In this document: positions 1 through 64,000 of the stretch, piece after piece
Numbering within the stretch: the stretch's first letter is position 1
Layout: each line of letters starts with the position of its first letter
Source of the DNA: a virus
IMG/VR virus record: IMGVR_UViG_3300013014_001174
Location: 1 to 64,000 of that record
Strand: one strand, 5' to 3'
Length of the DNA stretch: 64,000 bases
The notes under the pieces: model-generated
Seen by the model: the letters and a program-made list of their open reading frames with translations, nothing else
What the model was told of the DNA's origin: nothing
Database searches by the model: none
Position numbers and translations under genes: made by a program

Positions 1-285
1 AAAAACGCTTGGGAACACGTAGAACATACCTATCAAGCAATTAAAAATAAATTTCACCCTCCTTTCTGGTATTTTGCCGATATTGAAAATAGTTGGGATT
101 ATTTGACTGATATTCCAAACTCAATACAAGAAAGTACAATTGCTAGAACACCAGAATGGAATGAAAATTTTAGAATTGGTACCGAACATTATAAGAAAAA
201 ACACGGTATGGCACCAACAGAAACACCTATTGTACACCCACAAGCTGTACAAAACACAATAAATTATTTATACTCAACAAGATAA
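1..285 (+). CDS. Partial CDS (5' truncated), probable glycosyltransferase C-terminus
   Basis: Frame is open from base 1 (KNAWEHVEHTY...HPPFWYFADI); lies in the glycan cluster. Confidence 0.5.
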   Translation, partial: KNAWEHVEHTYQAIKNKFHPPFWYFADIENSWDYLTDIPNSIQESTIARTPEWNENFRIGTEHYKKKHGMAPTETPIVHPQAVQNTINYLYSTR

Positions 286-286
286 T

Positions 287-1048
287 ATGATAGATTTTAA
301 AGACGTAACTTTCATTATCCCGGTAAGGTTTGATAGTGAGGATAGAAAAAGAAATTTTAGAATTACAATTGCATTTTTAGAAAACCATTTTGATACCAAC
401 ATAATCGTTATGGAATCAGACAAGACTTCAAACGAAGAATTTGTTAAATCAATATCAGAAAAATTAACTTACGTTTTTGAAAAAAATGACAGTCATTTAT
501 TTCATAGAACAAAAATGTTAAATGATATGACCAAGATGTCTAAAACAAACTTTGTTGTAAACTACGACATTGATGTTTTATTCAAACCAGAACAGTATGT
601 TGCTTCTAGATTTGCTTTAGGTACCGGTGCCGATTTTGTTTTCCCGTATGCTGGTAAATTCTATGATATACCACCGACATATTTTGATAATATATCAAAT
701 AACGAATTTGATAAGATTAATTTAGACACTTGTACTTTATTTAATCCAAATTCATTGGGTGGTGCAATATTTTTTAAAAAGGATTCTTACACTAAAATTG
801 GTTTAGAAAATGAAAACTTTGTTTCCTGGGGACACGAAGACTGGGAAAGAATTGGAAGAATAGAAAAAATGGGTCATAAAATTTATCGAATAGACGGTGT
901 ACTATATCATTTAACACACCAAAGAACACATAACAGTTCTGATGCAAACCCTATGTATAATCATAATGGAAATGAATATAGGAAAGTTATGTCAATGAAT
1001 AAAGAACAATTAGTGGAACACATAAAAACTTGGAATTGGGTTAAATGA
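287..1048 (+). CDS. Glycosyltransferase, GT-A fold (GT2/GT7 galactosyltransferase-like)
   Basis: FIIPVR start, YDID (DxD) motif, GG...ENFVSWGHED motif. Confidence 0.8.
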   Translation: MIDFKDVTFIIPVRFDSEDRKRNFRITIAFLENHFDTNIIVMESDKTSNEEFVKSISEKLTYVFEKNDSHLFHRTKMLNDMTKMSKTNFVVNYDIDVLFKPEQYVASRFALGTGADFVFPYAGKFYDIPPTYFDNISNNEFDKINLDTCTLFNPNSLGGAIFFKKDSYTKIGLENENFVSWGHEDWERIGRIEKMGHKIYRIDGVLYHLTHQRTHNSSDANPMYNHNGNEYRKVMSMNKEQLVEHIKTWNWVK

Positions 1049-1812
1049 TTGGTATTAGTTTAGCCGGAGGTTTAGGAAACTATATGTTTCAGATATCGGC
1101 AGCGTATAGTTTTGCTCTTGAGAACAATGACAGTTTTATAATTGACGAAAGTAAAATTGTAACTGTTCATAAACATATGTCAACTTATAAAACTAATATT
1201 TTTAGAAATCTAAATTATGGTTTAGTTTTTTATGAAAATCAATATCAAGAACCGTTTTTTCACTATAAAGAGATTCCATCTTTAAAAAATTTATTTATGA
1301 ACGGGTATTTTCAAAGTGAAAAATATTTTTTAAAACACCGGGAAGAATTGTTAAAATTATTTTCAATCGATGATTTCAATAAAAGTTTACTTGAAAAAAA
1401 ATATAGTCATATTGATTTTGAAAATTCTTGTTCTATTCACGTTCGTAGAGGTGACTATTTAAATTACGAAAATATCCACCCAACTTTAAATCTTGAATAT
1501 TATCAAAAATGTGTTAATGAAACTTTATCTAAAAACATATTAATTTTTTCGGACGATATTTTATGGTGTAAAGAAAATTTAATTATCCAAGATAAAAACG
1601 TAATCTTTATTGAAGGAAATACTGATTACAATGATTTATGGTTAATGTCTATGTGTCGTGAAAATATTATCGCTAACTCGACATTTTCTTGGTGGGGTGC
1701 TTGGTTAAATAATAACAAAAACAAAAAAGTGTTTGCACCAAAAATTTGGTTTGGTACACATTCAAAACACATTACAGATGATCTAATACCAACAGAATGG
1801 AAAAAAATATAA
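1045..1812 (+). CDS. Alpha-1,2-fucosyl/colitosyltransferase (GT11)
   Basis: GGLGNYMFQ, GYFQSEKYF, HVRRGDY, FSDD, NSTFSWWGAWL motifs. Confidence 0.9.
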   Translation: MIGISLAGGLGNYMFQISAAYSFALENNDSFIIDESKIVTVHKHMSTYKTNIFRNLNYGLVFYENQYQEPFFHYKEIPSLKNLFMNGYFQSEKYFLKHREELLKLFSIDDFNKSLLEKKYSHIDFENSCSIHVRRGDYLNYENIHPTLNLEYYQKCVNETLSKNILIFSDDILWCKENLIIQDKNVIFIEGNTDYNDLWLMSMCRENIIANSTFSWWGAWLNNNKNKKVFAPKIWFGTHSKHITDDLIPTEWKKI

Positions 1813-2555
1813 AAGCAAAAACATTGGGCACTTTACACAAAGAACTTTTTTTTAATAAAAAAGTCTCAATATCTTTCGATTTACCAACAACTGTAATCGA
1901 TGCCGACTTTAAGGTTCTGGTACAGATAGAACCACCATCAATTCAAGACATAGTACAAATGATTATATATAGTCAAAATAAATTTGATATAATTTTTGCT
2001 TGGAATAATGACATACTTAATAAATGTACGAATAGTGTTTTATTCCCTTTTGGATCTTGTTGGATTAATGAAGAAGATCAAAAAATACATAAAAAAACAA
2101 AAGAAATCTCAATTATAGCTTCGCCCGCAAATAAAACGGTTGGTCATAGATTAAGACACGAAATCATACAAAGTAATATTATGGAATTAGATTTATTTGG
2201 TAGTGGTTATAATCCGATTGAAAATAAAATTACAGCTCTTAAAGATTACAGGTTCTCAATCGTTGTTGAAAATGAAAAAATAGACAACTGGTTTACAGAA
2301 AAACTTATAGATTGCCTTATTACCGGAACAATCCCTATTTATTGGGGGTGCCCAAATATAGGTGATTATTTTGACACTAGGGGGTTTATAATTGTAGATT
2401 CCATTGAAGACTTAATAATTAAGAAAAATATACTAAACGAAACTACATATTCTGAAATGTTACCCTATATTAAAATTAACTTTGAATTAGCAAAAAAATA
2501 TACCGATTTTTGGTTGAGGCTTGAAAGTGAAATAAATAAAAAATTAAACGCATGA
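1797..2555 (+). CDS. GT10-like (alpha-1,3-fucosyltransferase-type) glycosyltransferase
   Basis: YRFSIVVEN...WFTEKLIDC...GTIPIYWG motif. Confidence 0.8.
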   Translation: MEKNIKAKTLGTLHKELFFNKKVSISFDLPTTVIDADFKVLVQIEPPSIQDIVQMIIYSQNKFDIIFAWNNDILNKCTNSVLFPFGSCWINEEDQKIHKKTKEISIIASPANKTVGHRLRHEIIQSNIMELDLFGSGYNPIENKITALKDYRFSIVVENEKIDNWFTEKLIDCLITGTIPIYWGCPNIGDYFDTRGFIIVDSIEDLIIKKNILNETTYSEMLPYIKINFELAKKYTDFWLRLESEINKKLNA

Positions 2556-3241
2556 AGTTTTCAATTGTAATACCGACATACGAATATAATGGGTTAGCAA
2601 CTAAATTGTTAGATAAATTACTAGAAAGTATTAATCAACAAACTTTTAATGACTTTGAAATTATTATCGTGGATCATAGTTTAGATGATGTTATAGAAAA
2701 GTATTTAGAAAGTTACCCAAACTTAAAAATAAAATATATAAAAAACAACATTGGTAGAGGTAACTCATCTATTAATATGAATGTTGGAATTAAAAATTCT
2801 ATTGGTGAGTTTATCAAAATAATGCATATGGATGATTGGTTTTGTAATCCTAAAACTTTAGAGTTAATAAATAATGCAATTAATGAAAACACATTAAAAA
2901 AATGGGGTGGTGTTGGCTTTAATCATTTTTATGAAAACTTACAGACAACTGATAGACCAATTTTACCGTACATTGATTCAAACATTAGAACATTAATTGG
3001 GTGTCCAAGCGTTTCTTTCTTTATAAACGATAAAGAATCATTAAATCTTTTTGATGAAAACCTAATCATAATTAATGATTCAGATATGCACATAAGATTA
3101 GGTAAAAAATATGGTGAACCAATTTTTATTAACGAATATTGTGTGACGGTAAGAATGTCAGATAATCAAGTTTCTAATTTGGTTTCACACGAAAAACACA
3201 CAAATGAAATAAACTATTATAAAACAAAAAACTTCTTATGA
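2552..3241 (+). CDS. Glycosyltransferase family 2
   Basis: FSIVIPTY, QQTFNDFEIIIVD, MDD motif. Confidence 0.85.
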   Translation: MKFSIVIPTYEYNGLATKLLDKLLESINQQTFNDFEIIIVDHSLDDVIEKYLESYPNLKIKYIKNNIGRGNSSINMNVGIKNSIGEFIKIMHMDDWFCNPKTLELINNAINENTLKKWGGVGFNHFYENLQTTDRPILPYIDSNIRTLIGCPSVSFFINDKESLNLFDENLIIINDSDMHIRLGKKYGEPIFINEYCVTVRMSDNQVSNLVSHEKHTNEINYYKTKNFL

Positions 3242-3918
3242 ATTTACTATCAGAAATTGCAAATAAATATGCGTCAGATAAAGGTACTATTGCGCCATCG
3301 GTTGGGCATCACGGACCAAGACTCCATTTCACCTCCGTTTATGGTGAATATATGGAAAAAATTAGATTTGAAAAACTTAACATTTTAGAAATTGGCATTG
3401 GTTCAGGACCATCATTAAGAATGTGGTATGACTATTTTCCAAATTCAACAATTCACGCAATTGATATTGTAAATCAAAATGATAAAAATAATGAAAGAGT
3501 AACAACTTACGTTTGTGATCAGTCAAGTAGAGTTGAATTAGACGAACTAGCCTCAAGAATTGGTGGTTTTGATATAATAATTGATGATGGTTCACACGTT
3601 ATTTCACATCAACAAATTTCACTTGGCACTTTGTTTAAATACCTTAAAGAAAATGGTCAATATTGGGTTGAGGATTTGCATACTTCTGATTCTGAAGCAT
3701 GGCAAGGAAAAAGTTTATATGGTTATGATATGTCTTTTAATGAAGGTGAAGATAGTGTTTCAGTACTTGAGTCTTATATTAATACAAAAAAATTTAATAG
3801 TCCATTTTTAACTGTGTCAGAAAATATGTTTTTAACTGACAATGTAAAAGAATGTAAAATGTTTGAACTACCAAAAACTATGTGGGGTATAAATAAATTA
3901 TGTTTATTAACAAAATGA
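3238..3918 (+). CDS. Class I SAM-dependent (sugar O-)methyltransferase
   Basis: ILEIGIGSG, DQS, DIIIDDGSH, VEDL motifs. Confidence 0.8.
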   Translation: MNLLSEIANKYASDKGTIAPSVGHHGPRLHFTSVYGEYMEKIRFEKLNILEIGIGSGPSLRMWYDYFPNSTIHAIDIVNQNDKNNERVTTYVCDQSSRVELDELASRIGGFDIIIDDGSHVISHQQISLGTLFKYLKENGQYWVEDLHTSDSEAWQGKSLYGYDMSFNEGEDSVSVLESYINTKKFNSPFLTVSENMFLTDNVKECKMFELPKTMWGINKLCLLTK

Positions 3919-4577
3919 AAAAATATTGTGGTGATTTGATTTGCACTGACGCAAACACTGATTTTATGGTCAAGGATGATTTTATAATTTCATATAATGA
4001 AGTTGTAAACACAGATACTAAAGGTTATTTGGGTAATTACGATATTAGATGGAGAATACACACAATTCTTTGGGCTGCTCACACCGTTAAAGATTTAGAA
4101 GGTGATTTTGTTGATTGTGGTGGTGGATTTGGATTTTTTATGTCGTCAATATATAAGTACTTGGATTTTGAGAATATAAGTAAACAGTATTTTATGTTTG
4201 ATAGTTTTAAAGGAACAAGTCCTGAATACGATAACACTAATCATTTTTCTAAGTATGGAAGTTGGTATGATGATGTTGTTAGAAATCATGGTAATAAAAA
4301 AAATCTATCAATTATTGAGGGATATTTACCAAGCACACTTAAAACGGTAGACATTAAAAAGATTTGTTTTTTGAGTATTGATTTAAATTCGTATAAACCG
4401 GAGATTGAGTGTATGGAAGTACTTTGGGATAAAATAGTACCCGGTGGTATTATTGTTTTGGATGACTATGGGTTTCCAGGTTGTGAATCACAACTTTATC
4501 ACCATAATGAATTTATAGAGAAAAAAAATAAAAAAATATTAACATTACCTACGGGTCAAGGTTTAATTATTAAATAA
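3915..4577 (+). CDS. TylF/MycF-family O-methyltransferase
   Basis: GDFVDCG, FDSFKG, SIDLN, GGIIVLDDYG; start probably at the ATG overlapping the upstream stop. Confidence 0.8.
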   Translation: MKKYCGDLICTDANTDFMVKDDFIISYNEVVNTDTKGYLGNYDIRWRIHTILWAAHTVKDLEGDFVDCGGGFGFFMSSIYKYLDFENISKQYFMFDSFKGTSPEYDNTNHFSKYGSWYDDVVRNHGNKKNLSIIEGYLPSTLKTVDIKKICFLSIDLNSYKPEIECMEVLWDKIVPGGIIVLDDYGFPGCESQLYHHNEFIEKKNKKILTLPTGQGLIIK

Positions 4578-4579
4578 AA

Positions 4580-5107
4580 ATGATAGTGGGAGAGTACACA
4601 TACGGACAACAAAATATTAAAAAAATTTTTGTAAATGAGTTTCCTAACGTAAATTTAATAATTGGTAAATTTTGTAGTATTGCTTCAAATGTTAGTGTGT
4701 ATTACGGACATGGTTACCACGATTCAAATAATGTATCAACATACCCTTTTGGTTATGTTCATAATCATATTTTTTTATCTGACAAATTAAACAATGGTAA
4801 AACAAATGGTGATATAATTATCGGCAATGATGTGTGGATAGGAGATAACGTTACCATAATGAGTGGTTGTAAGATTGGGGACGGTTCAGTTTTAGCAACT
4901 AATTCTCACGTTGTTAATAATGTTCCACCTTATTCTATATATGGTGGCAATCCCGCTAAATTAATTAAATATCGTTTTGATGAGGATACTATTGAAAAAC
5001 TAATGTTAATAAAATGGTGGAATTGGGATTTGGAAAAAATTAAACAAAATCTTTATTTATTAAATAATAATAATAATATAAATAAATTTATTGAGTTGCA
5101 TTTATGA
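4580..5107 (+). CDS. CatB/Vat-like hexapeptide-repeat O-acetyltransferase
   Basis: IGKFCSIA, IGNDVWIG, VPPYSIYGGNPAKLIKYRF, WWNW. Confidence 0.85.
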   Translation: MIVGEYTYGQQNIKKIFVNEFPNVNLIIGKFCSIASNVSVYYGHGYHDSNNVSTYPFGYVHNHIFLSDKLNNGKTNGDIIIGNDVWIGDNVTIMSGCKIGDGSVLATNSHVVNNVPPYSIYGGNPAKLIKYRFDEDTIEKLMLIKWWNWDLEKIKQNLYLLNNNNNINKFIELHL

Positions 5108-6039
5108 AAATATTAATAACTGGTGGTGCTGGTTTTATTGGTACCAAAATTTGTAATAAATTAAAGGAGGATTTTGAAGTAATTATTTTAGATAATTTTT
5201 CACAACAGATTCACGGTGAAGAAACCCCAAAATTAATTGAGGGTGTGGATTACGTTTTTGGTGATGTTACAAGTACCGAAGACTGGAAAAAGGTTATGTT
5301 AAAAAACCCAGACTATATTATTCATTTGGCGGCAGAAACTGGAACTGGACAATCTATGGATGAAATTACTAGATATGTTAACACAAATGTTGTGGGGACT
5401 TCAGTTATGTTAGAATTTTTAAATAAAAATAAAACTAATGTAAAAAAAATAATTCTATCATCAACAAGGGCTGTTTATGGTGATTTAGAAAATAACTCTG
5501 AAACGCTAATAGTCGACCCAAAATCGGTTTATGCTGTAACAAAACTTGCTCAAGAAAATTTAATAAAAACATCAAGTAAAGTTCCTTATACAATTTTAAG
5601 ATACCAAAATGTTTTTGGTGATGGACAAAGTTTAAATAACCCGTACACTGGTATCATAAGTATTTTTAGTAATTTATTTTTAGAAAATAAATCGGTTACG
5701 ATATTTGATAACGGAACCCCAACAAGGGATTTTATCTATGTTGAAGATGTTGTTGACGCCACAATAAAATGTCTAGAAAATGTCTCAACTAATTATAAAA
5801 CATATGACGTTGGTACTGGTACTGAAATAAAAATTTTAGATGTTACGCATAAACTAAAAAAATTGTCTAATAGTACATCTGAAATTATAATAACTGATTA
5901 CCATAGAGATGGTGATATAATGTTTGCTAAAGCTAACACAACAAAAATAAAAACTGATTTAAATTGGGAACCAAAATTTACAATTGAGGATGGGTTAAAT
6001 TTTTTTTATAATTGGTTTAAAGCGGAAAAAAATTTATGA
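5104..6039 (+). CDS. NAD-dependent epimerase/dehydratase
   Basis: GGAGFIG, YAVTK (YxxxK), RDFIYVED. Confidence 0.9.
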   Translation: MKILITGGAGFIGTKICNKLKEDFEVIILDNFSQQIHGEETPKLIEGVDYVFGDVTSTEDWKKVMLKNPDYIIHLAAETGTGQSMDEITRYVNTNVVGTSVMLEFLNKNKTNVKKIILSSTRAVYGDLENNSETLIVDPKSVYAVTKLAQENLIKTSSKVPYTILRYQNVFGDGQSLNNPYTGIISIFSNLFLENKSVTIFDNGTPTRDFIYVEDVVDATIKCLENVSTNYKTYDVGTGTEIKILDVTHKLKKLSNSTSEIIITDYHRDGDIMFAKANTTKIKTDLNWEPKFTIEDGLNFFYNWFKAEKNL

Positions 6040-6944
6040 AAATAGTAATAACTGGTGGTAGTGGTTTAGTTGGTCAAAATTTAAAAAAATATCTCCCAGA
6101 TGGCATTTACCTTTCCTCAAAAGATTATGATTTAACAAAAGAATCGGATGTAATTAGTATGTATGAAAATCATAAACCAAATGTTGTAATTCATTTAGCG
6201 GCAAAGGTTGGTGGTATTTTAGACAACATAAACAAACCAGCAGAATATTTTACAGAAAATGTTTTAATGAATACTTTATTAATTGAGTACGCAAGAAAAT
6301 ACAATGTAAAAAGATTTATTGGTGTTTTAAGCACTTGTATTTTCCCAGATGTGATGGAATCATACCCAATGAAAGAAACCGACTTACATTTTGGTCCACC
6401 AACAAGTACTAATTTTTCATATGGGTATGCAAAAAGAAGTATGGCTGTACAGATAGACGCTTACAACAAGCAGTACGGTACAAAATACCAATATCTAATT
6501 CCTTGTAACTTATATGGATTAGGTGATAAAGATCACGAATCTAATAGTCATTTCATAACAGCATTAGTTAAAAAAATTTTTATTGCAAAAAAAAATAATG
6601 AAAAGAATATAACTTTATTTGGTGATGGTACACCATTAAGACAATTTATGTTTGCGGATGATTTTGCAAAAATAATATATGAAGTTATTACCAAAAATAT
6701 TTATGAAAGTTTTAATATTGCGGGTAATGAAAATTTAACAATAAAACAAATGGCCAAAATTGCTTTAGAGTCTTGTGACGCTAAAGATTTAGAAATAAAT
6801 TGGGATTTAACAAAACCAAATGGTCAATATAGAAAAGATGTTTGTACGGATAAATTAAAATCTTTACTACCAGAATTTGAACCGTTATCCTTATCTAAAG
6901 GAATAAAATTAGTTTATAAAAGTTATTATGATAAAATTAGTTAA
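6036..6944 (+). CDS. GDP-L-fucose synthase / GDP-colitose synthase (Fcl/ColC family)
   Basis: GGSGLVG, HLAAKVGGI, STCIFP, YGYAKR, PCNLYG, SHF. Confidence 0.85.
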   Translation: MKIVITGGSGLVGQNLKKYLPDGIYLSSKDYDLTKESDVISMYENHKPNVVIHLAAKVGGILDNINKPAEYFTENVLMNTLLIEYARKYNVKRFIGVLSTCIFPDVMESYPMKETDLHFGPPTSTNFSYGYAKRSMAVQIDAYNKQYGTKYQYLIPCNLYGLGDKDHESNSHFITALVKKIFIAKKNNEKNITLFGDGTPLRQFMFADDFAKIIYEVITKNIYESFNIAGNENLTIKQMAKIALESCDAKDLEINWDLTKPNGQYRKDVCTDKLKSLLPEFEPLSLSKGIKLVYKSYYDKIS

Positions 6945-8079
6945 CGACACAATAAATAAGGAAGATATTAAAGCCTTAATTGAATGGTTGTCTCAAGATG
7001 AAATCCCTAGATTAACTAAAGGGGATTTAACTTTAAAACTGGAAAATTTGTGGGCAAAAAAAATTGGTACAAAATATTCAGTATTTGTTAATTCTGGTTC
7101 ATCCTCAATTTTACTTACTCTTGCGGCACTCAAGTACTCAAATAAATTAAGGAATGAAAAAGTTGTTGTTCCAGGTTTAAGTTGGGCGACAGATGTTAGT
7201 TCACCAATGTTACTTGGTATGCAGCCAATTATGTGTGATTGTAATTTAGATGATTTATCTTGTGATTTAGAAAGTCTAGAACAAATCTTTAAAACCGAAT
7301 CACCATCAACTTTAATTTTAGTATCACCATTAGGATTAGTTCCAGATATGGAAAAAATAGTCTCAATGTGTGAAAAATATGATGTTATACTATTGGAAGA
7401 TGTTTGTGAAAGTATGGGGTCTAAACACAAAGAAAAATACTTAGGTTCTTTTGGTTTTGCGTCATTTTTTTCAATGTATTTTGGACATCACTTAAGTACG
7501 ATTGAAGGTGGGTTTATCAATACAAACGATGAAGATTTTTACCATACACTACTAATGATGAGAAGTCACGGTTGGGATAGAGATTTACCAAAAGAAAAAC
7601 AAATTGAATTAAGACAAAAATATAATGTAGATGATTTTGAATCTTTATATAATTTTTATTTACCGGGGTTTAATTTAAGATCTACAGACTTACAAGCATT
7701 TATTGGGCTAAGAGCAATTGAAAAATTGGATAAATATTCAAAGAGAAGAAACAAAAACTTTTTTGAATATCGAAATAACATTAAAATAAACGAACTTATG
7801 ATGCCAATTAATGAAAACAATTTCATATCAAATTTTGCGTATCCAATCGTTTCATTAAATAAAAAAGAAATTGTTAATAGGTTAATTGAAAACGGTATTG
7901 AGGTACGTCCATTAATTGCCGGTAATATGTCAAATAAACCTATGTGGTATGAAAATTACGGATTTGTTAGTTTACCTAACTGTGAAAAAGTAAACGAATA
8001 CGGGTTTTATATTCCAAACAATCAAAATCTTACGTCAGAAGAAATAAACTTTATTTGTAAAATAATTAATAATGCATAG
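6928..8079 (+). CDS. PLP-dependent GDP-4-keto-6-deoxymannose 3-dehydratase (ColD-like, DegT family)
   Basis: VNSGSS, EDVCESMG, SMYFGHHLSTIEGG with His where aminotransferases have the PLP Lys. Confidence 0.75.
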   Translation: MIKLVNDTINKEDIKALIEWLSQDEIPRLTKGDLTLKLENLWAKKIGTKYSVFVNSGSSSILLTLAALKYSNKLRNEKVVVPGLSWATDVSSPMLLGMQPIMCDCNLDDLSCDLESLEQIFKTESPSTLILVSPLGLVPDMEKIVSMCEKYDVILLEDVCESMGSKHKEKYLGSFGFASFFSMYFGHHLSTIEGGFINTNDEDFYHTLLMMRSHGWDRDLPKEKQIELRQKYNVDDFESLYNFYLPGFNLRSTDLQAFIGLRAIEKLDKYSKRRNKNFFEYRNNIKINELMMPINENNFISNFAYPIVSLNKKEIVNRLIENGIEVRPLIAGNMSNKPMWYENYGFVSLPNCEKVNEYGFYIPNNQNLTSEEINFICKIINNA

Positions 8080-8851
8080 ACTATACAAACCCGCCAGATC
8101 TAAAGAGGTAAACAGAGGTTTATTTTCATATCTAACAGAATCTGTGTTAAATATGGTAAACTTCATTACGTTAAATGGAGACGTTGATATAAAATATTAT
8201 CACGATTTGTTTGATATACCAGGTTATGGAAATGAAAATATGTTTGACATATCTTTAATTCAAGATAAAAATGATTTTAAAATAAATAATCATCTTTATA
8301 CAAACATAGAATTGTTTCCAAGTGATTTAAACCTTGATTGTTATAATGTAGAAAGTCTTAATCAGGATATTAGATTAATAAGCGAAAAAATAATCAAAGA
8401 TTTTTTTATACCTAATGAAACTTTAAATGATTTACTTAATAAAAGACATAGTCAAATTAACTTTAATACAACCGTTGGGGTTCATAGGAGATCAACAGAT
8501 ATTAGTAGTCACCATAAAATTGTAAACATAGAAAACATTTTTAATGAGGTTGAGTCTAATGAGTTTGATAATGTTTTTTTAATGTGTGATAACATCTATG
8601 ACACCAATAAATTTAAACTAAGGTATGGGAATAGGTTAATAACCTATGATATGTTTACTTCCAAAAATATGATTTTACCATTTTTTAAAATGAATAACTC
8701 AATTGAAGATATACATAATCATATTGTAGAGTTACTATTCGGAGTTTTTACATTATCTAAAACAAAAAAATTTATATGTACAAAATCTAACATATCTTCT
8801 TTTTGTATTTTATCTAATTCTAAATTAAACTATAAATTACTTACTAAATGA
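8072..8851 (+). CDS. NodZ/GT23-like fucosyltransferase
   Basis: RGLFS, GVHRRSTD, FLMCD, SNIS motifs. Confidence 0.6.
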   Translation: MHRLYKPARSKEVNRGLFSYLTESVLNMVNFITLNGDVDIKYYHDLFDIPGYGNENMFDISLIQDKNDFKINNHLYTNIELFPSDLNLDCYNVESLNQDIRLISEKIIKDFFIPNETLNDLLNKRHSQINFNTTVGVHRRSTDISSHHKIVNIENIFNEVESNEFDNVFLMCDNIYDTNKFKLRYGNRLITYDMFTSKNMILPFFKMNNSIEDIHNHIVELLFGVFTLSKTKKFICTKSNISSFCILSNSKLNYKLLTK

Positions 8852-9840
8852 AAATAGCACTAATAACCGGTATAAACGGTCAAGATGGGTCGTATTTAGC
8901 CGAATTTTTATTAGAAAAAGGTTACGAAGTTCACGGAACATTAAAAAGAAATTCAGTTTCTGAAAACCAAACATCAAGACTTGATGATATTTATGACCAA
9001 CTAAAATTACATTATTCAGATTTAACAGATTTGTCATCACTAATTAGTGTGATACAAAAAATCAAACCAAACGAAATCTATAATTTGGCAGCACAATCTC
9101 ATGTTAGAATCTCTTTTGATCAACCAATTTATACCGCGAATGTTACTGGTTTAGGGACATTGAATATGTTAGAAGCAATTAAACTTATTGACCCAACAAT
9201 TAAGCTATACCAAGCGTCTTCTTCTGAAATGTTTGGAAACAATATTGATGAAGACGGATACCAAAGAGAATCAACACCGATGTCCCCAGTATCACCTTAC
9301 GGATGTGCAAAAGTATTTTCATATAACATTTGTAGAAACTATAGAAATTCTTATAATATGTTTATATCAAATGGAATTTTATTTAATCACGAATCACCAA
9401 GACGCGGAACAAACTTTGTAACAAATAAGGTTTGTAAAGAAGCGGTAAAAATTAAACTAGGCTTATCAAACCAATTAAAACTTGGTAATTTAGATGCCAC
9501 AAGAGATTGGGGGCACGCAAAAGACTATGTTGAGGCAATGTGGATGATATTACAACAAGACGCTCCAGACGACTTTGTTTGCTCAACAGGGATCTCCCAT
9601 TCAGTAAAAGAACTTGTGGAATACGTTTTTAACAAACTAGAATTAGACTGGAAAAAATATTTAAAAATTGATGAAAAATTTTATAGACCTGAAGAACTCT
9701 CAGACTTAAAAGGAGACTCAAAAAAACTAAGGGACCTAACTGAGTGGAAACCAAAATACACTTTTGAATCTATGTTAGATGAAATGGTGGAATATTGGTT
9801 AGGATTCTTTGATAAACAAATAAAAATAAATAATGACTAG
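8848..9840 (+). CDS. gmd: GDP-mannose 4,6-dehydratase
   Basis: GINGQDGSYLAE, NLAAQSHV, QASSSE, FNHESPRRG, RDWGHAKDYV. Confidence 0.95.
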   Translation: MKIALITGINGQDGSYLAEFLLEKGYEVHGTLKRNSVSENQTSRLDDIYDQLKLHYSDLTDLSSLISVIQKIKPNEIYNLAAQSHVRISFDQPIYTANVTGLGTLNMLEAIKLIDPTIKLYQASSSEMFGNNIDEDGYQRESTPMSPVSPYGCAKVFSYNICRNYRNSYNMFISNGILFNHESPRRGTNFVTNKVCKEAVKIKLGLSNQLKLGNLDATRDWGHAKDYVEAMWMILQQDAPDDFVCSTGISHSVKELVEYVFNKLELDWKKYLKIDEKFYRPEELSDLKGDSKKLRDLTEWKPKYTFESMLDEMVEYWLGFFDKQIKINND

Positions 9841-10570
9841 AAAAAAACCAGTAACAGCAACAAAAGAAGAAACGACGCAACAACCATTGTCAAGAAAAGA
9901 CTTTATTAATTCGATAGTCAAGAAAAGACAAAAAAATAAATTTTTAACAGAACATCAAGAAGAGTATTATAACATTTTAAAAAATAATGAAATAACAGTT
10001 GCATCTGGTGCCGCTGGCGTTGGTAAGTCATATATCGCTATGAAGGCCGCAGTGGATTTATTACTCGATCCTGATAATTCATATGAAAAAATTATAATTG
10101 TTAGGCCGGCTGTTGAAGCTGAAGAAAAACTTGGTGCTCTTCCTGGTAATTTAGAAGAAAAATTGGATCCTTATATTTTTCCGTCGTATTACCTTTTAAA
10201 TAAAATTATTGGTAAAGAAGCTAGAGAAAAATTAAAGGACGCTGAAATAATTGAAGTGTTTGCCCTTGCTTATATGAGAGGTATGAATATAGACAACTCT
10301 ATCCTTATATTTGAAGAAGCCCAAAACTCAACACCAAATCAAATGAAGTTACTATTGACAAGAATAGGTTTCAATAGTAAATTCTTTATATCTGGGGACT
10401 TAGAACAAACTGATAGATATAAAGACAAAAGACAATCTGGACTTTATGATGCTATACAAAGATTTAACGATATCCCAAATATTGGTGTTTATGATTTTAG
10501 AAACGCTAAAAATGTTCGTAACCCATTAATTAGTAAAATTTTGGCAAAATATGAAGAAAATAGGGATTGA
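9833..10570 (+). CDS. phoH: PhoH-family ATPase
   Basis: GAAGVGKS Walker A, RPAVE, LPG, AYMRG, EEAQN, LTRIG, GDLEQTD. Confidence 0.93.
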   Translation: MTRKKPVTATKEETTQQPLSRKDFINSIVKKRQKNKFLTEHQEEYYNILKNNEITVASGAAGVGKSYIAMKAAVDLLLDPDNSYEKIIIVRPAVEAEEKLGALPGNLEEKLDPYIFPSYYLLNKIIGKEAREKLKDAEIIEVFALAYMRGMNIDNSILIFEEAQNSTPNQMKLLLTRIGFNSKFFISGDLEQTDRYKDKRQSGLYDAIQRFNDIPNIGVYDFRNAKNVRNPLISKILAKYEENRD

Positions 10571-11231
10571 GATTAATGGTGTGTTAAGAGACACAATAGA
10601 AAAGTTTAAACAAGTTTACGAAAAACATCTAATCGATTCTAACGAATTTGAATCTACAGATAAAAAATATGAATTAACTTTTTCTGGTGAAACAAACGAA
10701 GTCCTTGAAATTAATGAGGAATTGACGGTTAATTCTTTTGAGTATAAAATTTTAAACCCCATCACGTCATTAAATTTATTGGATCATTTTACTTTTCCAT
10801 CAAAAGATGAACTATATAATTTTATGTATAAAGAATATACTATGGAATTATTTGGTCATGCGCCGTCTTCAGAAATGAACACATTTAATATTCTTAATGA
10901 ATTATATTATGATTTAAGAGATGAATATGATTTACTTATAGTTTCTGACGAAATTGGTAAATCAAAACCAGCATCACTCTTCTTTCTTTCAAAATTTGGG
11001 TGTCTTTTAGAAAAAGTCGTTTTTTATAGTGAAACAACAAAGAATGATATGTGGGATAATGTGGATATTCTAATTACATCAAATCCAGATTTAATTCTTA
11101 ACAAACCAAAAGATAAAATTGTTGTAAAATTTTTACGTGATTACAATAAAAACATTAAGTCTGAGTTGGAAATATCTACTTTATCCGATTTTAACTTATT
11201 ATTAAAAAAAATAAAAGAGGAATATGTTTAA
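10551..11231 (+). CDS. HAD-fold 5'-nucleotidase-like protein with degenerate motif I
   Basis: KIGIEINGVLRD resembles IxxDxDGVLxD; terminal YN motif. Confidence 0.45.
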   Translation: MKKIGIEINGVLRDTIEKFKQVYEKHLIDSNEFESTDKKYELTFSGETNEVLEINEELTVNSFEYKILNPITSLNLLDHFTFPSKDELYNFMYKEYTMELFGHAPSSEMNTFNILNELYYDLRDEYDLLIVSDEIGKSKPASLFFLSKFGCLLEKVVFYSETTKNDMWDNVDILITSNPDLILNKPKDKIVVKFLRDYNKNIKSELEISTLSDFNLLLKKIKEEYV

Positions 11232-11523
11232 AATATTTAACGAAATCTATTACGTAGACATTGATGCAATTGATGAATATGTACAATTTACCGCCGAAGT
11301 TGAAGAGGAATTAGGTGATGCGCCGGATATGACGGCAGAAATAAAAGAGGAAAAACAAATTCATTTAGTAAAATATGAATTAGTTAAAAATTTTTTAGAA
11401 ACAGTGTTAACAGAATCCAATGAAGTTGACGAAGATTTGGGTATGAAATCAAGCGAAGTTTCCATACCATTTAAAATTGCGTTTAATTCGTTATTAATTA
11501 AGAAAATAATAAATAAAATATAA
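11224..11523 (+). CDS. Hypothetical protein
   Basis: ORF overlapping the upstream stop within an operon. Confidence 0.7.
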   Translation: MFKIFNEIYYVDIDAIDEYVQFTAEVEEELGDAPDMTAEIKEEKQIHLVKYELVKNFLETVLTESNEVDEDLGMKSSEVSIPFKIAFNSLLIKKIINKI

Positions 11524-11529
11524 AAAAGT

Positions 11530-12591
11530 ATGAATACCGAACAGATAAAAAAATTAGAAAAAGCGGTTCAAAACATGAAGGACAAAAAATCTAGATTGTA
11601 TTTTGTTACCCAAGACACCAAAGGAAACGCAAAAGGTTCAGTTAGACTGACTTATCAGATTGCAATGACGTTAAAAAAGAACGGTTACAACCCAATTATC
11701 CTTCACGAGAACAAAGAATACATTGGTGTTGGTGAATGGTTAGGAGAAAACTATATGTCAGAGCTACAACACAAATCAATAGATGAGGGTAATTTAGAAA
11801 TTTCACCAGATGACATTATCATCATTCCTGAAATTTTTGGTTACATTATGGATCAAGTTAAAAAATTACCTTGTGGTAAAGTTGTTTTAGCACAAGCTTA
11901 TGATCATATTTTTGAAACTTTACAACCGGGTGAAAACTGGCAACAACTTGGATTTTTTAAATGTATTACAACTTCTGAAACTCAAAAAAAATATATTGAG
12001 CAATTTATGCGAAAAGTTTCATTTGAAATTATAGAACCTGTAATTAGTGAGTGTTTTGTAAAAAATGAAAAACCAGCAAAAACAATCATTTCTATCCATT
12101 CAAGAGATCAAAGAGATACTGTAAATTTAATTAAACAATTTTATGTTAAATTTCCACAATATAGATGGATTACTTTTAGAGATTTAAGAGGTCTTACAGA
12201 AAATGAATTTGCTAATGCATTAAAAGAAAGTTTTGTTTCTGTTTGGATTGATCAAACTAGTGGTTTTGGCACATTTCCGTTAGAGTCTATGAAATCTGGT
12301 GTCCCAGTAATTGGTATGTTACCACACTTACAACCAGAATGGTTAAACGAAGATAATGGAATTTGGTTAGCAAATAAAAATTCATTGGTTGAGGTTATTG
12401 CTGATTTCACACAAAATTGGTTAGAGGATAATTTAAACCCAGAACTTTTTGATGCTATGGATAAAACAGTTAGTAAACATTCTGATTTAGATAAATTTAA
12501 ACATAATGTTTTAAGTGTTTTTTCTGAAATGATTAACACAAGAATGGCAACATTCGAAGAACAACTAAATAAATTTGAAACAATTGATTAA
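11530..12591 (+). CDS. GT-B fold glycosyltransferase (GT4-like)
   Basis: IIIPEI and GFGTFPLESMKSGVPVIG motifs. Confidence 0.7.
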   Translation: MNTEQIKKLEKAVQNMKDKKSRLYFVTQDTKGNAKGSVRLTYQIAMTLKKNGYNPIILHENKEYIGVGEWLGENYMSELQHKSIDEGNLEISPDDIIIIPEIFGYIMDQVKKLPCGKVVLAQAYDHIFETLQPGENWQQLGFFKCITTSETQKKYIEQFMRKVSFEIIEPVISECFVKNEKPAKTIISIHSRDQRDTVNLIKQFYVKFPQYRWITFRDLRGLTENEFANALKESFVSVWIDQTSGFGTFPLESMKSGVPVIGMLPHLQPEWLNEDNGIWLANKNSLVEVIADFTQNWLEDNLNPELFDAMDKTVSKHSDLDKFKHNVLSVFSEMINTRMATFEEQLNKFETID

Positions 12592-12592
12592 T

Positions 12593-13399
12593 ATGGAAAG
12601 TAAAAACACAATATCGGTTATATTACCAATCAAGTCTGGTAAGGCAATAGACTTTGAAGAATTTTTTGAAAAGGCAATAACTTCAGTAAAAAACCAAGAA
12701 GGTTTGGTTAGTGAATTAATAATTGTTCACGTAGGTGAAGATTATTTTAAAAACTATGTCTCAACTTTTGATTTTGGGGACATAAATGTAATAATTGAAG
12801 AGTATGATGGTACTCCTAGTTTTGCAAACCAGGTTAATTATGGTGTAAATAAAGCTACTTCTGAATGGGTTTCTATTTTAGAATTTGATGATGAGTATTC
12901 AAATATATGGTTTAAAAACGCAAAAAACTATATGGATATCTACGGTGATGTTGACACTTTTTTACCAATTGTTGTTGATGTAGATTATAAAGGTGTTTTT
13001 GTTGGTTTTACTAATGAAGCAACCTTTGCCGCAAACTTTTCAACTGAAATGGGATATTTAGATAACGAAACCTTACTTACATACCAAAACTTCCAAATAT
13101 CCGGTATGGTAATAAGAAAAAAATCTTTTGTTGATTTTGGAATGTTAAAAGATTCGTTTAAATTAACCTTTGGTTATGAGTTCTTATTAAGAATGACTAA
13201 TAATAATGTTAAAATTATGACAATCCCAAAGATTGGTTATAAACATATGAATTTAAGAGAAGGCTCAATTTTCTGGAATTATAAAAATAGCGATGATAGA
13301 TTGTCTGAAGATGAAGTAAAATTTTGGATTGATTCGGCTAAAAAAGAATATCTATTCATCAAAGAAAGGGAAATAAAATATGAACCACAAGAAGTTTAA
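12593..13399 (+). CDS. Glycosyltransferase family 2
   Basis: ISVILPI, NYGV, EFDDEY, YEFLLR. Confidence 0.75.
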   Translation: MESKNTISVILPIKSGKAIDFEEFFEKAITSVKNQEGLVSELIIVHVGEDYFKNYVSTFDFGDINVIIEEYDGTPSFANQVNYGVNKATSEWVSILEFDDEYSNIWFKNAKNYMDIYGDVDTFLPIVVDVDYKGVFVGFTNEATFAANFSTEMGYLDNETLLTYQNFQISGMVIRKKSFVDFGMLKDSFKLTFGYEFLLRMTNNNVKIMTIPKIGYKHMNLREGSIFWNYKNSDDRLSEDEVKFWIDSAKKEYLFIKEREIKYEPQEV

Positions 13400-14151
13400 T
13401 GTTGAGTAATGAAGAAAACTGTGAACAATGTGATGATAAGAAAAAGAAAGGAAGAAAACCAAAAGTAAAAAATTATTTTGCTGAAACAGAAGAAAATGCT
13501 GTAAGAGAGTATCTTACAGCAACAACTTTTGAAGAGAAAAATAAAATTTATAATGATTTTTTAAAACATCCTTTAGATAAAATGATATCGTCAATTATAA
13601 GACGATACAAATTATATAGAAAAGATATGGATTACGAAGAAGTTCATATTGATACACATTCTTTTTTGATGACTAAAATTGATAAATTTAAACCGTCAAA
13701 AGAAAAAAAAGCGTATTCATATTTTGGTACTATTTGTAAAAATTATTTGATGGGTCAAATAATGAAAGATCAAAAAGAAATGAACAGAAAAATTTCATAT
13801 GAAGACATTTCTAGTGATTTACAAAATAATCCGGATATGGTTTATTATATTGATAACGAAGAAATCACTAGTGAAGAAATTATGAAAAAGTTTCTTGAGA
13901 AATTAAAAATTTCATTAGATGATAAAAAAATAACAGAGCAGGAACATAAACTTGGTCAGTCGTTATTTGATCTTTTTGAAAACTACAAAAACCTTTTTAT
14001 TGAAACAAATAACAACAATAAATTCAATAAAAATATAATTTTATTTGAATTAAGGGAGATGACAAATCTCACAACAAAAGAAATTAGGTCTTCAATGAAA
14101 AGATATAAAAAATTATATTCTGAATTATTACAGGATATTTTGAAAGATTAG
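13399..14151 (+). CDS. Putative late sigma factor (T4 gp55-like)
   Basis: KFKPSKEKKAYSYFGTICKNYL resembles sigma region 2 of gp55-like factors. Confidence 0.55.
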   Translation: MLSNEENCEQCDDKKKKGRKPKVKNYFAETEENAVREYLTATTFEEKNKIYNDFLKHPLDKMISSIIRRYKLYRKDMDYEEVHIDTHSFLMTKIDKFKPSKEKKAYSYFGTICKNYLMGQIMKDQKEMNRKISYEDISSDLQNNPDMVYYIDNEEITSEEIMKKFLEKLKISLDDKKITEQEHKLGQSLFDLFENYKNLFIETNNNNKFNKNIILFELREMTNLTTKEIRSSMKRYKKLYSELLQDILKD

Positions 14152-14162
14152 TATTTATTATT

Positions 14163-14531
14163 ATGCCAAGACCTCAAAAAAAACAAATTAATCTAACAAA
14201 GGAATCAATGTTATCTTTGATGCAAGAAATATATAATGAACTTGTAGAACAAAGAAATACCGCAATTAGAATCCAAAATAAAATGTTAACTATGATGAAA
14301 GAACCAGAAGATATGACTCTTATTGGTCCGGTAATCGAAAAACAACAAAAAATAATAAATGATTGTGTGGAAAAAAAACTTTCACTTTCAAAACTCCAAG
14401 CGCAAATCTGGCAAAAATCAAATGATAGGAATGAAGAATTTACTTTATCTGATTTAGATTTAGATGATGATGTTATGAAATCATTAATAGAAAAAGACAC
14501 ATCTGATAAAAGTTACAAAATGAAAAAATAA
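14163..14531 (+). CDS. Hypothetical coiled-coil protein
   Basis: ORF preceded by TATTTAT motif. Confidence 0.7.
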   Translation: MPRPQKKQINLTKESMLSLMQEIYNELVEQRNTAIRIQNKMLTMMKEPEDMTLIGPVIEKQQKIINDCVEKKLSLSKLQAQIWQKSNDRNEEFTLSDLDLDDDVMKSLIEKDTSDKSYKMKK

Positions 14532-16498
14532 TGGCAATAGATATTCAGGAAGGATATGAAGCTATTGGTGGTTCGATACAAAAAAATCAAACTTACAAAC
14601 AACTTTCTAGAGACTATAAAAAGTTAAAGAAGAAAGTAGGTAGTTCTTTTGAGAAAAAAAAATCAAAAGTTACAAAACGTTTTGAAAAAGGAAAATCTAA
14701 ATTTAACAAATGGCAAAAAAAACAAAATAGTCAGTTAGATGAATTATTAAAAATAAAATTCCTTTCAGCTAATGACCAATTTACAGACGGTTTAAAAGAC
14801 GGTTTAAAAGGTCTTGACCCAAACAAGTTAGAAAAATTCAAAAAAGGTGGTGATGTAAAAAAATATATTATTGGTAAATTTATCACAGCATTAAACGAAT
14901 TAAAACCAAAAATATTAGACTTATTACAACAAGAAATTTTTAACACAACTGGTTGTTCTGACGACCAAGAATACCAACCAAATCAAGACTTATATATTAA
15001 CGTAAAATCAATAGATTTTTTAGGGTTATTAAAAGTTGACCCAACAAGTAATATTGGTAAAATTTCATATGAAGAGGCTAATTTAAATTTTCCTAATTAC
15101 CCATTTTCAATGAACAAGGAGTTGTATCAAAGAATACAAAATATTAACCAACAATTTTCTGTTCAGTACTCGTCAAATTACCAAGGTAAGTCATTACAAG
15201 ATTTATTTGATATTGAATATACTGAATTGGACAATAACGGTGTTTCTGGAAATTACTTTAAAGTAACACCAAAACAAAGGGTTAGTGGTCAAAAAATAAA
15301 AGAATTTGTTAAAGATTATTACCAATCAATAGAAATTATAGATTTCAAAAATATTTTTGCAAATTTAATGAATATCCTTACTGGAGCAATTTCTATTGAG
15401 AAGGGTGACGGAAAAAATGATTTGGGTGATTTTTATAAAGTTTCATTGGTAATACAACGAATATTAGGTTTATGTTTTGATGGTACAAAAGAAATTGATG
15501 TTTCTGGTTCTGCTAAAATTTCAGAAAACGATAACATTGACGATTCTTTTTTTGAATTTGACGAACTTGAGACTTTATTTATTGACCAGTCTGTTTCTGA
15601 CGTATTAAATGGTGTTGTTGAATTTGAGGAATGTTTAACAATTAAATTACCAGTTGATACTACGGCTATAGTTACAGCTGTATCAAATTTAATTTTTGTT
15701 CCGGGATCAAATAATTCAAACACAATCGAAGACGCAACTAATATCACAAATTCATTAACTCAAAATCCAGATTGGTTACCGTTACAAATAAATATTGACG
15801 AATCAATGATTAAAGAGTTTCCAAAGGCAGTTGTGTTTGCATTATTAACACCAAAAGTAATATTACCTTTAGCAATAGTACTTTTAGCTTTAGGTAATCA
15901 AGGACTTAATTTGGTAAAATCATATGTGGATTTTTTCAAAAAATTTAAAGATTTGGTTGTTAATTTAGTTTCAAAAATTTATGGAATTTTTATAAAAATT
16001 ATTTTTGATTTAGTTGTTCAGGACATTAAACAATTAATTTCAACAATAACTGTTGATATAAAATTAGAAAAAAATAAAAAATCTTTATCAATAATATTTG
16101 CATTAACACAAATACTATTAAAAATTGCGGACATTATTGTTGATGTTCGTGAATGTAAAAGTGTTATAGATAATTTATTAAAATTATTAAAGTTGGCATC
16201 TAGAGGTTTTGGTAATCAAATACCACTTCCTTTATTATTAGCAACAAGATTTTTAAGTGGATTTTCTTCGACTAGAGCTTATCTTAATGTTATAGAAGAA
16301 TTTGAAAAACTTGGTATACCAACTGGACCACTTCCTGATGGTACACCTAATAAATTTGTAATAGCAATGAAGGCTGTTATTGATGGTATGGATAAAGAAG
16401 AAGCAGAAAATGGTCAAGTACAAATTGCTATTGATCCATTATCAATAACACCAATTGGTACCACATTGCCAAGTATTGCGTTTGGAAAAAAAGTATAA
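14531..16498 (+). CDS. Hypothetical protein, possibly virion/baseplate
   Basis: 655-aa ORF next to the gp5-like gene. Confidence 0.6.
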   Translation: MAIDIQEGYEAIGGSIQKNQTYKQLSRDYKKLKKKVGSSFEKKKSKVTKRFEKGKSKFNKWQKKQNSQLDELLKIKFLSANDQFTDGLKDGLKGLDPNKLEKFKKGGDVKKYIIGKFITALNELKPKILDLLQQEIFNTTGCSDDQEYQPNQDLYINVKSIDFLGLLKVDPTSNIGKISYEEANLNFPNYPFSMNKELYQRIQNINQQFSVQYSSNYQGKSLQDLFDIEYTELDNNGVSGNYFKVTPKQRVSGQKIKEFVKDYYQSIEIIDFKNIFANLMNILTGAISIEKGDGKNDLGDFYKVSLVIQRILGLCFDGTKEIDVSGSAKISENDNIDDSFFEFDELETLFIDQSVSDVLNGVVEFEECLTIKLPVDTTAIVTAVSNLIFVPGSNNSNTIEDATNITNSLTQNPDWLPLQINIDESMIKEFPKAVVFALLTPKVILPLAIVLLALGNQGLNLVKSYVDFFKKFKDLVVNLVSKIYGIFIKIIFDLVVQDIKQLISTITVDIKLEKNKKSLSIIFALTQILLKIADIIVDVRECKSVIDNLLKLLKLASRGFGNQIPLPLLLATRFLSGFSSTRAYLNVIEEFEKLGIPTGPLPDGTPNKFVIAMKAVIDGMDKEEAENGQVQIAIDPLSITPIGTTLPSIAFGKKV

Positions 16499-16500
16499 AT

Positions 16501-16710
16501 ATGGAAAAGGTAACAAAAGAACAAATTTTAGATACTGTGTCAAAATATAAGGAAAAATCTAATAAAGAATTAGAAATTGCTCTTGAGTTTATAAACACAG
16601 AATTTGAAAAGACAAAGGAAAATCTTATTAAGTTAACCGACCATTTAGATAAGTTAGAAATTACATATAATACAATATTAAAAGAATATAAAAATAGAAA
16701 TGCAAGATAA
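16501..16710 (+). CDS. Hypothetical protein
   Basis: Short coiled-coil ORF within an operon. Confidence 0.65.
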   Translation: MEKVTKEQILDTVSKYKEKSNKELEIALEFINTEFEKTKENLIKLTDHLDKLEITYNTILKEYKNRNAR

Positions 16711-18256
16711 AAGAATAATTCTTCCTGGTAAGGTTTTAGATAATGTTGATCCGTTAATGTTGGGTAGAGTAAGAATTGAACCACAAACAAAACTTGAAAA
16801 TCAGTCAGTACCAACAAAACCAGATGGTTCACCGAAATCAGTTGGTGATTATGCTTGGACTTCAGAAGACCCATTTATCTTTATTCCGTTATTACCTTAT
16901 TATGTTAATCAAGTTCCAGAAGTTGGTGAATACGTTAATATTATTTATTCAACAAGAGTTGAACCTTTATCAAATAATAAATTTTATGTTCAGGGCCCTT
17001 TAAGTAGACCTTGGAACAACGAAAGAGAAACATTCTTAAACGCCCAATCAGTTTTAGATAATGGGACATCAATTCAAAAAAGTTACGAACCTAGAAATAG
17101 TAGTACTGGTGTTGTACAAGAGATTGTAAAAGATATATACCCATTGCCTGGTGATAACGCACTTTTAAGTCGAGGCACTACTGATGTTGTTTTAAAGAAA
17201 AATGATGTTTTACTAAGGGCTGGTAAATATAGAAAAATAGTTGTAGAACAATCAAGTGGTGTTGGTGAAATTACACAACCAGATGTAACACCATACGATA
17301 AAAGATCTTTCTTACAATTATCAATATTTGACCAAGAATTGGTAGATGTTGGTACCGAAACTTATGATATAACAAAGTTTGTTGATAAAGATGTAAAAAA
17401 CTTTGTTGAATGGGATATTTCAAATGTTAACCTTACTGCAGATACTGTTGATGGTTACGTACAAGTAAGTACTGTAAAAAATGTTACAACATCTAATTTT
17501 GGGTTTAATACTGGCACTACCGTAAATTGCAATTTAATCCCTAATTCAAAATATGTGTTTACTGGATTAAGTGTTGAGGATTCCATTATTTTTATTAATA
17601 CGTATATTAGAGGTTTTAATAAAGGTTTTATCAATATTGATGGTTATAACAAATACCCAAATTCTGGAAATTTAATAGGACAATTTCCTTTTGTTTTTGG
17701 TCCAAGTATTTCAACCAACACAAAAATATTAAACACAAGTCCAAGTCTAACAATAGATTTTGTGGAAAATAATGTGGTAATTAACATTTATAACAAAATA
17801 AAACTTTTTGACTCAAGTGACCAACCAGGTTTTGCCGTTATTTGGGATTATAATAGGGTTGGTCCACAGACAATCAAAAGCTCAACAGATATTGAAAGAG
17901 CAGAATATAAAGATAATCCAGTTACTTATGCAACAATGGGTGGTGACTTCCTTTATCTCCTTACTCACCAAACAACTGATGATAAATTTACAATCGATTT
18001 AAAAAACACTTTATATGGTATTGACCAACCAACATTTACAGATTATTTAAAAGATAGAACAAATTCTATGGTTAGAGGTGAAGAGTTATATAATCTATTA
18101 GATAAACTAATAAGATGGATATCAGGACATGTTCATAACCCAGTTGACGCACCTTGTTATCTATCTGGTGAAGGTGAAAATAGTGTTAGTCTAGACGACA
18201 TAAAAAAAGAATTAAACTCAAAAAGATTTTTAAATCCAAATATTCGAATTAATTGA
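16700..18256 (+). CDS. Baseplate hub/spike protein (gp5/gpV-like)
   Basis: N-terminal GKVLDNVDPLMLGRVRI and VPEVGEYV (OB fold); C-terminal GHVH (HxH) tip motif. Confidence 0.65.
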   Translation: MQDKRIILPGKVLDNVDPLMLGRVRIEPQTKLENQSVPTKPDGSPKSVGDYAWTSEDPFIFIPLLPYYVNQVPEVGEYVNIIYSTRVEPLSNNKFYVQGPLSRPWNNERETFLNAQSVLDNGTSIQKSYEPRNSSTGVVQEIVKDIYPLPGDNALLSRGTTDVVLKKNDVLLRAGKYRKIVVEQSSGVGEITQPDVTPYDKRSFLQLSIFDQELVDVGTETYDITKFVDKDVKNFVEWDISNVNLTADTVDGYVQVSTVKNVTTSNFGFNTGTTVNCNLIPNSKYVFTGLSVEDSIIFINTYIRGFNKGFINIDGYNKYPNSGNLIGQFPFVFGPSISTNTKILNTSPSLTIDFVENNVVINIYNKIKLFDSSDQPGFAVIWDYNRVGPQTIKSSTDIERAEYKDNPVTYATMGGDFLYLLTHQTTDDKFTIDLKNTLYGIDQPTFTDYLKDRTNSMVRGEELYNLLDKLIRWISGHVHNPVDAPCYLSGEGENSVSLDDIKKELNSKRFLNPNIRIN

Positions 18257-18276
18257 TATTTATATTAAAAAAGTAA

Positions 18277-19734
18277 ATGTCGATTCATAATTCATATTTC
18301 AGTAGAAATAATACTATTGTTTATAGTGGTGAAACAAACACGGGTAGAAACCCTATTATTGAATTATATTACGCCGACGGCGGTGTAAAAGTACCTATTG
18401 GGTTTTCTAGATGTATATTTGATATCGATTTAACGGAACTTCAAGAAAAGTATAACCAAAAAATCATTTCAACCGGATGCACAACAAATATAAGACACGT
18501 ATTACGTATGATTAATACGTCTTCATTTAGTAGAGATTTTTTAAATACAAAAACATCAGAAGAAAAAGAAAGGGCAACATCATTTGATTTAATTGTCTGG
18601 AGAATACCATATGAAGATTTTAATGAAACTTTACCTCAATATTGGGACGAAGGTGTTGGTTATGATTTTTCCGATTTAGATTCCGTACCTGGTGATAGAA
18701 ATTATTCAACAAGACCATCAAATTGGTATTTAAGACAAACTCTTACACCTTGGCAACAAGATGGTGTTTATAACAATGAGAACTACGGAACATTTCCATT
18801 TTCAGCATTAACAATTGTTGGTGTACAACATTTTGAATTTGGTAATGAAGATTTGGAAATTGATATGACAAGTGAGATTGAAGCAATTTTGGATGGTTCA
18901 TTTGTTAATCCAGTTGGTTGGGGAATATCTTTTTTACCTCAACTTGAAAACTTAACCGGAACAACAAAATCATACTATGTTGGTTTCTTTTCTAGACACA
19001 CTCAAACATTTTATGAACCAAGACTTGAAACAATTTATGATGATTTAATACAAGACAATAGAAATAACTTTTCATTAGGTAAAGTTAATAAATTATATCT
19101 TTATACATATGAAGATGGTGATTTTGTAAATTTAGATGAAATACCAAAAGTAACAATTGCAGACCAAACCGGAACTCCAATACCTGGACTTATTAATTTA
19201 GATAGTTGTCAGAGAACAAAAGGTGTTTATGAAATTGCAATACCACCATTATTAAATTATCATTCACCTTGTATTTTTACAGATACTTGGAGTAACATAA
19301 AATTAAATAATTTTTCATTACCAAATGTTGTTAATGAATTTGTAATCAAACCTTTAGAAAGTTCATTACAATTTGGTACAACAACAAATGACCCATCAAT
19401 CTATGGTTTTGACTTTTTTGGTATTAAACAAGATGAAAAAATATTAAATACCGATATTAGAAAAGTTGGTGTGATAATTAAAAAAGCATACACAAAAAAC
19501 CAACAACTACCAAAAGTGGAAGCTTATTATAGAGTTTATGTAAGAGAGGGACAAACAGAAGTTCAAGTACAAGACTGGACAATGTTAAATAGAACACCAA
19601 ATGAGTACTACTTAATTTTTGATACAAGAGATAAAATACCAAATGAATATTATATTGATTTAAAGGTAATCTCTAGTGGTGAAGTAAATACTTATAAAAG
19701 AACAATAAAGTTTCAAATAGTTAATAAAAAATAA
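18277..19734 (+). CDS. Putative virion structural protein
   Basis: Beta-rich 485-aa ORF in the structural region. Confidence 0.55.
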   Translation: MSIHNSYFSRNNTIVYSGETNTGRNPIIELYYADGGVKVPIGFSRCIFDIDLTELQEKYNQKIISTGCTTNIRHVLRMINTSSFSRDFLNTKTSEEKERATSFDLIVWRIPYEDFNETLPQYWDEGVGYDFSDLDSVPGDRNYSTRPSNWYLRQTLTPWQQDGVYNNENYGTFPFSALTIVGVQHFEFGNEDLEIDMTSEIEAILDGSFVNPVGWGISFLPQLENLTGTTKSYYVGFFSRHTQTFYEPRLETIYDDLIQDNRNNFSLGKVNKLYLYTYEDGDFVNLDEIPKVTIADQTGTPIPGLINLDSCQRTKGVYEIAIPPLLNYHSPCIFTDTWSNIKLNNFSLPNVVNEFVIKPLESSLQFGTTTNDPSIYGFDFFGIKQDEKILNTDIRKVGVIIKKAYTKNQQLPKVEAYYRVYVREGQTEVQVQDWTMLNRTPNEYYLIFDTRDKIPNEYYIDLKVISSGEVNTYKRTIKFQIVNKK

Positions 19735-21767
19735 TGACAAATATAATAAGATTTAACGTATCTGGTTGTAGTGATGGTCTTACTTATACCTTTGTTGTTG
19801 ATGATACGTTATCGGCAACAACCACTAATGGTACTTACTATTTTAATCAAGTCTTTGGTGGTCGTATACCATCAGGATGTTATACCCGAATAGATGAAAG
19901 TAAACCTGACCAAGGGACTCCAAATATGATATTAGGTGATACATATACCGATTGTTTAGATTGTCTTAATAGTAATTCACAATATGTTTTAGTTGGGTTT
20001 TGTCCACCAAGTGAAAATAGGAATCTATTTCCTTTACCAACATCCGCATTTACTGGGACATTAGATGTTGGGCAAACTTATTACATTTCATTTATATATA
20101 TTGGGGGTAAACCAATAACGTGGTGTTTTAATATTAATTCTTTTTTAGTTGAATATGAAGGAGACGTTGGTCAAGTAATTAGTATATCACCGTTAGAAGA
20201 CAATTGTGAAACCTGTATTGCAGAAAACTCATTTACGTATGAAGTTACGGATTGTCTTGATGGATTTATCAAATACGTCCAATTACCAAGTGATGATTAT
20301 ATTGGTAATCTAATCACCTATTATGACCCATTGTTATTCCAACAATTCTGTGGTGTTGTTGGGGGTGTGACTGAAGGCTCAAGTCCAGACGTAACATTGG
20401 TTGCCGATTTAGGTCCATTTATTGATCCATCTCAATGTGAAGAATGTTTAGGACAAGTTGCGGATAAAAGAATCATTACAAATTGTATAAACGGAACAGA
20501 ACAAGTTGTGTGGGCATCAACATTATTAGGATCAGAAGATTTTAGTAATTTATCATATGAACTTGGTTGTTATGATATTGGAGATTTAACTGAAAGTGGT
20601 ATAACAATATCATCATTTTTAAATTTTGAGCCTCAGCCCTCTTGTACGGATTGTATTGAGTGTACAGGTATTCAATATAATTATTCAACTTGTAGTGGTG
20701 CAGGTCCAATAGGGGGATTTAGCTATAGTGACACTACCGCTTCGGTATTAACAGATGGTACGTATTACGTAACGGGCAGCACTGATGGTAGTGGCCAATA
20801 TGCGTTATTTGAAGTTATAGTAGAATTTAATACAATAACTTCAATCGGATTACCTAATCTTGGTATTTTATATGATGTTGGTGATACCATAACGCTTTTA
20901 GGTGGTGAGATTGGCGGTATTAGTCCTGATGATGATATTATTATTACGGTACAGAATGTAGCGAATGAAGGTTCATTAATTTCTTATCAATATATTGAAA
21001 ACCCCATTGGTACCACGTTATATGTTCCGTGGTTAGATGATTGTGTTGAGATTACGTCGTATTCAAACCCAATAGTTAGCACTTCTTATCCAATATATAG
21101 TTTTAATTTATTAATAGATTGTGAAACTTGTAATCTTTCTGATAATTTTGTTTGGTTAGGCGAAAGTTGTAGTACAGGATCACAAGCAATAATTACAACT
21201 ACAAATGGGTTTATTACTGGAGACAGAGTTAAAGTAAAATGGGGATCAGTTGATTTTGATTGTTACACTTTACTAAGCCCTTATGACCCATCTATGGGTC
21301 CTTATCCAATATACAACTCATTAACAAGTGACGCTTACCAAATTTGTGACGACTGTTTATTAAGTTCAAGAGTTAATATTTCAATCTCCGAATGTGATGG
21401 TTCAAATCAACAATATGTTAGTGTTTCGTTAAGTGATTATTTTATGTTTTATAATTTTGGGTATACCACATTTAATATTATACAATATAGTAAATGTTAT
21501 GTTATTAATGGTACTTGCCTTGTAAACGGAGATTATCCAGAAATTAATATTCTTAATTTTTACTTTAATTGTATTGAGTGTAATATTGATAACATTAGAC
21601 CACCAAGAAGTGCAAATACAGAAAACTTTATTTGTGTACCGGATTGTGAATTTACCGGATCAACGGCGGTAACGCCACCACATCCAGTATGGACTGATGG
21701 TTATGGAACTGAAGTAACACAATTAAATATGATTACATTGGGTGGAATAAATGGATTAAACGGATAA
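19734..21767 (+). CDS. Cys-rich (repeated CxxC) protein, putative virion appendage
   Basis: At least seven CxxC modules; C-terminal 54 aa shared with the next ORF. Confidence 0.6.
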   Translation: MTNIIRFNVSGCSDGLTYTFVVDDTLSATTTNGTYYFNQVFGGRIPSGCYTRIDESKPDQGTPNMILGDTYTDCLDCLNSNSQYVLVGFCPPSENRNLFPLPTSAFTGTLDVGQTYYISFIYIGGKPITWCFNINSFLVEYEGDVGQVISISPLEDNCETCIAENSFTYEVTDCLDGFIKYVQLPSDDYIGNLITYYDPLLFQQFCGVVGGVTEGSSPDVTLVADLGPFIDPSQCEECLGQVADKRIITNCINGTEQVVWASTLLGSEDFSNLSYELGCYDIGDLTESGITISSFLNFEPQPSCTDCIECTGIQYNYSTCSGAGPIGGFSYSDTTASVLTDGTYYVTGSTDGSGQYALFEVIVEFNTITSIGLPNLGILYDVGDTITLLGGEIGGISPDDDIIITVQNVANEGSLISYQYIENPIGTTLYVPWLDDCVEITSYSNPIVSTSYPIYSFNLLIDCETCNLSDNFVWLGESCSTGSQAIITTTNGFITGDRVKVKWGSVDFDCYTLLSPYDPSMGPYPIYNSLTSDAYQICDDCLLSSRVNISISECDGSNQQYVSVSLSDYFMFYNFGYTTFNIIQYSKCYVINGTCLVNGDYPEINILNFYFNCIECNIDNIRPPRSANTENFICVPDCEFTGSTAVTPPHPVWTDGYGTEVTQLNMITLGGINGLNG

Positions 21768-22404
21768 TTAATATATTTATATAAAAAAAGATATTATGAC
21801 AAATTATATTATAAATGAATGTTTAACTAACGATGTATATATTATTTCAGCGGTAACGTTAACGTTGGGAGAATCGATAAGGTTTGGTGTTGGTGAGGAT
21901 CTATTTTGTGGTAATGTTGTGACCGTAACTGAGGAATCTATAACACCTCTTTCTTACTTGAATGCTCAATATCCAAATTGTTGTGAGTGTTTAGCCGATA
22001 ATGTAGAATCTTTAAATTTTAAATTTATACAATGTGGTACAGAAAATGAAATTAATATAGAAGCACTTAATTTTTGTGATCAATTTGGATCACCCACTAC
22101 AGGTCTTACTTATGAAATACAATTTGCTTCTGAAACACCATTTTGTGCTACTTTTGGAGGGTTAAGTGAATCAGGTCAAACAGATTATTCATACGTTTCA
22201 GGGCCCTTTTCGGTTTGTGAAGATTGTGGAGAAGAACTACCAAGAAGCGCAAATACAGAAAACTTTATTTGTATTCCAGATTGTGAATTTACTGGATCAA
22301 CGGCGGTAACGCCACCACACCCAGTATGGACTGATGGTTATGGAACTGAAGTAACTCAATTAAATATGATAGTTTTAGGAGGACCTAACGGATTAAACGC
22401 TTAA
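21603..22404 (+). repeat. 165-bp imperfect direct repeat (21603-21767 and 22240-22404)
   Basis: Near-identical sequence encoding both C-termini; differences mostly synonymous. Confidence 0.9.
21796..22404 (+). CDS. Cys-rich paralog of the upstream protein
   Basis: CxxC modules and the shared PRSANTENFIC...NGLN C-terminus. Confidence 0.6.
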   Translation: MTNYIINECLTNDVYIISAVTLTLGESIRFGVGEDLFCGNVVTVTEESITPLSYLNAQYPNCCECLADNVESLNFKFIQCGTENEINIEALNFCDQFGSPTTGLTYEIQFASETPFCATFGGLSESGQTDYSYVSGPFSVCEDCGEELPRSANTENFICIPDCEFTGSTAVTPPHPVWTDGYGTEVTQLNMIVLGGPNGLNA

Positions 22405-22408
22405 TAAT

Positions 22409-22864
22409 ATGAGAAATTTAGATAGAATTATAAAAAAAGTTTTAAGAGAAGAAGAGGAACATAGGTCTGGAAGATATATGTTTTTTTCTAACTTAGAACA
22501 AATGAGAAGACAATGTGATTTATTACTTGATTTAGATGAAGAAATGGTTGAGTCTATTTTAGAAAATGGTCACGATTGGGCTCAAGATCACATCTCTGAA
22601 GCAAAAAATAATATGGATCAAGTTTTTGATTTTATTATGAATGAATCAAAAAAAGATGGTATGGAAATGTCTATGAATATTGACGATAAGGATATGGTTA
22701 TGTCAGAAGGTAAGAAAAAAAAGAATGTTGCAACTAATAAAAAATTATGGCAACAATCTTTATCTTGGGCTAGAGCAAGATACGACGTTTGTCCGAGCGC
22801 ATATTGTAATGGCGCTGCCGTTAAGAGGTACAACTCTAAAGGTGGTAAGTGGATAAAAAAATAA
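22409..22864 (+). CDS. Hypothetical protein, candidate internal head protein
   Basis: N-terminal LDRIIKKVLRE; basic C-terminal PSAY..G...K.Y..KGGKW domain. Confidence 0.65.
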   Translation: MRNLDRIIKKVLREEEEHRSGRYMFFSNLEQMRRQCDLLLDLDEEMVESILENGHDWAQDHISEAKNNMDQVFDFIMNESKKDGMEMSMNIDDKDMVMSEGKKKKNVATNKKLWQQSLSWARARYDVCPSAYCNGAAVKRYNSKGGKWIKK

Positions 22865-22909
22865 TTTACAGATTTAGACACTTTACCCAAATTCCATATA
22901 TTTATATAT

Positions 22910-23815
22910 ATGGAAACAAAGTATTGTAAAGAATGTAATGAATTAAAACCATTAAGTGAGTTTTATACTTCACAAAAAGGTTTATTATGTAAACATCACC
23001 ACAAATTACGAGGCAGAACCAACAAAAAAAAGTATAGACAAGATCCAAAAAATATTGAAAAAGAAAAATTAAAATCACAAGAAAGAAAATTGAGATTATG
23101 GGTCAATAATTTATTACACTCAACAAAAAGAAGGAATTGTGAAAATACATTAACTATTGACGAAATTCTTGAAATTTATAAAAACCAACGCGGTCTATGC
23201 TATTGGTTTAATATACCTTTAATTCCAACACTAACGAATAAACACCCACAACAACCTTCAATTGATAGACTAGATAGGTTTAAAGGTTATACAAAGGATA
23301 ATGTTGTTTTAACTTGTTATGTTGCTAATATTGGAAGAAATGAAACAAGCGTTGATGTTTGGCAAAATTTTATTTCTTTATTATTTAGTGGTAAATCACA
23401 AGAATCCAATTTAGGTTCTGAAATTATTAATTTAAAAAATAAAATTCAAGAATTAGAAACTAAAGATGAATTTGTAATATACGATGAAAATTTAAATGAA
23501 ACGGTTGTTACAAATTTATATGAATATGGTAGACAAAATAATATTAATCAAAATACTTTAAGTTCTATCAGAAAGAAAAGAAAAAGAAACACCCAAAAAG
23601 GTTTAATAATTTTAAACAGAAGTAAAAATGAAACAATTGAAAAAAGAGTTTATAAATTAATATCACCAGATGGTGTTGAATTTAATTTAACTTCCTTGAG
23701 AAATTTTTGTTTAGAGTACGGTTTGAACGACAGTGCTTTACATAGGGTTGGTAAAGGTGATTTACAACATTATAAAGGTTGGAAATGTGAATATAATAAA
23801 ATACTATTAAAATAG
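22910..23815 (+). CDS. Putative free-standing homing endonuclease (His-Me finger/HNH-like with DNA-binding repeats)
   Basis: Zn-finger CKEC, SIDRLDRFKGYTKDNVVLTC..AN motif, C-terminal NUMOD-like repeats ending HYKGW. Confidence 0.6.
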   Translation: METKYCKECNELKPLSEFYTSQKGLLCKHHHKLRGRTNKKKYRQDPKNIEKEKLKSQERKLRLWVNNLLHSTKRRNCENTLTIDEILEIYKNQRGLCYWFNIPLIPTLTNKHPQQPSIDRLDRFKGYTKDNVVLTCYVANIGRNETSVDVWQNFISLLFSGKSQESNLGSEIINLKNKIQELETKDEFVIYDENLNETVVTNLYEYGRQNNINQNTLSSIRKKRKRNTQKGLIILNRSKNETIEKRVYKLISPDGVEFNLTSLRNFCLEYGLNDSALHRVGKGDLQHYKGWKCEYNKILLK

Positions 23816-23848
23816 TTTGTTTATTTCAAATAAAATTCACTATCTTTG
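23816..23848 (+). promoter_or_regulatory. Bacteroidota sigma70-type promoter (TTTG...TATCTTTG)
   Basis: TTTG at 23816-19 and TATCTTTG at 23841-48, upstream of ORF 23869. Confidence 0.7.
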
Positions 23849-23868
23849 TAGAACAATAAACAAAAGAT

Positions 23869-24300
23869 ATGAAAAAAAGAATTAAGAGATTTTTTAAAAG
23901 GTTAAAATTAAAAACGTATTTGTATTTTAAAAAGATTGGTTTTGCACCAACACATCAGGATGACCCAGCAACTTATGAAAAAACTTGTTTTCTGATTTGT
24001 CTTAAAGTAATACAACATCCAGATACAAAGTTTATGATTGCACCAATGTCAAATAAAAGGTATCTTGAAAATAAAGAAATTGATATTTTTATAACAATGG
24101 ATTATGGTCGTGTCGATTTAACAAATCACGTATATCATTATAGTGTTAAATTAAGTAACAGAGATTGGGAAAGAATGTCTAAAATATTTGACGTAGAAAC
24201 AGAAAAAAGACGTTTAAAATATGAGGACATAATAAACTCTCAAATAAAAAATTCGTTACATAACGTATTAGAAAAAGTATCAAAAAGTGTTAACCAATAA
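23869..24300 (+). CDS. Hypothetical protein
   Basis: ORF with its own promoter. Confidence 0.7.
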   Translation: MKKRIKRFFKRLKLKTYLYFKKIGFAPTHQDDPATYEKTCFLICLKVIQHPDTKFMIAPMSNKRYLENKEIDIFITMDYGRVDLTNHVYHYSVKLSNRDWERMSKIFDVETEKRRLKYEDIINSQIKNSLHNVLEKVSKSVNQ

Positions 24301-24310
24301 TTTATATAAG

Positions 24311-24583
24311 ATGAAAAATTTAATTTTAGTTTTAGTAGTCATATCAACTTTATTTAGTTGTAAAAATTCGTCAAAATTGACGTATAACACTTACAATGAT
24401 AATACACCATATACGTACAAAATGGGTAATACAAAAAATAATGAAATTGATTTAATGAAATTAACTCCATTTGAGCGAGCTCTTATAAATACTTGGTCAG
24501 AAATGAGTGAAGAAGAACAAAATAAAATTAAGAGTTGTTTTATTTCATCTTCAAAAATTGACTCTTTATTTATTAAAAATTAA
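24311..24583 (+). CDS. Small lipoprotein
   Basis: MKNLILVLVVISTLFSC signal peptide with lipobox. Confidence 0.6.
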   Translation: MKNLILVLVVISTLFSCKNSSKLTYNTYNDNTPYTYKMGNTKNNEIDLMKLTPFERALINTWSEMSEEEQNKIKSCFISSSKIDSLFIKN

Positions 24584-26193
24584 ATATCGTTATTTAAATC
24601 CCAGTTATCTTTTAATTCTGTTAAAAATTCACCATTAGGTGTATTACTAATAATACGACAAAAAGAATTTCTTCCGGTACTTGATGTGTCAAAAATAATG
24701 TGTTTTTTATCATTTTGACCAATATTTAAAATACTACTAAGGATTTCATCAATTGGCTTTAGAGTAAATTCATAACTTGGTGTGTTATACATATCTGGAA
24801 ATCCTGATCCAGATCCTGGTGGTGTATATGGTTTTTTATTTTGGTTAACATTAAAAACTAAACCGTATTTGTCAGTTTCAGTATATTCAAAACCACTACC
24901 CCAAGGTTCACCAATTTTATGTCCTCTATCTTGGAAACTACCACCTGCTAATACTCGTGATTCAGTATCTAAAATACCAGAAATAGTTTCGGTACCACCA
25001 ATTTGTATCTTTTCATTTGGCGAAGTCCCAACTAATTTATAACTTGTACATTCTAATTTTATTTCTTGATTTGGTGATATTATAGGTTTTTCTTTTTCTT
25101 CGTTTAAAACTCTTTTAACAATTCTTGTTAAATCATCTTCCGTAAGTGTAATAATTCTTCTTTTCATATTTTCATTTGTTTTTTTCCTATTTGAAACCAT
25201 TACTGGTTTTTGCCCTTTTCCGGATTGAGGGTCGTTTTTTTCGGCTTTTCTTTTTTGACTACAAGCATTTCTTTTTTGTGAATCTGACATTTTTCCTGCA
25301 ACACCTGCTGCTCTACATTTTGGATAGGAACCTTCACTAGCATCTGATCTTCCACAAGGTGGATGTTTACCATCAACTTTTCTACATATATCAACCCAAG
25401 GACCTTTTGGTTGTGAAGAACCCTTTGGTTTTTTCTTTTTACCAAACCAAACAGCCAAATCTTCGTTCATTTTTTGTCTTTTAAGAATATCTTTTTTTGT
25501 TACCACTTTTCTTTTTAAAGGTCTATACCATTCAATAGGGTCATTTGTTAGTTGTCCTTTTGATAATTGTGATTCGTGTTCACCATCAACATCATATGTT
25601 GTAACTTCAAATTTACCTTGTTGTGGTTCCCAACCTCCAACAACTTTATAAACATTTTTTTTCGTTGTTCTTTTTTTAAAAAAATTATTTACCGGACTAT
25701 CGCTTTCGATATCAAAAGCCCCAAGTTCTGATTTTTTCCATTTTCTCATTCCAAGCTCTTGCGGACCAGAATATTCACCAGCAGTTGTTGTTGTGGTTAT
25801 TTCGTTAATTTTTAGTTTCTTTTTTTGGTGTTTTACCGGTACAATTTCTAATTTTTTTGAGTTTTCTTTACCACTTGGTGTTCTATTTAAAACATTACCA
25901 TCTTCATCACTATTTGTTGACCCTGGGTGTTTCTTTATAAAATTTGATATTTTTCTTGCAACTTTTTCGAGTTCTCGTATTTGATTACTTCTTAAATCCC
26001 AATCGTGATCATAACTATCATAGGCAACTAAAGGACTTTTATAGTTTGATACTGAATCTGTAAATGGGGCTAATTTTGGTTTATCAAAATCACGCATTCC
26101 AGGTTGTAATGGAGCCACGTATGAACCTCTACCACCAGTTGAATCTCCAGTTGCTTCTTTTAATATTTTCTTTATTAAATCCTTAATTATCAT
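24580..26193 (-). CDS. Modular hypothetical protein, candidate processed internal head protein
   Basis: IKDLIKKILKE N-terminus and internal ITLTEDDLTRIVKRVLNE motif. Confidence 0.65.
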   Translation of the reverse strand: MIIKDLIKKILKEATGDSTGGRGSYVAPLQPGMRDFDKPKLAPFTDSVSNYKSPLVAYDSYDHDWDLRSNQIRELEKVARKISNFIKKHPGSTNSDEDGNVLNRTPSGKENSKKLEIVPVKHQKKKLKINEITTTTTAGEYSGPQELGMRKWKKSELGAFDIESDSPVNNFFKKRTTKKNVYKVVGGWEPQQGKFEVTTYDVDGEHESQLSKGQLTNDPIEWYRPLKRKVVTKKDILKRQKMNEDLAVWFGKKKKPKGSSQPKGPWVDICRKVDGKHPPCGRSDASEGSYPKCRAAGVAGKMSDSQKRNACSQKRKAEKNDPQSGKGQKPVMVSNRKKTNENMKRRIITLTEDDLTRIVKRVLNEEKEKPIISPNQEIKLECTSYKLVGTSPNEKIQIGGTETISGILDTESRVLAGGSFQDRGHKIGEPWGSGFEYTETDKYGLVFNVNQNKKPYTPPGSGSGFPDMYNTPSYEFTLKPIDEILSSILNIGQNDKKHIIFDTSSTGRNSFCRIISNTPNGEFLTELKDNWDLNNDI

Positions 26194-26216
26194 TACTATA
26201 ATAAATATCATAATAT

Positions 26217-26429
26217 ATGGAAAACGAAAATAAACTATTTGGTACTTTATTTGGTTCTATAGACTTAAAAACTGAAGAACATTTGGATATTATCCTTACT
26301 ACTATGGATAAAGACCACTCCATATATTATCTAGTTGAGGCCATAAAATCAGCCCATAGAAAGGGTGCGTTTACAATTGGTGAAACTGAAGTCGTATCAA
26401 AGGCTATTAGAACTATGTCTAGACAGTAA
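26217..26429 (+). CDS. Hypothetical protein
   Basis: 70-aa ORF. Confidence 0.6.
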   Translation: MENENKLFGTLFGSIDLKTEEHLDIILTTMDKDHSIYYLVEAIKSAHRKGAFTIGETEVVSKAIRTMSRQ

Positions 26430-26876
26430 ATGTACTTTGTATAGCATAATATGTAGGTGATAAACACATAATGTTATTATTCCCCAAGTCTCCATCCAAA
26501 AAAACCCATTAAATATCCAGAAAAAAATTGATATTAAATAGATATAAAAATAGTATTTTAATCTTTTTGTAAGGTATAGTGGAATCAAACAAGAAAGAAA
26601 AAAAAGTATTGCAAATAGGTTATGTAACCAAAAATGACTGGGAACTGAAAATGCGGTTAATAATAGTAAAAACATTGACGGTATTTTCCATTCATCTAAC
26701 TCAAAAAAAAAATAACTCACAAGGGCATTTGTTAATATAAATAAAAATTGTAACTCCGTTTCCCAGGCTTGGGATACTGAATCTAGTTCCCCACAGTAAA
26801 AATAAATAATAAAAGGTTGTAGGATAGCAAGTACTATAACAAACAACCTTCTAATAAAATCAAAACTTTTTATCAT
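26397..26876 (-). CDS. Multi-pass membrane protein
   Basis: Several hydrophobic segments. Confidence 0.7.
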   Translation of the reverse strand: MIKSFDFIRRLFVIVLAILQPFIIYFYCGELDSVSQAWETELQFLFILTNALVSYFFFELDEWKIPSMFLLLLTAFSVPSHFWLHNLFAILFFLSCLIPLYLTKRLKYYFYIYLISIFFWIFNGFFWMETWGIITLCVYHLHIMLYKVHLLSRHSSNSL

Positions 26877-29305
26877 CGTATAATTTTTCTCATTGTACCA
26901 TCATCATATATTTCAATAATAACACCTTTTGATTCTGAACCAACCTCTTGACCTAATAAATTAACGTATTTTACAATCTTTTTATCTGTCTGATAGTTTG
27001 TTATAACTATAGGTCCGTAAGTCTTGTATTGACCATCAAAATCATATTGTTGTAATCTGTAGTACACCACCGAGTTGTTTGAAAATTGATCAACGTATGA
27101 ATATTCAATCAGTTCGTTTGAATTACCTGCAGATCCTTTTTGACCAACACTTCTCCATTCATAACCATCAATACTTCTTTGTATTAAAAAGTAATTAGAG
27201 TTATATTCACTTGATGTTGCCCATTTTAAAAGATTTGTTGTTTCATACCCAACACCCTCAAAATACAACATCTCAACTGGTAATGGTTGTGGTGATGTAA
27301 CTGAAATACCAAACGTACCGGTTGTCCCACCATTATATTCCCATATTCTAATATAAATTGTTTCATATTCAGTAAAATCGCTTCTTGATATAAACGACAT
27401 TGCCCCATTTAATGAATTATCATCATCACATTGTATTTCTACTAATGATCCTGGCGTACCTCTATAAATTGCCATACCACCATCAGTTATCACACCGGTT
27501 TGTGTGTCAAAATCTAATGATGTTACATATTGTGGAAGTGTAACTTTAAACCAAACATCTTCACCAACATATGCAGCACAACTAGGTGTTAATTCAGTAG
27601 TTGTGTTAGTTGCGTTTGTATTAGTATAAGTGACATATGTTACTGTATTTGATATTGTTAAATCAATAGCTCCACTTGGGTTATCATTGATTGGTGGTAC
27701 AGGAGGTGCGGTACAAGTTCTAGATATCGTAAACGTTCCTGTTGAAGTACTACTGGTTAAATAATGAGCAACATAAATATAATACTGAACACCTACCGTT
27801 GTTGTAAATGTATATGTTTCAGTAGAAAATGAATTATCAATGTTAGTTATGTAAGTTAATCCACTACAAGATCCTGACATAAATAATAAACTATGGTCAA
27901 ATGTTGTTGTTGATGTGATGGTTGTTTGTTGACCGTCACCCGCAAATGTATACCAAACACCATAATTAGATGATAATGAAAATGGTGCAGTTTCAACAAC
28001 CGTACCTACTGTCGTACCTGCTAATGAGCTAGTACCACAAGAAACATTTACAGCTCCAGAACAATAATCATTTGCTGGTGGTGGTAATGGAGAGGTTGAA
28101 CTTGCGGACGCATTCCAAGAACTATACGTTCCTCCACAATTACTTCTAACATATAATATATAGGTTGTATTTTGAGTTAATGATGAGGTAGATGCCGATG
28201 TAACTCCCGCACCAACACTACCACTAGCAGTTAATCCTGTTGCACCACTACCCCCTAAACCTGAAGTTCTAATTTCCCATTCATACCCATTTGTCGGTAA
28301 TGATGGTGATGCCGACCAAGATAAATTAGCCGAGGTTGGGGATGTGTAAGTTACTAATAATGGTGATGGTGCCGCGCAAGACGGTGGCGTCCAAGTGTAT
28401 GTTAAACCAGAAGCTGGTTTAACTGTACTTGAAAGTGTTACAGTTGATGTATTTAATGTCCCTGCGGTTGTTGATGCCCAATTTGTTGTGGTTGTTCTGT
28501 TATTAAACGCAGTTGCCCCTCGTATTCCCACTTGAAATGTTGTTGCAGTAGCACTACCAGTCCCTAAATCAGGGCCTAATATATTATAAACAAATTGTAT
28601 TGTGTTTGTTGTTTCGTTTAATTTTATTTGGAAATTATATAATTCACCAAAAAATCCTGATGTGGTATATCTTTGAAATCCTGTAAATTGTACTGTACAC
28701 GTTCTATTAGGTGCGGTACCTGAAGTTAAATATCTAATACCAAAAGTATTTCTACTAAATCTAAAATGGCGAAGAGTTCCTGTGGATGTCGCATTTGCTG
28801 ACATAGTAATTGTAGTTGCCGTTTTAGATGATACCGTAGCACCTGCAGGAATACCTGTACCACTAACTTTATCACCAACTAAAATTTGACTAATGTCTCC
28901 TGAAGTTACAGTAACCGTAGGGTTAGCATTTGTAGTACTAACTCGTAAATTACCACGACCTATAAGATCATTCCCCATTGGAGAAATAGAATTTGCTGAT
29001 GATGATATTGGCGTGTAATTAGTACCTGTAGGTGTAGCACCTAATATGATAAACCCATTTTGACTAATACCGAATGTTGTAAAAACACTACCTTCGTATG
29101 TAAAATTAAATCCAATTGGTTGGGGGGCATACACACCGTCATCAAAAAAGACCGTATTTGTCCAAGTCGTGAAATTATCGGCATTAGTACCACCGGCAAT
29201 AGGTGTATAAGTTCCTGTTGATGACCCAAATGTATAAGAACTAACTTGTGAATTAACAAAAAAACTTGTTAAAATTGTGAATAAAATTATTATATAGTTT
29301 TTCAT
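26873..29305 (-). CDS. Secreted Bacteroidota-type surface protein (FN3-like repeat, T9SS-like C-terminal region)
   Basis: Signal peptide; PPANDYC and PPIND repeats; PLPVE...W.T.SE.N...YYRLQQYDFDG; NLLGQ...G..I...DDG...KII terminus. Confidence 0.75.
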   Translation of the reverse strand: MKNYIIILFTILTSFFVNSQVSSYTFGSSTGTYTPIAGGTNADNFTTWTNTVFFDDGVYAPQPIGFNFTYEGSVFTTFGISQNGFIILGATPTGTNYTPISSSANSISPMGNDLIGRGNLRVSTTNANPTVTVTSGDISQILVGDKVSGTGIPAGATVSSKTATTITMSANATSTGTLRHFRFSRNTFGIRYLTSGTAPNRTCTVQFTGFQRYTTSGFFGELYNFQIKLNETTNTIQFVYNILGPDLGTGSATATTFQVGIRGATAFNNRTTTTNWASTTAGTLNTSTVTLSSTVKPASGLTYTWTPPSCAAPSPLLVTYTSPTSANLSWSASPSLPTNGYEWEIRTSGLGGSGATGLTASGSVGAGVTSASTSSLTQNTTYILYVRSNCGGTYSSWNASASSTSPLPPPANDYCSGAVNVSCGTSSLAGTTVGTVVETAPFSLSSNYGVWYTFAGDGQQTTITSTTTFDHSLLFMSGSCSGLTYITNIDNSFSTETYTFTTTVGVQYYIYVAHYLTSSTSTGTFTISRTCTAPPVPPINDNPSGAIDLTISNTVTYVTYTNTNATNTTTELTPSCAAYVGEDVWFKVTLPQYVTSLDFDTQTGVITDGGMAIYRGTPGSLVEIQCDDDNSLNGAMSFISRSDFTEYETIYIRIWEYNGGTTGTFGISVTSPQPLPVEMLYFEGVGYETTNLLKWATSSEYNSNYFLIQRSIDGYEWRSVGQKGSAGNSNELIEYSYVDQFSNNSVVYYRLQQYDFDGQYKTYGPIVITNYQTDKKIVKYVNLLGQEVGSESKGVIIEIYDDGTMRKIIR

Positions 29306-29404
29306 AATTAAATATTTTTACTTAATAAATAGTTTAAAAAACAATTTAAAACAAGTGTAAAACTTAATAAATGAACATTAACCGGCGTTAAATTATTATA
29401 TAAC

Positions 29405-29434
29405 AAAAAAAGGAGACAATTTCTTGTCTCCTTT
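29405..29434 (-). terminator. Intrinsic terminator after the major capsid gene
   Basis: AAAGGAGACAA/TTGTCTCCTTT hairpin with T-run on the minus strand. Confidence 0.8.
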
Positions 29435-29456
29435 GTAGGTTATTTTAAGGGTTTGA

Positions 29457-31313
29457 TTATCTCAATTCTCTTAAATCAAACGTACGAACACCGTCAACTG
29501 TAACTCTAGCGTAGAAACGGTTATTAACCATTTTCTTAGCATAACGAGTCATTATACCTTTAATAGGTGTAAAGTTGAATGGGTTATACATTGTAGGTGT
29601 CAATTGTAGAGGTACATACGGTGCGTAGATGTAACCTGTGTCAAGTAAAGACGTTCCTTTGTGACCAATCAAAATTGTGTTTGGTGGGAAGTAAGGATCT
29701 CTATACACTTGGTAACGACCAGCTAAAGTACCAACTCTTTCAATACCCATATTGTATTGGTCTTGCTCAGGAGACGCGTTAGATACGTGGAAGTATTCTA
29801 AATCATCAAAGATCGCAGAAACTTCAGAAGAAACAACAATCCAGTTAGCACCACCTCTCAAAGTTGATTTGTGAATTTGTGCAGACAATTGGTTGATTGC
29901 AGTAATCAAAGTTTGATTCCAATCTTTTTGAGTGTAAGAAGTTGTTAAACTTAATCTTCTCCATCCGTTGTAATCCCAACGTAAATTCCAAGCAGCACCT
30001 TTTCTAAGGTCTCTAAGGATTTCACGGTCGATTTCAGCAGCAACTTGTTCAGACAATAAAGCTGTCAATTCTGCTTCAGCATCGATATTATGGAATGCAG
30101 CAACGTCTTGAGCAAGCTCTGGAGACCATTGTGCTCTTAATTTTCTTTCAGTTACAGAAACTGTTACAGACTCAAGGTCAAAAGAAACCTCACCGATTTT
30201 TTCTTCAAACTCCAATTCTTCATATCTTCTCCATACAGCAGTAAATGATGTACCAGAAGTAATTGCAGATAAAGTAGAACCTGTATATCCGTCTAATGAT
30301 GTATCACCACAAGTAGCACAAGCTGGACAAGAAAGATCAACTTCAAGAATAATACATCCATTTGCGTTACAGATGTCATAGAATGAACCACCATTTCCAG
30401 TGGTTGGGAAAGTAGTTTGTGTTGTTTCACCATACTGAACAATTCCTTTACCATATTTTTGAGTAACAACTCTAAATAAAAGTGGTTGAGCTGCTGTAGG
30501 AAGTGGACATGTGTTACCAGATGAAAAACCTAAACCAACATAATTTGGAATAATTTTAAGGTCAGAAAGGAAAGATTCTGTATCGATTTCGTTTCCGTCT
30601 GGTCCGATTAATTTTCCAGCACCAGCGATATTACTCCAACCACAAAGTTGAATTAAAACTTTTCTTGTGTTACCAACATACGCAGCATCATTATTAGATG
30701 CGGTAACTAAATTACCACCAGACCATTTAACAACTGTTGATGGAGCTGTAACAGCTGACCAACGACCTTTTGAATAGTCAAATAGACCACCTGGATCTAA
30801 TCCTGGTTCTGCACCTTCGTAGAATAAATCATAAAGATTTTTTGCGTAAGGAAAGTTTGTTGCAGACGCATCACCATAACCTTGTCCTGGATTGTTTTCA
30901 TTAGAGTTAACTGCTTCTGGAGAACCAACTGGTGGATAATGAACACCTGATGTTCCGTTATCATAACCACTTGAATATCCTTGGATTTTAGGTACGAAGT
31001 AGAACAATTTACCAATTGGTAAGTTCATAGCTTGTACAGATACGATATCGTTAGCTAATAATTTAGAGAATACTCTTCTAACGATTGGAAATACAACAGT
31101 TTCAAAAGCTCCGTTTGAGCCTTCAGAAGTCGCTTCGTTAATTAGGTGAGATGCTTGGTTTTCATATAACTGTGCAACGTTCTCTTTTAAATGTCCTTTA
31201 AGACCTTCTAGGAATCCTAATCTATCCCATTTGTTAATTGTATCTTCTTTGATAACTTTAAGGTGTTTTAAACCGATGTTACCAACAAGACCTGATTCTA
31301 ATAATGCTCCCAT
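29457..31313 (-). CDS. Major capsid protein (T4 gp23-like)
   Basis: VSVQAMNLPIG, RKLRAQWSPELAQD..AFHNIDAEAEL...EIDREI, YAPYVPL, FTPIKGIMTRY. Confidence 0.95.
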   Translation of the reverse strand: MGALLESGLVGNIGLKHLKVIKEDTINKWDRLGFLEGLKGHLKENVAQLYENQASHLINEATSEGSNGAFETVVFPIVRRVFSKLLANDIVSVQAMNLPIGKLFYFVPKIQGYSSGYDNGTSGVHYPPVGSPEAVNSNENNPGQGYGDASATNFPYAKNLYDLFYEGAEPGLDPGGLFDYSKGRWSAVTAPSTVVKWSGGNLVTASNNDAAYVGNTRKVLIQLCGWSNIAGAGKLIGPDGNEIDTESFLSDLKIIPNYVGLGFSSGNTCPLPTAAQPLLFRVVTQKYGKGIVQYGETTQTTFPTTGNGGSFYDICNANGCIILEVDLSCPACATCGDTSLDGYTGSTLSAITSGTSFTAVWRRYEELEFEEKIGEVSFDLESVTVSVTERKLRAQWSPELAQDVAAFHNIDAEAELTALLSEQVAAEIDREILRDLRKGAAWNLRWDYNGWRRLSLTTSYTQKDWNQTLITAINQLSAQIHKSTLRGGANWIVVSSEVSAIFDDLEYFHVSNASPEQDQYNMGIERVGTLAGRYQVYRDPYFPPNTILIGHKGTSLLDTGYIYAPYVPLQLTPTMYNPFNFTPIKGIMTRYAKKMVNNRFYARVTVDGVRTFDLRELR

Positions 31314-31381
31314 TTTTATTGGTTTTTTTGTTTTATTTTTTATTTATGTATATTATAAATATACTTTACTTTTAAAAAAGT

Positions 31382-33001
31382 TTATTTTATTTTAGTCATT
31401 AAGTCTTTCATTCGTAAAAACTGTGGATTTTCATACGTTTTTGATTCAATCAAATTTGCAGCAGATCCAGTAGATGGAGTAATTTCTACTCTTCTTTGTA
31501 CTGATTCTGTGATTGTATTTTCACTAGCTTTTGGCGAGTCTAACTCTGACTTAAGTGTTCTGTAAAGATTTTTAGATTCTTTTAAAGTTTCAGCGTTGTC
31601 AAATCTTCTAAGAATATTAATCTTTTCTTGTTTAGTTGTTGAATGCTCCGTGAATAACCTAGTAGCGTACGCAAGGTTTGAATTAAATACTGCAACTTCA
31701 TTTAATTTAGTTCTAAACAAATCAAGTGCTTTTCTGTATTCATCATTTTTACCTCTTAGTAATTCAAGTTCTCTTTTATTTTCCAATGTAAGATTTCGAT
31801 TAGGTGTAATACCTTTTCTTAATCCTCTTCCAGATTTTGAACCATTACCATAAGTTCTTGAAGCTTCTTTTGTTTCCATTTTAGAAGGTTTTACATTAAA
31901 ATCCCCCTTTAAATTTTCACCCTCTTTATATTCAAATTTTGGTCTACCAGTACCCATAGTTTTGTTGGCAGTTTTCTTAACTGTTTTAAATCCACCATCC
32001 ATGTTTGGTTTTTTACTCATTCGATATTTTGAAGCGTTGCCCATTCCAACACCTTTTGCTTTGAATCCTTTAGCTTCCATCATTGAGTGATATTTTTCTT
32101 CATTAGAAAAATCCTCTTCATCAAATTCAAACTTATGTGTTTTACTTCCATCAAACATACCGTCTTCCTCATCTAATTCTAATTCATAGATGTTTTCTTC
32201 TACTGGTCTAGAAAATTCTTCACCATTATCCATAGTGATTTTATCTTCTTCTTCACCCAAAGACATATAGTCAAATTCATCATCAAAACCTTCTTCATCA
32301 TCAAATTCATTAGATTTAAATTTACTGGCCATCGGATCTTGATTAAGCATTCCTTTTTCTCTAATACCCATATCCAATTTGTTCATAGGCATATAGTCAC
32401 CAAATTCGTCTTCTTCTTCATCATCCTCGTCTTCAAAATCAAAAGATAAATTTTCAAAATCATCTTCATCTTCATCATCATCAAAATGATGTGAATACAT
32501 ATCAAATTCAGATTTACCAAATTCTTTTAATTCACTATCATCCATCATTGATTCAGAAAGTTGGATAATGTATTCTGCGTTGTTTTCGTTATCGGATAAA
32601 TGTATCATATTATCATCTCTTTTTACTATAACACCATCGTTATCACCCATCGCTCTAAATACTCTTAATACTTCAGAGTCAGATGCTTGGGTTAAATCAA
32701 CTGTGTCATCATCGGAAGGCATTACTTCTTGACCCATCATTTCTTCATCACCCATATTATCTATGGCGTATTCATCGTCATCAGTAAATTCTTCATTATC
32801 AGTATCCGTGTCCTCAATGTCCACCTCAACTTCTTCTTCATCCTCAACCTCATCTTGTTCTTTTAGAGATTCTTTTACTAATGAATTGATTTCTTCCCTC
32901 ATTGTTGATGAAAGTATTCCTTGTGCGTTTCTTTGTAAAGACTCTTCCAAATTCTTAATCTGGAATAATGCGTCTTCTACTTCTCTTTGATTTTTTGCCA
33001 T
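31382..33001 (-). CDS. Prohead core/scaffold protein (gp22-like), highly acidic
   Basis: Between protease and capsid genes; acidic; coiled-coil C-terminus. Confidence 0.7.
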   Translation of the reverse strand: MAKNQREVEDALFQIKNLEESLQRNAQGILSSTMREEINSLVKESLKEQDEVEDEEEVEVDIEDTDTDNEEFTDDDEYAIDNMGDEEMMGQEVMPSDDDTVDLTQASDSEVLRVFRAMGDNDGVIVKRDDNMIHLSDNENNAEYIIQLSESMMDDSELKEFGKSEFDMYSHHFDDDEDEDDFENLSFDFEDEDDEEEDEFGDYMPMNKLDMGIREKGMLNQDPMASKFKSNEFDDEEGFDDEFDYMSLGEEEDKITMDNGEEFSRPVEENIYELELDEEDGMFDGSKTHKFEFDEEDFSNEEKYHSMMEAKGFKAKGVGMGNASKYRMSKKPNMDGGFKTVKKTANKTMGTGRPKFEYKEGENLKGDFNVKPSKMETKEASRTYGNGSKSGRGLRKGITPNRNLTLENKRELELLRGKNDEYRKALDLFRTKLNEVAVFNSNLAYATRLFTEHSTTKQEKINILRRFDNAETLKESKNLYRTLKSELDSPKASENTITESVQRRVEITPSTGSAANLIESKTYENPQFLRMKDLMTKIK

Positions 33002-33122
33002 TTTTATTTTTTTGACTTTATTCAAATAAATACACAGGTTTTTGAAAAAGTTTAATTTTAGACAATAAAAAAAGGGAACAACTAATGTTATTCCCTTTTT
33101 ATGAAAAAATATTTTTTAAATT

Positions 33123-33338
33123 TTACTCTATTACTTCATCAATTTTACTTTCTGTTATTGAGGTAATCCTCCAGTCCATTGTGTAGTTTTCATAGATTTT
33201 TGTCACTTTTGCCTCAACATCCGTTGGTGTGTACCCTAAAACTAATTTTTCTTCTTTTACTTTTTTTACTCTCCCAGATTCTGAATCTAACAAATCTGAT
33301 GTAATCTTTGCTACAAAATATTTTTCTCCTTGTTCCAT
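33123..33338 (-). CDS. Hypothetical protein
   Basis: 71-aa ORF followed by a terminator at about 33067-33100. Confidence 0.7.
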   Translation of the reverse strand: MEQGEKYFVAKITSDLLDSESGRVKKVKEEKLVLGYTPTDVEAKVTKIYENYTMDWRITSITESKIDEVIE

Positions 33339-33346
33339 AATTTTTT

Positions 33347-34063
33347 TTATTTACTCAAATAATCGGATAATCTTTTCATTAAGTCAAGAGATTTGTTTCC
33401 GGATTCACCAACATTTCTTTCTACAGTCATTCTTTTTTCTTCTTCTAAATTTTCATCAAACTTAAATCTATCATTTTTATCTAAAAATAAATAAGCTCCC
33501 GGTGTTGATGGAGAAGATACAAGATCAAAACAAATTAATTCAAAATCATCTTGTACTTCATTTTGTTCGCCAACTTTTTTTAACGACCCAACACCGCGAG
33601 AAGATATACCTAATGTTACACCTTGACGTAAGTAATTTGCTGCCATATCACCTTTTGTTGATACAATACCTCTTTCGTGAAAACCTGGTGATGTTAATAG
33701 TTTTAGTTTGCCTAATAATATCGGACCATCCCACCAAACTTCAGTTATCATATGGGATACACGATCAAGATCAATAAGTGAAGATTCTGGGTGATTAAGT
33801 TCTGAAAGAGATGTTCCTTTCTCAATCATTTTTTTATAATTTTCCGCTTCTCTTTTTAATATCTTTTCTGGGTAAACTCTACCATTTCTATTTGGGGTGT
33901 CATATTTTTGTAATACAGCATAAAACTCAAAAGGTTTTGAATGGTCCAAAAAGTTTTGAGATTCCATAATGTAATGATTGTTTTGTGATTTTGGATTTAT
34001 ATATCCAGCATCGTATTCGATAAGGATTCCTTTACCAGTTTCGTTTGGTCCTAAAATTTTCAT
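33347..34063 (-). CDS. Prohead core protease (T4 gp21-like)
   Basis: NRNGRVYP, ELNHP, DRVSH, GISSRGVGS, DLVSSPS. Confidence 0.92.
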   Translation of the reverse strand: MKILGPNETGKGILIEYDAGYINPKSQNNHYIMESQNFLDHSKPFEFYAVLQKYDTPNRNGRVYPEKILKREAENYKKMIEKGTSLSELNHPESSLIDLDRVSHMITEVWWDGPILLGKLKLLTSPGFHERGIVSTKGDMAANYLRQGVTLGISSRGVGSLKKVGEQNEVQDDFELICFDLVSSPSTPGAYLFLDKNDRFKFDENLEEEKRMTVERNVGESGNKSLDLMKRLSDYLSK

Positions 34064-34085
34064 ATTTAAATTTTTATTATAAATA

Positions 34086-34553
34086 TTAAACTTTTTCGGT
34101 TTTTACTTTTAAAGGTTTGGTATTTCCGTTTTTTGTTAGATAAAATTTGAAATTATCATTCTTGCTAAATACGTCTAAATAAATTTCTTTGGTAATATTT
34201 TTTAAGTATTTTTTTAATTTAGTGGATTTAAAATCAATCTCTTGTGTTAAATATAAATTTATTTCTAAATTCATAAAAGATTTTTTTTTCATCTGTAAAC
34301 CACTTGTTCTTAAATCCAAATCCACTATAAATTTATCATCAAAAAGTTCTTTGTTTATGTTATTGAAAACTGAATGTTTTACACTTCTATTCATATTCAG
34401 AACAACTCTTGCCCAGTTTTCTGATTCTTTTTTGGGCTCTACCCAGGATTGTATGTTCAAATAAAGTGATTTGAATTCTTTGGAATCTACTGTTCCGTAA
34501 CTTACTTTGGATGTTCTAAATCCGTTAATTTTTGAGGTTTTTCCCTTTTTCAT
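34086..34553 (-). CDS. Hypothetical protein
   Basis: 155-aa ORF in the head module. Confidence 0.7.
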   Translation of the reverse strand: MKKGKTSKINGFRTSKVSYGTVDSKEFKSLYLNIQSWVEPKKESENWARVVLNMNRSVKHSVFNNINKELFDDKFIVDLDLRTSGLQMKKKSFMNLEINLYLTQEIDFKSTKLKKYLKNITKEIYLDVFSKNDNFKFYLTKNGNTKPLKVKTEKV

Positions 34554-34635
34554 AAAAATTTTTCATAATCTCAATGTTTATTTTAGTAAAGTTTACGTAA
34601 TTTTGTAATATATATCAAATATAATAAAATCATTT

Positions 34636-34821
34636 ATGTTAATAGTACAAGTAAAAAAAAACGATATTGAAAAAGCCTTAAAGGAATTAAAAAGTAAGGT
34701 AATTAGAACTAGACAAAATTCACATCTTAATTATAGAAAAGAATATACAAAAAAGTCTGTCGAAAAAAGACAGACTTTACAAAAGGCTATTTATATACAA
34801 AGACTTAAGAATTTAGATTAA
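34636..34821 (+). CDS. rpsU: Ribosomal protein bS21 (phage-encoded)
   Basis: 61-aa basic protein: MLIVQVK..DIEKALK.LK.K...R.EYTKKSV.KR....KAIY. Confidence 0.85.
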   Translation: MLIVQVKKNDIEKALKELKSKVIRTRQNSHLNYRKEYTKKSVEKRQTLQKAIYIQRLKNLD

Positions 34822-35534
34822 ATACTTCTATTTAGTTCTTGCAGTTTAAAAAATGAAATTCTATCAAAATTTTCATTTTGTAGTCTATTTAATGTTTCCT
34901 CAATTGTTTTAAGAACTTCAGTGTCAGCTTCATTTTTTTTGATGTTTTCCAATTTATCAACAACATCTTCTTTTAATAGTTCATATTTTAACTTTAATTT
35001 ATTTTCATCTTCTGATAAAATTTTTGTTAAAGTTTTTTTACTTTCTTCATTTAATGAATTAATAAAATTATTTAATGTTTTATTAGCGACATTTACTAAT
35101 TTTTCTATAGGTAAACTTTTTATAGTTTTTATTTGTTCCGGAGATTGTTTTAAATTTTCAAGAATAATTTTTTTACTTTTAACTTTATTTTCTAGTGTTA
35201 AAACACTTGTTGAAAACAAGTTATCTAAATTTTCATAATTATTTTTAGATTTAATGTGTCCGACCCATAAATTTAATTCATCCAAGTTTTTCTTGGTAAT
35301 TTTATTAATTGTATTTTCATATACAACCATAGATTGATTTATTAGCTCTGTTGCAATAGATTCATTTAAACCTTTATTACTTGATAATTCATCGTATAAA
35401 TAATAAAGTTTACTAATATTTTTATTCTCTAAAACTAATTCGTTAAAAACAAATAATGTGTTTTTAAAAGAATTTTTCTTGTATGACTCTGTAAGTAGTT
35501 TTTCAATCTTACTTTTTATTAAACCAAATTTCAT
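34818..35534 (-). CDS. Hypothetical head-module protein
   Basis: 238-aa ORF downstream of portal. Confidence 0.7.
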   Translation of the reverse strand: MKFGLIKSKIEKLLTESYKKNSFKNTLFVFNELVLENKNISKLYYLYDELSSNKGLNESIATELINQSMVVYENTINKITKKNLDELNLWVGHIKSKNNYENLDNLFSTSVLTLENKVKSKKIILENLKQSPEQIKTIKSLPIEKLVNVANKTLNNFINSLNEESKKTLTKILSEDENKLKLKYELLKEDVVDKLENIKKNEADTEVLKTIEETLNRLQNENFDRISFFKLQELNRSI

Positions 35535-35557
35535 AATTATTTTTAATTATAAATATA

Positions 35558-37336
35558 TCAATCTTTAAGTATTTTTAATAATTCATCTTCGATAGCACCA
35601 AGAGAACTATTTTTTATTATAAAATCATCATCATTTGATTCTAATAATAGATTCTCCAATTTAGCTCTACTTTCTGGCAAACCACCTAAATCACCTCCCG
35701 CTGGTGGTGATGGTGGCCCTGAAGGTGGTGCTCCTCCTGCAGGTGGTGCTCCTCCTGCGGCTTCACCACCTTCGGTTGTTCCGCTTATAGTTTTATATAA
35801 TCTATCAATATTATCAAATAATCCGGTGTGAGTAATGATTGTTGCGGTATTTGCAAGTTCTGCAGCAACAGCTCTTTCCATTCTTTGTCTTTGAGTGTCA
35901 AGTTTAATATCTTCATCTGAAAAACCAAAAATATGTTTTTTTGCCCACGTTGCTGAAGTTGGTGCCAATGTATTTGGAATTTCTGTAACCATATCTTTAT
36001 ACAATGTTACTTTTTCTTTCCACACATCAACCATTAAAAGATCGGCTTGTTTTGACGGATTATTTAAACCTAATGTAAAGTTCTGTAACTCATCTTCAAA
36101 ACCTAATAAGAATAAATGAATTATTGCAACTTTATTTAATTCTGATAAAATATTTTTTTGTATTCTATTAATTGTTCTTGCAAAACGGATATCAAGTAAC
36201 GATAAGTTTTTACCATCACCAACAACCTCTTCAAAACCAAGGTATGCTTTAGGTATTCTTAATGCTGTTACCAATTTCTTTTGGATGTACTCAATATCGG
36301 CGATTTCAGATAGATTTGTTCCACCTGGTAAAGTTTCAATTGGCATTGTTTGTGTTGCATCTCTTACTGGAATAAAATAATCTTGGTCAACAGCCATTTG
36401 GTTAAATCTTAAATCGACATTACCTGTTTTATGGTCAACAACTTGATCTCTTTTAAATTTATTGGCAACACGTTGTACATATGGTTCAACGTCTTTATCA
36501 TCCATATTTCCAACAAATACCTTAAATACCCTTCTTTCTGGTGCTCTTGATGTACGATAAATTAACATCGCATCTTCAGCCAAAACCAATTGTTTCCAAA
36601 TTCTTCTTGCTTTTTCAAGCATAGATGTACCATAAGGAAGTTTTCTATCATCACCAAGTAATCTAAAGTGTGCGATTTCAAAAGTATTAAAAGACATATT
36701 CTTTTCTTTCCAATTAAATCTTAAACCTTTTTCTGCTGGGTTATTTTCAGAATTTGCCGTTTTTGGGGTCATTCCCCTTTCTAATCTTTCAATCTCAATG
36801 TTTGGTAATTGTACACCACCAATAATTCCTTTTTCTGGGTCTAATTTTAGATATACAAAGTTATCACCATACTTACAAGTGTTTCTAATCCACATTTGTA
36901 AGTTTGTGTTAATATCTAATGTGTTATTAAATAAATCTGCAAGAATTCCTTTTATTCTTTTTGATTCAGAATATATTTGTAAAATATGTCCGTCTTCATT
37001 TGGGGTTGTAGATTCTTCAGCGTATATATCAAGTGCTGTTGAAATCTCTGGTGTAAACTCCATAGATTCGTAATCATAAAATGCCGCTAGTCTTGTTGGT
37101 TCATAATAAATTGCCTGAGTATATAGGTTACTTTCTATTTTTTGCCATTGATTTGATAAATATAGTGTTTGTTGAGCTTGGAGTTTTTCCTTCTCAAATT
37201 CATTTTTATCTCTTGTTTTTAACAGGTCTTGTTTACTAAACTTATGTGTTGGTACATCTTGCCCTAATAATGAATTAGGACCAAATGCTTTATTAAGTCT
37301 TTGCCAAACTGTAAGTTGATTTGTATTTTGTTCCAT
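35558..37336 (-). CDS. Portal protein (T4 gp20-like)
   Basis: EDAMLIYRTSRAPERRVFKV.VGNM, DYFIPVR, ETLPGG.NL, ALRIPK. Confidence 0.93.
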   Translation of the reverse strand: MEQNTNQLTVWQRLNKAFGPNSLLGQDVPTHKFSKQDLLKTRDKNEFEKEKLQAQQTLYLSNQWQKIESNLYTQAIYYEPTRLAAFYDYESMEFTPEISTALDIYAEESTTPNEDGHILQIYSESKRIKGILADLFNNTLDINTNLQMWIRNTCKYGDNFVYLKLDPEKGIIGGVQLPNIEIERLERGMTPKTANSENNPAEKGLRFNWKEKNMSFNTFEIAHFRLLGDDRKLPYGTSMLEKARRIWKQLVLAEDAMLIYRTSRAPERRVFKVFVGNMDDKDVEPYVQRVANKFKRDQVVDHKTGNVDLRFNQMAVDQDYFIPVRDATQTMPIETLPGGTNLSEIADIEYIQKKLVTALRIPKAYLGFEEVVGDGKNLSLLDIRFARTINRIQKNILSELNKVAIIHLFLLGFEDELQNFTLGLNNPSKQADLLMVDVWKEKVTLYKDMVTEIPNTLAPTSATWAKKHIFGFSDEDIKLDTQRQRMERAVAAELANTATIITHTGLFDNIDRLYKTISGTTEGGEAAGGAPPAGGAPPSGPPSPPAGGDLGGLPESRAKLENLLLESNDDDFIIKNSSLGAIEDELLKILKD

Positions 37337-37376
37337 AATAGAAGTTTAATTTATAATTATCAAATATAAATATTCA

Positions 37377-37646
37377 TTAGTATATAATGTTTTCACCACT
37401 TTCTGTTAGTATTACTTCTTGTAGTTCTGTTAGAATATAAAAAGTATCAACTACTGGTGTTGGGGTTGGTGTCGGCGCTGGGGGTTGACTTGGTTGTGGG
37501 ATTTCTCTAAAAGTGTCTTTTGGTGTTCCTCTTTTATATTGAAAAGTTGGGGGAAAATTTTTTACAGAATATATTGGTTGGTCAGGTACTATTAAATTAG
37601 CACCACCAAATATTCTACCCGAAGTTTTTCTTCTATCTAAACCCAT
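37377..37646 (-). CDS. Hypothetical Pro-rich protein
   Basis: 89-aa ORF between terminase and portal. Confidence 0.6.
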   Translation of the reverse strand: MGLDRRKTSGRIFGGANLIVPDQPIYSVKNFPPTFQYKRGTPKDTFREIPQPSQPPAPTPTPTPVVDTFYILTELQEVILTESGENIIY

Positions 37647-37654
37647 AATAATAA

Positions 37655-39427
37655 TTATCTTTTACCACCAAATAACCAACCGTATTTCATATAATCATCT
37701 TTTGATGGTCCAGAATTCATTTTCATTCTTTCATTAAGCATATTACCATTTGGTATCATTGGGTCAAAATGAATTTGTTTACCAACAGAATCATTGTTTG
37801 CAACCGTCCAAGAGTCTATCATTACTTTTGTTTTTTCAACAACCTTTTCAAGTTTTGAGAATGAAGATTCGCCAACATAGATTGCAATTGAAATCCCCAT
37901 AATAAGGTCATCGTGTTGACCCCTTTGATGATCCGGTCTTCCATTTACATAAACAAAAGTGTTCATCTCGTTGTATAACCGAACACTTTTAATTTTAAAT
38001 TTATGTCTAACATACTCTTCAAACGCCGCAATAATTTGAACACGTTTATTATTAAAATTTATTCCAGGAATTTTATCTTGATTTTTTGGGTTATAAGACC
38101 AAATATTTGTAGAATCAACACCATCAATATATAAATTTTTATATCCAAGTTCCTGCATTTTTCTAACAGTTGTAATACCCATACCACCGGTGATATCAAC
38201 AACACAAAATGCATTATACATTAATCCCCATTTAAAGGCTATTTCAGCTAATGCGTCTGGGGGTATCTTCCCAACATATTCTAAAACTTGTTCTCTTTCA
38301 TCAAAATCAATTATTTGTATAGTTGAGAAGTCTTCACTATCCCCACGAGATACGTCAACACCCATAATGTATTTATGACCTTGCTCTGGTTCTTTCCACA
38401 TCCACAAAGAATTTCCCATCATTTTATTTGGAGCGTCTTGTACTGTATTTGTTTTTATCCATTCAAGTTCTTTAGAATCAAATACGTTATCACCCGATCC
38501 TAGAAATTCACAGTTAAGCTCTTGGTTAATTTTACGTTTATCGTATTTTAACTTTTTAACCATTTTTTCATACCAAGTAGAGCAAGGTTTGTATCCTTGT
38601 GAGAAATATTCTTTTATTTTATCATAGTCTCTTTCGTATGGGTCAGTATCGGCAAATGATATATTTTTAGAATGGTCTTTTTCATCTTTATTTAGTAGAT
38701 AATCAACCATATCATCAGTTGGTACCAAATATAGGTCTTTTGAATATCTTGGGTCTTTCCACCAAAACATTTCAGAAATTTTAAAGTTGTTAATTCCTTT
38801 AACAGCTTGACTATAAACATCATGATAAATTGGGTCATATCCGTTTGGTGTGGAAACAACAATTACTTTACCCCCCGTAGAAAGGGATGCCATACAAGCA
38901 GCCCAGAAATCACCATCAGCTTCTATAAACGCGGCCTCATCAAATACAAGTACCGTAGGTGTGTAACCCCTCAAGGCATCGCGTGATGTTGCAACCGCTT
39001 TTACTTCACAACCATTTGTTAATTTATAATGTCTTTGCGAGTTTTTATCTACGGAAAATCCAGAACCAACCCATTTAGGCCATTGATCAACAAAAGCCCT
39101 AATCTTATTTGCCATCTCCATTGACGTATCAAGTTTGTTGGCAATAATCAATATTTTTTCTGGTTGTTCTTTTTTTGCAAATACAAGTCTTTTTGATATC
39201 CAAGCGGCTGTTACCGTTGACACACCAGCTTGACGGTATTTTAATGCGATATTTTCTTCGTAATCTTCATAATCTTTAAGAAGTGAAACTTGATCTGGGA
39301 ATAATTCCAAAGGGACATATCTTGATACGGTATTATCATATGTCTGTAAGTAGGTTCTTAATGCGTATGGCGTATCTTTCATACATCTTACATACTCAAG
39401 CATTATTTGTTCTTTTGATAAACTCAT
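37655..39427 (-). CDS. Terminase large subunit (T4 gp17-like)
   Basis: KYRQAGVST, VFDEAAF, STPNG, GVDVSRG, HDDLIM. Confidence 0.95.
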   Translation of the reverse strand: MSLSKEQIMLEYVRCMKDTPYALRTYLQTYDNTVSRYVPLELFPDQVSLLKDYEDYEENIALKYRQAGVSTVTAAWISKRLVFAKKEQPEKILIIANKLDTSMEMANKIRAFVDQWPKWVGSGFSVDKNSQRHYKLTNGCEVKAVATSRDALRGYTPTVLVFDEAAFIEADGDFWAACMASLSTGGKVIVVSTPNGYDPIYHDVYSQAVKGINNFKISEMFWWKDPRYSKDLYLVPTDDMVDYLLNKDEKDHSKNISFADTDPYERDYDKIKEYFSQGYKPCSTWYEKMVKKLKYDKRKINQELNCEFLGSGDNVFDSKELEWIKTNTVQDAPNKMMGNSLWMWKEPEQGHKYIMGVDVSRGDSEDFSTIQIIDFDEREQVLEYVGKIPPDALAEIAFKWGLMYNAFCVVDITGGMGITTVRKMQELGYKNLYIDGVDSTNIWSYNPKNQDKIPGINFNNKRVQIIAAFEEYVRHKFKIKSVRLYNEMNTFVYVNGRPDHQRGQHDDLIMGISIAIYVGESSFSKLEKVVEKTKVMIDSWTVANNDSVGKQIHFDPMIPNGNMLNERMKMNSGPSKDDYMKYGWLFGGKR

Positions 39428-39505
39428 AAAGATATTTTAATATAAATATCAAAACCCCCAGTTATTTTCATAAAAGGGGGTTTTGTAGTACAATATATTA
39501 TTTAA

Positions 39506-40888
39506 TTATAAACCTAGTCTTGTTAAAATATCATCATCTTCTTCATCATCGTCGTAGTCGTCATCATCGTCATCATCACCTTCTTTATATTTTTTGTAGT
39601 TAGCTTTTGCTTGTTGTAATAATTCATTAAATTTTTTAGTTGCTTTATCGTTATCCGACTTATCATCAGAAACAACATTTGCAATTACATCTTTTAAAAA
39701 TTCTTCAGCTGGAATACTATAAAGTAGCTGCTCAAAAAACGGAATATATTTTTTTCCTTCATTATCTAAAGTTAATTCGTCCGGAAGTAATGTCCTTAAT
39801 TTTCTTACAAGTTCACCACCAACACGGAAATTCATTGGTTCATTTTGCATTGTATCTGTTTGTGAAATAACTTGTGTTGCCATTTCTGGATCCATATCTT
39901 TCCATTGTGCTCTTGATTGTACCATTGAAAATGATTTAAACAATTCGTGAAGTAAGATTGGAAATATTACTCCGTTTGCGTAATATGTGTCATTATCATC
40001 TTGTTCTTCGCCACCTTCGTCGTCATCTTCATCTTCATCACTATTCGGTTCTGACATCTTACCCGCGGCACCAGCGGCATTTCCACCCAAAGCTTCAATT
40101 AAGTCCTCATCGGTAAAATACATTAAATCATTCGCACCCATAATCTTATTGTATAATGGATATAATCCTGGATCAATAGCATCTAACCTATCTTTAAACA
40201 TTTGATATGCAAATTGTCCACGTTTTCCTTTACCCATTATAATTGCATTGATAATGTTTCTTTTTTCAATCTCCAATTGTTTTTGTTCTTCTGGTGTTAA
40301 TTCATCAATATCAAAAGAAAAATTTGGAGGTAACGGTAGTTTTTGTTCTTTTTGTGATTTCATTTGGAATATACTTGGGTCAATTCTTTGTTCACCTAAA
40401 AACGTTAACATATTGACAAAGTCAAATTCATAAACAATCCCACCTTCTTTTCTATTTTTAACAACAAGACCTTCCTCAACAGCTTCTTCCATAGTTTTAT
40501 TATACGGCATCCACCCTTCTTCTTTTGCGGCAATCTCAACGGCTAAATCTCTTAATTGTTCACGGTAACGAGGTTCAATCTGCATAGCTTGTCTAACGGA
40601 TAATATTTGTTCCATTTGAATCGCTCTTTTTACTGTAGGCTCTGTTATATTCCTTTCAGTACTATAATACCTTTTGACGTAGTCAACAATCTCTTTAAAT
40701 CTTTTACCGGTAATTTTTTCAACATCTGAAACACCACCACGAAACCCTCTATTTTTTGCATAAAGCCCCTCTGGATCCTCAATTCTTTGTTGAGTCTTTG
40801 GGTCCATTCTTTCTGGATAATCACCATAATCAACTGGCGCTTCGTTAACTATTTTTCTTATAAGTCTTTCTATGTCTCTATTTCCCAT
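39506..40888 (-). CDS. Hypothetical protein, candidate internal head protein
   Basis: IERLIRKIVNE N-terminus; LLHELFK motif; acidic tail. Confidence 0.7.
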   Translation of the reverse strand: MGNRDIERLIRKIVNEAPVDYGDYPERMDPKTQQRIEDPEGLYAKNRGFRGGVSDVEKITGKRFKEIVDYVKRYYSTERNITEPTVKRAIQMEQILSVRQAMQIEPRYREQLRDLAVEIAAKEEGWMPYNKTMEEAVEEGLVVKNRKEGGIVYEFDFVNMLTFLGEQRIDPSIFQMKSQKEQKLPLPPNFSFDIDELTPEEQKQLEIEKRNIINAIIMGKGKRGQFAYQMFKDRLDAIDPGLYPLYNKIMGANDLMYFTDEDLIEALGGNAAGAAGKMSEPNSDEDEDDDEGGEEQDDNDTYYANGVIFPILLHELFKSFSMVQSRAQWKDMDPEMATQVISQTDTMQNEPMNFRVGGELVRKLRTLLPDELTLDNEGKKYIPFFEQLLYSIPAEEFLKDVIANVVSDDKSDNDKATKKFNELLQQAKANYKKYKEGDDDDDDDYDDDEEDDDILTRLGL

Positions 40889-40891
40889 TTT

Positions 40892-42115
40892 TTATTTATT
40901 TAAAATTGATTCTATTGCTGACATAAAGTCATTTTTTTGTTCTTCAGCTTTTGGTTGTTCTTTAACACCAGGATTTGGATCTCTGAATGGATTTTTTCTT
41001 GTTGGCGTTTTAGTTTTTTCCCTTTCCTTTGTTCTTTCTTTTTCCCTTGTGTTTGCTTTTGGTTGTTCCTTAACCCCTGGATTAGGATCTTTAAAAGGAT
41101 TTTTTCTTGTCGGTGTTTTAGTTCCCGGTTTAGTTTTAGTTTTTTCCTTTTCTTTTGTGTCTTCTTTCATTTCTTTAGATATACTAGTTAATCTCCCAAT
41201 TGGTAACTTCATTTTACCGTTTGGTTGAAACATAGTATTTTTTTTTGGATTGCTCAACATAAATTTTTCTGACTTATCAACTTTTTCTTGGATTGTTCTT
41301 AATAATTCACCTTTTGTCATACTAGGTTCAATATGTTTTTCAATCATATTGAATATTTGTTCTTCTAAATACTTTTCATAGTTTTCGTCTGTATTTTTTC
41401 TTTTTACAGTTTTTTCTGGGTGTTTTTTTTCTGGCATATCTTTATATTGTTTTTTTGATGTACTATCGGAAAATTCTTTAGCCATTTCACACCATTTCTT
41501 TTTCTTAACACCTTTACTTGTATTACATTTAGCCCAAAAGAATCCTTGTTGTGCTTTTGATTCAAATTTTTCTTTAATCTCTTCCTTAATAGCGGGACCC
41601 TTAGCGCCCGTAACAACCTGTACTTTATTTGTCCCTGGTTGTTTTCTAATCTCAACTCCACCAGTGGCAGGGTCGTTAGGTACTGCCATACCTTTACTTA
41701 AATCAGTATCATCTAAAGTTGTAATAGTTTGAGATACTTCTTGTGTTGTTGCTTCTTTAGTTTCTTTTGATTTTCCTTTAAATAAAGGTTTTGCTATTCT
41801 GTATAATTCCCCAGCCATTTTATTAAGTTTAGAACCATTTGGTGATTTTGCCCAATAAGCAAGTCCTTTAATTTTATCTAATACTTGTTCGTCAGAAAAA
41901 TCATCTGGATTGTCACCTAAACCTAAATCTATTTTATTATTTTTAATAAAAGCTTTCATAGCTTTTATAGAGTCTTTTTTTGCCTGCTCGACATCACCCA
42001 TAGGTTTAAAAAATTTTTCAGCTAATAATTTAACTTCGTTTGGTTTCATTTTAGAAATTGTACTGAAATGGATTCCATTTTCTAATAATATACTGACGTT
42101 TCTGTTAGTTTTCAT
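40892..42115 (-). CDS. Lys-rich hypothetical protein with internal duplication
   Basis: TKTPTRKNPF(K/R)DPNPGVKEQPKA occurs twice. Confidence 0.7.
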   Translation of the reverse strand: MKTNRNVSILLENGIHFSTISKMKPNEVKLLAEKFFKPMGDVEQAKKDSIKAMKAFIKNNKIDLGLGDNPDDFSDEQVLDKIKGLAYWAKSPNGSKLNKMAGELYRIAKPLFKGKSKETKEATTQEVSQTITTLDDTDLSKGMAVPNDPATGGVEIRKQPGTNKVQVVTGAKGPAIKEEIKEKFESKAQQGFFWAKCNTSKGVKKKKWCEMAKEFSDSTSKKQYKDMPEKKHPEKTVKRKNTDENYEKYLEEQIFNMIEKHIEPSMTKGELLRTIQEKVDKSEKFMLSNPKKNTMFQPNGKMKLPIGRLTSISKEMKEDTKEKEKTKTKPGTKTPTRKNPFKDPNPGVKEQPKANTREKERTKEREKTKTPTRKNPFRDPNPGVKEQPKAEEQKNDFMSAIESILNK

Positions 42116-42512
42116 AAACAACTTTTTTTTCAAATTGTAACACAAGATCTCTCTCGTATAATTTATCTTTTACATCCTGTTCTTGGTCCCCATATTTGAA
42201 AACCAATCTTTTAACCAATGAAAAATCAATTTCATCTTCTTTTTCCCAACCTAGGGCAATAACACCGTCAATTGAATCTTGAACCGAAAAAACATCTGAA
42301 TTTTGTACCAATTCCAATGTGATTTCATTGTGTGTTAATGTCCCAACTTTTTTTATATGTTCAACATCTGGTGGACTTGGGTATCCATTTGCTGGTCTTG
42401 CTTCCCAATTTTCACCCCAAACATCTTCCAAAGAGTCACTAAAAATAAATTCATAAATGTTTTCACCCTTATAGTTGGGTCCCAAACCATTTATGTATAA
42501 TAAGTAACTCAT
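42105..42512 (-). CDS. Hypothetical protein
   Basis: ORF coupled to both neighbours. Confidence 0.7.
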   Translation of the reverse strand: MSYLLYINGLGPNYKGENIYEFIFSDSLEDVWGENWEARPANGYPSPPDVEHIKKVGTLTHNEITLELVQNSDVFSVQDSIDGVIALGWEKEDEIDFSLVKRLVFKYGDQEQDVKDKLYERDLVLQFEKKVVYEN

Positions 42513-44029
42513 ATCACTAGTCCGTTGATTGTAACTTTTGTGTTAATAACCCCTTCTTTAAATACCAAACTTCCTTTATTAGTTTTTCCAATAAGAACCG
42601 AAACTGGATTTTTTTCCATATATTTTAATGCCATTCTTTCTTGTCTGATACTTTCAGAAAGATTTTTAACATTCATATAATTTGTTTCTTTTAATTTTTC
42701 GTATTTTTCTATTTTTTGTATTTTTTTCTTTTCTTCAGAAATAATTTCTTTTTTCTGTGTTGTAAAATATTGTGAAATAATTTTATCAACCTTTGATTCA
42801 CTAAAAGTACCATGTGTTAAATGGTCATAGTTATGTCTTGGTTCTCTAGCGCCACGTCTAGTATATTCTTCGCCCCATTCACGGGTCGTATCTTTTAAGG
42901 CTTCTGCTGTTTGACCTTTTACACTAGAATATATTGCGTCGCCAAGTGTTGCCATTTCACCTAAATCATATTCTGTCATTTCACCACCAGCAGGGGGCGG
43001 TGGGGGTAAAGCTCCTTCTTCTTCTTCGTCAAATGCTGGTTCTGGCAATTCTTCATCATTCATTTCTTCATCATCCATTTCTTCATCTTCGTCTTCATTG
43101 CCTTTTTCATCAAAATCACCTTCTAATCTTGAAATAATTTCTTCTAAATCGTCATCATCTAACAAATCAACGTCAAGAGCTGATAATATAGAATTTATGA
43201 TGTATTTAACATCATTAGGATCCATATCGTCTTCACTATTATATTTTCTAATTCTTTGCGCTAATTTACCTGTAAGTTTTTGAATTACTTTAAATGTGGT
43301 ACCACCTTCTTTTTTTGATTTTCCTTCACCTTCTGGATCTTCTTCATCATCCATATCGTCCATTGGTGGCGGGGGTAATTCTTCATCACCCATATCGTCC
43401 ATTGGTGGTGGCAGCCCTTCTTCACCTCCAGTCGCAGTATCTGGTGGTGGCATACCTTCTCCACCCATATCATCTATTGGTGGTGGTAACCCTTCTTCAC
43501 CCCCTGTCGCACTAGCGTCTGGTGGTGTCATACCCATACCTCCCATATCATCCATAGGCGGTCCAGCTGGTGCTGGTGGTGTTACTGGAGCTGCCGCTGG
43601 TGGAGGTAAAGCTCCTTCAGGTTCGGTTGGTTCAGCTTTTTTTTTACCAGGAAGTTTTAGTTTGAACTTTTTTTTTTGCTCGGTAAATAAAGACATACCC
43701 TCTTCATTTCCGTACATTTGATTAAAGTCTTTAGCCATAAGGTTTAACTTTTTCAATGCTTGTGAGTAAGAAGGAAAATATTTTCTATTTTGGATAGGTT
43801 CAATATAATCAGAATTAATATCATCATAACTTTCTTTGATTATATATCCCAATCTTTCTCTTACGATTGTATATGTTTTACCGTCAGCTAATTCAGCTGT
43901 ATATTCTGTTTTTTTATCTTCATTTACTGGTTGTGGAATAGATTCATTGTATCTAGCAATTTCCATAATTCTACGAATTTTATCCATGCCTTCCAATTTT
44001 TCACTTCCGATTGGTCTTAATCCTCCCAT
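42509..44029 (-). CDS. Acidic Pro/Gly-rich hypothetical protein
   Basis: PPPMDDMG and ATGGEEGLPPP repeats. Confidence 0.7.
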   Translation of the reverse strand: MGGLRPIGSEKLEGMDKIRRIMEIARYNESIPQPVNEDKKTEYTAELADGKTYTIVRERLGYIIKESYDDINSDYIEPIQNRKYFPSYSQALKKLNLMAKDFNQMYGNEEGMSLFTEQKKKFKLKLPGKKKAEPTEPEGALPPPAAAPVTPPAPAGPPMDDMGGMGMTPPDASATGGEEGLPPPIDDMGGEGMPPPDTATGGEEGLPPPMDDMGDEELPPPPMDDMDDEEDPEGEGKSKKEGGTTFKVIQKLTGKLAQRIRKYNSEDDMDPNDVKYIINSILSALDVDLLDDDDLEEIISRLEGDFDEKGNEDEDEEMDDEEMNDEELPEPAFDEEEEGALPPPPPAGGEMTEYDLGEMATLGDAIYSSVKGQTAEALKDTTREWGEEYTRRGAREPRHNYDHLTHGTFSESKVDKIISQYFTTQKKEIISEEKKKIQKIEKYEKLKETNYMNVKNLSESIRQERMALKYMEKNPVSVLIGKTNKGSLVFKEGVINTKVTINGLVI

Positions 44030-44104
44030 AGTATGTTTTTTTGAATAAATTATTTTTTCTTAATAAATATATCAATCATTAAGATTATTTTGTTTTTTAT
44101 TAAA

Positions 44105-44836
44105 TTATTGGTTCATAGATAATTTATTATCTAAAATTTTTGTTGTAGAATCGTGTAATTTTTCTATATAACCATTTCTTCTTAAAATTTTAAAAACAAG
44201 GTTTTCTGTCGAATACTCACCACCCTTTTCAAGCCCACAAGTTCTATATTTTTTTAACTTATCTTTATATTTCTGAACCATTTTTTTTGCCGTACTTGCG
44301 TCATCATCTTTTATTGTATCCAATAAGTCATCTATTATGTTCATCCATTGTTTCGCCTTTTCTTTAATCAATTCTTTATCAATTGTAACATCTTCTTTTT
44401 TTGGCGTGCTTGCCCATTCATCAAATAATATAGAATAAACCCCACTTGAAAAGTGTGATTCTGTTTCGTTTTGAACGTATAATTCAACTTCATAACCCTT
44501 TATTGTAATGTCGTGTTTTTGGTTAAATAACATTTTTTTTAATGTAAAAAGTTTTTCGTATAGTTCAATTTGATTTTCTTGGTATTGTTGGAAATTTGCA
44601 ACAATGTGTAAATCAAAATCAGAATACTTTGACCAATTATAATTAGATAATGAACCAGTAAGGATTATGTCAGTAACAACAATTTCGACATCTAAAAATT
44701 CGATAAATTCGTAAGCAATTTCAAGTAGCCTTTCCCTTATTTCAGGTTTTAAATTTGGTTCTTTTTTATTACCCTCCCAAACTTTTGGGTTTAATTCATC
44801 TTGAGGTTCAAAACTTTTTAATAATTCGGTTTCCAT
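44105..44836 (-). CDS. Nucleotidyltransferase (Pol beta superfamily)
   Basis: LTGSLSNYNWSKYSDFDLH matches GS-x10-DxD. Confidence 0.7.
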   Translation of the reverse strand: METELLKSFEPQDELNPKVWEGNKKEPNLKPEIRERLLEIAYEFIEFLDVEIVVTDIILTGSLSNYNWSKYSDFDLHIVANFQQYQENQIELYEKLFTLKKMLFNQKHDITIKGYEVELYVQNETESHFSSGVYSILFDEWASTPKKEDVTIDKELIKEKAKQWMNIIDDLLDTIKDDDASTAKKMVQKYKDKLKKYRTCGLEKGGEYSTENLVFKILRRNGYIEKLHDSTTKILDNKLSMNQ

Positions 44837-44861
44837 TAAATATAAATATTATGAAAATGGA

Positions 44862-45107
44862 TTAACTCAATTTCTTATACTTAAAAGTTTTTGAAATGTT
44901 TGTATTAAAAAATGAACCTTGTGATTTTGCAGTTCTAAATGATGTATAAGTCTGATGTGGAACATCTTCATATTCATATTTTATACCATTTTTAAATTCT
45001 GTAATCATTTTTTTTGTTTCGGTATCGTATTCAGTTCTAACGATATTTGAAGATTCGACTTCATTTATGATTTTAGTTCCTTTGATTTCTTCTTTAGTAA
45101 TTGCCAT
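44862..45107 (-). CDS. KTSC-domain protein
   Basis: VESSNI...YD......F.NG..YEY.DVP....F..AKSQGSFFN..I. Confidence 0.85.
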   Translation of the reverse strand: MAITKEEIKGTKIINEVESSNIVRTEYDTETKKMITEFKNGIKYEYEDVPHQTYTSFRTAKSQGSFFNTNISKTFKYKKLS

Positions 45108-45222
45108 ATTGTAAAATTTTATAATAAATATTATAGTAACACAAAATCAATTGTATATGATAGCCAGCGTTAAATTATTGACATACCATAATTTTATGTC
45201 TAAATTTTGAAGAAAAAAGATT

Positions 45223-47283
45223 ATGGCAATAGAATTTGTGGATGATGGCGATAAAGGTAAAAAGAAAGATGGTAACACACCAGTATTAGATAACTTCAGT
45301 AAAGATTTAATTAAATTAGCAGAACAAGGAAAACTAGACCCTGTAATTGGTCGACAAAAAGAAATCCTACGTATTGCACAAGTATTATCTAGAAGAAAGA
45401 AAAATAACCCCATTATTATTGGTGAACCTGGTGCTGGTAAAACAGCGATTGTTGAGGGTCTTGCAATGATGATTCACGCTGGTGAATGTCCTAAAAACTT
45501 AGCAGATAAAAGAATTGTATCGTTAGATATAAATTCAGTTGTGGCCGGTACAAAATACCGTGGACAATTTGAAGAAAGAATGAAGGTTATTATTGAGGAG
45601 TTACAAGCAAGTCCGAATATTATAATTTTTATAGATGAAATACATACAATGGTTGGTGCAGGAAATAGTTCTGGGTCACTCGATGCCTCAAATATTTTTA
45701 AACCAGCATTATCAAGAGGTGAAATTCAATGCGTTGGTGCGACAACACTGGATGAATACAGAAAACATTTTGAAAAAGATGGCGCGTTAGAAAGAAGATT
45801 TCAAAAAATAATTGTTGACCCATCAACAAAAGAAGAGACGTTTGAAATTCTAAAACAAAGTAAAGAAAAATATGAAGAGCATCACAAAGTAAATTACACA
45901 GACGAGTCACTTTGGTTATGTGTTGAGTTAGCTGATAGATATATTACCGATCGTGAATTTCCAGATAAAGCTTTTGATATTTTAGATGAGGTTGGTTCTC
46001 GTATGCAAATTGATATTAAATTACCAGAGCATATTGAAAAACTAAAACAAGAAGCTGTAGATATTAAACAAGAAAAAGCGGATGTAATTAAAAAACAAAA
46101 ATATGAAATGGCCGCAGAATTACGTGATCGTGAAAAAAATATTCTACTTAAACTTGATGACGCAAAAAAGAAATTTGAAGAGGAATTAAAAAACAGTAAA
46201 AGAGGTATTCCAGAAGATTTAATTTATGAAGTGGTTTCAAATATGACCAAAATCCCAGTTAATAAAATTAATATCGATGAAAAAAACTCACTTGTTAATT
46301 TAGAAGAATCGCTTAATGGTTATGTAATTGGACAAGAGGAAGCGGTTAAAAAAATATCAAAGGCAATTAGAAGAAATAGAGTTGGTATTAAGGACCCAAA
46401 TAGACCAATTGGTTCATTTATATTTTTAGGATCTACCGGTGTTGGTAAAACGTTTTTAGCTAAAAAGTTAGCAAAAGAAATTTTTGGTAGTGAAGATAGT
46501 TTAATTCGTGTTGATATGTCAGAATATCAAGAAAAACACACAATCTCAAGACTTATTGGGTCACCTCCAGGATATGTTGGTCACGAAGAAGGGGGACAAT
46601 TAACCGAACAAGTGAAAAACAAACCTTATTCTGTGATTTTATTTGATGAAATAGAAAAAGCAAATAAAGACATTTTCTCAACACTACTCCAGATGTTAGA
46701 TGATGGTCATATGACTGATGGTCTTGGTAGAAAAATTAATTTCAAAAACTGTTTAATTATTATGACATCAAACATTGGTGTTAGAAAAGTGCAAGATTTT
46801 GGTTCTGGTGTTGGGTTTAAAACTAATAACAATAGTGATGCGGTACAAGAAGAATATAAAAGAGACGTTTTGAAAAAAGAATTACGTAAGTTTTTTGCCC
46901 CAGAATTTTTAAATAGAATTGATGATGTTGTTATTTTTAATTCTTTAGTAAAAGAACATATTGATAAAATAGTAAAACTTGAAATAGAAAAATTGATTGG
47001 TAGACTTAATTCTATGCGATATACGGTCTCTTATGAGGCGTCTGTAATCGATTTAATTGCAAAAGTTGGTTTTGATGAACAATATGGTGCAAGACCAATT
47101 AAACGTGCAATCCAGGATAAAATAGAAGATTTAATTTCTGAAAAGATTTTAACAAATGATGTTGTAGAAGGAAAAGAATATATGTTGTTTGTTAAAGGTG
47201 AGGGTGATGATCAAACAATAGAAATAGAGGATAGGTCAAAACCAGAACCAAAAAAACGTGGTAGAAAGAAAAAGGAGGATTAA
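45223..47283 (+). CDS. clpC: ClpC-like AAA+ chaperone lacking the N-terminal Clp-repeat domain
   Basis: Two AAA modules (GEPGAGKT, GSTGVGKT), UVR-type M domain (KYEMAAELRD), VGF ClpP-docking loop. Confidence 0.88.
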   Translation: MAIEFVDDGDKGKKKDGNTPVLDNFSKDLIKLAEQGKLDPVIGRQKEILRIAQVLSRRKKNNPIIIGEPGAGKTAIVEGLAMMIHAGECPKNLADKRIVSLDINSVVAGTKYRGQFEERMKVIIEELQASPNIIIFIDEIHTMVGAGNSSGSLDASNIFKPALSRGEIQCVGATTLDEYRKHFEKDGALERRFQKIIVDPSTKEETFEILKQSKEKYEEHHKVNYTDESLWLCVELADRYITDREFPDKAFDILDEVGSRMQIDIKLPEHIEKLKQEAVDIKQEKADVIKKQKYEMAAELRDREKNILLKLDDAKKKFEEELKNSKRGIPEDLIYEVVSNMTKIPVNKINIDEKNSLVNLEESLNGYVIGQEEAVKKISKAIRRNRVGIKDPNRPIGSFIFLGSTGVGKTFLAKKLAKEIFGSEDSLIRVDMSEYQEKHTISRLIGSPPGYVGHEEGGQLTEQVKNKPYSVILFDEIEKANKDIFSTLLQMLDDGHMTDGLGRKINFKNCLIIMTSNIGVRKVQDFGSGVGFKTNNNSDAVQEEYKRDVLKKELRKFFAPEFLNRIDDVVIFNSLVKEHIDKIVKLEIEKLIGRLNSMRYTVSYEASVIDLIAKVGFDEQYGARPIKRAIQDKIEDLISEKILTNDVVEGKEYMLFVKGEGDDQTIEIEDRSKPEPKKRGRKKKED

Positions 47284-47299
47284 AAACCCTCCTTTTTTA

Positions 47300-48085
47300 T
47301 TAGTGTTTAGAATAACCAAGTTCCTCAATCATCAACTTACCGACTTTAATTCCGTTGTATGTGTCATCCACAACAACATATTCATTTCTTGTGTGGTAAT
47401 TATAATAACCAATTGATATATTAAAACAAGATAAACCAAAATTTTGATTTAATGGGAAAATATCCGTATAAGGATGTCTATGGTATTTGGTATCACCTGG
47501 GAAATGTTCAGTGATAAGACGACCACCAACATTAAAAAATTCCGAGTCTCTATTAAACATAGGTTTTGACATAAGATACTCGGAAATCATATTATTTTCC
47601 GGAGCATCAAATTGTATTGCGTAACCAACGTTTTCAAAAAATTTAGGATCCGCATTAAAAGACCCTTTACATCCGGTTTCTTCTGCAACAAAAAAAGCGG
47701 CCTTTAAATTTGGTAATTCTTTTAACAACTCTAAACATCCATATACACCACACTTATCATCACCACCAATACCAGTGGGTTCACCACTGTCATTATAAGC
47801 CTTTAAGGACAGTTTAATTTCTTTTTGAGCATTAGGTAACATCTCTTCTCTAACATTAATAGAATCGATTGTATGTACCGTATCTGTGTGCGCAACGACA
47901 CAGGGAAAATACTCAATATTTTCATCAGTTTGTTTTGTCGCATATATGTTATAAAAACTATCAACATAATATGTGATTTTATTTTCATCTAACCAATTGG
48001 TTATAAAATCAATGATTAAATCTTCCTGATATGTCTTTGTTGGGATTGATAAAACCTCCTTAAGTAACTCAAAATTTCTTTCCAT
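47300..48085 (-). CDS. Zn-dependent peptidase (M20/M28-like)
   Basis: AHTDTVH, GGDDKCG, AEETG, YHT..E motifs. Confidence 0.8.
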   Translation of the reverse strand: MERNFELLKEVLSIPTKTYQEDLIIDFITNWLDENKITYYVDSFYNIYATKQTDENIEYFPCVVAHTDTVHTIDSINVREEMLPNAQKEIKLSLKAYNDSGEPTGIGGDDKCGVYGCLELLKELPNLKAAFFVAEETGCKGSFNADPKFFENVGYAIQFDAPENNMISEYLMSKPMFNRDSEFFNVGGRLITEHFPGDTKYHRHPYTDIFPLNQNFGLSCFNISIGYYNYHTRNEYVVVDDTYNGIKVGKLMIEELGYSKH

Positions 48086-48113
48086 ACAACAAATATAGAG
48101 ATATTATTTTGAT

Positions 48114-49172
48114 TTACAAAAGTTTTTTTAATATTTTTCTAATACTTTCAAATAGTTCTGGATGGTGTAACTGAAGGTTTAAGTCTTCAAGATTATCCAC
48201 AGATCTTTCTTCACGTTTATTACCACCATGTTTAAATATGTCAAAAAATAACTTACTATTTGGTTTAAAATTATGAAACATTATATCCATATTTTTTTCT
48301 GGTAATCTTATGTATTTATTAAATCCACCAATACTCATAACTTTTTCATACATTTTATTATATTCTTCATAATCAAAATTTCCAAGTTCCTCTTCAACTT
48401 CTTCCAACATCTTTTCAAGATTTCTGGTTACCTCTTTTTGAAAAGACTCATCCTCATAATCATCACACCAAGAATTATATTCTAGTTCGTTCCAGTCGCC
48501 AACACTATTATTTGAATAGTTTTCTATTAGTAATTTTAACATACCTTTTAAATCCTCGTCTTCAGCATTTAACATTTTATATAAGTTTAATAAAATATTT
48601 ACACTTGTTTGGAATTTGTAACCGTGTCGTATTTGCACAATACCAAAATTTATAAATGGGTTGTTAGTTTCACCTACTAACGTTTTTGAAATCGCCCTTT
48701 CAATACATTCTTCGTTATACCTACCGTATTCGTATATAATGTCATCACATTCGTCATCAAAATTATTTTTTAAAAATTCTGAAATTTTAGCATTATCATT
48801 ATTATCATTATTAGGGACTATTTGTAATGTTGGATTTGTTAGACTTAAAATTTTATTAGCAAGTGTGATATTTTCATCCTTAAACGAATCAATGATATAA
48901 CCCTCTTTCCAATCTTCGTCATACCTCCACCGATCAAAATCGTAACTACCATAACTAGAGTTTACGTACCTACTCCAAACCCAAATATCAGTATCATCAG
49001 TAACACCAAGAATTTCAAGAAAATCATCATCATTATCAAAGGTAATTTCAATTTTTGGCGATCTGCCTTTTGAGTATGAAACATCATATATTAGTTTGTC
49101 AGGATAAGACCATCTATTAACTTCTTCTCCTTTAGCAATTTTTTTTAAAAATTCGTATGTTTCACTTGCCAT
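48114..49172 (-). CDS. Hypothetical acidic protein
   Basis: 352-aa ORF ending FESIRKILKKLL. Confidence 0.7.
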   Translation of the reverse strand: MASETYEFLKKIAKGEEVNRWSYPDKLIYDVSYSKGRSPKIEITFDNDDDFLEILGVTDDTDIWVWSRYVNSSYGSYDFDRWRYDEDWKEGYIIDSFKDENITLANKILSLTNPTLQIVPNNDNNDNAKISEFLKNNFDDECDDIIYEYGRYNEECIERAISKTLVGETNNPFINFGIVQIRHGYKFQTSVNILLNLYKMLNAEDEDLKGMLKLLIENYSNNSVGDWNELEYNSWCDDYEDESFQKEVTRNLEKMLEEVEEELGNFDYEEYNKMYEKVMSIGGFNKYIRLPEKNMDIMFHNFKPNSKLFFDIFKHGGNKREERSVDNLEDLNLQLHHPELFESIRKILKKLL

Positions 49173-49237
49173 ATTAAATAAATATAATTATATTTGTATT
49201 TATATATAGTTCTTTGATAATAGTCATTTAGATATAT

Positions 49238-49645
49238 GGGCCTATATCGGATTTGACGGGCGTTGGTTGAATAATAGAAGCATGTCGGGACTGAATTAAT
49301 CTCGTTAAAAACTGATTCACAAAACAACTGGCAATGTGCTAAACAAAATGGAAACTCTTGGTTTACTAAGAGGTTCTGAAGTTACTGTAGCTTAAGAAGT
49401 TTACGGAAACGCGAGCCGGTTCACATACGCTCAGGAACAGAAGTGACTAAGGTGGACCAAGACTGAACCCGAAATCGAGTCTTCCATTGGTTGTTAATTT
49501 ACGATGGTGAAGAACAAATTAACTTTGTTTTTGGTCAAATTAAAACCAAATATTTTGGGGTATTAGAAAATACCAACCTAAACATGTAGTTGTCTCTTAA
49601 ACAAGACGAACCGGACGAGGGAGTCGGAGCCCTCTAGGTCCACCA
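49238..49645 (+). ncRNA. ssrA: tmRNA; predicted tag (A)GNVLNKMETLGLLRGSEVTVA* at 49330-49395
   Basis: Acceptor GGGCCTA/TAGGTCC with G3:U, 3' ACCA, GGATTTGAC 5' motif, T-stem GAGGG/CCCTC; promoter TATATTTG at 49189; terminator at about 49650-49683. Confidence 0.92.
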
Positions 49646-49698
49646 ATTAAAAAACCCACTCTTTTGAAGTGGGTTTTCTTTTTTAGGAGATATCCTAA

Positions 49699-49872
49699 TT
49701 ACTTAACAGCAGTAGTATCTTTTACTACAACAGTTGCATTAACTGTAGATTCTACAGCGGTTGCTTCTGGTGTTGCGTCAGCAGTTGCGTTTCCTGTTCC
49801 TTTTTCACCACAAGATGTCACAAGAGATAATGTCGTGAAAATTGTTAAAGAAATTAAAAATAATTTTTTCAT
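49699..49872 (-). CDS. Small Ala/Thr-rich lipoprotein (57 aa, not in ORF track)
   Basis: MKKLFLISLTIFTTLSLVTSC lipobox, tail ...VKDTTAVK. Confidence 0.65.
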   Translation of the reverse strand: MKKLFLISLTIFTTLSLVTSCGEKGTGNATADATPEATAVESTVNATVVVKDTTAVK

Positions 49873-49989
49873 TTTGAAATGGGTTTAATTAAAGTTTATT
49901 ATAATAATATATACTACATTTTTTATAAAAAGAAAAGGACAACCATAAGTTGCCCTCAAATTTTTTTTTAATAAGATCTTAAATTTTAA

Positions 49990-50840
49990 AAAAAGGTTGA
50001 GATTACACCTGTAATTGAGAATCTTTTGAAGTATTATTGTTTCCCTTCGTATCCACTTTCTTTTGGAAAGTATTTCTCAGTGACGGTCTTTTAGGTTTAC
50101 CACTCCTTGAGGTTTGAATTACTCTCATCTTACTTGACTCTTTCCGAGGTTGCCACCCCAGTTCGTCCTTGCGGGACTAAAGGTTTTTCGGATAATTACA
50201 CTCAGACTTGGGATCCTTGTGTGCAATGAACGGCTCATTACTATGTAGTCACCTTTCATCCAAACCTGACAGACACTTTTCCATTATTATTTTAGGTTTT
50301 ACATCCATATGTAATAAATGTTGTGTTGTGGATTATCAAAGTAGTGGTCTGCCAACCGAGCCAAGTCGTCTTTTGAACAACCCGATACTCAACTACTCTG
50401 TGAAATGTCCCCATCTCCATATTTCTAGACTACTTCGAGATCGAACCCTTGGTAGGGGACGGTCAAGGTTAATAACAGCACCACCTGTACGTTAACATAC
50501 CTTTCGGTTTTAAGTATCCTATGATACTGGAATACGCAATAATAAAATTGGATAACTCTATTTTTTGCATAATTCCTACGGGTTATTCCTATTGGTGTTC
50601 CCACCTCAACTAGACGACCCACATCGCCTATTCACTTAACCACTTTCCCTACAGCGTCGCCCTCGGTACTAAAGATTAAACGGTATCCCGCTTGTGTACT
50701 TGACCTCACTTTCGTAAGACGCAAATAAGTTAACACAACTTACTCACTTTATCCTGGTTTCCCAGTTTATTTTATGGACTATACACGGCCCAATATCTTT
50801 ATCAGTTTCATTACTTACTCCTGAACGGATAATCTATTTT
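49990..50840 (-). ncRNA. Large structured ncRNA, GOLLD-like (boundaries approximate)
   Basis: About 850 nt with no credible ORF; GC-richer than flanks; many GNRA-capped hairpins; own promoter (TAACTTTG at 50886-50879); ends in a T-run; near tRNAs. Family label is inference. Confidence 0.7.
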
Positions 50841-50927
50841 TTCAAAGAACGATTTCGGACGTTTCCGATTTTGTTTTACAAAGTTAAGACTTTTATTTTA
50901 ATTTGTCAAGTACTTTTTAAACTTTTT

Positions 50928-51077
50928 TTATTTTTTTTCTATAAAGACATGTTCTGTACCATATTTAGTCGCCATAATATGGGCAAATTCTAAATTTGGT
51001 GTAAAAACTTTTTGTCCTTCATTATTAACATATCCGTATATTTCAACTTCGATTACTTGTGTTTCTTGTTCTGTCAT
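50928..51077 (-). CDS. Small hypothetical protein (49 aa)
   Basis: MTEQETQVIEVEIYGY... with A-rich initiation context. Confidence 0.5.
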   Translation of the reverse strand: MTEQETQVIEVEIYGYVNNEGQKVFTPNLEFAHIMATKYGTEHVFIEKK

Positions 51078-51137
51078 TTTTGTTTGTTTTTAAATACATT
51101 ACAAACATATAATAAATATTTTGTTCTGTCAAGGAAG

Positions 51138-52214
51138 TTAAAGAATTTTTTTCATAATATCTTTAATTCGACTAATTTCTTCGTTTAATTTAAAGTCTTT
51201 TTCTTCTAAATTAATTTTAGGTTTCTTAATTTCCGAAATTTCTTTGTCGTTACTAAAAAGTTTTTCAAATTTGTTCATAAACGCTTTAAAATTTTCTAAA
51301 TCAAACTTAGTGTCACCTCCTGTTTTACTCTCAACTTTAACTTCAAATTTTTCGGCAATTGTTTTAATCTCACTTCTATTAAAATCATTTTTACCTAATT
51401 CTTTTTCAAAATAATCTAAACATTCATCTAAAGTGTTAAATGTTTTATCATTTAGTCCATCAATAAAACTTTGCGCTTCGGTGTTTGAAGTTGTTTTATT
51501 TGTGGTTATTAAATCTTTATTCTTGATTACAAGAGCAGCTAAAACAATTTTAGAAAAATTATCTTTAACACCTAATGTTCCCAATTTTTCTAAAACAGAT
51601 TTAATTATTGACTGTTCACCAGAAGAAAATGCTGTGTAAAATATTTTTTTAATTTTTGGTACTGTTTGATTTGGTGTTTGTTGTTGTGAATCTTGAGTTT
51701 CACTATCTTCAGTTGAAGAGTACTTATCGTCCGGTTTTGTATTTCTAACACCAACGTGAATGTGATCATAATGGTTAGTAACATTCCAACCAACTTGGTA
51801 TCTATAATTTCCAACATTAAAATTAATCCACTTACCATTACCTTTTTGAAGTAACTTATCTGGCATTTTATCTTCCGATATCCAACCACGTTTTACAAAC
51901 TCTTCTCTAAGTTTCTTCCAACCGTCGTCTCCTTTTTTACCACGACAAGGTAAATCAATACCATATGAATCCTTTGAGCCATCCCAGTGGTCAGACCTAT
52001 TACCAGATGCTGTTAGTCTTCTACTTCTTTTTTGTGATCCGGCATTGAATCCCAAATCTTTTAACCAGGATGCCATTTGTAACGCCCTTTCTGCAGATCC
52101 CGCCCAGTCACCATTTATCCCACCACCAAGACAAACTTTACCTTGATCAAGACATTTAGGATATGCTGAACCAACAGCAAAACCATATGTATTTGTGTTT
52201 TCAAATAAATTCAT
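51138..52214 (-). CDS. Putative Zn peptidoglycan peptidase (M15/LAS-like N-terminal domain)
   Basis: SDH...GIDL and HYDHIHVG motifs; C-terminal LNEEISRIKDIM. Confidence 0.55.
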   Translation of the reverse strand: MNLFENTNTYGFAVGSAYPKCLDQGKVCLGGGINGDWAGSAERALQMASWLKDLGFNAGSQKRSRRLTASGNRSDHWDGSKDSYGIDLPCRGKKGDDGWKKLREEFVKRGWISEDKMPDKLLQKGNGKWINFNVGNYRYQVGWNVTNHYDHIHVGVRNTKPDDKYSSTEDSETQDSQQQTPNQTVPKIKKIFYTAFSSGEQSIIKSVLEKLGTLGVKDNFSKIVLAALVIKNKDLITTNKTTSNTEAQSFIDGLNDKTFNTLDECLDYFEKELGKNDFNRSEIKTIAEKFEVKVESKTGGDTKFDLENFKAFMNKFEKLFSNDKEISEIKKPKINLEEKDFKLNEEISRIKDIMKKIL

Positions 52215-52229
52215 ATGTATATAAATACA

Positions 52230-52697
52230 TCAATGAATCAAAAACCATTCTGGAATACTTCTATTTTTCCAATTAGCAAAAGATTTTTTTGCATCTATAT
52301 AATAATTTCTATATGAGTCAATAACAGATTCCACTTTATATTCGTCTGGCATTGCCTTTGCTGGCTGTGTAAAATCTTTATCTGGTATATTTGGTTTATT
52401 AATTAAACACCATTCTATTATATCCTGGGATTTATGTCTTTTACCATATCTATATGTGTATTCTTTACATAATTCCAAACCTAAATCACATAAATAAAGA
52501 TAATTGGATAATGATTCTCTGGACCAAATAGCACAAGGGTGATTTTTATGTGATAATTTATATGGAGCTTCAGATCCAATAATCCAATGCGCACCACATA
52601 AAAGTTGTGCTGTTTCAAGTATCATCTTAACAACGTGTTTATCACAATGATACTGTGCACATTTTTGGGTATCAAAATCTAAAAAAAATATATTCAT
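52230..52697 (-). CDS. Pyrimidine-dimer DNA glycosylase/DenV-related family protein
   Basis: MNIFFLD...AQYHCDKHVVKMILETAQLL, HKNHPC, EYTYRYGKRHKS. Confidence 0.75.
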   Translation of the reverse strand: MNIFFLDFDTQKCAQYHCDKHVVKMILETAQLLCGAHWIIGSEAPYKLSHKNHPCAIWSRESLSNYLYLCDLGLELCKEYTYRYGKRHKSQDIIEWCLINKPNIPDKDFTQPAKAMPDEYKVESVIDSYRNYYIDAKKSFANWKNRSIPEWFLIH

Positions 52698-52777
52698 AAA
52701 ACAAAGATATGAAATATTTTTTAATCAACAAAAAAACCCCACCTAAAAGATGGGGTCAACAAAAAGTTATAATAAAC

Positions 52778-52945
52778 TTATTTTTTAGCAATTACAGACC
52801 AAATAGCACCTGCTAATGTCATAATACCGCCAGTGATTTCAGTAACAACACTTTCGTCTGCCCATCCTTTCATAACAACAATACCACCAACAAATGTTAA
52901 AGCATGTCTAACAATTCCTAATACTTGTTCTTTTGTTAATTTCAT
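52778..52945 (-). CDS. Small two-TM membrane protein, putative holin (55 aa, not in ORF track)
   Basis: MKLTKEQVLGIVRHALTFVGGIVVMKG...GAIWSVIAKK; terminator at about 52731-52756. Confidence 0.6.
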   Translation of the reverse strand: MKLTKEQVLGIVRHALTFVGGIVVMKGWADESVVTEITGGIMTLAGAIWSVIAKK

Positions 52946-53005
52946 AAAATTTTTTTTTATTGTTTATTTTATACTATATAAATATATTTATTTAATAAAA
53001 AAGTT

Positions 53006-54247
53006 ATGAAACAAAATATCAATGAAGAATTAAATTATATAAAATATCTTTTAGGTTATCAAAAAGGTGTTGTAATTTCCGAACAAACAACACCAGCGTC
53101 TGATACACCAATGCAACCACAAGCACAAGGTACACCAGTATCAGAACCAACTCAAGGTGGTGATGGATGTATTCCATTAACAATTAGTGGTAATTTTAAC
53201 CCTAAAAAATCAGATTCCACAGAATATTTAACAAACATAATTAGCCAACTTGACGCTCAAATTAAAAGTAAACCAGAATTTCAAGGTGGATCGGTAACAA
53301 GTATAAGAATTATTGGCGGTGCTAGTAATGTGGATAATGGTATTAAATCTGATTTTACATTAAATAATGATTACACACCAAGTGGTACAACACCGAAACA
53401 AACTAAAGAGTTTCAAAATAATATGAGTTATGCTCAAGCAAGAATTGATGCTTCTAAACAGCCAATATTAGATGAATTAAAAAAAGTTGGTTTAACTGTT
53501 AGTGTTGAACCCACAACCGAAACTCACGTTATTGACACTGGGGGTACAAGTGACTCAAAACGTAATTCAGGCACCTACCCAAATCCTGGTCAAGTTGTTA
53601 TAATCCAGATGACTATTTGTCCGGTAAAAGATGGTGCTGGACGTGAAGATTTTGATAAATTACCATATCTGAAACCGCAATTAATACCAACAACTTCAGG
53701 AGAAATAGTAAACAGAATTGAAAATTTAATAGAATGTTATGAAAATTCTGAAATAAGGATTTTTTATGGTGATCCAAAAAAAGGTCATTGGTGTCGTAAA
53801 GCTTTATATAATGTTTATGCTAACGGTATACAATTGAAAAGGGCTGATGGTAAAGATTATGCTTCTTTAAATAATGTTGGGGATAAGTTTGATAATGCGG
53901 AAATTATTAATGGGGAGAGGAGAAAAGAATGTGGTAGAGGAAATAGATGTGGTAGAAGTAATACATTTACTTTAGATAGAATTACAAATGAATCTTTCTT
54001 TAATAAAGATGTTTTATACAAACATAATGGTGGGTTAGTTATTACTGCAGAATGTACTGATAAAGGTCAAGGATCATATGATGGTAATTCAGACTGTCAT
54101 AATGACGTTGGTAATATTTCTTTCAAAATAAAAGGACTTGGTGAAGAAGTTAAGGAAGCTTCCGATACACCAAATATGTTCAATGTACCAAAAGAAATTG
54201 GAAATTTTGCCGCTTGTAAAACATTTAAACTTCAGGCAGCTAAATAA
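53006..54247 (+). CDS. Hypothetical protein, candidate internal head protein
   Basis: N-terminal INEELNYIKYLL...VISEQ. Confidence 0.65.
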   Translation: MKQNINEELNYIKYLLGYQKGVVISEQTTPASDTPMQPQAQGTPVSEPTQGGDGCIPLTISGNFNPKKSDSTEYLTNIISQLDAQIKSKPEFQGGSVTSIRIIGGASNVDNGIKSDFTLNNDYTPSGTTPKQTKEFQNNMSYAQARIDASKQPILDELKKVGLTVSVEPTTETHVIDTGGTSDSKRNSGTYPNPGQVVIIQMTICPVKDGAGREDFDKLPYLKPQLIPTTSGEIVNRIENLIECYENSEIRIFYGDPKKGHWCRKALYNVYANGIQLKRADGKDYASLNNVGDKFDNAEIINGERRKECGRGNRCGRSNTFTLDRITNESFFNKDVLYKHNGGLVITAECTDKGQGSYDGNSDCHNDVGNISFKIKGLGEEVKEASDTPNMFNVPKEIGNFAACKTFKLQAAK

Positions 54248-54252
54248 TCAAG

Positions 54253-54834
54253 TTACTTGTTATAATGTAACTTGATTATTGCTTTATCAATTTCAGAAAA
54301 TTTATTTGTATTACAACCACCTTGGTAAAAAACACTTTCTGGATACTTCCAAGAATCATTCATTAAACCTAGAGATTGTGTAATTTCTTCACGTAATACA
54401 CTTTTTAATTCAATACCACAAAGTCTTTCATTTATGAAAATATGACTTGTGTAGATTCTTGATTGATATACAACTGTCCCAACAAAACCCAAAAATTTAC
54501 CATTTATAGTAATGTTAGCCCTTTTTTTATATTCAGAAAAATCACAAAAATAAATAAAAGTATTAGCCTCTTTTTTATCCTTAGCAATTGAAATTGTAAT
54601 TGGGTCAATAAGATTGTTTAATTCATTAATGATAATTTTTGTATACTCTTTTATTGAATCATTGTCTTCAAAATCAAAAAATATCTTTACATCGTTTTTC
54701 CATTTTACAAAATTATGACTTGAGTCCCCGTATTCAGATTTTCCGGCGATTTCGTTATAATAATGAACCACAGAATCTTGACTAAAAGTTGTGGTTACAA
54801 AAAATAAAAATAGGGTTGTTATAATTGTTTTCAT
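54253..54834 (-). CDS. Secreted DUF2927-like (zincin-like) protein
   Basis: Signal peptide; LREEITQSLGLMNDS..YPESVFY. Confidence 0.65.
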   Translation of the reverse strand: MKTIITTLFLFFVTTTFSQDSVVHYYNEIAGKSEYGDSSHNFVKWKNDVKIFFDFEDNDSIKEYTKIIINELNNLIDPITISIAKDKKEANTFIYFCDFSEYKKRANITINGKFLGFVGTVVYQSRIYTSHIFINERLCGIELKSVLREEITQSLGLMNDSWKYPESVFYQGGCNTNKFSEIDKAIIKLHYNK

Positions 54835-54873
54835 ACAACAAAGATATAAAGTTTTTTTTAATATACAAAATTA

Positions 54874-55080
54874 TTATTCTTTGATTTTAAACCAACGTTT
54901 GAATAATTTTTCCCAAACATCCATTGCCGGATTAATAGCAACGAAAAAACCAATAGCACCAACAATAAAATTACCAATAGAAGATTCTGACTCCAAATAG
55001 TATTTGAATAGCCACAAGCCAACCCAAACAATGAAGAATGAAAGGATTGAGGACAATAAGAATAAAAGAAACTTTTTCAT
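54874..55080 (-). CDS. Small membrane protein
   Basis: Two hydrophobic segments. Confidence 0.6.
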   Translation of the reverse strand: MKKFLLFLLSSILSFFIVWVGLWLFKYYLESESSIGNFIVGAIGFFVAINPAMDVWEKLFKRWFKIKE

Positions 55081-55099
55081 AATATAAATTTAAAATTTG

Positions 55100-55182
55100 A
55101 TGTCAGGGTGGGAGTCGAACCCACAATGAGCAACCATCTTTAACAGATGGGATTAGCACCGGTGCCTTTTACACTCCTGACA
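55100..55182 (-). ncRNA. tRNA-like element, identity unclear
   Basis: Acceptor TGTCAGG/CCTGACA and T arm GTGGG-TTCGACT-CCCAC; non-canonical D and anticodon arms. Confidence 0.5.
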
Positions 55183-55345
55183 AACACGACTCTTCAGCAT
55201 TCTACTCCCAGCTCCGAGGAATTGTATCTAACTTAGCCCGTTACTCACCGCTGTACAGGTACTGAAGTTCATCGTCTTTTTCTTACCGTAAAGATAACTA
55301 AAATAAAGAACATAAACAATAATCCAATCATAATTTTATTTTTTT

Positions 55346-55420
55346 TGGCGGTCCCACCGGGAATCGAACCCGGCATACTGCCGTGACAGGGCAGCGTTAT
55401 AGCCGATTAACTACAGGACC
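55346..55420 (-). tRNA. tRNA-Asp(GTC)
   Basis: Cloverleaf, loop CTGTCAC, encoded CCA. Confidence 0.92.
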
Positions 55421-55634
55421 AAAGTTTCCCCACCTGAGATTAATGGTGAGTAGATATTCACAGTTTTTCTATTTGAAAACCCAACGTGTCTTACCACTTA
55501 AAAGTCAATCCTTACTTGGGGGAGAGGAGGATTTTCCAAACCGATTCCCAATGAGTACCACATTTACGCGATAGTACCAGCTTCGTTAAGTTTTGTATGA
55601 ACTTAAAAACATCTTGAGTATCTCTCACTCATTG

Positions 55635-55706
55635 TAGTCCCACCGGGAGTCGAACCCGACTTTTCAGGATGAAAACCTGACGACCTAACCGATAGTCGAT
55701 GGGACC
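55635..55706 (-). tRNA. tRNA-Glu(TTC)
   Basis: Cloverleaf, loop TTTTCAT. Confidence 0.9.
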
Positions 55707-55717
55707 ATTTTGTTTTA

Positions 55718-55999
55718 TTACAAACCTAACATTTCACCAACTTTTTTGAAATGTTTTTCAATCTTATTCAAAGCAGCCGTAGCCTTTTGTTTGGTCTTGA
55801 AGTACACGTAGAACTGACCACTTTCAGAATCAAACTCACCTTCAATCTTTAAGACATCTTGTACAAAACTTTCAAACTCATACGCATCTTCCCAATTACG
55901 GATTGTGTTTTTGTTTGGGAATCCTGTCAAACAATAATCGGATCCTTCAATTTTTGTAATTTTTAAACCTACGGTTTTAATTGTCTCTGTGTTTGTCAT
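55718..55999 (-). CDS. Hypothetical protein
   Basis: ORF after promoter TATCTTTG (56027-56020). Confidence 0.7.
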   Translation of the reverse strand: MTNTETIKTVGLKITKIEGSDYCLTGFPNKNTIRNWEDAYEFESFVQDVLKIEGEFDSESGQFYVYFKTKQKATAALNKIEKHFKKVGEMLGL

Positions 56000-56352
56000 A
56001 GTTATTTATTTTTGTTCTACAAAGATATGTAATCTATTTTAATCTACCAAATCTTTTTTTAAATTTTTTTTGTGGGACCCGCTCCCCACTCTGAACTTGT
56101 ACTTCGTTCTTTTAAGCGTTTTTTTTAAGTTCTCCAACCAGCCAGTATTCGTGTTAACTCTAATCATTTTAACTTTTGATGACTCTGAAGTACCTGATAA
56201 AATTTCTCTCATCATTTATTCGTATTAATTGTTTATTTTTGAGCGGAAGACTTCCGCAAAATAAAAATCAACATTGCTATCAGGATTTAAACGTCGCTCA
56301 GAATACTTACTGACGCCCACTGGTTGGGTACAGTGACTAGTTGATCTTTTTG

Positions 56353-56433
56353 TACTGATGGTTGGATTCGAACCAACGTTTTAAACTTACCGCTACAGGC
56401 ATAGACGATATAAGCGTCCACTGGTACATCAGC
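56353..56433 (-). tRNA. Atypical tRNA-like gene, anticodon TAT (Ile), D-arm absent
   Basis: Acceptor GCTGATG/CATCAGT; GGACG-CTTATAT-CGTCT; T arm GTTGG-TTCGAAT-CCAAC. Confidence 0.5.
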
Positions 56434-56512
56434 GTAATCGTCAGTCTCTCCTGACCGTCACCCCTAACCCACAGGTATTACCCGTATCGTAGTAAAGCTT
56501 GGTTTGCTATAG

Positions 56513-56584
56513 TAGCGTGTCGTGGATTTGAACCACCCCGTAGACGTTATGAGCGTCCCATGCAACCAATTACACCTTCACGCG
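56513..56584 (-). tRNA. tRNA with CAT anticodon (Met-type), degenerate stems
   Basis: GGACG-CTCATAA-CGTCT; mismatches at 1:72, 7:66 and in the T stem. Confidence 0.65.
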
Positions 56585-57140
56585 ATATATCTATTTTTCC
56601 GTTATCAAACTCCCAATGATGATTAGGACATAAACCGATTAAATTATCAATTGAGTTTATGTTTCTTATTAATTCATCACCACCAAAAGACGAAACTGAG
56701 TTTATATGACAAACCTCAACATGATTAGAATATCCACATATTAAACATTCTTTTTTTGTTGTGTGTTTATTAAAAACATAATGTGCGTGTTTTCTAACTA
56801 CAGCCCTAAATTTATAATAAACTCCGTGTTTTTCATATAGTTCTTTTTTTGTCATATCTAACAAAAATTCAAACTTTTCTTTTTTTTCTTTTTTAATACC
56901 TTCAACTACTTTTTTTTCTCTTTTCAGTTCTCTAACTTTATTGTTATAAGTCGCAGAACAAGAACTATTACAAAAAGTTTTTTTTCTTACGTGTCTTGGT
57001 TTTTCACTTTCTTTAACCTCAATTATTTTACCACAATTTTTACAAATCTTTGGGTTATCATAATAATTTTTCAAAGAACGCTCTTGTAAAATTTTCTTTG
57101 TTGTTTGTGCTCCTTTCTGATATTTGTTAAGTTTTTCCAT
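56547..57140 (-). CDS. HNH endonuclease
   Basis: CKNC and FCNSSC Zn motifs; CLICG...VCHI...NLIGLCPNHH. Confidence 0.85.
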   Translation of the reverse strand: MEKLNKYQKGAQTTKKILQERSLKNYYDNPKICKNCGKIIEVKESEKPRHVRKKTFCNSSCSATYNNKVRELKREKKVVEGIKKEKKEKFEFLLDMTKKELYEKHGVYYKFRAVVRKHAHYVFNKHTTKKECLICGYSNHVEVCHINSVSSFGGDELIRNINSIDNLIGLCPNHHWEFDNGKIDISREGVIGCMGRS

Positions 57141-57223
57141 ATATATAAATATATATTAAAGCTCAAAAATACCTATCACTACAAACTTTTTTTAGAGAAA
57201 TCAACTTTATCTCCCGCGATATG

Positions 57224-57329
57224 TAGTCAAAGAAGGATTCGAACCTTCACGGAATAAGTGTAATAGTTACCTTATTCCAAGGAGTTTTGAGTATTATCTC
57301 CCAGCGTCTGCCAATTCCGCCACTTGACT
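57224..57329 (-). tRNA. Atypical tRNA-Leu(CAA)-like gene with enlarged anticodon loop and long variable arm
   Basis: Leu-type D arm GCG-GAATTGGCAGA-CGC; loop ATAATACTCAAAA; 28-nt variable hairpin; canonical T arm. Confidence 0.55.
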
Positions 57330-57560
57330 ATTTAGACTTGTAATTTAGTAGTTGACTCAAACTCTCGTTTCACCATCTTGAGTCAACAGGTTAATGCACT
57401 TTACGAGTTTCCCGTTTCTTACAACCACTTGTCTTTAACAAAGATATGTATTTTATTTCAATCTACCAAATCTTTTTTAAACTTTTTTTTTCTTGTGTAT
57501 TTCTTTTTATTACGATACACATTTGGCCTTGTTGCCATCATAATCTCCTGGTATGTAATC

Positions 57561-57866
57561 TCAATTGTTTTCATCGTTATACAATCTTTGAACGTGACTA
57601 ATTATTTTATTTATATCTTCTTTTGTTTGGAAACCTAAAACATCATTTGTTAATATTGTATCATAACAAATTTTCCAATTACCCTTCCTTCCTTTAATTA
57701 TTGCAACCTCCCAGGTTTTATCGTCTGTATAAGACGAATATCTGGTACTATAAGGATGTTTATATCTTACAACTGAAAGTCCGTATCCACCAGGAAAAAA
57801 TATCAATCCGTGAACACCATCTCCAGATGTGTGTGGTTTAAATTCTATATCATCAAATGTTATCAT
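57561..57866 (-). CDS. Hypothetical protein
   Basis: 101-aa ORF after TACTTTTG (57878-57871). Confidence 0.7.
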   Translation of the reverse strand: MITFDDIEFKPHTSGDGVHGLIFFPGGYGLSVVRYKHPYSTRYSSYTDDKTWEVAIIKGRKGNWKICYDTILTNDVLGFQTKEDINKIISHVQRLYNDENN

Positions 57867-57913
57867 AAGACAAAAGTATAAATAATTTTTTAATTATCAA
57901 AATTTCAAAGAAC

Positions 57914-58043
57914 AAAAAAACCCACCTCTTTTGGAGATGGGTTTCAAAATTTATTATGCATTAATTTATCATACCATCTCCTTATAGGAACAATCCTCAG
58001 CTATCGCCAATCCGCCTAATAATATGATATGTAAATTTTTCAT
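57914..58043 (-). promoter_or_regulatory. Putative attenuator 2: leader ORF 58043-57969 (MKNLHIILLGGLAIAEDCSYKEMV) plus terminator 57944-57914
   Basis: GGAGATGG in the last leader codons is exactly complementary to CCATCTCC in the terminator 5' arm. Confidence 0.65.
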
Positions 58044-58044
58044 T

Positions 58045-58581
58045 TTAGTATCTATTATTTCTACTTTTATCGGATTTTCCGTAATGGTGTCCCGATTGGT
58101 ATTTATCATAACCTTTTCTTTTAAACCAAGCGGCGTCTCTAAGAGTATTACTTGCTAAAGCGTAAACCCCTAAAGCTGCAGCAATTCCCCCACTTATAAA
58201 CATTGCTGCTGGAATAACTGCCAATCCAGCACCAACTGAACTATAAGTAATAATTTTATCAAGAATATTTCTTATTTTGTATTCAGTATCACCCATTTCT
58301 TCTTCATCATCTTCCGTTAATACAGACTCCAGAGAATCCTTAATCATAGATTGTAAAGATTTGATACCGTTACTTTCTATAAAATCACGTAACATATCTT
58401 GTTCTTCAGAACTCAATCGTTCTGTCGCTTTTTTACTACTTTGTTCTAATTCCATTTTTGAAACGTCCACATCTGATTCCATATCTTCAGATTGTGAAAT
58501 CCATTCTTCTTCATTTTCTTTAATCACTCGTCTAACAATTCTTGCTAAATCTGATTCTGTTAATCTAATAATTCTTTTCAT
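58045..58581 (-). CDS. Hypothetical protein with LTESDL motif and a hydrophobic segment
   Basis: MKRIIRLTESDLARIVRRVIKE. Confidence 0.7.
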   Translation of the reverse strand: MKRIIRLTESDLARIVRRVIKENEEEWISQSEDMESDVDVSKMELEQSSKKATERLSSEEQDMLRDFIESNGIKSLQSMIKDSLESVLTEDDEEEMGDTEYKIRNILDKIITYSSVGAGLAVIPAAMFISGGIAAALGVYALASNTLRDAAWFKRKGYDKYQSGHHYGKSDKSRNNRY

Positions 58582-58635
58582 ATCAACATTTTAATATAAA
58601 TATAACAGTATACAAAAAAAAACAATAAAGTTTTG

Positions 58636-58715
58636 TACCCCCGGAGAGACTCGAACTCTCACACCCTTCGGCACTGGTGTCTAAAACCAGCATGTCTGCA
58701 TTCCATCACAGGGGC
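58636..58715 (-). tRNA. tRNA-Leu(TAG)
   Basis: CTGGT-TTTAGAC-ACCAG, variable arm, T arm. Confidence 0.88.
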
Positions 58716-58724
58716 ATTTATTTG

Positions 58725-58796
58725 AGGACCTAATTGGAATCAAACCAATCTAACCGGTTTTGCAGACCGGCACCTAAATCTCTCGGCCATAGGTCC
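58725..58796 (-). tRNA. tRNA-Cys(GCA)
   Basis: CCGGT-CTGCAAA-ACCGG, U73. Confidence 0.88.
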
Positions 58797-58801
58797 TTAT
58801 A

Positions 58802-59257
58802 TTAACGGCAGTGATGATCTGCCGCTTTTGTTGCAATTTGATTGTCAGGTTTAATATTTGTTTTATAACCCAACGACGTTGCCCACCCAACAACAGGTTG
58901 AACCAATTTTGAACTGAAATGTTTTTCTTGACTATTATAATCTAAATCAATCTCAACTATCACCTTCACTTTCTGGGTTAACCATTCGGCAACCTCAATT
59001 GAATAATCGGCCTCATTCCAAAGACGTGTCCATTTGTCTTTAATTTTTTTCACTTTCTGTTTATGTAGTATGTAGTGAACACCACGATTTCCATACCGGT
59101 ATGCAATAACCGTAACATAAATTGTACTTCTTCTGTGATTTTGTGAATCTGTACCAATGTGGACCTCAACCCAGGGACATTCTTTCAGAACATCTAAGGT
59201 ATGTTTTACCACATCAGGAATTGTTTCACCGTTAACCGTTCTAAATACTCTGTTCAT
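58802..59257 (-). CDS. RNase H-like YkuK/DUF458 family protein
   Basis: HIGTDSQ, RLWNEADYS, IDLDYN, IKP...A...AD. Confidence 0.75.
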   Translation of the reverse strand: MNRVFRTVNGETIPDVVKHTLDVLKECPWVEVHIGTDSQNHRRSTIYVTVIAYRYGNRGVHYILHKQKVKKIKDKWTRLWNEADYSIEVAEWLTQKVKVIVEIDLDYNSQEKHFSSKLVQPVVGWATSLGYKTNIKPDNQIATKAADHHCR

Positions 59258-59274
59258 TATTTCTATTTATTTTG

Positions 59275-59347
59275 TGGACAGGGAGGGTGTCGAACCCCCG
59301 ACTCCAGGATCTTCAATCCTGAGCTCTACCAACTGAGCTACCTGTCC
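59275..59347 (-). tRNA. tRNA-Phe(GAA)
   Basis: CAGGA-TTGAAGA-TCCTG, canonical D arm. Confidence 0.92.
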
Positions 59348-59351
59348 AGTG

Positions 59352-59432
59352 TGGAAGTGGTAGGGGTCGAACCTACACGCCTTTCGGACTTGATTTACAG
59401 TCAAGCGAGCCAGCCAAATGCTCAACACTTCC
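59352..59432 (-). tRNA. tRNA-Tyr(GTA)
   Basis: CTTGA-CTGTAAA-TCAAG, variable arm. Confidence 0.9.
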
Positions 59433-59442
59433 TTATTATTTG

Positions 59443-59516
59443 TACACTCTACAGGGGTCGAACCTGTGACCTTTTGCGTATCAGACAAACGCTACTACCA
59501 TCTGAGCTAAGAGTGT
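59443..59516 (-). tRNA. tRNA-Ile(GAT)
   Basis: TTTGT-CTGATAC-GCAAA. Confidence 0.9.
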
Positions 59517-59586
59517 GTTTTAGTTTCTTGGAACGAAGATAACCATTTTTTGGTAATTATCGTTCTTTTTTACTAAATTTTTTTTG

Positions 59587-59657
59587 TTCCCCCGGACGGT
59601 AACGCTCCGACTTCTTTCCGTTAAAAGCGGAAAGCTTCACTTTAAAGCTTCGAGGGA
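59587..59657 (-). tRNA. tRNA-Lys(TTT), non-canonical T loop
   Basis: TTCCG-CTTTTAA-CGGAA; T loop AGCGTTA. Confidence 0.75.
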
Positions 59658-59716
59658 TTCTGTTTGTCATACTTGTCACTTTCCATAACACTTGTTTTTA
59701 TTTGTTTATTTATTAG

Positions 59717-59787
59717 TCGAATGTGTACGAATCGAACGTCTCCCGAATGTCCCAAACATCCTGTGCAACCATTACACCACACACTCG
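59717..59787 (-). tRNA. tRNA-Pro(TGG)
   Basis: GGATG-TTTGGGA-CATTC; weak T stem. Confidence 0.75.
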
Positions 59788-59802
59788 TTATTTTTTTTTT
59801 TG

Positions 59803-59887
59803 CTACGGGGGGAGGGATCGAACCTCCAATGGTAATTTACCTCCAGGGTCAAAACCTGGTGACTTTGCCTAATTCGTCTACCCCGCA
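59803..59887 (-). tRNA. tRNA-Gln(TTG) with long variable arm
   Basis: TGCGGGG/CCCCGTA with G73; CCAGG-TTTTGAC-CCTGG; variable region AGGTAAATTACCATT. Confidence 0.75.
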
Positions 59888-59895
59888 ATTTACAG

Positions 59896-59979
59896 AGGAG
59901 AGATGAGGTGTCGATCCCCATACCTTTCAGTACCAACCGTTTTCAAGACGGTGTCACAAGCCGTTGTGATTATCTCTCC
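59896..59979 (-). tRNA. tRNA-Ser(TGA)
   Basis: ACCGT-CTTGAAA-ACGGT, long variable arm. Confidence 0.85.
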
Positions 59980-60019
59980 TTTTATGAAACCAATATGTCA
60001 AAGAACTTTTTCTTTTTTG

Positions 60020-60092
60020 AGGTTCCTATCAGGGTCGAACTGATGACTCCGGGTTACAAAGCCGGGATATTACCAAACTATACTAAGGAACC
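60020..60092 (-). tRNA. tRNA-Thr(TGT)
   Basis: Acceptor GGTTCCT/AGGAACC; loop TTTGTAA; C:C mismatch at 31:39. Confidence 0.78.
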
Positions 60093-60106
60093 AAATTTTT
60101 GGGTAT

Positions 60107-60279
60107 AAAAAAACCCGAACTGTTTTGAGTCCGGGTCTTATATTCCTTTTTATTTTTGTTAATCTTTATCAACTCATAAATGAAAACGCCCTAATATGCG
60201 ACTTAAACGTAAGATACACGTTAAACGACCACTGAATGCTCGGATTACAAATGTTCATATGTTTATTAGTTGTTTTCAT
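60107..60279 (-). promoter_or_regulatory. Putative attenuator 1: leader ORF 60279-60169 (36 aa) plus terminator 60136-60107
   Basis: Promoter TATCTTTG (60340-60333), then leader ORF, then ACCCGGAC/GTTCGGGT-T6 hairpin, then tRNA-Thr about 15 nt later. Confidence 0.65.
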
Positions 60280-60377
60280 TTTTTGTTTTGTTATAAATAT
60301 ACTGTTATTACTAAAAGTTTTAATTTCTGTTACAAAGATAGGTTATTTTTTTTAATTGACAAGTTTTTTTATTTTAT

Positions 60378-60644
60378 TTATCTTCTTCTTCTTGCTTCTT
60401 GGAATATTTTTTCAAACACATCCCCCATACCGGCACCATTTGCACTCACTCTTTTCCCTAAAATTGACTCAATATCCGAAAACTCCTCACTTGTCATTAT
60501 ATCACTAGTTTTAGATAAAAAATTTCTAAAAAACCTATCTGGAATATCGTCCATAGTTTTTTTCTTACCTTCTTTGTCTTCATTAATAACTTGTCTAACA
60601 ATTCTTGTTAAATCTGATTCTGTTAGTTTAACTACTTTTTTCAT
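60378..60644 (-). CDS. Hypothetical protein with LTESDL motif
   Basis: MKKVVKLTESDLTRIVRQVINE. Confidence 0.7.
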   Translation of the reverse strand: MKKVVKLTESDLTRIVRQVINEDKEGKKKTMDDIPDRFFRNFLSKTSDIMTSEEFSDIESILGKRVSANGAGMGDVFEKIFQEARRRR

Positions 60645-60672
60645 AATCTTTTATTTATAAATATATTATTAT

Positions 60673-61113
60673 TTAGTATTCCCAAGATTTTTTTTTCGGC
60701 CCTTCAGAACTACATATTATTGGTTCGTCAATAATATTCCAACGTCTATGTTCTATTTCTTCCATTAATTCTTCATCAAATTCTTCGTGGTCTAACATTC
60801 CATCCAAAATTTCATAGGTCCTTTCAATATTTCCACAAATAAAATCACTAACATATTCTGGTGTTGGTCCACTTACCGGTAATTCAGCTGTTATCATATA
60901 TTCACCGTCATTATAGTTATCACAAATTAATACAGCACCGAATTTTGAATATTCTCTATTTGTTACTTTATTTTCAGCAACTTTAATTTTACAAGCAACT
61001 CCTGTTCTTGGGTGTGTATATTTAAGGTCTTCTTCGGAATACTTTTCTTCTTTAATAATTCTTTTAATAAGTCTTATTAAATCAGATTCCGTTAGTATTA
61101 CTTTTTTCTTCAT
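60673..61113 (-). CDS. Hypothetical protein with LTESDL motif
   Basis: MKKKVILTESDLIRLIKRIIKEE. Confidence 0.7.
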   Translation of the reverse strand: MKKKVILTESDLIRLIKRIIKEEKYSEEDLKYTHPRTGVACKIKVAENKVTNREYSKFGAVLICDNYNDGEYMITAELPVSGPTPEYVSDFICGNIERTYEILDGMLDHEEFDEELMEEIEHRRWNIIDEPIICSSEGPKKKSWEY

Positions 61114-61208
61114 AGATATAAATATCTTGAAGGTATGAAAAATAATCTTCAGAGTTTATAAATTCATTGTGTATTTGTTCAAATATATCTTCCATACTAT
61201 TTTTTTAG

Positions 61209-61283
61209 TGATCCCGGAAGGATTTGAACCTTCAACCCTCGCCTTAGAAGGGCGATGCTCTAATCCAATTGAGCTACGGGACC
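61209..61283 (-). tRNA. tRNA-Arg(TCT)
   Basis: TCGCC-CTTCTAA-GGCGA, canonical D arm. Confidence 0.92.
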
Positions 61284-61506
61284 AAGTTTTAAATCTCTTT
61301 AACTTCGTATGTGTGTCCAGAATCTGAATTTAATTCAAATATCTCTCTCATTTTTTTAGCTTCCTCAAGTGAATTAAATTCTAAAATTTCAGATTCACTA
61401 TTTAATATGATAACAGGAACTCTTTTTTTGTTATCATTCATTTTAATGTGTTTAATTATTACGTACATATTTTTTTATTAAATTATACCAATAAAAAAAT
61501 GATAAA

Positions 61507-63327
61507 TCAAATTCTTAAAGAGTCTTTTCCAATATTAAAACCACCACCTTTTGGATTTTGTGTTTTTTTATTAACCAAAACACCTTTTGCTTTATTTGCT
61601 AATGAATTTTTATCAATTGGTCTTTCTATTTCATTTTCTTGTTTTACTTGACTAATTGGTGGCCTTTCTTTTATTTGTGATTGTGGTCTATGTTTAATTT
61701 CTTCTCTTGTATAATTCCTAATAGGTTGTGGTTGTGAGTCTTTAGTTTGTAACAGACTTAAAGGAGATATGTTTTTTTCAACTCTTGGTATATTTGGACT
61801 TTTAATTTCTTTTTTTGGTGTTGTTAGTGTTTGTGTATGAAGTATAACATAAGGTTCAATAACCATATTCTGTATTGGTCCAACAGAATTTCTTTGTCTT
61901 GCTAAAGTCCCATAATGTGCTCTTAATTTTGATCCCATCCCTGTGTCTGGTCTACTTGTTAAACCATTTTTGTGTATTCTTCTATAAAAATTAATTTTAT
62001 TTGTAAATTTAAATTTATATTGTTTTGTACCGTATAGTCTACCCATAAAATCTGAATCTGCAGCACACATCCAAGGTTCAAACCCATTCATATATTCAAA
62101 TATATCTTTTTTAATTGCAAATACACCTTCACCAATGTGTTTTTTTGTTTGAGAATTAAATGGTTTTCCATCGATAAAATTTGTATAATATGGTTTTACA
62201 CAGTCGTGAGTCATAAGACCATTAATCGAATCCTCAACCATATTTAAATTCATAATATCATCTGAACCAAAAAATAAAATGTTTTTAGAAAGTGCCAGTT
62301 TAGATAAAGTATTAAACACAATATAAGGACCGTTGTTCTTTTTAAAAAAGAAAAATTCAAAATAACCTGGATAACTATGTGATTCTATATGTTCCTTTGA
62401 TTCAATACAAGAATCAATACCAACTAAAACTTGTACCTTTTTTCCACCAATGGAATTAATAATAGAATCAAAACACTCTTCCAAATATTGTGTGTTTAGA
62501 TATGTTGATATTATTATTGTAAGTTCATATATGGATGTTGAATCTATTGAATTTTTTATATTATTATTCCAACCTAAATCATTAACATTTAAATTTGTTT
62601 TTGAGAAAATATTTGGTTTTGTATCAAAATATGATTCTCTGGCATGACTTATATTATTATGACCGTGTGTGTCAACACTATCATTATAGAGTTCATCATC
62701 AAAGTATCTTCTGAAATTTCTGGAAGATTGTTTACAAGAAATTATTGAGTAATTATATATGTACCCATCAATACCTTTTTTCAAAGGTGAAAACGACAAT
62801 GTTTTTATGTATTCCGTTTTTAATGACATATTAAGATTTGTAAAACCTTTATAGTCATATAAAATAACCCTATCACTTATAAATGAATAAAAATAACCTT
62901 TTGTTTGGTCATACCAATCATAGTCTTCATTTACAATTTTTTCATAACTTATTTTAAGTCTTGTTTTTGGTGAATAACAATCGGCAGCTTGAAGTAAAAA
63001 ACATTTTGATGAGTCACTTACGTTTTTTCCAATTTCAATCCATTTTTCAACTAAAGAAACTTTTTCATTATTTGTTATATATACAATTCTTGAGCAATTA
63101 ACCAATTTTAGTTTTTCGATATACAAATCAAATAGTTCTGGAAATACAGATTGTTCGTGTTTTTCTTCATAAACAATTAATTCCCAATTAAAATCAATAT
63201 TGATTTGTTCACATAAACTTTCTATAGATATCCAAGCAATTTTTTTACTATTGTAAACTGGAAGTGCTACAGTTAATTCCGACACTGTGTCGTTCTCAAA
63301 GATGGTTTGTACTATTGTTTGATTCAT
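61507..63327 (-). CDS. Tandem two-domain GT2-like glycosyltransferase with basic low-complexity tail
   Basis: LTVALPVYN...QAADC and LTIIISTY...FGSDD...AADSDF domains. Confidence 0.75.
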   Translation of the reverse strand: MNQTIVQTIFENDTVSELTVALPVYNSKKIAWISIESLCEQINIDFNWELIVYEEKHEQSVFPELFDLYIEKLKLVNCSRIVYITNNEKVSLVEKWIEIGKNVSDSSKCFLLQAADCYSPKTRLKISYEKIVNEDYDWYDQTKGYFYSFISDRVILYDYKGFTNLNMSLKTEYIKTLSFSPLKKGIDGYIYNYSIISCKQSSRNFRRYFDDELYNDSVDTHGHNNISHARESYFDTKPNIFSKTNLNVNDLGWNNNIKNSIDSTSIYELTIIISTYLNTQYLEECFDSIINSIGGKKVQVLVGIDSCIESKEHIESHSYPGYFEFFFFKKNNGPYIVFNTLSKLALSKNILFFGSDDIMNLNMVEDSINGLMTHDCVKPYYTNFIDGKPFNSQTKKHIGEGVFAIKKDIFEYMNGFEPWMCAADSDFMGRLYGTKQYKFKFTNKINFYRRIHKNGLTSRPDTGMGSKLRAHYGTLARQRNSVGPIQNMVIEPYVILHTQTLTTPKKEIKSPNIPRVEKNISPLSLLQTKDSQPQPIRNYTREEIKHRPQSQIKERPPISQVKQENEIERPIDKNSLANKAKGVLVNKKTQNPKGGGFNIGKDSLRI

Positions 63328-63472
63328 AGAAATAAATATAAAATAAAAAAACAATAAATGAATAGGGTGAAAAACAAAATAGGAACCGAAGTTCCTATCT
63401 TGCTAGATACTTAAACACCTCCTTCTTTTAGATGGTTTATTCTTATTCGGTAACTACACCAAACAAGTATCT

Positions 63473-64000
63473 TTAGTATCCATTTCTTTTTATGTTTGTT
63501 AAAATTTTAGTTAAAGTAGATTCTGTAAGTTTTAAATTTTTCTTTTTTGTTATTGCTTCGCTTAAATTTTTCTTAACTGTTTTTCTTACTGATTCGTAAA
63601 CTGCAAAACCTTCTCTATAAAAGTCTTTATCTATAAAATTGTTATTTGTAATTTCAACACCATTAACTTCTTCGCCTCTTAATAGTTTAATTATATCATT
63701 CATATCTAATTTTTTCTTAAACATACCAAAAGGTAATCGATCTTGATCTACATTTAGGAAATCGTCTTCTGTTAAAGGTCCTAATTGTTTTAATTCTCTA
63801 CGAACATCGCCTTTGGCTAAACATCTTTCAAATTCATCTAATTTTTCTCTATTACCTTTAGTTGATCTTGATGCTGCAAATGCAGTATTTAAATACATAA
63901 TTAATTCATCTCTTAATGTTTCTGCATTACATTCAATAGACATAGTACTAGCAGCACTACGACCCATTTGAGTTTGATAAATAGGTAAAGTTGATTTTGT
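63473..64000 (-). CDS. Partial CDS (start lies beyond the window)
   Basis: Frame is open to the window edge; C-terminal KLTESTLTKIL motif. Confidence 0.6.
   Translation of the reverse strand, partial: TKSTLPIYQTQMGRSAASTMSIECNAETLRDELIMYLNTAFAASRSTKGNREKLDEFERCLAKGDVRRELKQLGPLTEDDFLNVDQDRLPFGMFKKKLDMNDIIKLLRGEEVNGVEITNNNFIDKDFYREGFAVYESVRKTVKKNLSEAITKKKNLKLTESTLTKILTNIKRNGY

Follow-up and report, generated by a model that had tools for sequence, protein, structure and literature searches.

A free-standing GOLLD RNA with a boxA-like leader in a freshwater jumbo phage of a probable Bacteroidota host

The window analysed here, a stretch of 64,000 nucleotides of viral DNA, carries on its minus strand, from 50874 to 49994, a member of the GOLLD family that we read as expressed in the form of a free-standing non-coding RNA; we put the probability of this reading at about 0.95. 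Rfam has listed GOLLD ever since the family was described in 2009, and the three-dimensional structure was solved in 2025. The locus is a further and, as a GOLLD copy, ordinary example of a described giant phage RNA; a modest novelty lies only in its clade-specific expression leader and in the recurrence of a tmRNA gene as a neighbour.

Assignment to the GOLLD family

Scanned against Rfam 15 at curated thresholds, the window matches GOLLD (RF02032) at 50400-49994 on the minus strand, with 315.6 bits and an E-value of 1.6e-89. The gathering threshold of this family is 150 bits, and the match spans model positions 1-416 of 416, without truncation. It is the single GOLLD copy of the 78-kb record; across the window, GOLLD, tmRNA and tRNA are the only families matched at the Rfam gathering thresholds, with no ROOL, OLE, HEARO or group I/II intron.

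GOLLD RNAs consist of a conserved 3' domain, a variable single-stranded linker and a more variable 5' domain, for a length of about 700-850 nt or more (PMC12286853, PMC12990946). The same two-part plan is found here, with a 5' domain at 50791-50337, a linker at 50336-50274 and a 3' domain at 50273-49994, making a core of 798 nt. Of the 5' domain, the RF02032 model takes in no more than the last hairpin, beside the linker and the 3' domain, which leaves some 390 nt to be identified by other means; the published GOLLD alignment (Supplementary File 3, PMC12286853) is that of the Rfam 3' domain only. The 5' half was compared with the env-38 construct, the sequence of which Kretsch et al. (Nature 2025, PMC12286853) give in their supplement. 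By this comparison, made by eye on shared motifs and matched to the P1-P13 region as a whole, the construct is collinear with the window (from 50792 onwards) starting at its own first base, through both domains and the linker down to the final hairpin; about the first 420 nt of env-38 correspond to the 5' domain.

As 480 nt at the 5' side lie outside the Rfam model, which spans the 3' half only, one might still consider a giant structured RNA class unrelated to GOLLD. Yet the 3' half fits every position of the GOLLD model at twice the threshold, the 5' half runs parallel to the env-38 5' domain, and all other Rfam families stay below threshold in this stretch. We exclude a new RNA class because the RF02032 match is above threshold and both domains are collinear with env-38, and we give this alternative practically no credence. 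The preliminary description of this DNA, made from the sequence alone, had hesitated between a GOLLD member and a new giant RNA class: its first proposal stands, by the full-length match and the env-38 collinearity, and its second falls. That description had also stated that a strong GOLLD match would confirm the RNA while lowering its novelty, and the Rfam scan does both.

Fold and covariation of the core

Relatives were collected with a degenerate 31-nt pattern taken from the 3' domain, which retrieved 98 IMG/VR contigs; 81 of them align to the window over 950-1050 nt with 72-92% identity, 5' domain and promoter included. The family alignment was built from 51 representatives sharing less than 95% identity, all from IMG/VR phage contigs.

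The 798-nt core (50791-49994) has a minimum free energy of -222.5 kcal/mol, against -196.6 +/- 6.2 for dinucleotide-preserving shuffles (z = -4.2). The RNAalifold consensus of the 51 sequences holds 203 pairs, of which 116 show compensatory double changes; the high degree of structure noticed in the preliminary description is borne out, as is the covariation that it proposed to test. The 5' domain alone comprises about 23 helices and 128 pairs, and the cells of the alignment show standard pairs in 97.4% of cases, against 85.0% in column shuffles and at most 43.8% when the partners are slid. Pairs changed on both sides number 81 in this domain, versus 56 in shuffles and at most 35 in slid pairings; its covariation score is 0.445, versus 0.201 in shuffles (none of the 500 reaches 0.445) and at most 0.121 in slid pairings. 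On all five measures the 5' domain exceeds both controls. Most helices of the 3' domain covary as well.

The 5' domain (50337..50791, minus strand), which is the cap domain of the solved structure, is made of three multi-branch units, delimited by covariation and by the collinearity with env-38. By sequence and fold it holds the hairpins CTGG-GAAA-CCAG (50765-50754), CTTAC-GAAA-GTGAG (about 50718-50705), GGTG-GGAA-CACC (50605-50594) and ACC-GAAA-GGT (50508-50499), and the 3' domain, by the same means, GTCC(C)-GCAA-GGAC (50177-50165). These five hairpins, listed in the preliminary description, all lie on the minus strand where it had placed them, and nearly all their stems covary in the 51 relatives. 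Three loops, GAAA at 50761-50758, GGAA at 50601-50598 and CGCAA at 50173-50169, do not change in any of the 51 sequences, unlike their stems. The A/U-rich linker (50274..50336, minus strand; J13/15 in the published numbering), delimited from the alignment, is unpaired and of low confidence in the Rfam alignment, and forms the least conserved and most indel-rich block of the family alignment; in the solved GOLLD structure the linker is disordered and directed into the cage (PMC12286853, PMC12990946). The 3' domain (49994..50273, minus strand), or ring domain, is defined by the RF02032 match and by covariation, and ends with a P27-like hairpin, AGGU-GUAAUCUCA-ACCU.

The 5' edge of the core is formed by a short hairpin, NGGC/GUCN' (50791-50788 with 50779-50776), and the closing pair of this hairpin occurs in all four Watson-Crick forms; pair 273/288 is GC in 36, CG in 8, UA in 5 and AU in 2 of the 51 sequences. 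The loop GUGUAU (50786-50781) pairs with GUACAC (50699-50694), and this pairing, which covaries, makes a pseudoknot. Together with the leader stem lying upstream (see below), this pseudoknot is a detail beyond the published env-38 construct.

Two distant pairings were discarded. RNAalifold joins GGC at 50790-50788 to GUC at 50084-50082, with three pairs that are all invariant; we rejected this pairing because the same GGC sits in the local hairpin whose closing pair covaries four ways. The other is the long-range complement GTAGTC/GACTAC of the preliminary description. Both hexamers are present (50433-50428 and 50250-50245), and their pairing is unsupported: GACTAC is invariant in 51 of 51 sequences while its partner is GTAGTC in 26, GTAATC in 21 and another word in 4, hence no covariation, and a central A-C mismatch in half of the sequences. 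The helix in which GTAGTC does take part (50521-50512 with 50435-50426) covaries and closes a multiloop.

Transcription unit and coding potential

Upstream of the RNA, pattern and conservation point to a promoter on the minus strand (50879..50909), composed of TTGACA (50909-50904), a 17-nt spacer and the -7 box TAACTTTG (50886-50879). This box fits the Bacteroidota sigma-A -7 box TAnnTTTG, which in Flavobacterium spans -12 to -5; by this fit, transcription would start near 50874. The arrangement TTGAC-N18-TAnnTTTG is found at two places in the window, where 0.22 would be expected; the second copy precedes the upstream 49-codon ORF. The -7 box is conserved in most relatives, with TTGAC at a fixed offset of 23 nt upstream.

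On the other side, the RNA finishes with the hairpin AGGT..ACCT (50010-49994, minus strand, from sequence and fold), directly followed by a run of seven T's (49994-49988). After another 37 nt comes a second terminator-like hairpin (49957-49935), stronger than the first, then a T-rich tail, so that the candidate end signals, read from the sequence, occupy 49925..49994 on the minus strand; the predicted transcript ends at or just after 49994. The preliminary description had given this RNA a promoter of its own, which the conserved motif of Bacteroidota type supports, as well as the 3' hairpin and the T-run, which are present, and its limits (49990-50886) run almost exactly from promoter to terminator.

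The approximately 930 nt of minus strand between the 49-codon ORF (51077-50928) and a lipoprotein-like ORF (49872-49699) contain no conserved reading frame, in agreement with the earlier view that no ORF is credible there. Mechanical ORFs of 40-95 amino acids do exist on both strands, and could suggest that the region encodes one or several small proteins, the RNA structure being incidental. But each of the six small ORFs is open in only 4 to 27 of the 51 relatives, length changes break the frames in 10 to 29 of them, and the substitutions track base-pairing rather than codon positions; a coding function is therefore most improbable, and the RNA is non-coding.

Presence in metatranscriptomes

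The stretch or close relatives of it occur in lake and freshwater data sets of 15 studies and, among the runs listed, 6 are RNA libraries. We mapped on 48500-52000 the contigs of four metatranscriptomes, each of a different study and all from lakes or fresh water; being assemblies of mixed relatives, these contigs inform on presence only, and not on strand, ends or level. They cover about 50009-50839, with summed word depths of 10^2 to 10^4, and the tmRNA (49289-49640). The flanking protein genes (48500-49200, 49670-49900 and 50957-52000) have a depth of about zero, an internal contrast that is no proof of their silence and that argues against a carry-over of DNA. One contig of 435 nt matches 50009-50424 with 2 differences and enters the adapter at 50009. 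The transcript that the preliminary description had proposed to look for is thus present as RNA. GOLLD RNAs are expressed in the lytic phase (PMC12286853, PMC12990946). The leader (50840-50874) is barely covered by the RNA contigs; perhaps processing removes it, or perhaps the relatives are too different there.

These data also bear on the possibility that the RNA is no more than a long structured leader (5') or trailer (3') to a gene beside it, be it the 49-aa ORF on the upstream side or the 57-aa lipoprotein-like ORF on the downstream side. In the closest relatives the 49-aa ORF does precede the RNA by 50-160 nt, and some relatives have a small ORF downstream. Against such a dependence, a conserved promoter separates the upstream ORF from the RNA, the U-run and the second terminator come after it, the RNA contigs cover GOLLD and neither ORF, and distant relatives have other neighbour genes or tRNA-Met. 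We consider this explanation very improbable, though a little less so than the coding one, and retain the reading of a free-standing GOLLD transcript.

A leader resembling those of rRNA operons

Between the predicted start and the core lie conserved elements in the following order. The first, by fold and compensatory changes, is a 5'-terminal hairpin UCGGA-AACG-UCCGA in a boxB-like position (50855..50868, minus strand), whose stem takes in relatives the compensatory forms UCGG/CCGA, CAGG/CCUG, UUGG/CCAA and CGGG/CCUG. It is followed by a boxA-like element, GUUCUUUGAAA (50840..50850, minus strand), recognized as such by sequence likeness and position. The third is a stem with a variable tip (50792..50833, minus strand), made of AUUAUC/GAUAUU (50833-50828 with 50797-50792) and UCAG/CUGA (50824-50821 with 50805-50802). 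The same two-stem frame appears in the single-sequence folds of 49 relatives, with AAUAUC/GAUAUU, AUUAUC/GAUAAU, GAAC/GUUC and GAUCUU/AAGAUC for the outer stem, and UUGG/CCGA, UCGA/UCGA and CUCU/AGAG for the inner one. Its tip is shortest in the window (a 15-nt loop), the relatives inserting one or two extra hairpins. The cryo-EM construct of env-38 starts downstream of this whole stem.

The boxA-like word is well conserved: GTTCTTTGAAA is found in 42 of the 51 representatives, with near variants in most others, and the exact GTTCTTTGA in 37 of the 39 distinct GOLLD leaders of relatives, always 2-5 nt past a small compensating hairpin. In the window GTTCTTTGA occurs 5 times against 1.28 expected, a number reached in none of 100 shuffles; one copy is 21 nt before the tmRNA, one is in the GOLLD leader (50850-50842), two are in tRNA arrays, and one, to the detriment of the boxA reading, is inside an HNH ORF.

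In the rrn operons of Bacillus subtilis, a small 5'-terminal hairpin is directly followed by a boxA-like AUGAUCUUUGAAA that binds NusB, and the boxA consensus of Escherichia coli is UGCUCUUUAACA (PMC13753749). For Bacteroidota, the comparison was limited to three draft genomes, reached via their matches to the phage Clp ATPase. Here GTTCTTT(A/G)A occurs in rrn leaders and one spacer, in the form of GTTCTTTAA or GTTCTTTGA(CA). In Arcticibacter, GTTCTTTAA precedes the 16S gene by 171 nt, and the 16S-23S spacer holds GTTCTTTGACA. The other two genomes speak less well for the comparison: Mucilaginibacter has GTTCTTTTAA before the 16S gene, and Aquimarina has GTTCATTGA before the 16S gene, at a contig edge. 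Within this small sample, GUUCUUUGAAA is a word of the rrn type, and it is also placed as in rrn leaders, just past a promoter-proximal hairpin. Because this conserved layout of hairpin and boxA resembles that of rrn leaders, we read the GOLLD leader as a putative loading site for Nus factors, with chances that we judge about even. The word GTTCTTT(G/A)A is absent upstream of GOLLD in the huge phage LR756502 and in the Acinetobacter phage loci; the leader is therefore not family-wide.

The phage, its probable host and the neighbouring genes

The source is an IMG/VR virus record of 78 kb with a CheckV completeness of 24%; related contigs reach 304 kb. Among the products of the window are a major head protein, a portal and a large terminase; a double AAA+ ATPase of Clp type and an M20-like peptidase are encoded as well. 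The window has 12 tRNAs, the nearest 4.4 kb away from GOLLD, so that the RNA has the usual location of its family, in a phage and near tRNA genes. When 24 kb of the window were compared by megablast with a set of 50,697 phage records, nothing matched, so that this set contains no cultured phage closely related to ours. The best matches of the Clp ATPase, at 56-59% identity, come from Flavobacteriaceae, Sphingobacteriaceae, Cytophagales and Bacteroidales. The window is thus a fragment of a freshwater jumbo phage, and since the Clp matches agree with the TAnnTTTG type of the promoter, its host is probably one of the Bacteroidota.

A phage tmRNA gene (49238..49645, plus strand; Rfam 78.1 bits for a threshold of 47) is convergent with GOLLD, as a neighbour and not a part of the RNA. 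This vicinity is recurrent: a tmRNA on the opposite strand lies 154-4341 nt downstream of GOLLD in 26 of the 44 related loci whose downstream sequence reaches at least 2.5 kb, and a tmRNA so oriented is found in 20 of the 30 where it reaches at least 5 kb. In several relatives a tRNA-Met lies 12-25 nt after GOLLD or about 80-140 nt before it. This adjacency echoes the position of env-38, downstream of a tRNA-Met (PMC12286853).

Such a proximity of tRNAs, which GOLLD abuts directly in the Acinetobacter phage AM24 and in huge phages, would be expected if GOLLD were cut from a long precursor of stable RNAs by a processing of the RNase P/Z type, the promoter-like and boxA-like motifs being incidental. 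In the window, by contrast, protein genes separate GOLLD from its nearest tRNA, and a terminator follows it; moreover promoter and leader are conserved in most relatives. Processing from a precursor thus seems improbable to us, though it is the least improbable of the alternatives considered here; an RNA transcribed from its own promoter remains our reading.

Proposed assembly and role

We propose that the host RNA polymerase would start on the minus strand at the host-type promoter carried by the phage, and that the first ~80 nt, built in the style of an rRNA-operon leader with its hairpin, GUUCUUUGAAA and stem with variable tip, might recruit the host NusB/NusE antitermination machinery. The loading of Nus factors would allow the read-through of an untranslated and heavily structured RNA of ~880 nt, and could perhaps help it to fold. 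The 798-nt core (50791-49994) would then fold as two domains on a floppy A/U-rich linker, and many copies would assemble without protein into a hollow nanocage of dihedral symmetry, the 5' domains forming the caps and the 3' domains the rings, with the linker pointing inwards. By homology with env-38 (a 14-mer) and with the Streptococcus agalactiae GOLLD (a 12-mer), the window RNA should form such a cage. The number of subunits is not readable from the sequence, because among the solved GOLLDs it changes with small helix differences (PMC12990946), and the window RNA has a hairpin, ACC-GAAA-GGU, that is shorter than in env-38.

The most likely role of the cage would be to hold or sequester, during lytic growth, a cargo related to translation, i.e. 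tRNAs, ribosomes or parts of them. Encapsulation or "inhibited storage" of tRNAs or of ribosome-related cargo has been put forward (PMC12286853, PMC12990946), and the tmRNA and tRNA-Met neighbours fit these ideas without proving them; to name any specific cargo is a conjecture that we hold for doubtful. More generally, the GOLLD of Bacteroidota jumbo and huge phages might be a stand-alone "stable RNA operon" that borrows the antitermination and folding machinery of rRNA, together with a conserved convergent tmRNA module. We rate this speculative extension as unlikely; if it were true, the cage would act in the takeover of translation or in ribosome rescue, where it could serve as a store or a shield for tRNAs, tmRNA or ribosomal particles.

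Besides this mechanism, the analysis places a "lake-derived" branch of GOLLD in jumbo phages of ~300 kb with promoters of Bacteroidota type, which provides a lead to the host. About 50 diverse full-length sequences, with a strong covariation over the poorly modelled 5' domain, could serve to extend the family model, to which the extra leader stem and the 5' pseudoknot would be among the additions. The leader of hairpin and boxA-like word offers an idea of how an untranslated, heavily folded phage RNA of 880 nt could be transcribed in full length, and the recurrent pairing of GOLLD with tmRNA, like its adjacency to tRNA-Met, points to translation as the field in which to search for the cargo.

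Comparison with known systems

The leader resembles that of rRNA operons in having a promoter-proximal hairpin and, after 2-5 nt, a boxA-like word (GUUCUUUGAAA compared with AUGAUCUUUGAAA and UGCUCUUUAACA); unlike them, the window copy precedes a phage non-coding RNA and not rRNA. ROOL is likewise a large ornate RNA linked to phages, found near tRNAs and forming RNA-only cages (PMC12286853), but its sequence and fold are unrelated and it has no match in the window at the Rfam gathering threshold.

Among GOLLDs, those of the Acinetobacter phages AM24, Ab15 and YMC13/03/R2096 and of the huge phages LR745206 and LR756502 score 215-287 bits with the Rfam model, and like the window copy they are phage-borne and near tRNAs. 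The 635-kb phage LR745206 even has the same order of tRNA, hairpin, GTTCTTTGAAA and GOLLD. The Acinetobacter copies, by contrast, stand between tRNAs, without the leader, and only their 3' domain is alike at the blastn level; in AM24 the unannotated GOLLD fills the gap between tRNA-Asn and tRNA-Asp. The GOLLD of Streptococcus agalactiae, a 12-mer (PDB 9L0R) whose 3' domain alone gives a 10-mer (9LMF), belongs to the same family, with a conserved ring-forming 3' domain and a 5' domain as cap (PMC12990946). It is shorter, however, with about 700 nt and without P9, P11a-c and P21b, and comes from a Firmicutes prophage, whereas the window RNA resembles the longer env-38 type and is found in a jumbo phage of Bacteroidota type.

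The closest comparison is thus with env-38, a 14-mer nanocage by cryo-EM (PDB 9MEE; Kretsch et al., Nature 2025, PMC12286853), of the same family and the same two-domain plan, with 830 nt against 798 in the window. The collinear stretch reads AUGGCCGCUAUGGUCG...AAAUACGAAAGUAGGAUAAAGUGG in env-38 and UUGGGCCGUGUAUAGUCC...AAACUGGGAAACCAGGAUAAAGUGAG in the window RNA. Both have the invariant GAAA loop that follows the first helix, and both contain the motif GGAUAAAGUG and the hairpin UUCAAAAG. The window hairpin ACC-GAAA-GGU is shorter than that of env-38 at the matching place (...AUGGGGAAACCCCUU...). Whereas env-38 lies downstream of a tRNA-Met (PMC12286853), the window RNA has its own promoter, a leader with hairpin and boxA-like word, and a terminator; and it carries, upstream of the point where the construct starts, an extra leader stem that covaries.

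Genes around GOLLD

Convergent with GOLLD, the giant phage RNA carried on the minus strand of the window, lies a phage tmRNA (49238-49645, plus strand) matched in Rfam at 78.1 bits; ARAGORN made no call for it within the window. This tmRNA is covered by the RNA contigs assembled from four lake/freshwater metatranscriptomes, and of the 44 related loci whose sequence continues for 2.5 kb or more past GOLLD, 26 have a downstream tmRNA on the opposite strand.

The boxA-like word GTTCTTTGA, also present in the GOLLD leader, occurs five times in the window for 1.28 copies expected. One copy (49209-49217, plus strand) stands 21 nt ahead of the tmRNA; three others, on the minus strand (57913-57905, 60006-59998 and 57079-57071), fall twice within tRNA arrays and once within an HNH endonuclease ORF. 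A weak and unusually long tRNA match (106 nt; 57224-57329, minus strand; Rfam, 32.4 bits), for which ARAGORN made no call, may represent a tRNA that carries an insertion, or else a decayed copy.

Two small ORFs flank GOLLD, both on the minus strand. The upstream one (49 codons, 51077-50928) is preceded by a second copy of the Bacteroidota-type promoter pattern TTGACA-N17-TAnnTTTG (51132-51102, minus strand) and has no match in Pfam. About 14 of the closest related loci have it 50-160 nt ahead of GOLLD, an arrangement that could reflect plain synteny among close relatives, or else a linked small protein. The downstream one (57 codons, 49872-49699) has a lipoprotein-like start, a hydrophobic stretch followed by Cys, and blastn finds it on this side of GOLLD in six of the related loci.

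Further along, a Clp-type double AAA+ ATPase (45223-47283, plus strand; AAA_2, AAA_lid_9 and ClpB_D2-small), adjoined by an M20-like peptidase (47300-48085, minus strand), shares 56-59% identity with proteins of Flavobacteriaceae, Sphingobacteriaceae and other Bacteroidota, a likeness that serves as a clue to the host.

GOLLD in other phages

A tRNA-Met lies 12-25 nt past the GOLLD 3' end in the related loci L009, L017, L022, L026, L043, L050, L075 and L096, and about 80-140 nt before its estimated 5' end in L004, L006, L007, L049, L058, L072 and L077. Since the tRNA-Met gene directly abuts GOLLD, this suggests that in those phages GOLLD is co-transcribed and processed, rather than forming a separate transcription unit.

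Two Acinetobacter phage records also carry GOLLD, at 215-219 bits for the pair: Ab15 (L102, PP763259.1, 2415-2780) and AM24 (L103, KY000079.2, 2263-2631). Neither GenBank record annotates it; that of Ab15 overlays it, on the opposite strand, with two short "hypothetical protein" CDSs, which are probably spurious.

Follow-up and report, generated by a model that had tools for sequence, protein, structure and literature searches.

Leader-peptide attenuation is a textbook mechanism for the control of amino-acid biosynthesis and of a few other protein-coding operons. The attenuators of amino-acid operons (E. coli thrL, the ilvGMEDA leader and trp, and leaders of Bacteroidota and Proteobacteria that start MKNL) share with the phage locus described here a short ORF that carries the relevant codons and whose stop codon falls within segment 2, a set of mutually exclusive helices (1:2, 2:3 and 3:4), and an intrinsic terminator that closes in a T-run. 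The MKNL start and the overall size are common as well, and the multivalent leaders among them likewise monitor several amino acids. The phage unit differs in that it is phage-borne, precedes tRNA genes and not biosynthetic enzymes, has a boxA-like site past its terminator and, in the family studied here (leader 2), carries its sensor codons mixed and not in runs. As the regulated genes would be tRNA genes, the likely signal is decoding capacity or tRNA supply rather than amino-acid supply.

The pheM leader of E. coli pheST likewise works through a leader peptide and, as is proposed here, sets the expression of a translation component by the speed at which cognate codons are read, but it is cellular and serves one aminoacyl-tRNA synthetase and one amino acid, not a viral tRNA block. 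T-box riboswitches also sense tRNA status and set a terminator/antiterminator switch before translation-related genes; they differ in that uncharged tRNA itself is the ligand and neither ribosome nor ORF takes part, and no T-box match was found at this locus. The boxA-like motif, GTTCTTTGA, resembles the boxA of rRNA operons and, as in rrn-type boxA/Nus antitermination, stands at the start of an untranslated stable-RNA unit, but here it lies past a terminator presumed to be regulated and not past a promoter, and its function is untested. Full-text searches, which left most subscription journals outside, found no account of leader-peptide attenuation of tRNA genes.

The window, by which is meant the whole stretch of 64,000 nt that was analysed, is part of a 78-kb IMG/VR record (IMGVR_UViG_3300013014_001174) estimated to be 24% complete, and its DNA occurs in lake and freshwater metagenomes. 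Searches of 50,697 phage records with the region and its 178-aa gene (megablast, blastn, tblastn) returned only tRNA matches and distant homologues of a 101-aa gene; judged by sequence comparison, the lineage is uncultured and has no close cultured phage. An earlier reading of the same DNA, made without database searches (the sequence-only reading), had proposed two attenuators in the window, each matched to its own tRNA cluster. The present study is concerned with the second. We consider it probable, with a likelihood of roughly two in three, that this element (leader 2) is a member of a conserved family of leader-peptide attenuators, operated by the ribosome, that head tRNA block 2 in uncultured freshwater giant phages with Bacteroidota-type promoters.

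Leader ORF, terminator and alternative helices

The observed anatomy of the leader, with the gene that precedes it, is as follows.

58581-58045, minus strand: 178-aa gene, one of the multi-copy MKRIIRLTESDL family, with 1 nt between its TAA and the leader ATG
58043-57969, minus strand: 24-codon leader ORF (leader 2) with its TGA (57971-57969), peptide MKNLHIILLGGLAIAEDCSYKEMV
58037-58024, minus strand: segment 1, AAUUUACAUAUCAU, which pairs with the ORF end; possible anti-antiterminator or pause hairpin
57981-57963, minus strand: segment 2, whose GGAGAUGG (57981-57974) forms the 5' side of the antiterminator; the remainder, with the stop codon, is the pairing partner of segment 1
57945-57933, minus strand: segment 3, the 5' arm of the terminator plus the first loop base, containing CCAUCUCC (57940-57933)
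57945-57914, minus strand: intrinsic terminator, with a hairpin of 11-12 pairs (57945-57917), a 5-nt loop and a seven-T run

Both the 24-codon ORF and the terminator behind it are as the sequence-only reading had described them. The terminator reads GAAACCCATCTC-CAAAA-GAGGTGGGTTT followed by T7, and is the sole strong terminator-like site on the minus strand in the 54500-64000 region scanned. Its hairpin begins 23 nt after the TGA, a shorter distance than the 25-33 nt given earlier. The antiterminator complementarity is exact, as had been claimed: GGAGATGG in the last codons (57981-57974) is the perfect complement of CCATCTCC in the 5' arm of the terminator (57940-57933), and when ORF and spacer were shuffled a perfect 8-nt complement arose by chance in 171 of 20,000 cases. 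GGAGAUGG occupies nucleotides 63-70 of the ORF, with the stop codon 3 nt beyond it.

When the leader is folded alone, the start of the ORF (AAUUUACAUAUCAU) pairs with its end (AUGGUAUGAUAAAUU), and this third helix, as predicted from the fold, is what gives the locus a trp-like 1:2 / 2:3 / 3:4 layout. The computed energies are -14.2 kcal/mol for helix 2:3, -16.3 kcal/mol for the 3:4 terminator and -17.2 kcal/mol for the leader fold. A scan of 54500-64000 with Rfam 15 (E <= 1) gave tRNA matches only, with no leader or riboswitch model.

The region downstream of the terminator

Past the T-run, the window contains the following features.

57913-57905, minus strand: boxA-like GTTCTTTGA, directly past the T-run, and present after the unit in 45/46 relatives
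57901-57871, minus strand: promoter motif of the Bacteroidota type, TTTG-N19-TACTTTTG, separated by 4 nt from the ATG of the 101-aa gene; a putative bypass promoter
57866-57561, minus strand: gene for a 101-aa conserved phage protein, inserted between attenuator and tRNAs
57470-57439 and 56051-56020, minus strand: further host-type promoter motifs (TTTG-N17-21-TAnnTTTG pattern)
57329-57224, minus strand: type-II (Leu-like) tRNA-like RNA, whose anticodon region has 15 nt instead of 9 (Rfam and relaxed ARAGORN)
57140-56547, minus strand: gene for an HNH endonuclease (PF13391, E = 1.8e-9) that interrupts tRNA block 2
56586-56512, minus strand: tRNA-Met(CAU), weak (Rfam 26 bits, below the Rfam threshold)
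56433-56353, minus strand: Ile(UAU)-like tRNA, aberrant, its D arm replaced by a 4-nt stretch and with a variable insert of 22 nt
55706-55634, minus strand: tRNA-Glu(UUC) (ARAGORN)
55420-55346, minus strand: tRNA-Asp(GUC) (ARAGORN)

The sequence-only reading had implied that an RNA comes next past the terminator, whereas the next gene is that of the 101-aa protein. Of the five RNAs it had listed, Glu and Asp are upheld, these being the only two that standard ARAGORN calls downstream of leader 2, while the Leu-like, Met(CAU) and Ile(UAT)-like RNAs stand only as weak or aberrant calls from Rfam and relaxed ARAGORN. Two small ORFs lie between the Ile(UAU)-like tRNA and the tRNA-Glu and tRNA-Asp genes, and the Gly and Ala tRNAs of block 2 are absent from the window. 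A 91-nt element (57428-57338, minus strand), which follows a repeated promoter motif and immediately precedes the first tRNA-like RNA, is 95-97% identical in two relatives (L001, L003); its fold is modest (z = -1.3) and it has no Rfam match.

The boxA-like motif occurs five times in the window (49209, 50842, 57071, 57905, 59998) where 1.28 copies were expected, and none of 100 shuffles reached five; in relatives it stands either just before a tRNA or past an intervening promoter motif. The host-type promoter pattern TTTG-N17-21-TAnnTTTG is not enriched (nine found, 6.1 expected); only its placement is informative. A generic sigma-70 scan performed at chance level (46 found, 45.3 expected) and was not used.

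Conservation and covariation among relatives

Relatives, designated by L numbers, were collected by protein-guided and pattern searches, and comprise dozens of IMG/VR contigs of up to 304 kb. Counts of IMG/VR pattern matches hold among the matches listed, which are not all members. The retrieval patterns demanded an MKNL start or the leader-2 terminator, and segment 2 was never in any of them. Chance pattern matches (L044, L048/L049, L082/L088/L105, L084, L110, L117 and many genome matches) were left out.

The unit of ORF and terminator was found in all of the related IMG/VR contigs retrieved. Its reading frame is open in 34 of 34 distinct units, with 20-24 codons, no internal stop and a common end point, and the other two frames of the same units contain 110 and 53 stops. 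Differences in ORF length are multiples of three, and the middle of the ORF is strongly divergent (e.g., NQTYNTTYRTEEKSTR). Between close pairs of units the ratio of synonymous to non-synonymous changes is about 1:1, which suggests that the peptide is to some degree constrained; that it has a function of its own is not ruled out.

Covariation of GGAGATGG with CCATCTCC in relatives had been put forward as a check in the sequence-only reading, and the pairing proved to be both kept and covarying. Antiterminator helix 2:3 is paired in 95.3% of cells among 32 sequences and in 95.4% of cells in a 46-sequence alignment, with two-sided (compensatory) changes at four of the eight pairs (17 cells), the covariant partners being GGAGAGGG/CCCTCTCC, GAAGATGG/CCATCTTC and GAAGAGGG/CCCTCTTC. 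The observed values were reached by 0-1 of 500 column shuffles, and slid registers were 43-66% paired. The terminator is 98% paired across relatives, also with compensatory changes. Helix 1:2 is 86% paired, shows some covariation and is present in most single-sequence folds; in L038 it is made with a different 5' partner. Because the sequences are phylogenetically related, the covariation counts overstate the number of independent events, and the same applies to the leader classes described below.

Position of the unit between two tRNA blocks

The gene order of the relatives is fixed, with block 1 (Thr, Gln, Pro, Lys, Val, Tyr, Asn, Ile(GAU), His, Arg, Arg, Trp, Phe, Cys, Leu(UAG)) followed by the unit and then by block 2 (Leu(UAA), Met, Ile(UAU), Gly, (Ala), Glu, Asp and others), so that the unit sits between Leu(UAG), where block 1 ends, and the head of block 2. 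The first downstream tRNA is Leu(UAA) in 22 of the 46 units; in the window the first RNA of block 2 is the Leu-like one. Block 1 of the window contains an RNaseH-like gene (PF04308, 58802-59257). Three arrangements are found between terminator and tRNA.

13/46 units: tRNA 26-32 nt past the T-run, with the boxA-like motif alone between them and no promoter motif
19/46 units: TAnnTTTG motif between terminator and tRNA
14/46 units, including the window: intervening ORFs

In the 13 units of the first arrangement only the boxA-like motif lies between T-run and tRNA, which implies that those tRNAs are made only by read-through. The window and 33 of 46 relatives have a TAnnTTTG motif past the terminator, and their tRNAs need not depend on read-through; the attenuator may add to, rather than wholly gate, tRNA transcription. 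The sequence-only reading had cautioned that host-type promoters at about 57878, 57446 and 56027 could bypass this attenuator. The corresponding motifs were located (57901-57871, 57470-57439 and 56051-56020), and the caution is stronger than stated, since the leader has no promoter of its own here, a host-type promoter and a protein gene follow it, and 33 of 46 relatives carry a motif past the terminator.

Loss of the leader-2 promoter in the window

In 37 of 46 distinct relatives the unit is preceded by an upstream CTTGACAC-N16-TATATT element (TTGACA-type) and an A-rich leader. The window copy of leader 2 has no TTGACA-type upstream element and no promoter directly upstream. It is abutted by the 178-aa gene, on which the sequence-only reading was silent, and as the leader ATG lies 1 nt past the TAA of that gene, leader 2 in the window genome lies at the 3' end of its mRNA. 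Homology to the relatives' 178-aa gene ends at its stop, and homology to their leader starts at ATGAAAA; the 1.5-4 kb of paralogous genes, together with the promoter, that lie between the two in L001 and L003 are absent from the window. From this comparison, we read the loss of the leader-2 promoter as a deletion at the ATGAAAA microhomology.

The multi-copy family to which the 178-aa gene belongs is represented in the window at 58581-58045, 60644-60378 and 61113-60673 (minus strand), with many copies in L001-L008. Its members share only the N-terminus MK(R/K)IIRLTESDLARIVRR and the upstream DNA, and are arranged in tandem arrays around the tRNA region, a rearrangement hotspot between relatives.

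A further upstream element, TATTTATAACAAAAC, stands 10-22 nt ahead of the leader ATG. In the window it is found only before leader 1 (60299-60285, minus strand), and in relatives it is found before leader 2 (L001, 8027-8041; L003, 9959-9973). It may be a phage-specific promoter or a 5'-UTR element. Weaker variants of it (TATATTTATA) precede paralogous protein genes. That the element is common to leader 1 here and to leader 2 in relatives indicates that the two leaders are sister cassettes, and the statement that attenuators 1 and 2 lack sequence similarity is only partly right, with the shared upstream element speaking against it.

These features raise the possibility that the window element is no more than the ordinary terminator of the 178-aa gene transcript with a relic leader in front of it, and that the downstream genes run on their own host-type promoters. 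Such an explanation would fit the deleted promoter, the leader ATG 1 nt past the upstream stop, the three promoter motifs downstream, the intervening protein and HNH genes and the aberrant first tRNAs, and it has a parallel in L005 and L006, where a homologue of the 178-aa gene is followed directly by a plain terminator without an ORF. We nevertheless think it unlikely. The window ORF is identical to that of L003, the unit from ATG to T-run is a near-match to those of L001 and L003, and there is no visible decay; the boxA-like site is retained; and translational coupling to the 178-aa gene would still load ribosomes, so that read-through could remain conditional. It also has no bearing against the function of the family. 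With the promoter lost, genes inserted and the tRNAs aberrant, a weakened or rewired role in the window genome is likely, and the switch, intact in sequence, probably gates the tRNAs only weakly here.

Leader codons and downstream tRNAs

Attenuator 1 (60279-60169) starts AAAATGAAAA and ends ATG-AGT-TGA-TAA, in keeping with the common start and the ATG-NNN-TGA-TAA end reported for both attenuators, and its peptide lacks D, E and G. Leader 2 does contain the D, E and G codons missing from leader 1, plus TTG and two ATA codons, as had been noted. Leader 1 also has a strong helix between the 5' and 3' ends of its ORF (z = -3.8), although an antiterminator is not established. A 59-aa ORF before tRNA-Arg (61468-61289) was considered as a third leader, but it looks like an ordinary small protein and has no terminator.

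The codons of the two leaders are split between the tRNA blocks in the manner expected if each attenuator were matched to its own cluster, leader 1 having 25 block-1 and 3 block-2 codons, and leader 2 having 8 and 12 (Fisher p = 4.4e-4); regulated read-through remains an inference. The proposed sensor codons of leader 2 are codons 7-17 (I L L G G L A I A E D), all of which belong to block 2 if U34 reads four-codon boxes, but the choice of these codons was post hoc. Under strict wobble, block-2 codons make up 12 of 23 in leader 2, and the sensor codons are not in runs. Among divergent leaders, Thr codons appear where a tRNA-Thr follows (L037, L103, L035), and the leaders of L038 and L042, rich in T, Y, R and E (NQTYNTTYRTEE), precede Glu, Arg(UCU), Thr, Cys and Tyr tRNAs.

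The association extends to a wider group of leaders. The pattern ATGAAAAATTTA-N85-115-GGGTTTTTT gave, among the matches listed, upwards of 118 viral stretches, and in 76 of these an ORF of 15-32 codons is present. MKNL leaders with terminators were seen before phage tRNA blocks in a superfamily of IMG/VR loci (L054-L141). Its classes include the following, each with the tRNAs found downstream.

PQPQQHPQ..EWG: Pro, His, Gln
QQQQQ: three Gln
LLVLVLCSLVV: Cys, Val, Leu
ITRITRKRRTT: two Thr
NNGRPQQHPQ: Arg, Pro, His, Gln

A comparison of leader codons with downstream anticodons against shuffled controls, also suggested by the sequence-only reading, was positive. Across 17 dissimilar classes, the fraction of middle codons with a cognate-amino-acid tRNA within 2 kb downstream (<=2 kb) was 0.414, compared with 0.186 +/- 0.037 after permutation (0/100,000), and the codon-level version of the test gave 0.338 compared with 0.142 permuted. 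In each leader class, the last codons are complementary to the terminator arm of that same class. For the 3' end of the ORF, pairing with the terminator arm of the same unit comes to -10.25 kcal/mol (73 distinct units), whereas the arms of other units give -7.59 +/- 0.25 (0/5000) and a shuffled ORF end gives -5.0.

When the same DNA pattern was applied to bacterial genomes as a positive control, classical attenuators were returned (L145, L170, L184, L193, L210, L226, L234, L236), some of them in Bacteroidota, with the MKNL start and the same layout. They comprised WWW leaders before trpE (Chitinophagaceae, Bacteroidia), HHHHH(H) leaders before hisG, a TTTIITTT leader before thrA and an IIIIII leader before ilvA. 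The common start and layout suggest that the phage leaders are built on the template of host amino-acid attenuators and, on this resemblance, bacterial attenuators of this kind are their likely evolutionary source. Two assemblies with bacterial labels gave leaders of the phage type. L179 (JBAZIW010000001.1), a 'Candidatus Paceibacterota' MAG of 362,763 nt, has the same size, PQ leader and Pro/His/Gln tRNAs as the IMG/VR giant phage L102 and is probably a phage binned as a bacterium, and L146, a 'Gammaproteobacteria' assembly, has an LLVLVLC-type leader with Cys/Leu/Val tRNAs.

Proposed mechanism

Beyond the observed anatomy, conservation, covariation and codon-tRNA association, the working of the switch is inferred: no experimental or RNA-end data exist for translation of the ORF, stalling, regulated read-through or the signal sensed. 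A 221-nt contig from an RNA library spans 57898-58045 and continues like the relatives that lack the 101-aa gene, but RNA ends are not visible in a contig and the library may contain carried-over DNA, so that it is no evidence of transcription or termination.

Under the proposed attenuation, fast translation of the 24 codons would bring the ribosome to the stop codon, where it would cover segment 2 (GGAGAUGG), allowing 3:4 to form and transcription to end at the T-run. Without translation, 1:2 would pair and 3:4 would again terminate. A ribosome stalled on the central codons (Ile-AUA, Leu-UUA/UUG, Gly, Ala, Glu, Asp), which are those read by the block-2 tRNAs, would block 1:2 and leave segment 2 free; with the A site on codons 5-16 or so, GGAGAUGG is predicted to be free, 1:2 blocked and 2:3 favoured. 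Free segment 2 would then pair with segment 3, the terminator would not form, and polymerase would pass the boxA-like site into the tRNA genes. The outcome would be a demand-driven feedback on tRNA supply. Slowing of the ribosome could come from host anticodon nucleases, from other tRNA-depleting defences, or from the mismatch of the host tRNA pool with the AT-rich codons of the phage.

The same attenuation could also answer to a different signal, namely amino-acid starvation or general translation capacity, for example in the timing of tRNA expression during infection. Stalling alone cannot tell uncharged, cleaved or scarce tRNA apart, the leader mixes many amino acids, as do the multivalent thr and ilv leaders, and the layout is that of host amino-acid attenuators. 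Extra tRNA, however, is no relief for amino-acid starvation; the division of the codon sets between leaders matches exactly that of the tRNA genes between blocks; and codons move with tRNA genes, as seen for Thr in L037, L103 and L035. Feedback specific to tRNA fits these observations better, and we regard a different signal as improbable.

A free-standing small gene, encoding a micro-peptide or a trans-acting small RNA of about 140 nt without cis control of the tRNAs, could account for the relatives' TTGACA/TATATT element and terminator (most with another promoter motif behind), for the mild excess of synonymous changes and for the hydrophobic N-terminal half of the leader-2 peptide, and Sinorhizobium offers a precedent in rnTrpL/peTrpL, an attenuator RNA and leader peptide that can act in trans (PMC6614838, PMC7298713), but it is very improbable given that the peptide is not conserved between classes and its composition tracks the downstream tRNAs, that every class shows complementarity between the ORF end and its own terminator arm, and that in 13 relatives the first tRNA follows too closely for a promoter to fit.

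Implications for phage biology

Returning to tRNA-specific attenuation, a broader proposal is that giant phages possess a demand-sensing feedback on their own tRNA supply, with each tRNA block placed behind a leader written in the codons of that block and borrowed from host attenuators, so that the block would be transcribed only upon slow reading of those codons; on this our judgement is evenly divided. The window represents a natural variant, a switch without its promoter and partly bypassed, and it shows the erosion or rewiring of such a cassette. If the proposal is true, these phages would measure decoding speed codon by codon and reply with matching tRNAs, which would explain the grouping of tRNA genes in fixed blocks. 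It would also tie phage tRNAs to counter-defence against host systems that cleave tRNA (for context, see PMC11555353), and the leaders would constitute compact, programmable sensors of tRNA availability.

Follow-up and report, generated by a model that had tools for sequence, protein, structure and literature searches.

The trpL and hisL leaders are the classic four-segment attenuators, and enterobacteria also carry multivalent leader attenuators: the ilvGMEDA leader senses Ile, Val and Leu, and the thr leader senses Thr and Ile. Firmicutes have T-box riboswitches, which govern genes for synthetases and amino-acid supply; these recognise uncharged tRNA by direct binding, and translation plays no part. 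The locus described here lies in a 64,000-nucleotide stretch of DNA from a lake phage (the window). Like the ilvGMEDA and thr leaders, it has a promoter and a short leader ORF ahead of an intrinsic terminator, whose 5' arm also takes part in a candidate alternative helix; we propose that here, too, ribosome position would decide between read-through and termination and that more than one amino acid would be sensed. Unlike in those leaders, the genes under control are tRNAs, so that the product would be sensed directly through its use in decoding, and in place of runs of one to three amino acids there is about one codon for each of some 15 tRNA species. The locus further differs from them in its Bacteroidota host, in being phage-borne and in the weakness of the antiterminator in this copy.

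Compared with trpL and hisL, the likeness lies in the geometry of three clades of relatives (B2, C and D) and of a paralogous module 2, where the 3' end of the ORF is predicted to pair with the 5' arm, a competitor that would be removed once a ribosome had reached the end of the ORF; the tandem regulatory codons of trpL and hisL are absent. With the T-box the locus would share a link by which the state of the tRNA pool selects either a terminator or an antiterminator, and the Rfam T-box model gave no match at E <= 1 within 54000-62000. Besides tRNAs, the sole Rfam match was a sub-threshold one to Thr_leader (RF00506, 60104-60189; 22.7 bits against a gathering threshold of 55, E = 0.88), which we set aside as a chance-level terminator resemblance.

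A natural point of comparison among tRNA arrays is the Anabaena trn operon, a long, horizontally mobile array induced by translational stress and, like the array studied here, accompanied by a nearby HNH endonuclease gene (PMC8421152, PMC10272220). Its control is placed at the promoter, where direct repeats are bound by the repressor TrcR, to which PMC10272220 attributes the control; neither 'attenuat' nor 'leader' occurs in PMC8421152. Full-text literature searches, which covered the field in part, returned no account of leader-peptide attenuation of tRNA genes. A leader attenuator of a tRNA operon would be a new variant of a mechanism that is itself known.

We read the region as the 5' control unit of the main phage tRNA operon and as a member of a conserved family of ribosome-mediated (leader-peptide) attenuators, with a probability of roughly 55%. 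The mini-gene is written in codons that the downstream tRNAs read, and it is thus probably a trp-operon-style switch on tRNA supply; switching by the copy in this window is uncertain. A first-pass annotation of the same DNA had already proposed attenuation. The conserved parts and a codon-tRNA match in two modules speak for that proposal, and the antiterminator pairing on which it relied does not hold.

A short leader and a terminator precede the tRNA operon

The main elements are as follows.

60333..60362, minus strand: promoter P1 of the Bacteroidota sigma-A type (TTG-N19-TATCTTTG), an exact match to TTG-N19-TAnnTTTG
60294..60323, minus strand: conserved 5'-UTR block (TTA, 19 nt, TATATTTA), nearly invariant in 25 homologues
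60169..60279, minus strand: leader ORF of 36 codons followed by TGA and then TAA, A-rich upstream of the ATG, open in homologues
60107..60139, minus strand: intrinsic terminator with an 11-bp stem, an 8-nt loop and seven T, -15.3 kcal/mol
58635..60092, minus strand: tRNA operon (ARAGORN, Rfam, Pfam)
59257-58802, minus strand: RNaseH-like ORF inside the tRNA operon (Pfam PF04308)

The promoter, the 36-codon ORF ending in TGA TAA and the terminator just ahead of the tRNAs, with its hairpin and T-tract, are all present on the minus strand where the first-pass annotation had placed them. P1 is one of about eight near-identical copies of the Bacteroidota-type motif on the same strand and is kept in homologues. 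The 5'-UTR block downstream of it has a homologue in module 2 of relatives (TTG-N19-TATATTTA), where it is the only promoter; the block is probably a second, tandem promoter. A motif search found no TAnnTTTG between 60333 and 57878, an absence that concerns consensus promoters only. Transcription of the tRNAs from a promoter downstream of the hairpin had been named as grounds for abandoning the attenuation reading, and no consensus promoter is found between the hairpin and tRNA-Thr; as in an attenuator, a predicted terminator thus stands upstream of the putatively regulated genes with no consensus promoter intervening. The Bacteroidota motif search was the informative one: a sigma-70 promoter and terminator scan gave no more sites than shuffled sequences, and its scanner, limited to loops of 3-8 nt, did not call the minus-strand hairpin. 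Small genes crowd the region, each with its own promoter.

The operon reads Thr(UGU), Ser(UGA), Gln(UUG), Pro, Lys, Ile(GAU), Tyr, Phe, the RNaseH-like ORF, Cys and Leu(UAG). Ten tRNAs had been claimed; nine (Thr, Gln, Pro, Lys, Ile, Tyr, Phe, Cys and Leu) are called by ARAGORN at default settings, and the tenth, Ser(UGA) at 59979-59895, has a weak D arm and is called at a relaxed threshold only. The Rfam tRNA model missed Ser, Pro and Lys, and tRNA-Gln(UUG) has a long variable arm. An HNH endonuclease gene lies near this array.

Searching public phage records with blastn returned matches to single tRNAs only, so no annotated close relative was found. RNA was compared through four RNA-library runs, all as contigs, which show neither RNA ends nor levels; one lake metatranscriptome held exact contigs over 60188-60364 and none over 60091-60161, a pattern in which DNA carry-over is possible.

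The leader frame is kept open in related phages

For comparison we used 42 distinct homologues from related lake-phage contigs. They fall into about five clades, so the statistics below rest on few independent lineages. The terminator is the sole helix that RNAalifold finds in the family, with five compensatory pairs and 95% of cells paired. In this window tRNA-Thr starts at 60092, 14 nt past the T-tract, and tRNA-Thr(UGU) directly follows in 40/42 homologues, where the terminator stands 11-15 nt ahead and the tRNA heads arrays of 9-16 tRNAs. Conservation in relatives, which the annotation had put forward as a check, is seen for the leader ORF and the terminator, and also for the place that the two take in front of the tRNAs.

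The leader frame is open in all 42 homologues at lengths of 32-37 codons, and every indel within it is a multiple of three. No in-frame stop occurs in the 42 sequences, whereas each sequence has on average 2.6 stops in one of the remaining frames and 4.6 in the other, so that the open frame exceeds chance. The dN/dS ratio is about 1 between clades and 0.2-0.5 inside the window's clade; conservation extends to the open frame and the codon set only, and the peptide sequence is not conserved. Some codons, including CCG, TGG, TAT and ACG, are nearly fixed at synonymous sites. The 36 codons thus appear translatable, and they lie between promoter and terminator as the leader of an attenuator would.

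A different view of the same ORF is that it encodes an independent micro-protein from a promoter and terminator of its own and merely happens to lie upstream of the tRNAs, these being reached by leak-through or from unrecognised internal promoters. Seven residues (Met1, Lys2, Pro13, Trp17, Tyr22, Thr24 and Ser33) are invariant in 17 representative aligned leaders, and these, the dN/dS of 0.2-0.5 inside the window's clade, the neighbouring small genes with promoters of their own and a degenerate promoter copy ahead of tRNA-Ile (59541-59534) are what such a gene would lead one to expect. We nevertheless consider it quite unlikely, given the dN/dS of about 1 between clades, the lack of any Pfam match for the ORF and the fixed placement of the unit 11-15 nt before tRNA-Thr in 40/42 homologues.

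Leader codons match the downstream tRNAs

A codon count confirms that the leader covers all ten amino acids named for the array and lacks Asp, Glu and Gly. The full array downstream stands for 15 amino acids; the leader of this window has every one of them, as do 40/42 leaders among the homologues, in which Asp, Glu and Gly are mostly absent. Under a null model the full 15-amino-acid set has a probability of 0.2-1.7%, and in simulations of drift it survives a branch intact with P = 0.07-0.27. Anticodons of array 1 can read 74-80% of the codons of leader 1, compared with 53 +/- 10% in genes, and anticodons of array 2, the cluster that belongs to module 2, can read 9%, compared with 29% in genes. 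The codons of the leader therefore appear to correspond to the products of the regulated genes, as the attenuator reading expects.

G-ending codons had been described as uncommon in this genome, and the gene-window comparison bears this out: the leader has 9, compared with 2.2 +/- 1.5 per 35-codon window of phage genes, and only 0.1% of windows reach 9. Since the conserved G-ending codons partly overlap RNA pairing sites, their rarity need not reflect decoding speed. The mean ln RSCU of the leader also falls below that of all 3157 gene windows, the poorest codon usage in the set, which is a further argument against a micro-protein gene.

In this window the array has lost the tRNAs for Val, Asn, His, Arg and Trp, and the leader still has those codons; the codon match is therefore ancestral, and not tight, in this genome. 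One copy without Arg codons also has no Arg tRNAs in its array. We rejected locus-by-locus tracking of codon loss with tRNA loss, since it comes down to that single anecdote and the window itself contradicts a tight match. Runs of regulatory codons are absent from the leader, and with a single codon per tRNA any stall may be brief.

A paralogous module carries a second leader

57917..58043, minus strand: module 2, a 24-codon ORF with a terminator, linked by nhmmer to the leader-1 model

In relatives, module 2 is followed by tRNAs for Leu(UAA), Met, Ile(UAU), Gly, Glu and Asp. Leader 2 is rich in codons of this cluster (about 49-52% readable by array 2), and the two leaders of this window differ in array readability with a Fisher p of 2.8e-4. 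The division extends to synonymous codons. For Leu, leader 1 has 74 CTN vs 3 TTR, and leader 2 has 1 CTN vs 78 TTR; for Ile, the counts are 73 ATY vs 2 ATA and 12 ATY vs 39 ATA, respectively. Both splits match the anticodons, with Leu(UAG) and Ile(GAU) in array 1 and Leu(UAA) and Ile(UAU) in array 2.

Module 2 also has an antiterminator of its own, in which 8 bp between GGAGATGG and CCATCTCC give -15.1 kcal/mol in this window (p = 0.01), compared with -16.2 kcal/mol for the terminator. Among 24 distinct homologues of the module this helix has compensatory variants. Additionally, a GTTCTTTGA motif is repeated after the first tRNA and, in most relatives, directly after the module-2 terminator.

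The competing helix is strong in relatives and rudimentary here

The first-pass annotation had paired TTTATGAGTT with GACTCAAAA as the antiterminator. This helix comprises 6 bp at -5.8 kcal/mol, compared with -15.3 kcal/mol for the terminator, and we discarded it: it is never chosen in constrained or truncated folds, and its partner in the loop varies even in close relatives. The alternative helix that we consider instead pairs the 3' end of the ORF (codons ~28-33) with the terminator 5' arm. It reaches -19 to -25 kcal/mol in clades C and D and -13 to -16 kcal/mol in clade B2 (p <= 0.05), and its covariation in clades B2, C and D exceeds that in shuffled and slid controls. In this window it has -8.0 kcal/mol (p = 0.85 vs shuffles), and across the 17 distinct sequences of the window's clade it has -5.5 to -11 kcal/mol (p = 0.2-0.94 vs shuffles). 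What is left of it in this copy is the following element.

60180..60194, minus strand: strand-2 remnant, TTAGGG (60194-60189) followed by GTTTTCAT, in the homologous columns of the antiterminator helix

Paired with the terminator 5' arm, the remnant gives about -6 to -8 kcal/mol in this window. With the antiterminator this rudimentary in the window's clade, the present copy may switch only weakly, or it may act for the most part as a terminator with constitutive leakage.

Ribosome position was modelled in two ways. In equilibrium folds the terminator has a probability of ~0.99 at every modelled ribosome position in clades A and B, so that equilibrium alone gives a switch no support there; a clean switch is seen only in two homologues (L011 and L012). 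In transcripts cut just before the 3' arm, moving the modelled ribosome into the final third of the ORF lowers 5'-arm occupancy from ~0.7 to 0.1-0.3 in clades B1, B2, C and D, and from ~0.5 to 0.3 in this window.

These results bear on another account, in which the terminator is constitutively leaky or serves as a timing device: an early promoter would give fixed low read-through, or a phage or host antitermination factor would override the terminator later, and the ORF would at most affect how stable the short transcript is. That no competitor helix beats shuffles in the window's clade and that the terminator is predicted at every ribosome position fit this account, and the recurring GTTCTTTGA motif could mark another control layer. 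Yet it leaves unexplained the open frame with its in-frame indels and dN/dS of about 1, the way in which each of two paralogous leaders matches a different tRNA cluster in its codons, and the covarying antiterminators of module 2 and of clades B2, C and D, and we judge it unlikely.

The window transcript folds better than its shuffles (z = -2.99). Together with the several fixed synonymous sites, this is what a small non-coding RNA of ~200 nt would show, one running from promoter to terminator with an incidental open frame. Such an RNA is very improbable here, because RNAalifold finds no conserved helix besides the terminator and because the frame is open in 42/42 with all ORF indels in frame, against 2.6-4.6 stops in each of the other frames.

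A proposed feedback on tRNA supply

The attenuator reading joins these parts as follows. Transcription from P1, and probably from the tandem P2 as well, would have to cross the terminator 14 nt before tRNA-Thr, and the 36-codon leader would be translated during its own transcription. The leader would present about one codon per tRNA of the ancestral operon: Thr, Gln, Ser, Pro, Lys, Val, Tyr, Asn, Ile, His, Arg, Trp, Phe, Cys and Leu(CUN). Slow decoding of any of these would make the ribosome lag, so that the last third of the ORF would stay exposed and could pair with the 5' arm of the terminator; RNA polymerase would then read through into the tRNA genes. Fast decoding would let the ribosome cover this segment, so that the terminator would form and tRNA synthesis would be held down. 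In this way the phage would keep its own supply of tRNA under negative feedback. We observe the parts and their conservation, the match in codons and, for relatives and module 2, the alternative helix; from these we infer translation of the leader, ribosome-polymerase coupling and a response to stalling. Any cause of slow decoding would fit as well as the anticodon nucleases that had been suggested.

With about one codon per encoded tRNA species, slow decoding of any one of them would open the operon. We consider it about an even chance that such 'polling' leaders, each ahead of a terminator with its tRNAs behind, give phage tRNA operons autogenous feedback, and that in this phage lineage the genetic code is shared out over two tRNA operons by a pair of paralogous attenuators, even to the level of synonymous Leu and Ile codons. 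If so, tRNA genes, usually thought to be controlled by promoters only, could be regulated by the oldest known RNA switch, and the sensed molecule would be the gene product itself, read through decoding speed. This would account for the dosing of tRNA arrays by large phages in infection, where shortage could arise from codon mismatch, host shut-off or tRNA-cleaving defences. The rule that the codon set of the leader equals the anticodon set downstream would also find such switches and assign tRNA operon boundaries in metagenomic phages, and the clade series from strong to rudimentary antiterminators would offer natural variants for tests of mechanism.

Further hairpins in the leader

60226..60242, minus strand: mid-ORF hairpin CGAGCA/TGGTCG, mean pair probability 0.4-0.5 over homologues
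60158..60173, minus strand: short hairpin spanning the stop codon, GTTGAT/ATTAAC, mean pair probability 0.5-0.7

Two elements could be likened to segment 1 of trpL and hisL, namely a pairing between start codon and ORF end and the mid-ORF hairpin, neither with covariation. In the former, GTTTTCAT can pair with the start-codon region at 60279-60272 with a pair probability of 0.5-0.8. The mid-ORF hairpin, a candidate pause or segment-1 element by its predicted fold, has 90% of cells paired and one compensatory pair; its 3' strand is weakly complementary to the 5' arm of the terminator. In every clade the ORF has two sites that are complementary to that arm, and this hairpin is one of them. The stop-codon hairpin has one pair with a compensatory change.

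Layout of the probable tRNA control region

The record holding the window is a 78-kb IMG/VR virus from lake water, and the window has a G+C content of 30%. The promoters follow the Bacteroidota pattern TTG-N19-TAnnTTTG, with about eight closely similar copies of the motif between 48 and 60 kb, among them the promoter of leader 1, the ORF ahead of the first tRNA array (array 1). The promoter, 36-codon ORF, terminator and tRNAs described in the first-pass annotation were all recovered on the minus strand. ARAGORN called nine tRNAs, reaching down to 58635 (minus strand); the Ser(UGA) gene of the first-pass annotation was absent from these default calls, since its poor D arm lets it through only when the threshold is relaxed.

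Elements at the head of array 1
60362-60333, minus: promoter of leader 1, a perfect copy of the motif
60279-60169, minus: leader 1 ORF, 36 codons, with an A-rich stretch upstream
60139-60107, minus: terminator, an 11-bp hairpin plus seven T, -15.3 kcal/mol
60092 (start), minus: tRNA-Thr, called by ARAGORN
59979-59895, minus: tRNA-Ser(UGA), relaxed ARAGORN threshold, poor D arm

A search for TAnnTTTG found none between 60333 and 57878, so that, judging from the sequence, tRNA-Thr at least must be transcribed through the hairpin. A degenerate promoter copy at 59534-59560 (minus strand), TATCTTCG with an A-rich spacer and without TTG, lies 18 nt ahead of tRNA-Ile and may represent an internal promoter that is weak or has decayed.

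The reading frame and codon set of leader 1 are retained

Using the RNaseH-like ORF of the array, the leader peptide and the promoter pattern as search probes, we gathered 42 distinct homologues of leader 1 from lake-phage contigs, which form about five clades: A (the window and 16 others), B1, B2, C and D. All 42 keep an open ORF of 32-37 codons, with no stop codon in the leader frame vs 2.6 and 4.6 per sequence in the other two; indels within it are all multiples of three, whereas flanking indels are not. Conservation does not extend to the peptide sequence: dN/dS is 0.2-0.5 inside clade A and about 1 when clades are compared, variation is about equal over the three codon positions, and only a few codons (CCG, TGG, TAT and ACG) are near-fixed, synonymous sites included. 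Such a pattern is the signature expected of a frame that would need to be translated, not of a peptide that would need to work. RNAalifold returned the terminator as the sole conserved helix, with five compensatory pairs, and tRNA-Thr(UGU) begins 11-15 nt past the T-tract in 40 of the 42 homologues. The arrays headed by this tRNA comprise 9-16 tRNAs in the order Thr, Gln, (Ser), Pro, Lys, Val, Tyr, Asn, Ile, His, Arg, Arg, Trp, Phe, Cys, Leu. A search of Rfam ruled out both a T-box and the Rfam Thr leader as the identity of the element.

All 15 amino-acid types of the full array are present in 40/42 leaders, while Asp, Glu and Gly are mostly absent. The full set occurs in 0.2% of stop-free 36-codon windows of the genome and in 1.6% of composition-matched random frames, and in neutral-drift simulations with invariant columns held fixed it was retained with P = 0.07-0.27 per inter-clade branch. 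The positions of the Cys, Gln, Val and His codons differ between clades, a pattern in keeping with selection on the set of codons and not on the peptide. With strict wobble rules applied, the array's 16 anticodons can read 74% of the codons in the leaders, and 80% of those in the window's leader, vs 53 +/- 10% in genes; the window's array is missing five tRNA species, and the matching codons are still in its leader. The window's leader also holds nine G-ending codons, vs 2.2 +/- 1.5 in gene windows of the phage, and its mean ln RSCU is the lowest against 3157 gene windows.

A predicted alternative helix would compete with the terminator, weakly in clade A

The antiterminator originally put forward, pairing the last leader codons with the terminator arm and loop, did not hold up: it has only 6 bp and -5.8 kcal/mol, and its loop partner varies among close relatives. 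The helix predicted to act like an antiterminator instead joins ORF codons of about 28-33 to the 5' arm of the terminator stem and the bases just upstream.

Predicted helix between the ORF end and the 5' arm, with p against shuffles
Clades C and D: -19 to -25 kcal/mol, above the terminator in strength; p <= 0.01
Clade B2: -13 to -16 kcal/mol; p <= 0.05
Clade B1: -11 to -13 kcal/mol; p = 0.07-0.48
Clade A: -5.5 to -11 kcal/mol (window -8.0); p = 0.2-0.94 (window 0.85)

In a 25-sequence alignment, covariation of this helix exceeds shuffled and slid controls, and one pair covaries with both alternative partners. In equilibrium folding, the terminator prevails in clades A and B at every modelled ribosome position. 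To approximate the point at which the choice is made, transcripts were cut just ahead of the 3' arm. In clades B1, B2, C and D, 5' arm occupancy in these transcripts dropped from about 0.7 to 0.1-0.3 once a modelled ribosome had reached the last third of the ORF; in the window the drop was only from about 0.5 to 0.3, and one close relative showed none. The homologous columns of the window retain only TTAGGG against CCCGGA, and clade A alone carries a one-codon insertion in the middle of the ORF strand of the helix. Regulated switching by the window's own copy is uncertain; it could be a switch that has weakened, or a leaky terminator that is largely constitutive.

A paralogous module shows the complementary codon preference

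The leader 1 model, run with nhmmer, matched a second module on the same strand.

Elements of module 2
58043-57969, minus: ORF of 24 codons (leader 2), found by nhmmer with the leader model
57945-57917, minus: terminator, -16.2 kcal/mol

Its last codons can pair with the terminator 5' arm at -15.1 kcal/mol vs -16.2 for the terminator (p = 0.01), with several compensatory variants among 24 distinct homologues. The conserved "5' UTR" segment of leader 1 (60323-60294, minus strand) has its homologue in the module 2 promoter of relatives and so is probably a tandem promoter. In relatives the module 2 terminator is followed by a second array, Leu(UAA), Met, Ile(UAU), Gly, Glu, Asp and sometimes Ala; the array-2 amino acids are exactly those avoided by leader 1 and are abundant in leader 2. 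Leu codons CTN : TTR number 74 : 3 in leader 1 and 1 : 78 in leader 2 (phage genes, 72% TTR), and Ile codons ATY : ATA 73 : 2 and 12 : 39, counts that are not phylogenetically independent yet are drawn from several separate columns and two separate modules. Both splits agree with Leu(UAG) and Ile(GAU) in array 1 and Leu(UAA) and Ile(UAU) in array 2. A 2x2 table of array-1- vs array-2-readable codons in the two leaders of the window gave a Fisher p of 2.8e-4. Module 2 of the window adjoins the stop codon of a 178-aa gene, and downstream of it a promoter (57900-57871, minus strand) and a 101-aa gene stand in place of a tRNA.

Probable leader-peptide attenuation of phage tRNA operons

Sequence and predicted folding show the parts of the leader family and how they are conserved, together with the codon match and the alternative helices. 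The reading that best accounts for the family is leader-peptide attenuation of phage tRNA operons, with each leader polling the tRNA species that lie behind it: slow decoding of the leader would give read-through into the tRNA genes, and fast decoding would give termination. Leader translation, ribosome-polymerase coupling and a response to stalling are what we infer from this arrangement. The mechanism proposed here is the one known from the trp, his and ilv leaders, from which the phage leaders differ in their target, tRNA genes, and in their one-codon-per-tRNA design. In the literature searched, no account of tRNA genes being controlled by a leader peptide was found. The nearest published case found, the Anabaena trn array, is induced by translational stress (PMC8421152, PMC10272220); its control, which does not involve attenuation, acts at the promoter and is attributed to the repressor TrcR (PMC10272220).

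Array genes and neighbours

The RNaseH-like ORF (Pfam PF04308, YkuK-type; 58802-59257, minus strand) sits between tRNA-Phe and tRNA-Cys and is kept in 65 viral contigs at 67-99% identity, always inside a tRNA array. At 59802-59887 (minus strand), a tRNA carrying the Gln anticodon UUG is 86 nt long and has a long variable arm, a class II shape normally confined to Leu, Ser and Tyr tRNAs, and is conserved in relatives as array gene 2 or 3. ARAGORN called tRNA-Pro(UGG) (59716-59787) and tRNA-Lys(UUU) (59586-59657; both minus strand), and neither matched the Rfam tRNA model at E <= 1; the T-stem of the former looks weak by eye, and both may be decaying or non-canonical.

An HNH endonuclease gene (PF13391; 57140-56547, minus strand) lies amid weak tRNA-like Rfam matches at 57224-57329, 56513-56584 and 56353-56433 (minus strand); the region 56353-57329 (minus strand) is what is left of the second tRNA cluster after its disruption, with Glu and Asp tRNAs further downstream (55706-55346). 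Small proteins at 60378-60644, 60673-61113, 58045-58581 and the C-terminus of 63473-63967 (minus strand) share the motif LTESDL-x-RI(V/I), N-terminal in three and near the C-terminus in one; none of the four has a Pfam match. In clade A an extra ACCC-containing stretch, at 60101-60106 (minus strand) in the window and absent from other clades, lies between the T-tract and tRNA-Thr and is able to pair with GGGT of the terminator 3' arm. The motif GTTCTTTGA occurs just past tRNA-Thr (59998-60006) and directly past the module 2 terminator (57905-57913; both minus strand), the second site being kept in most relatives.
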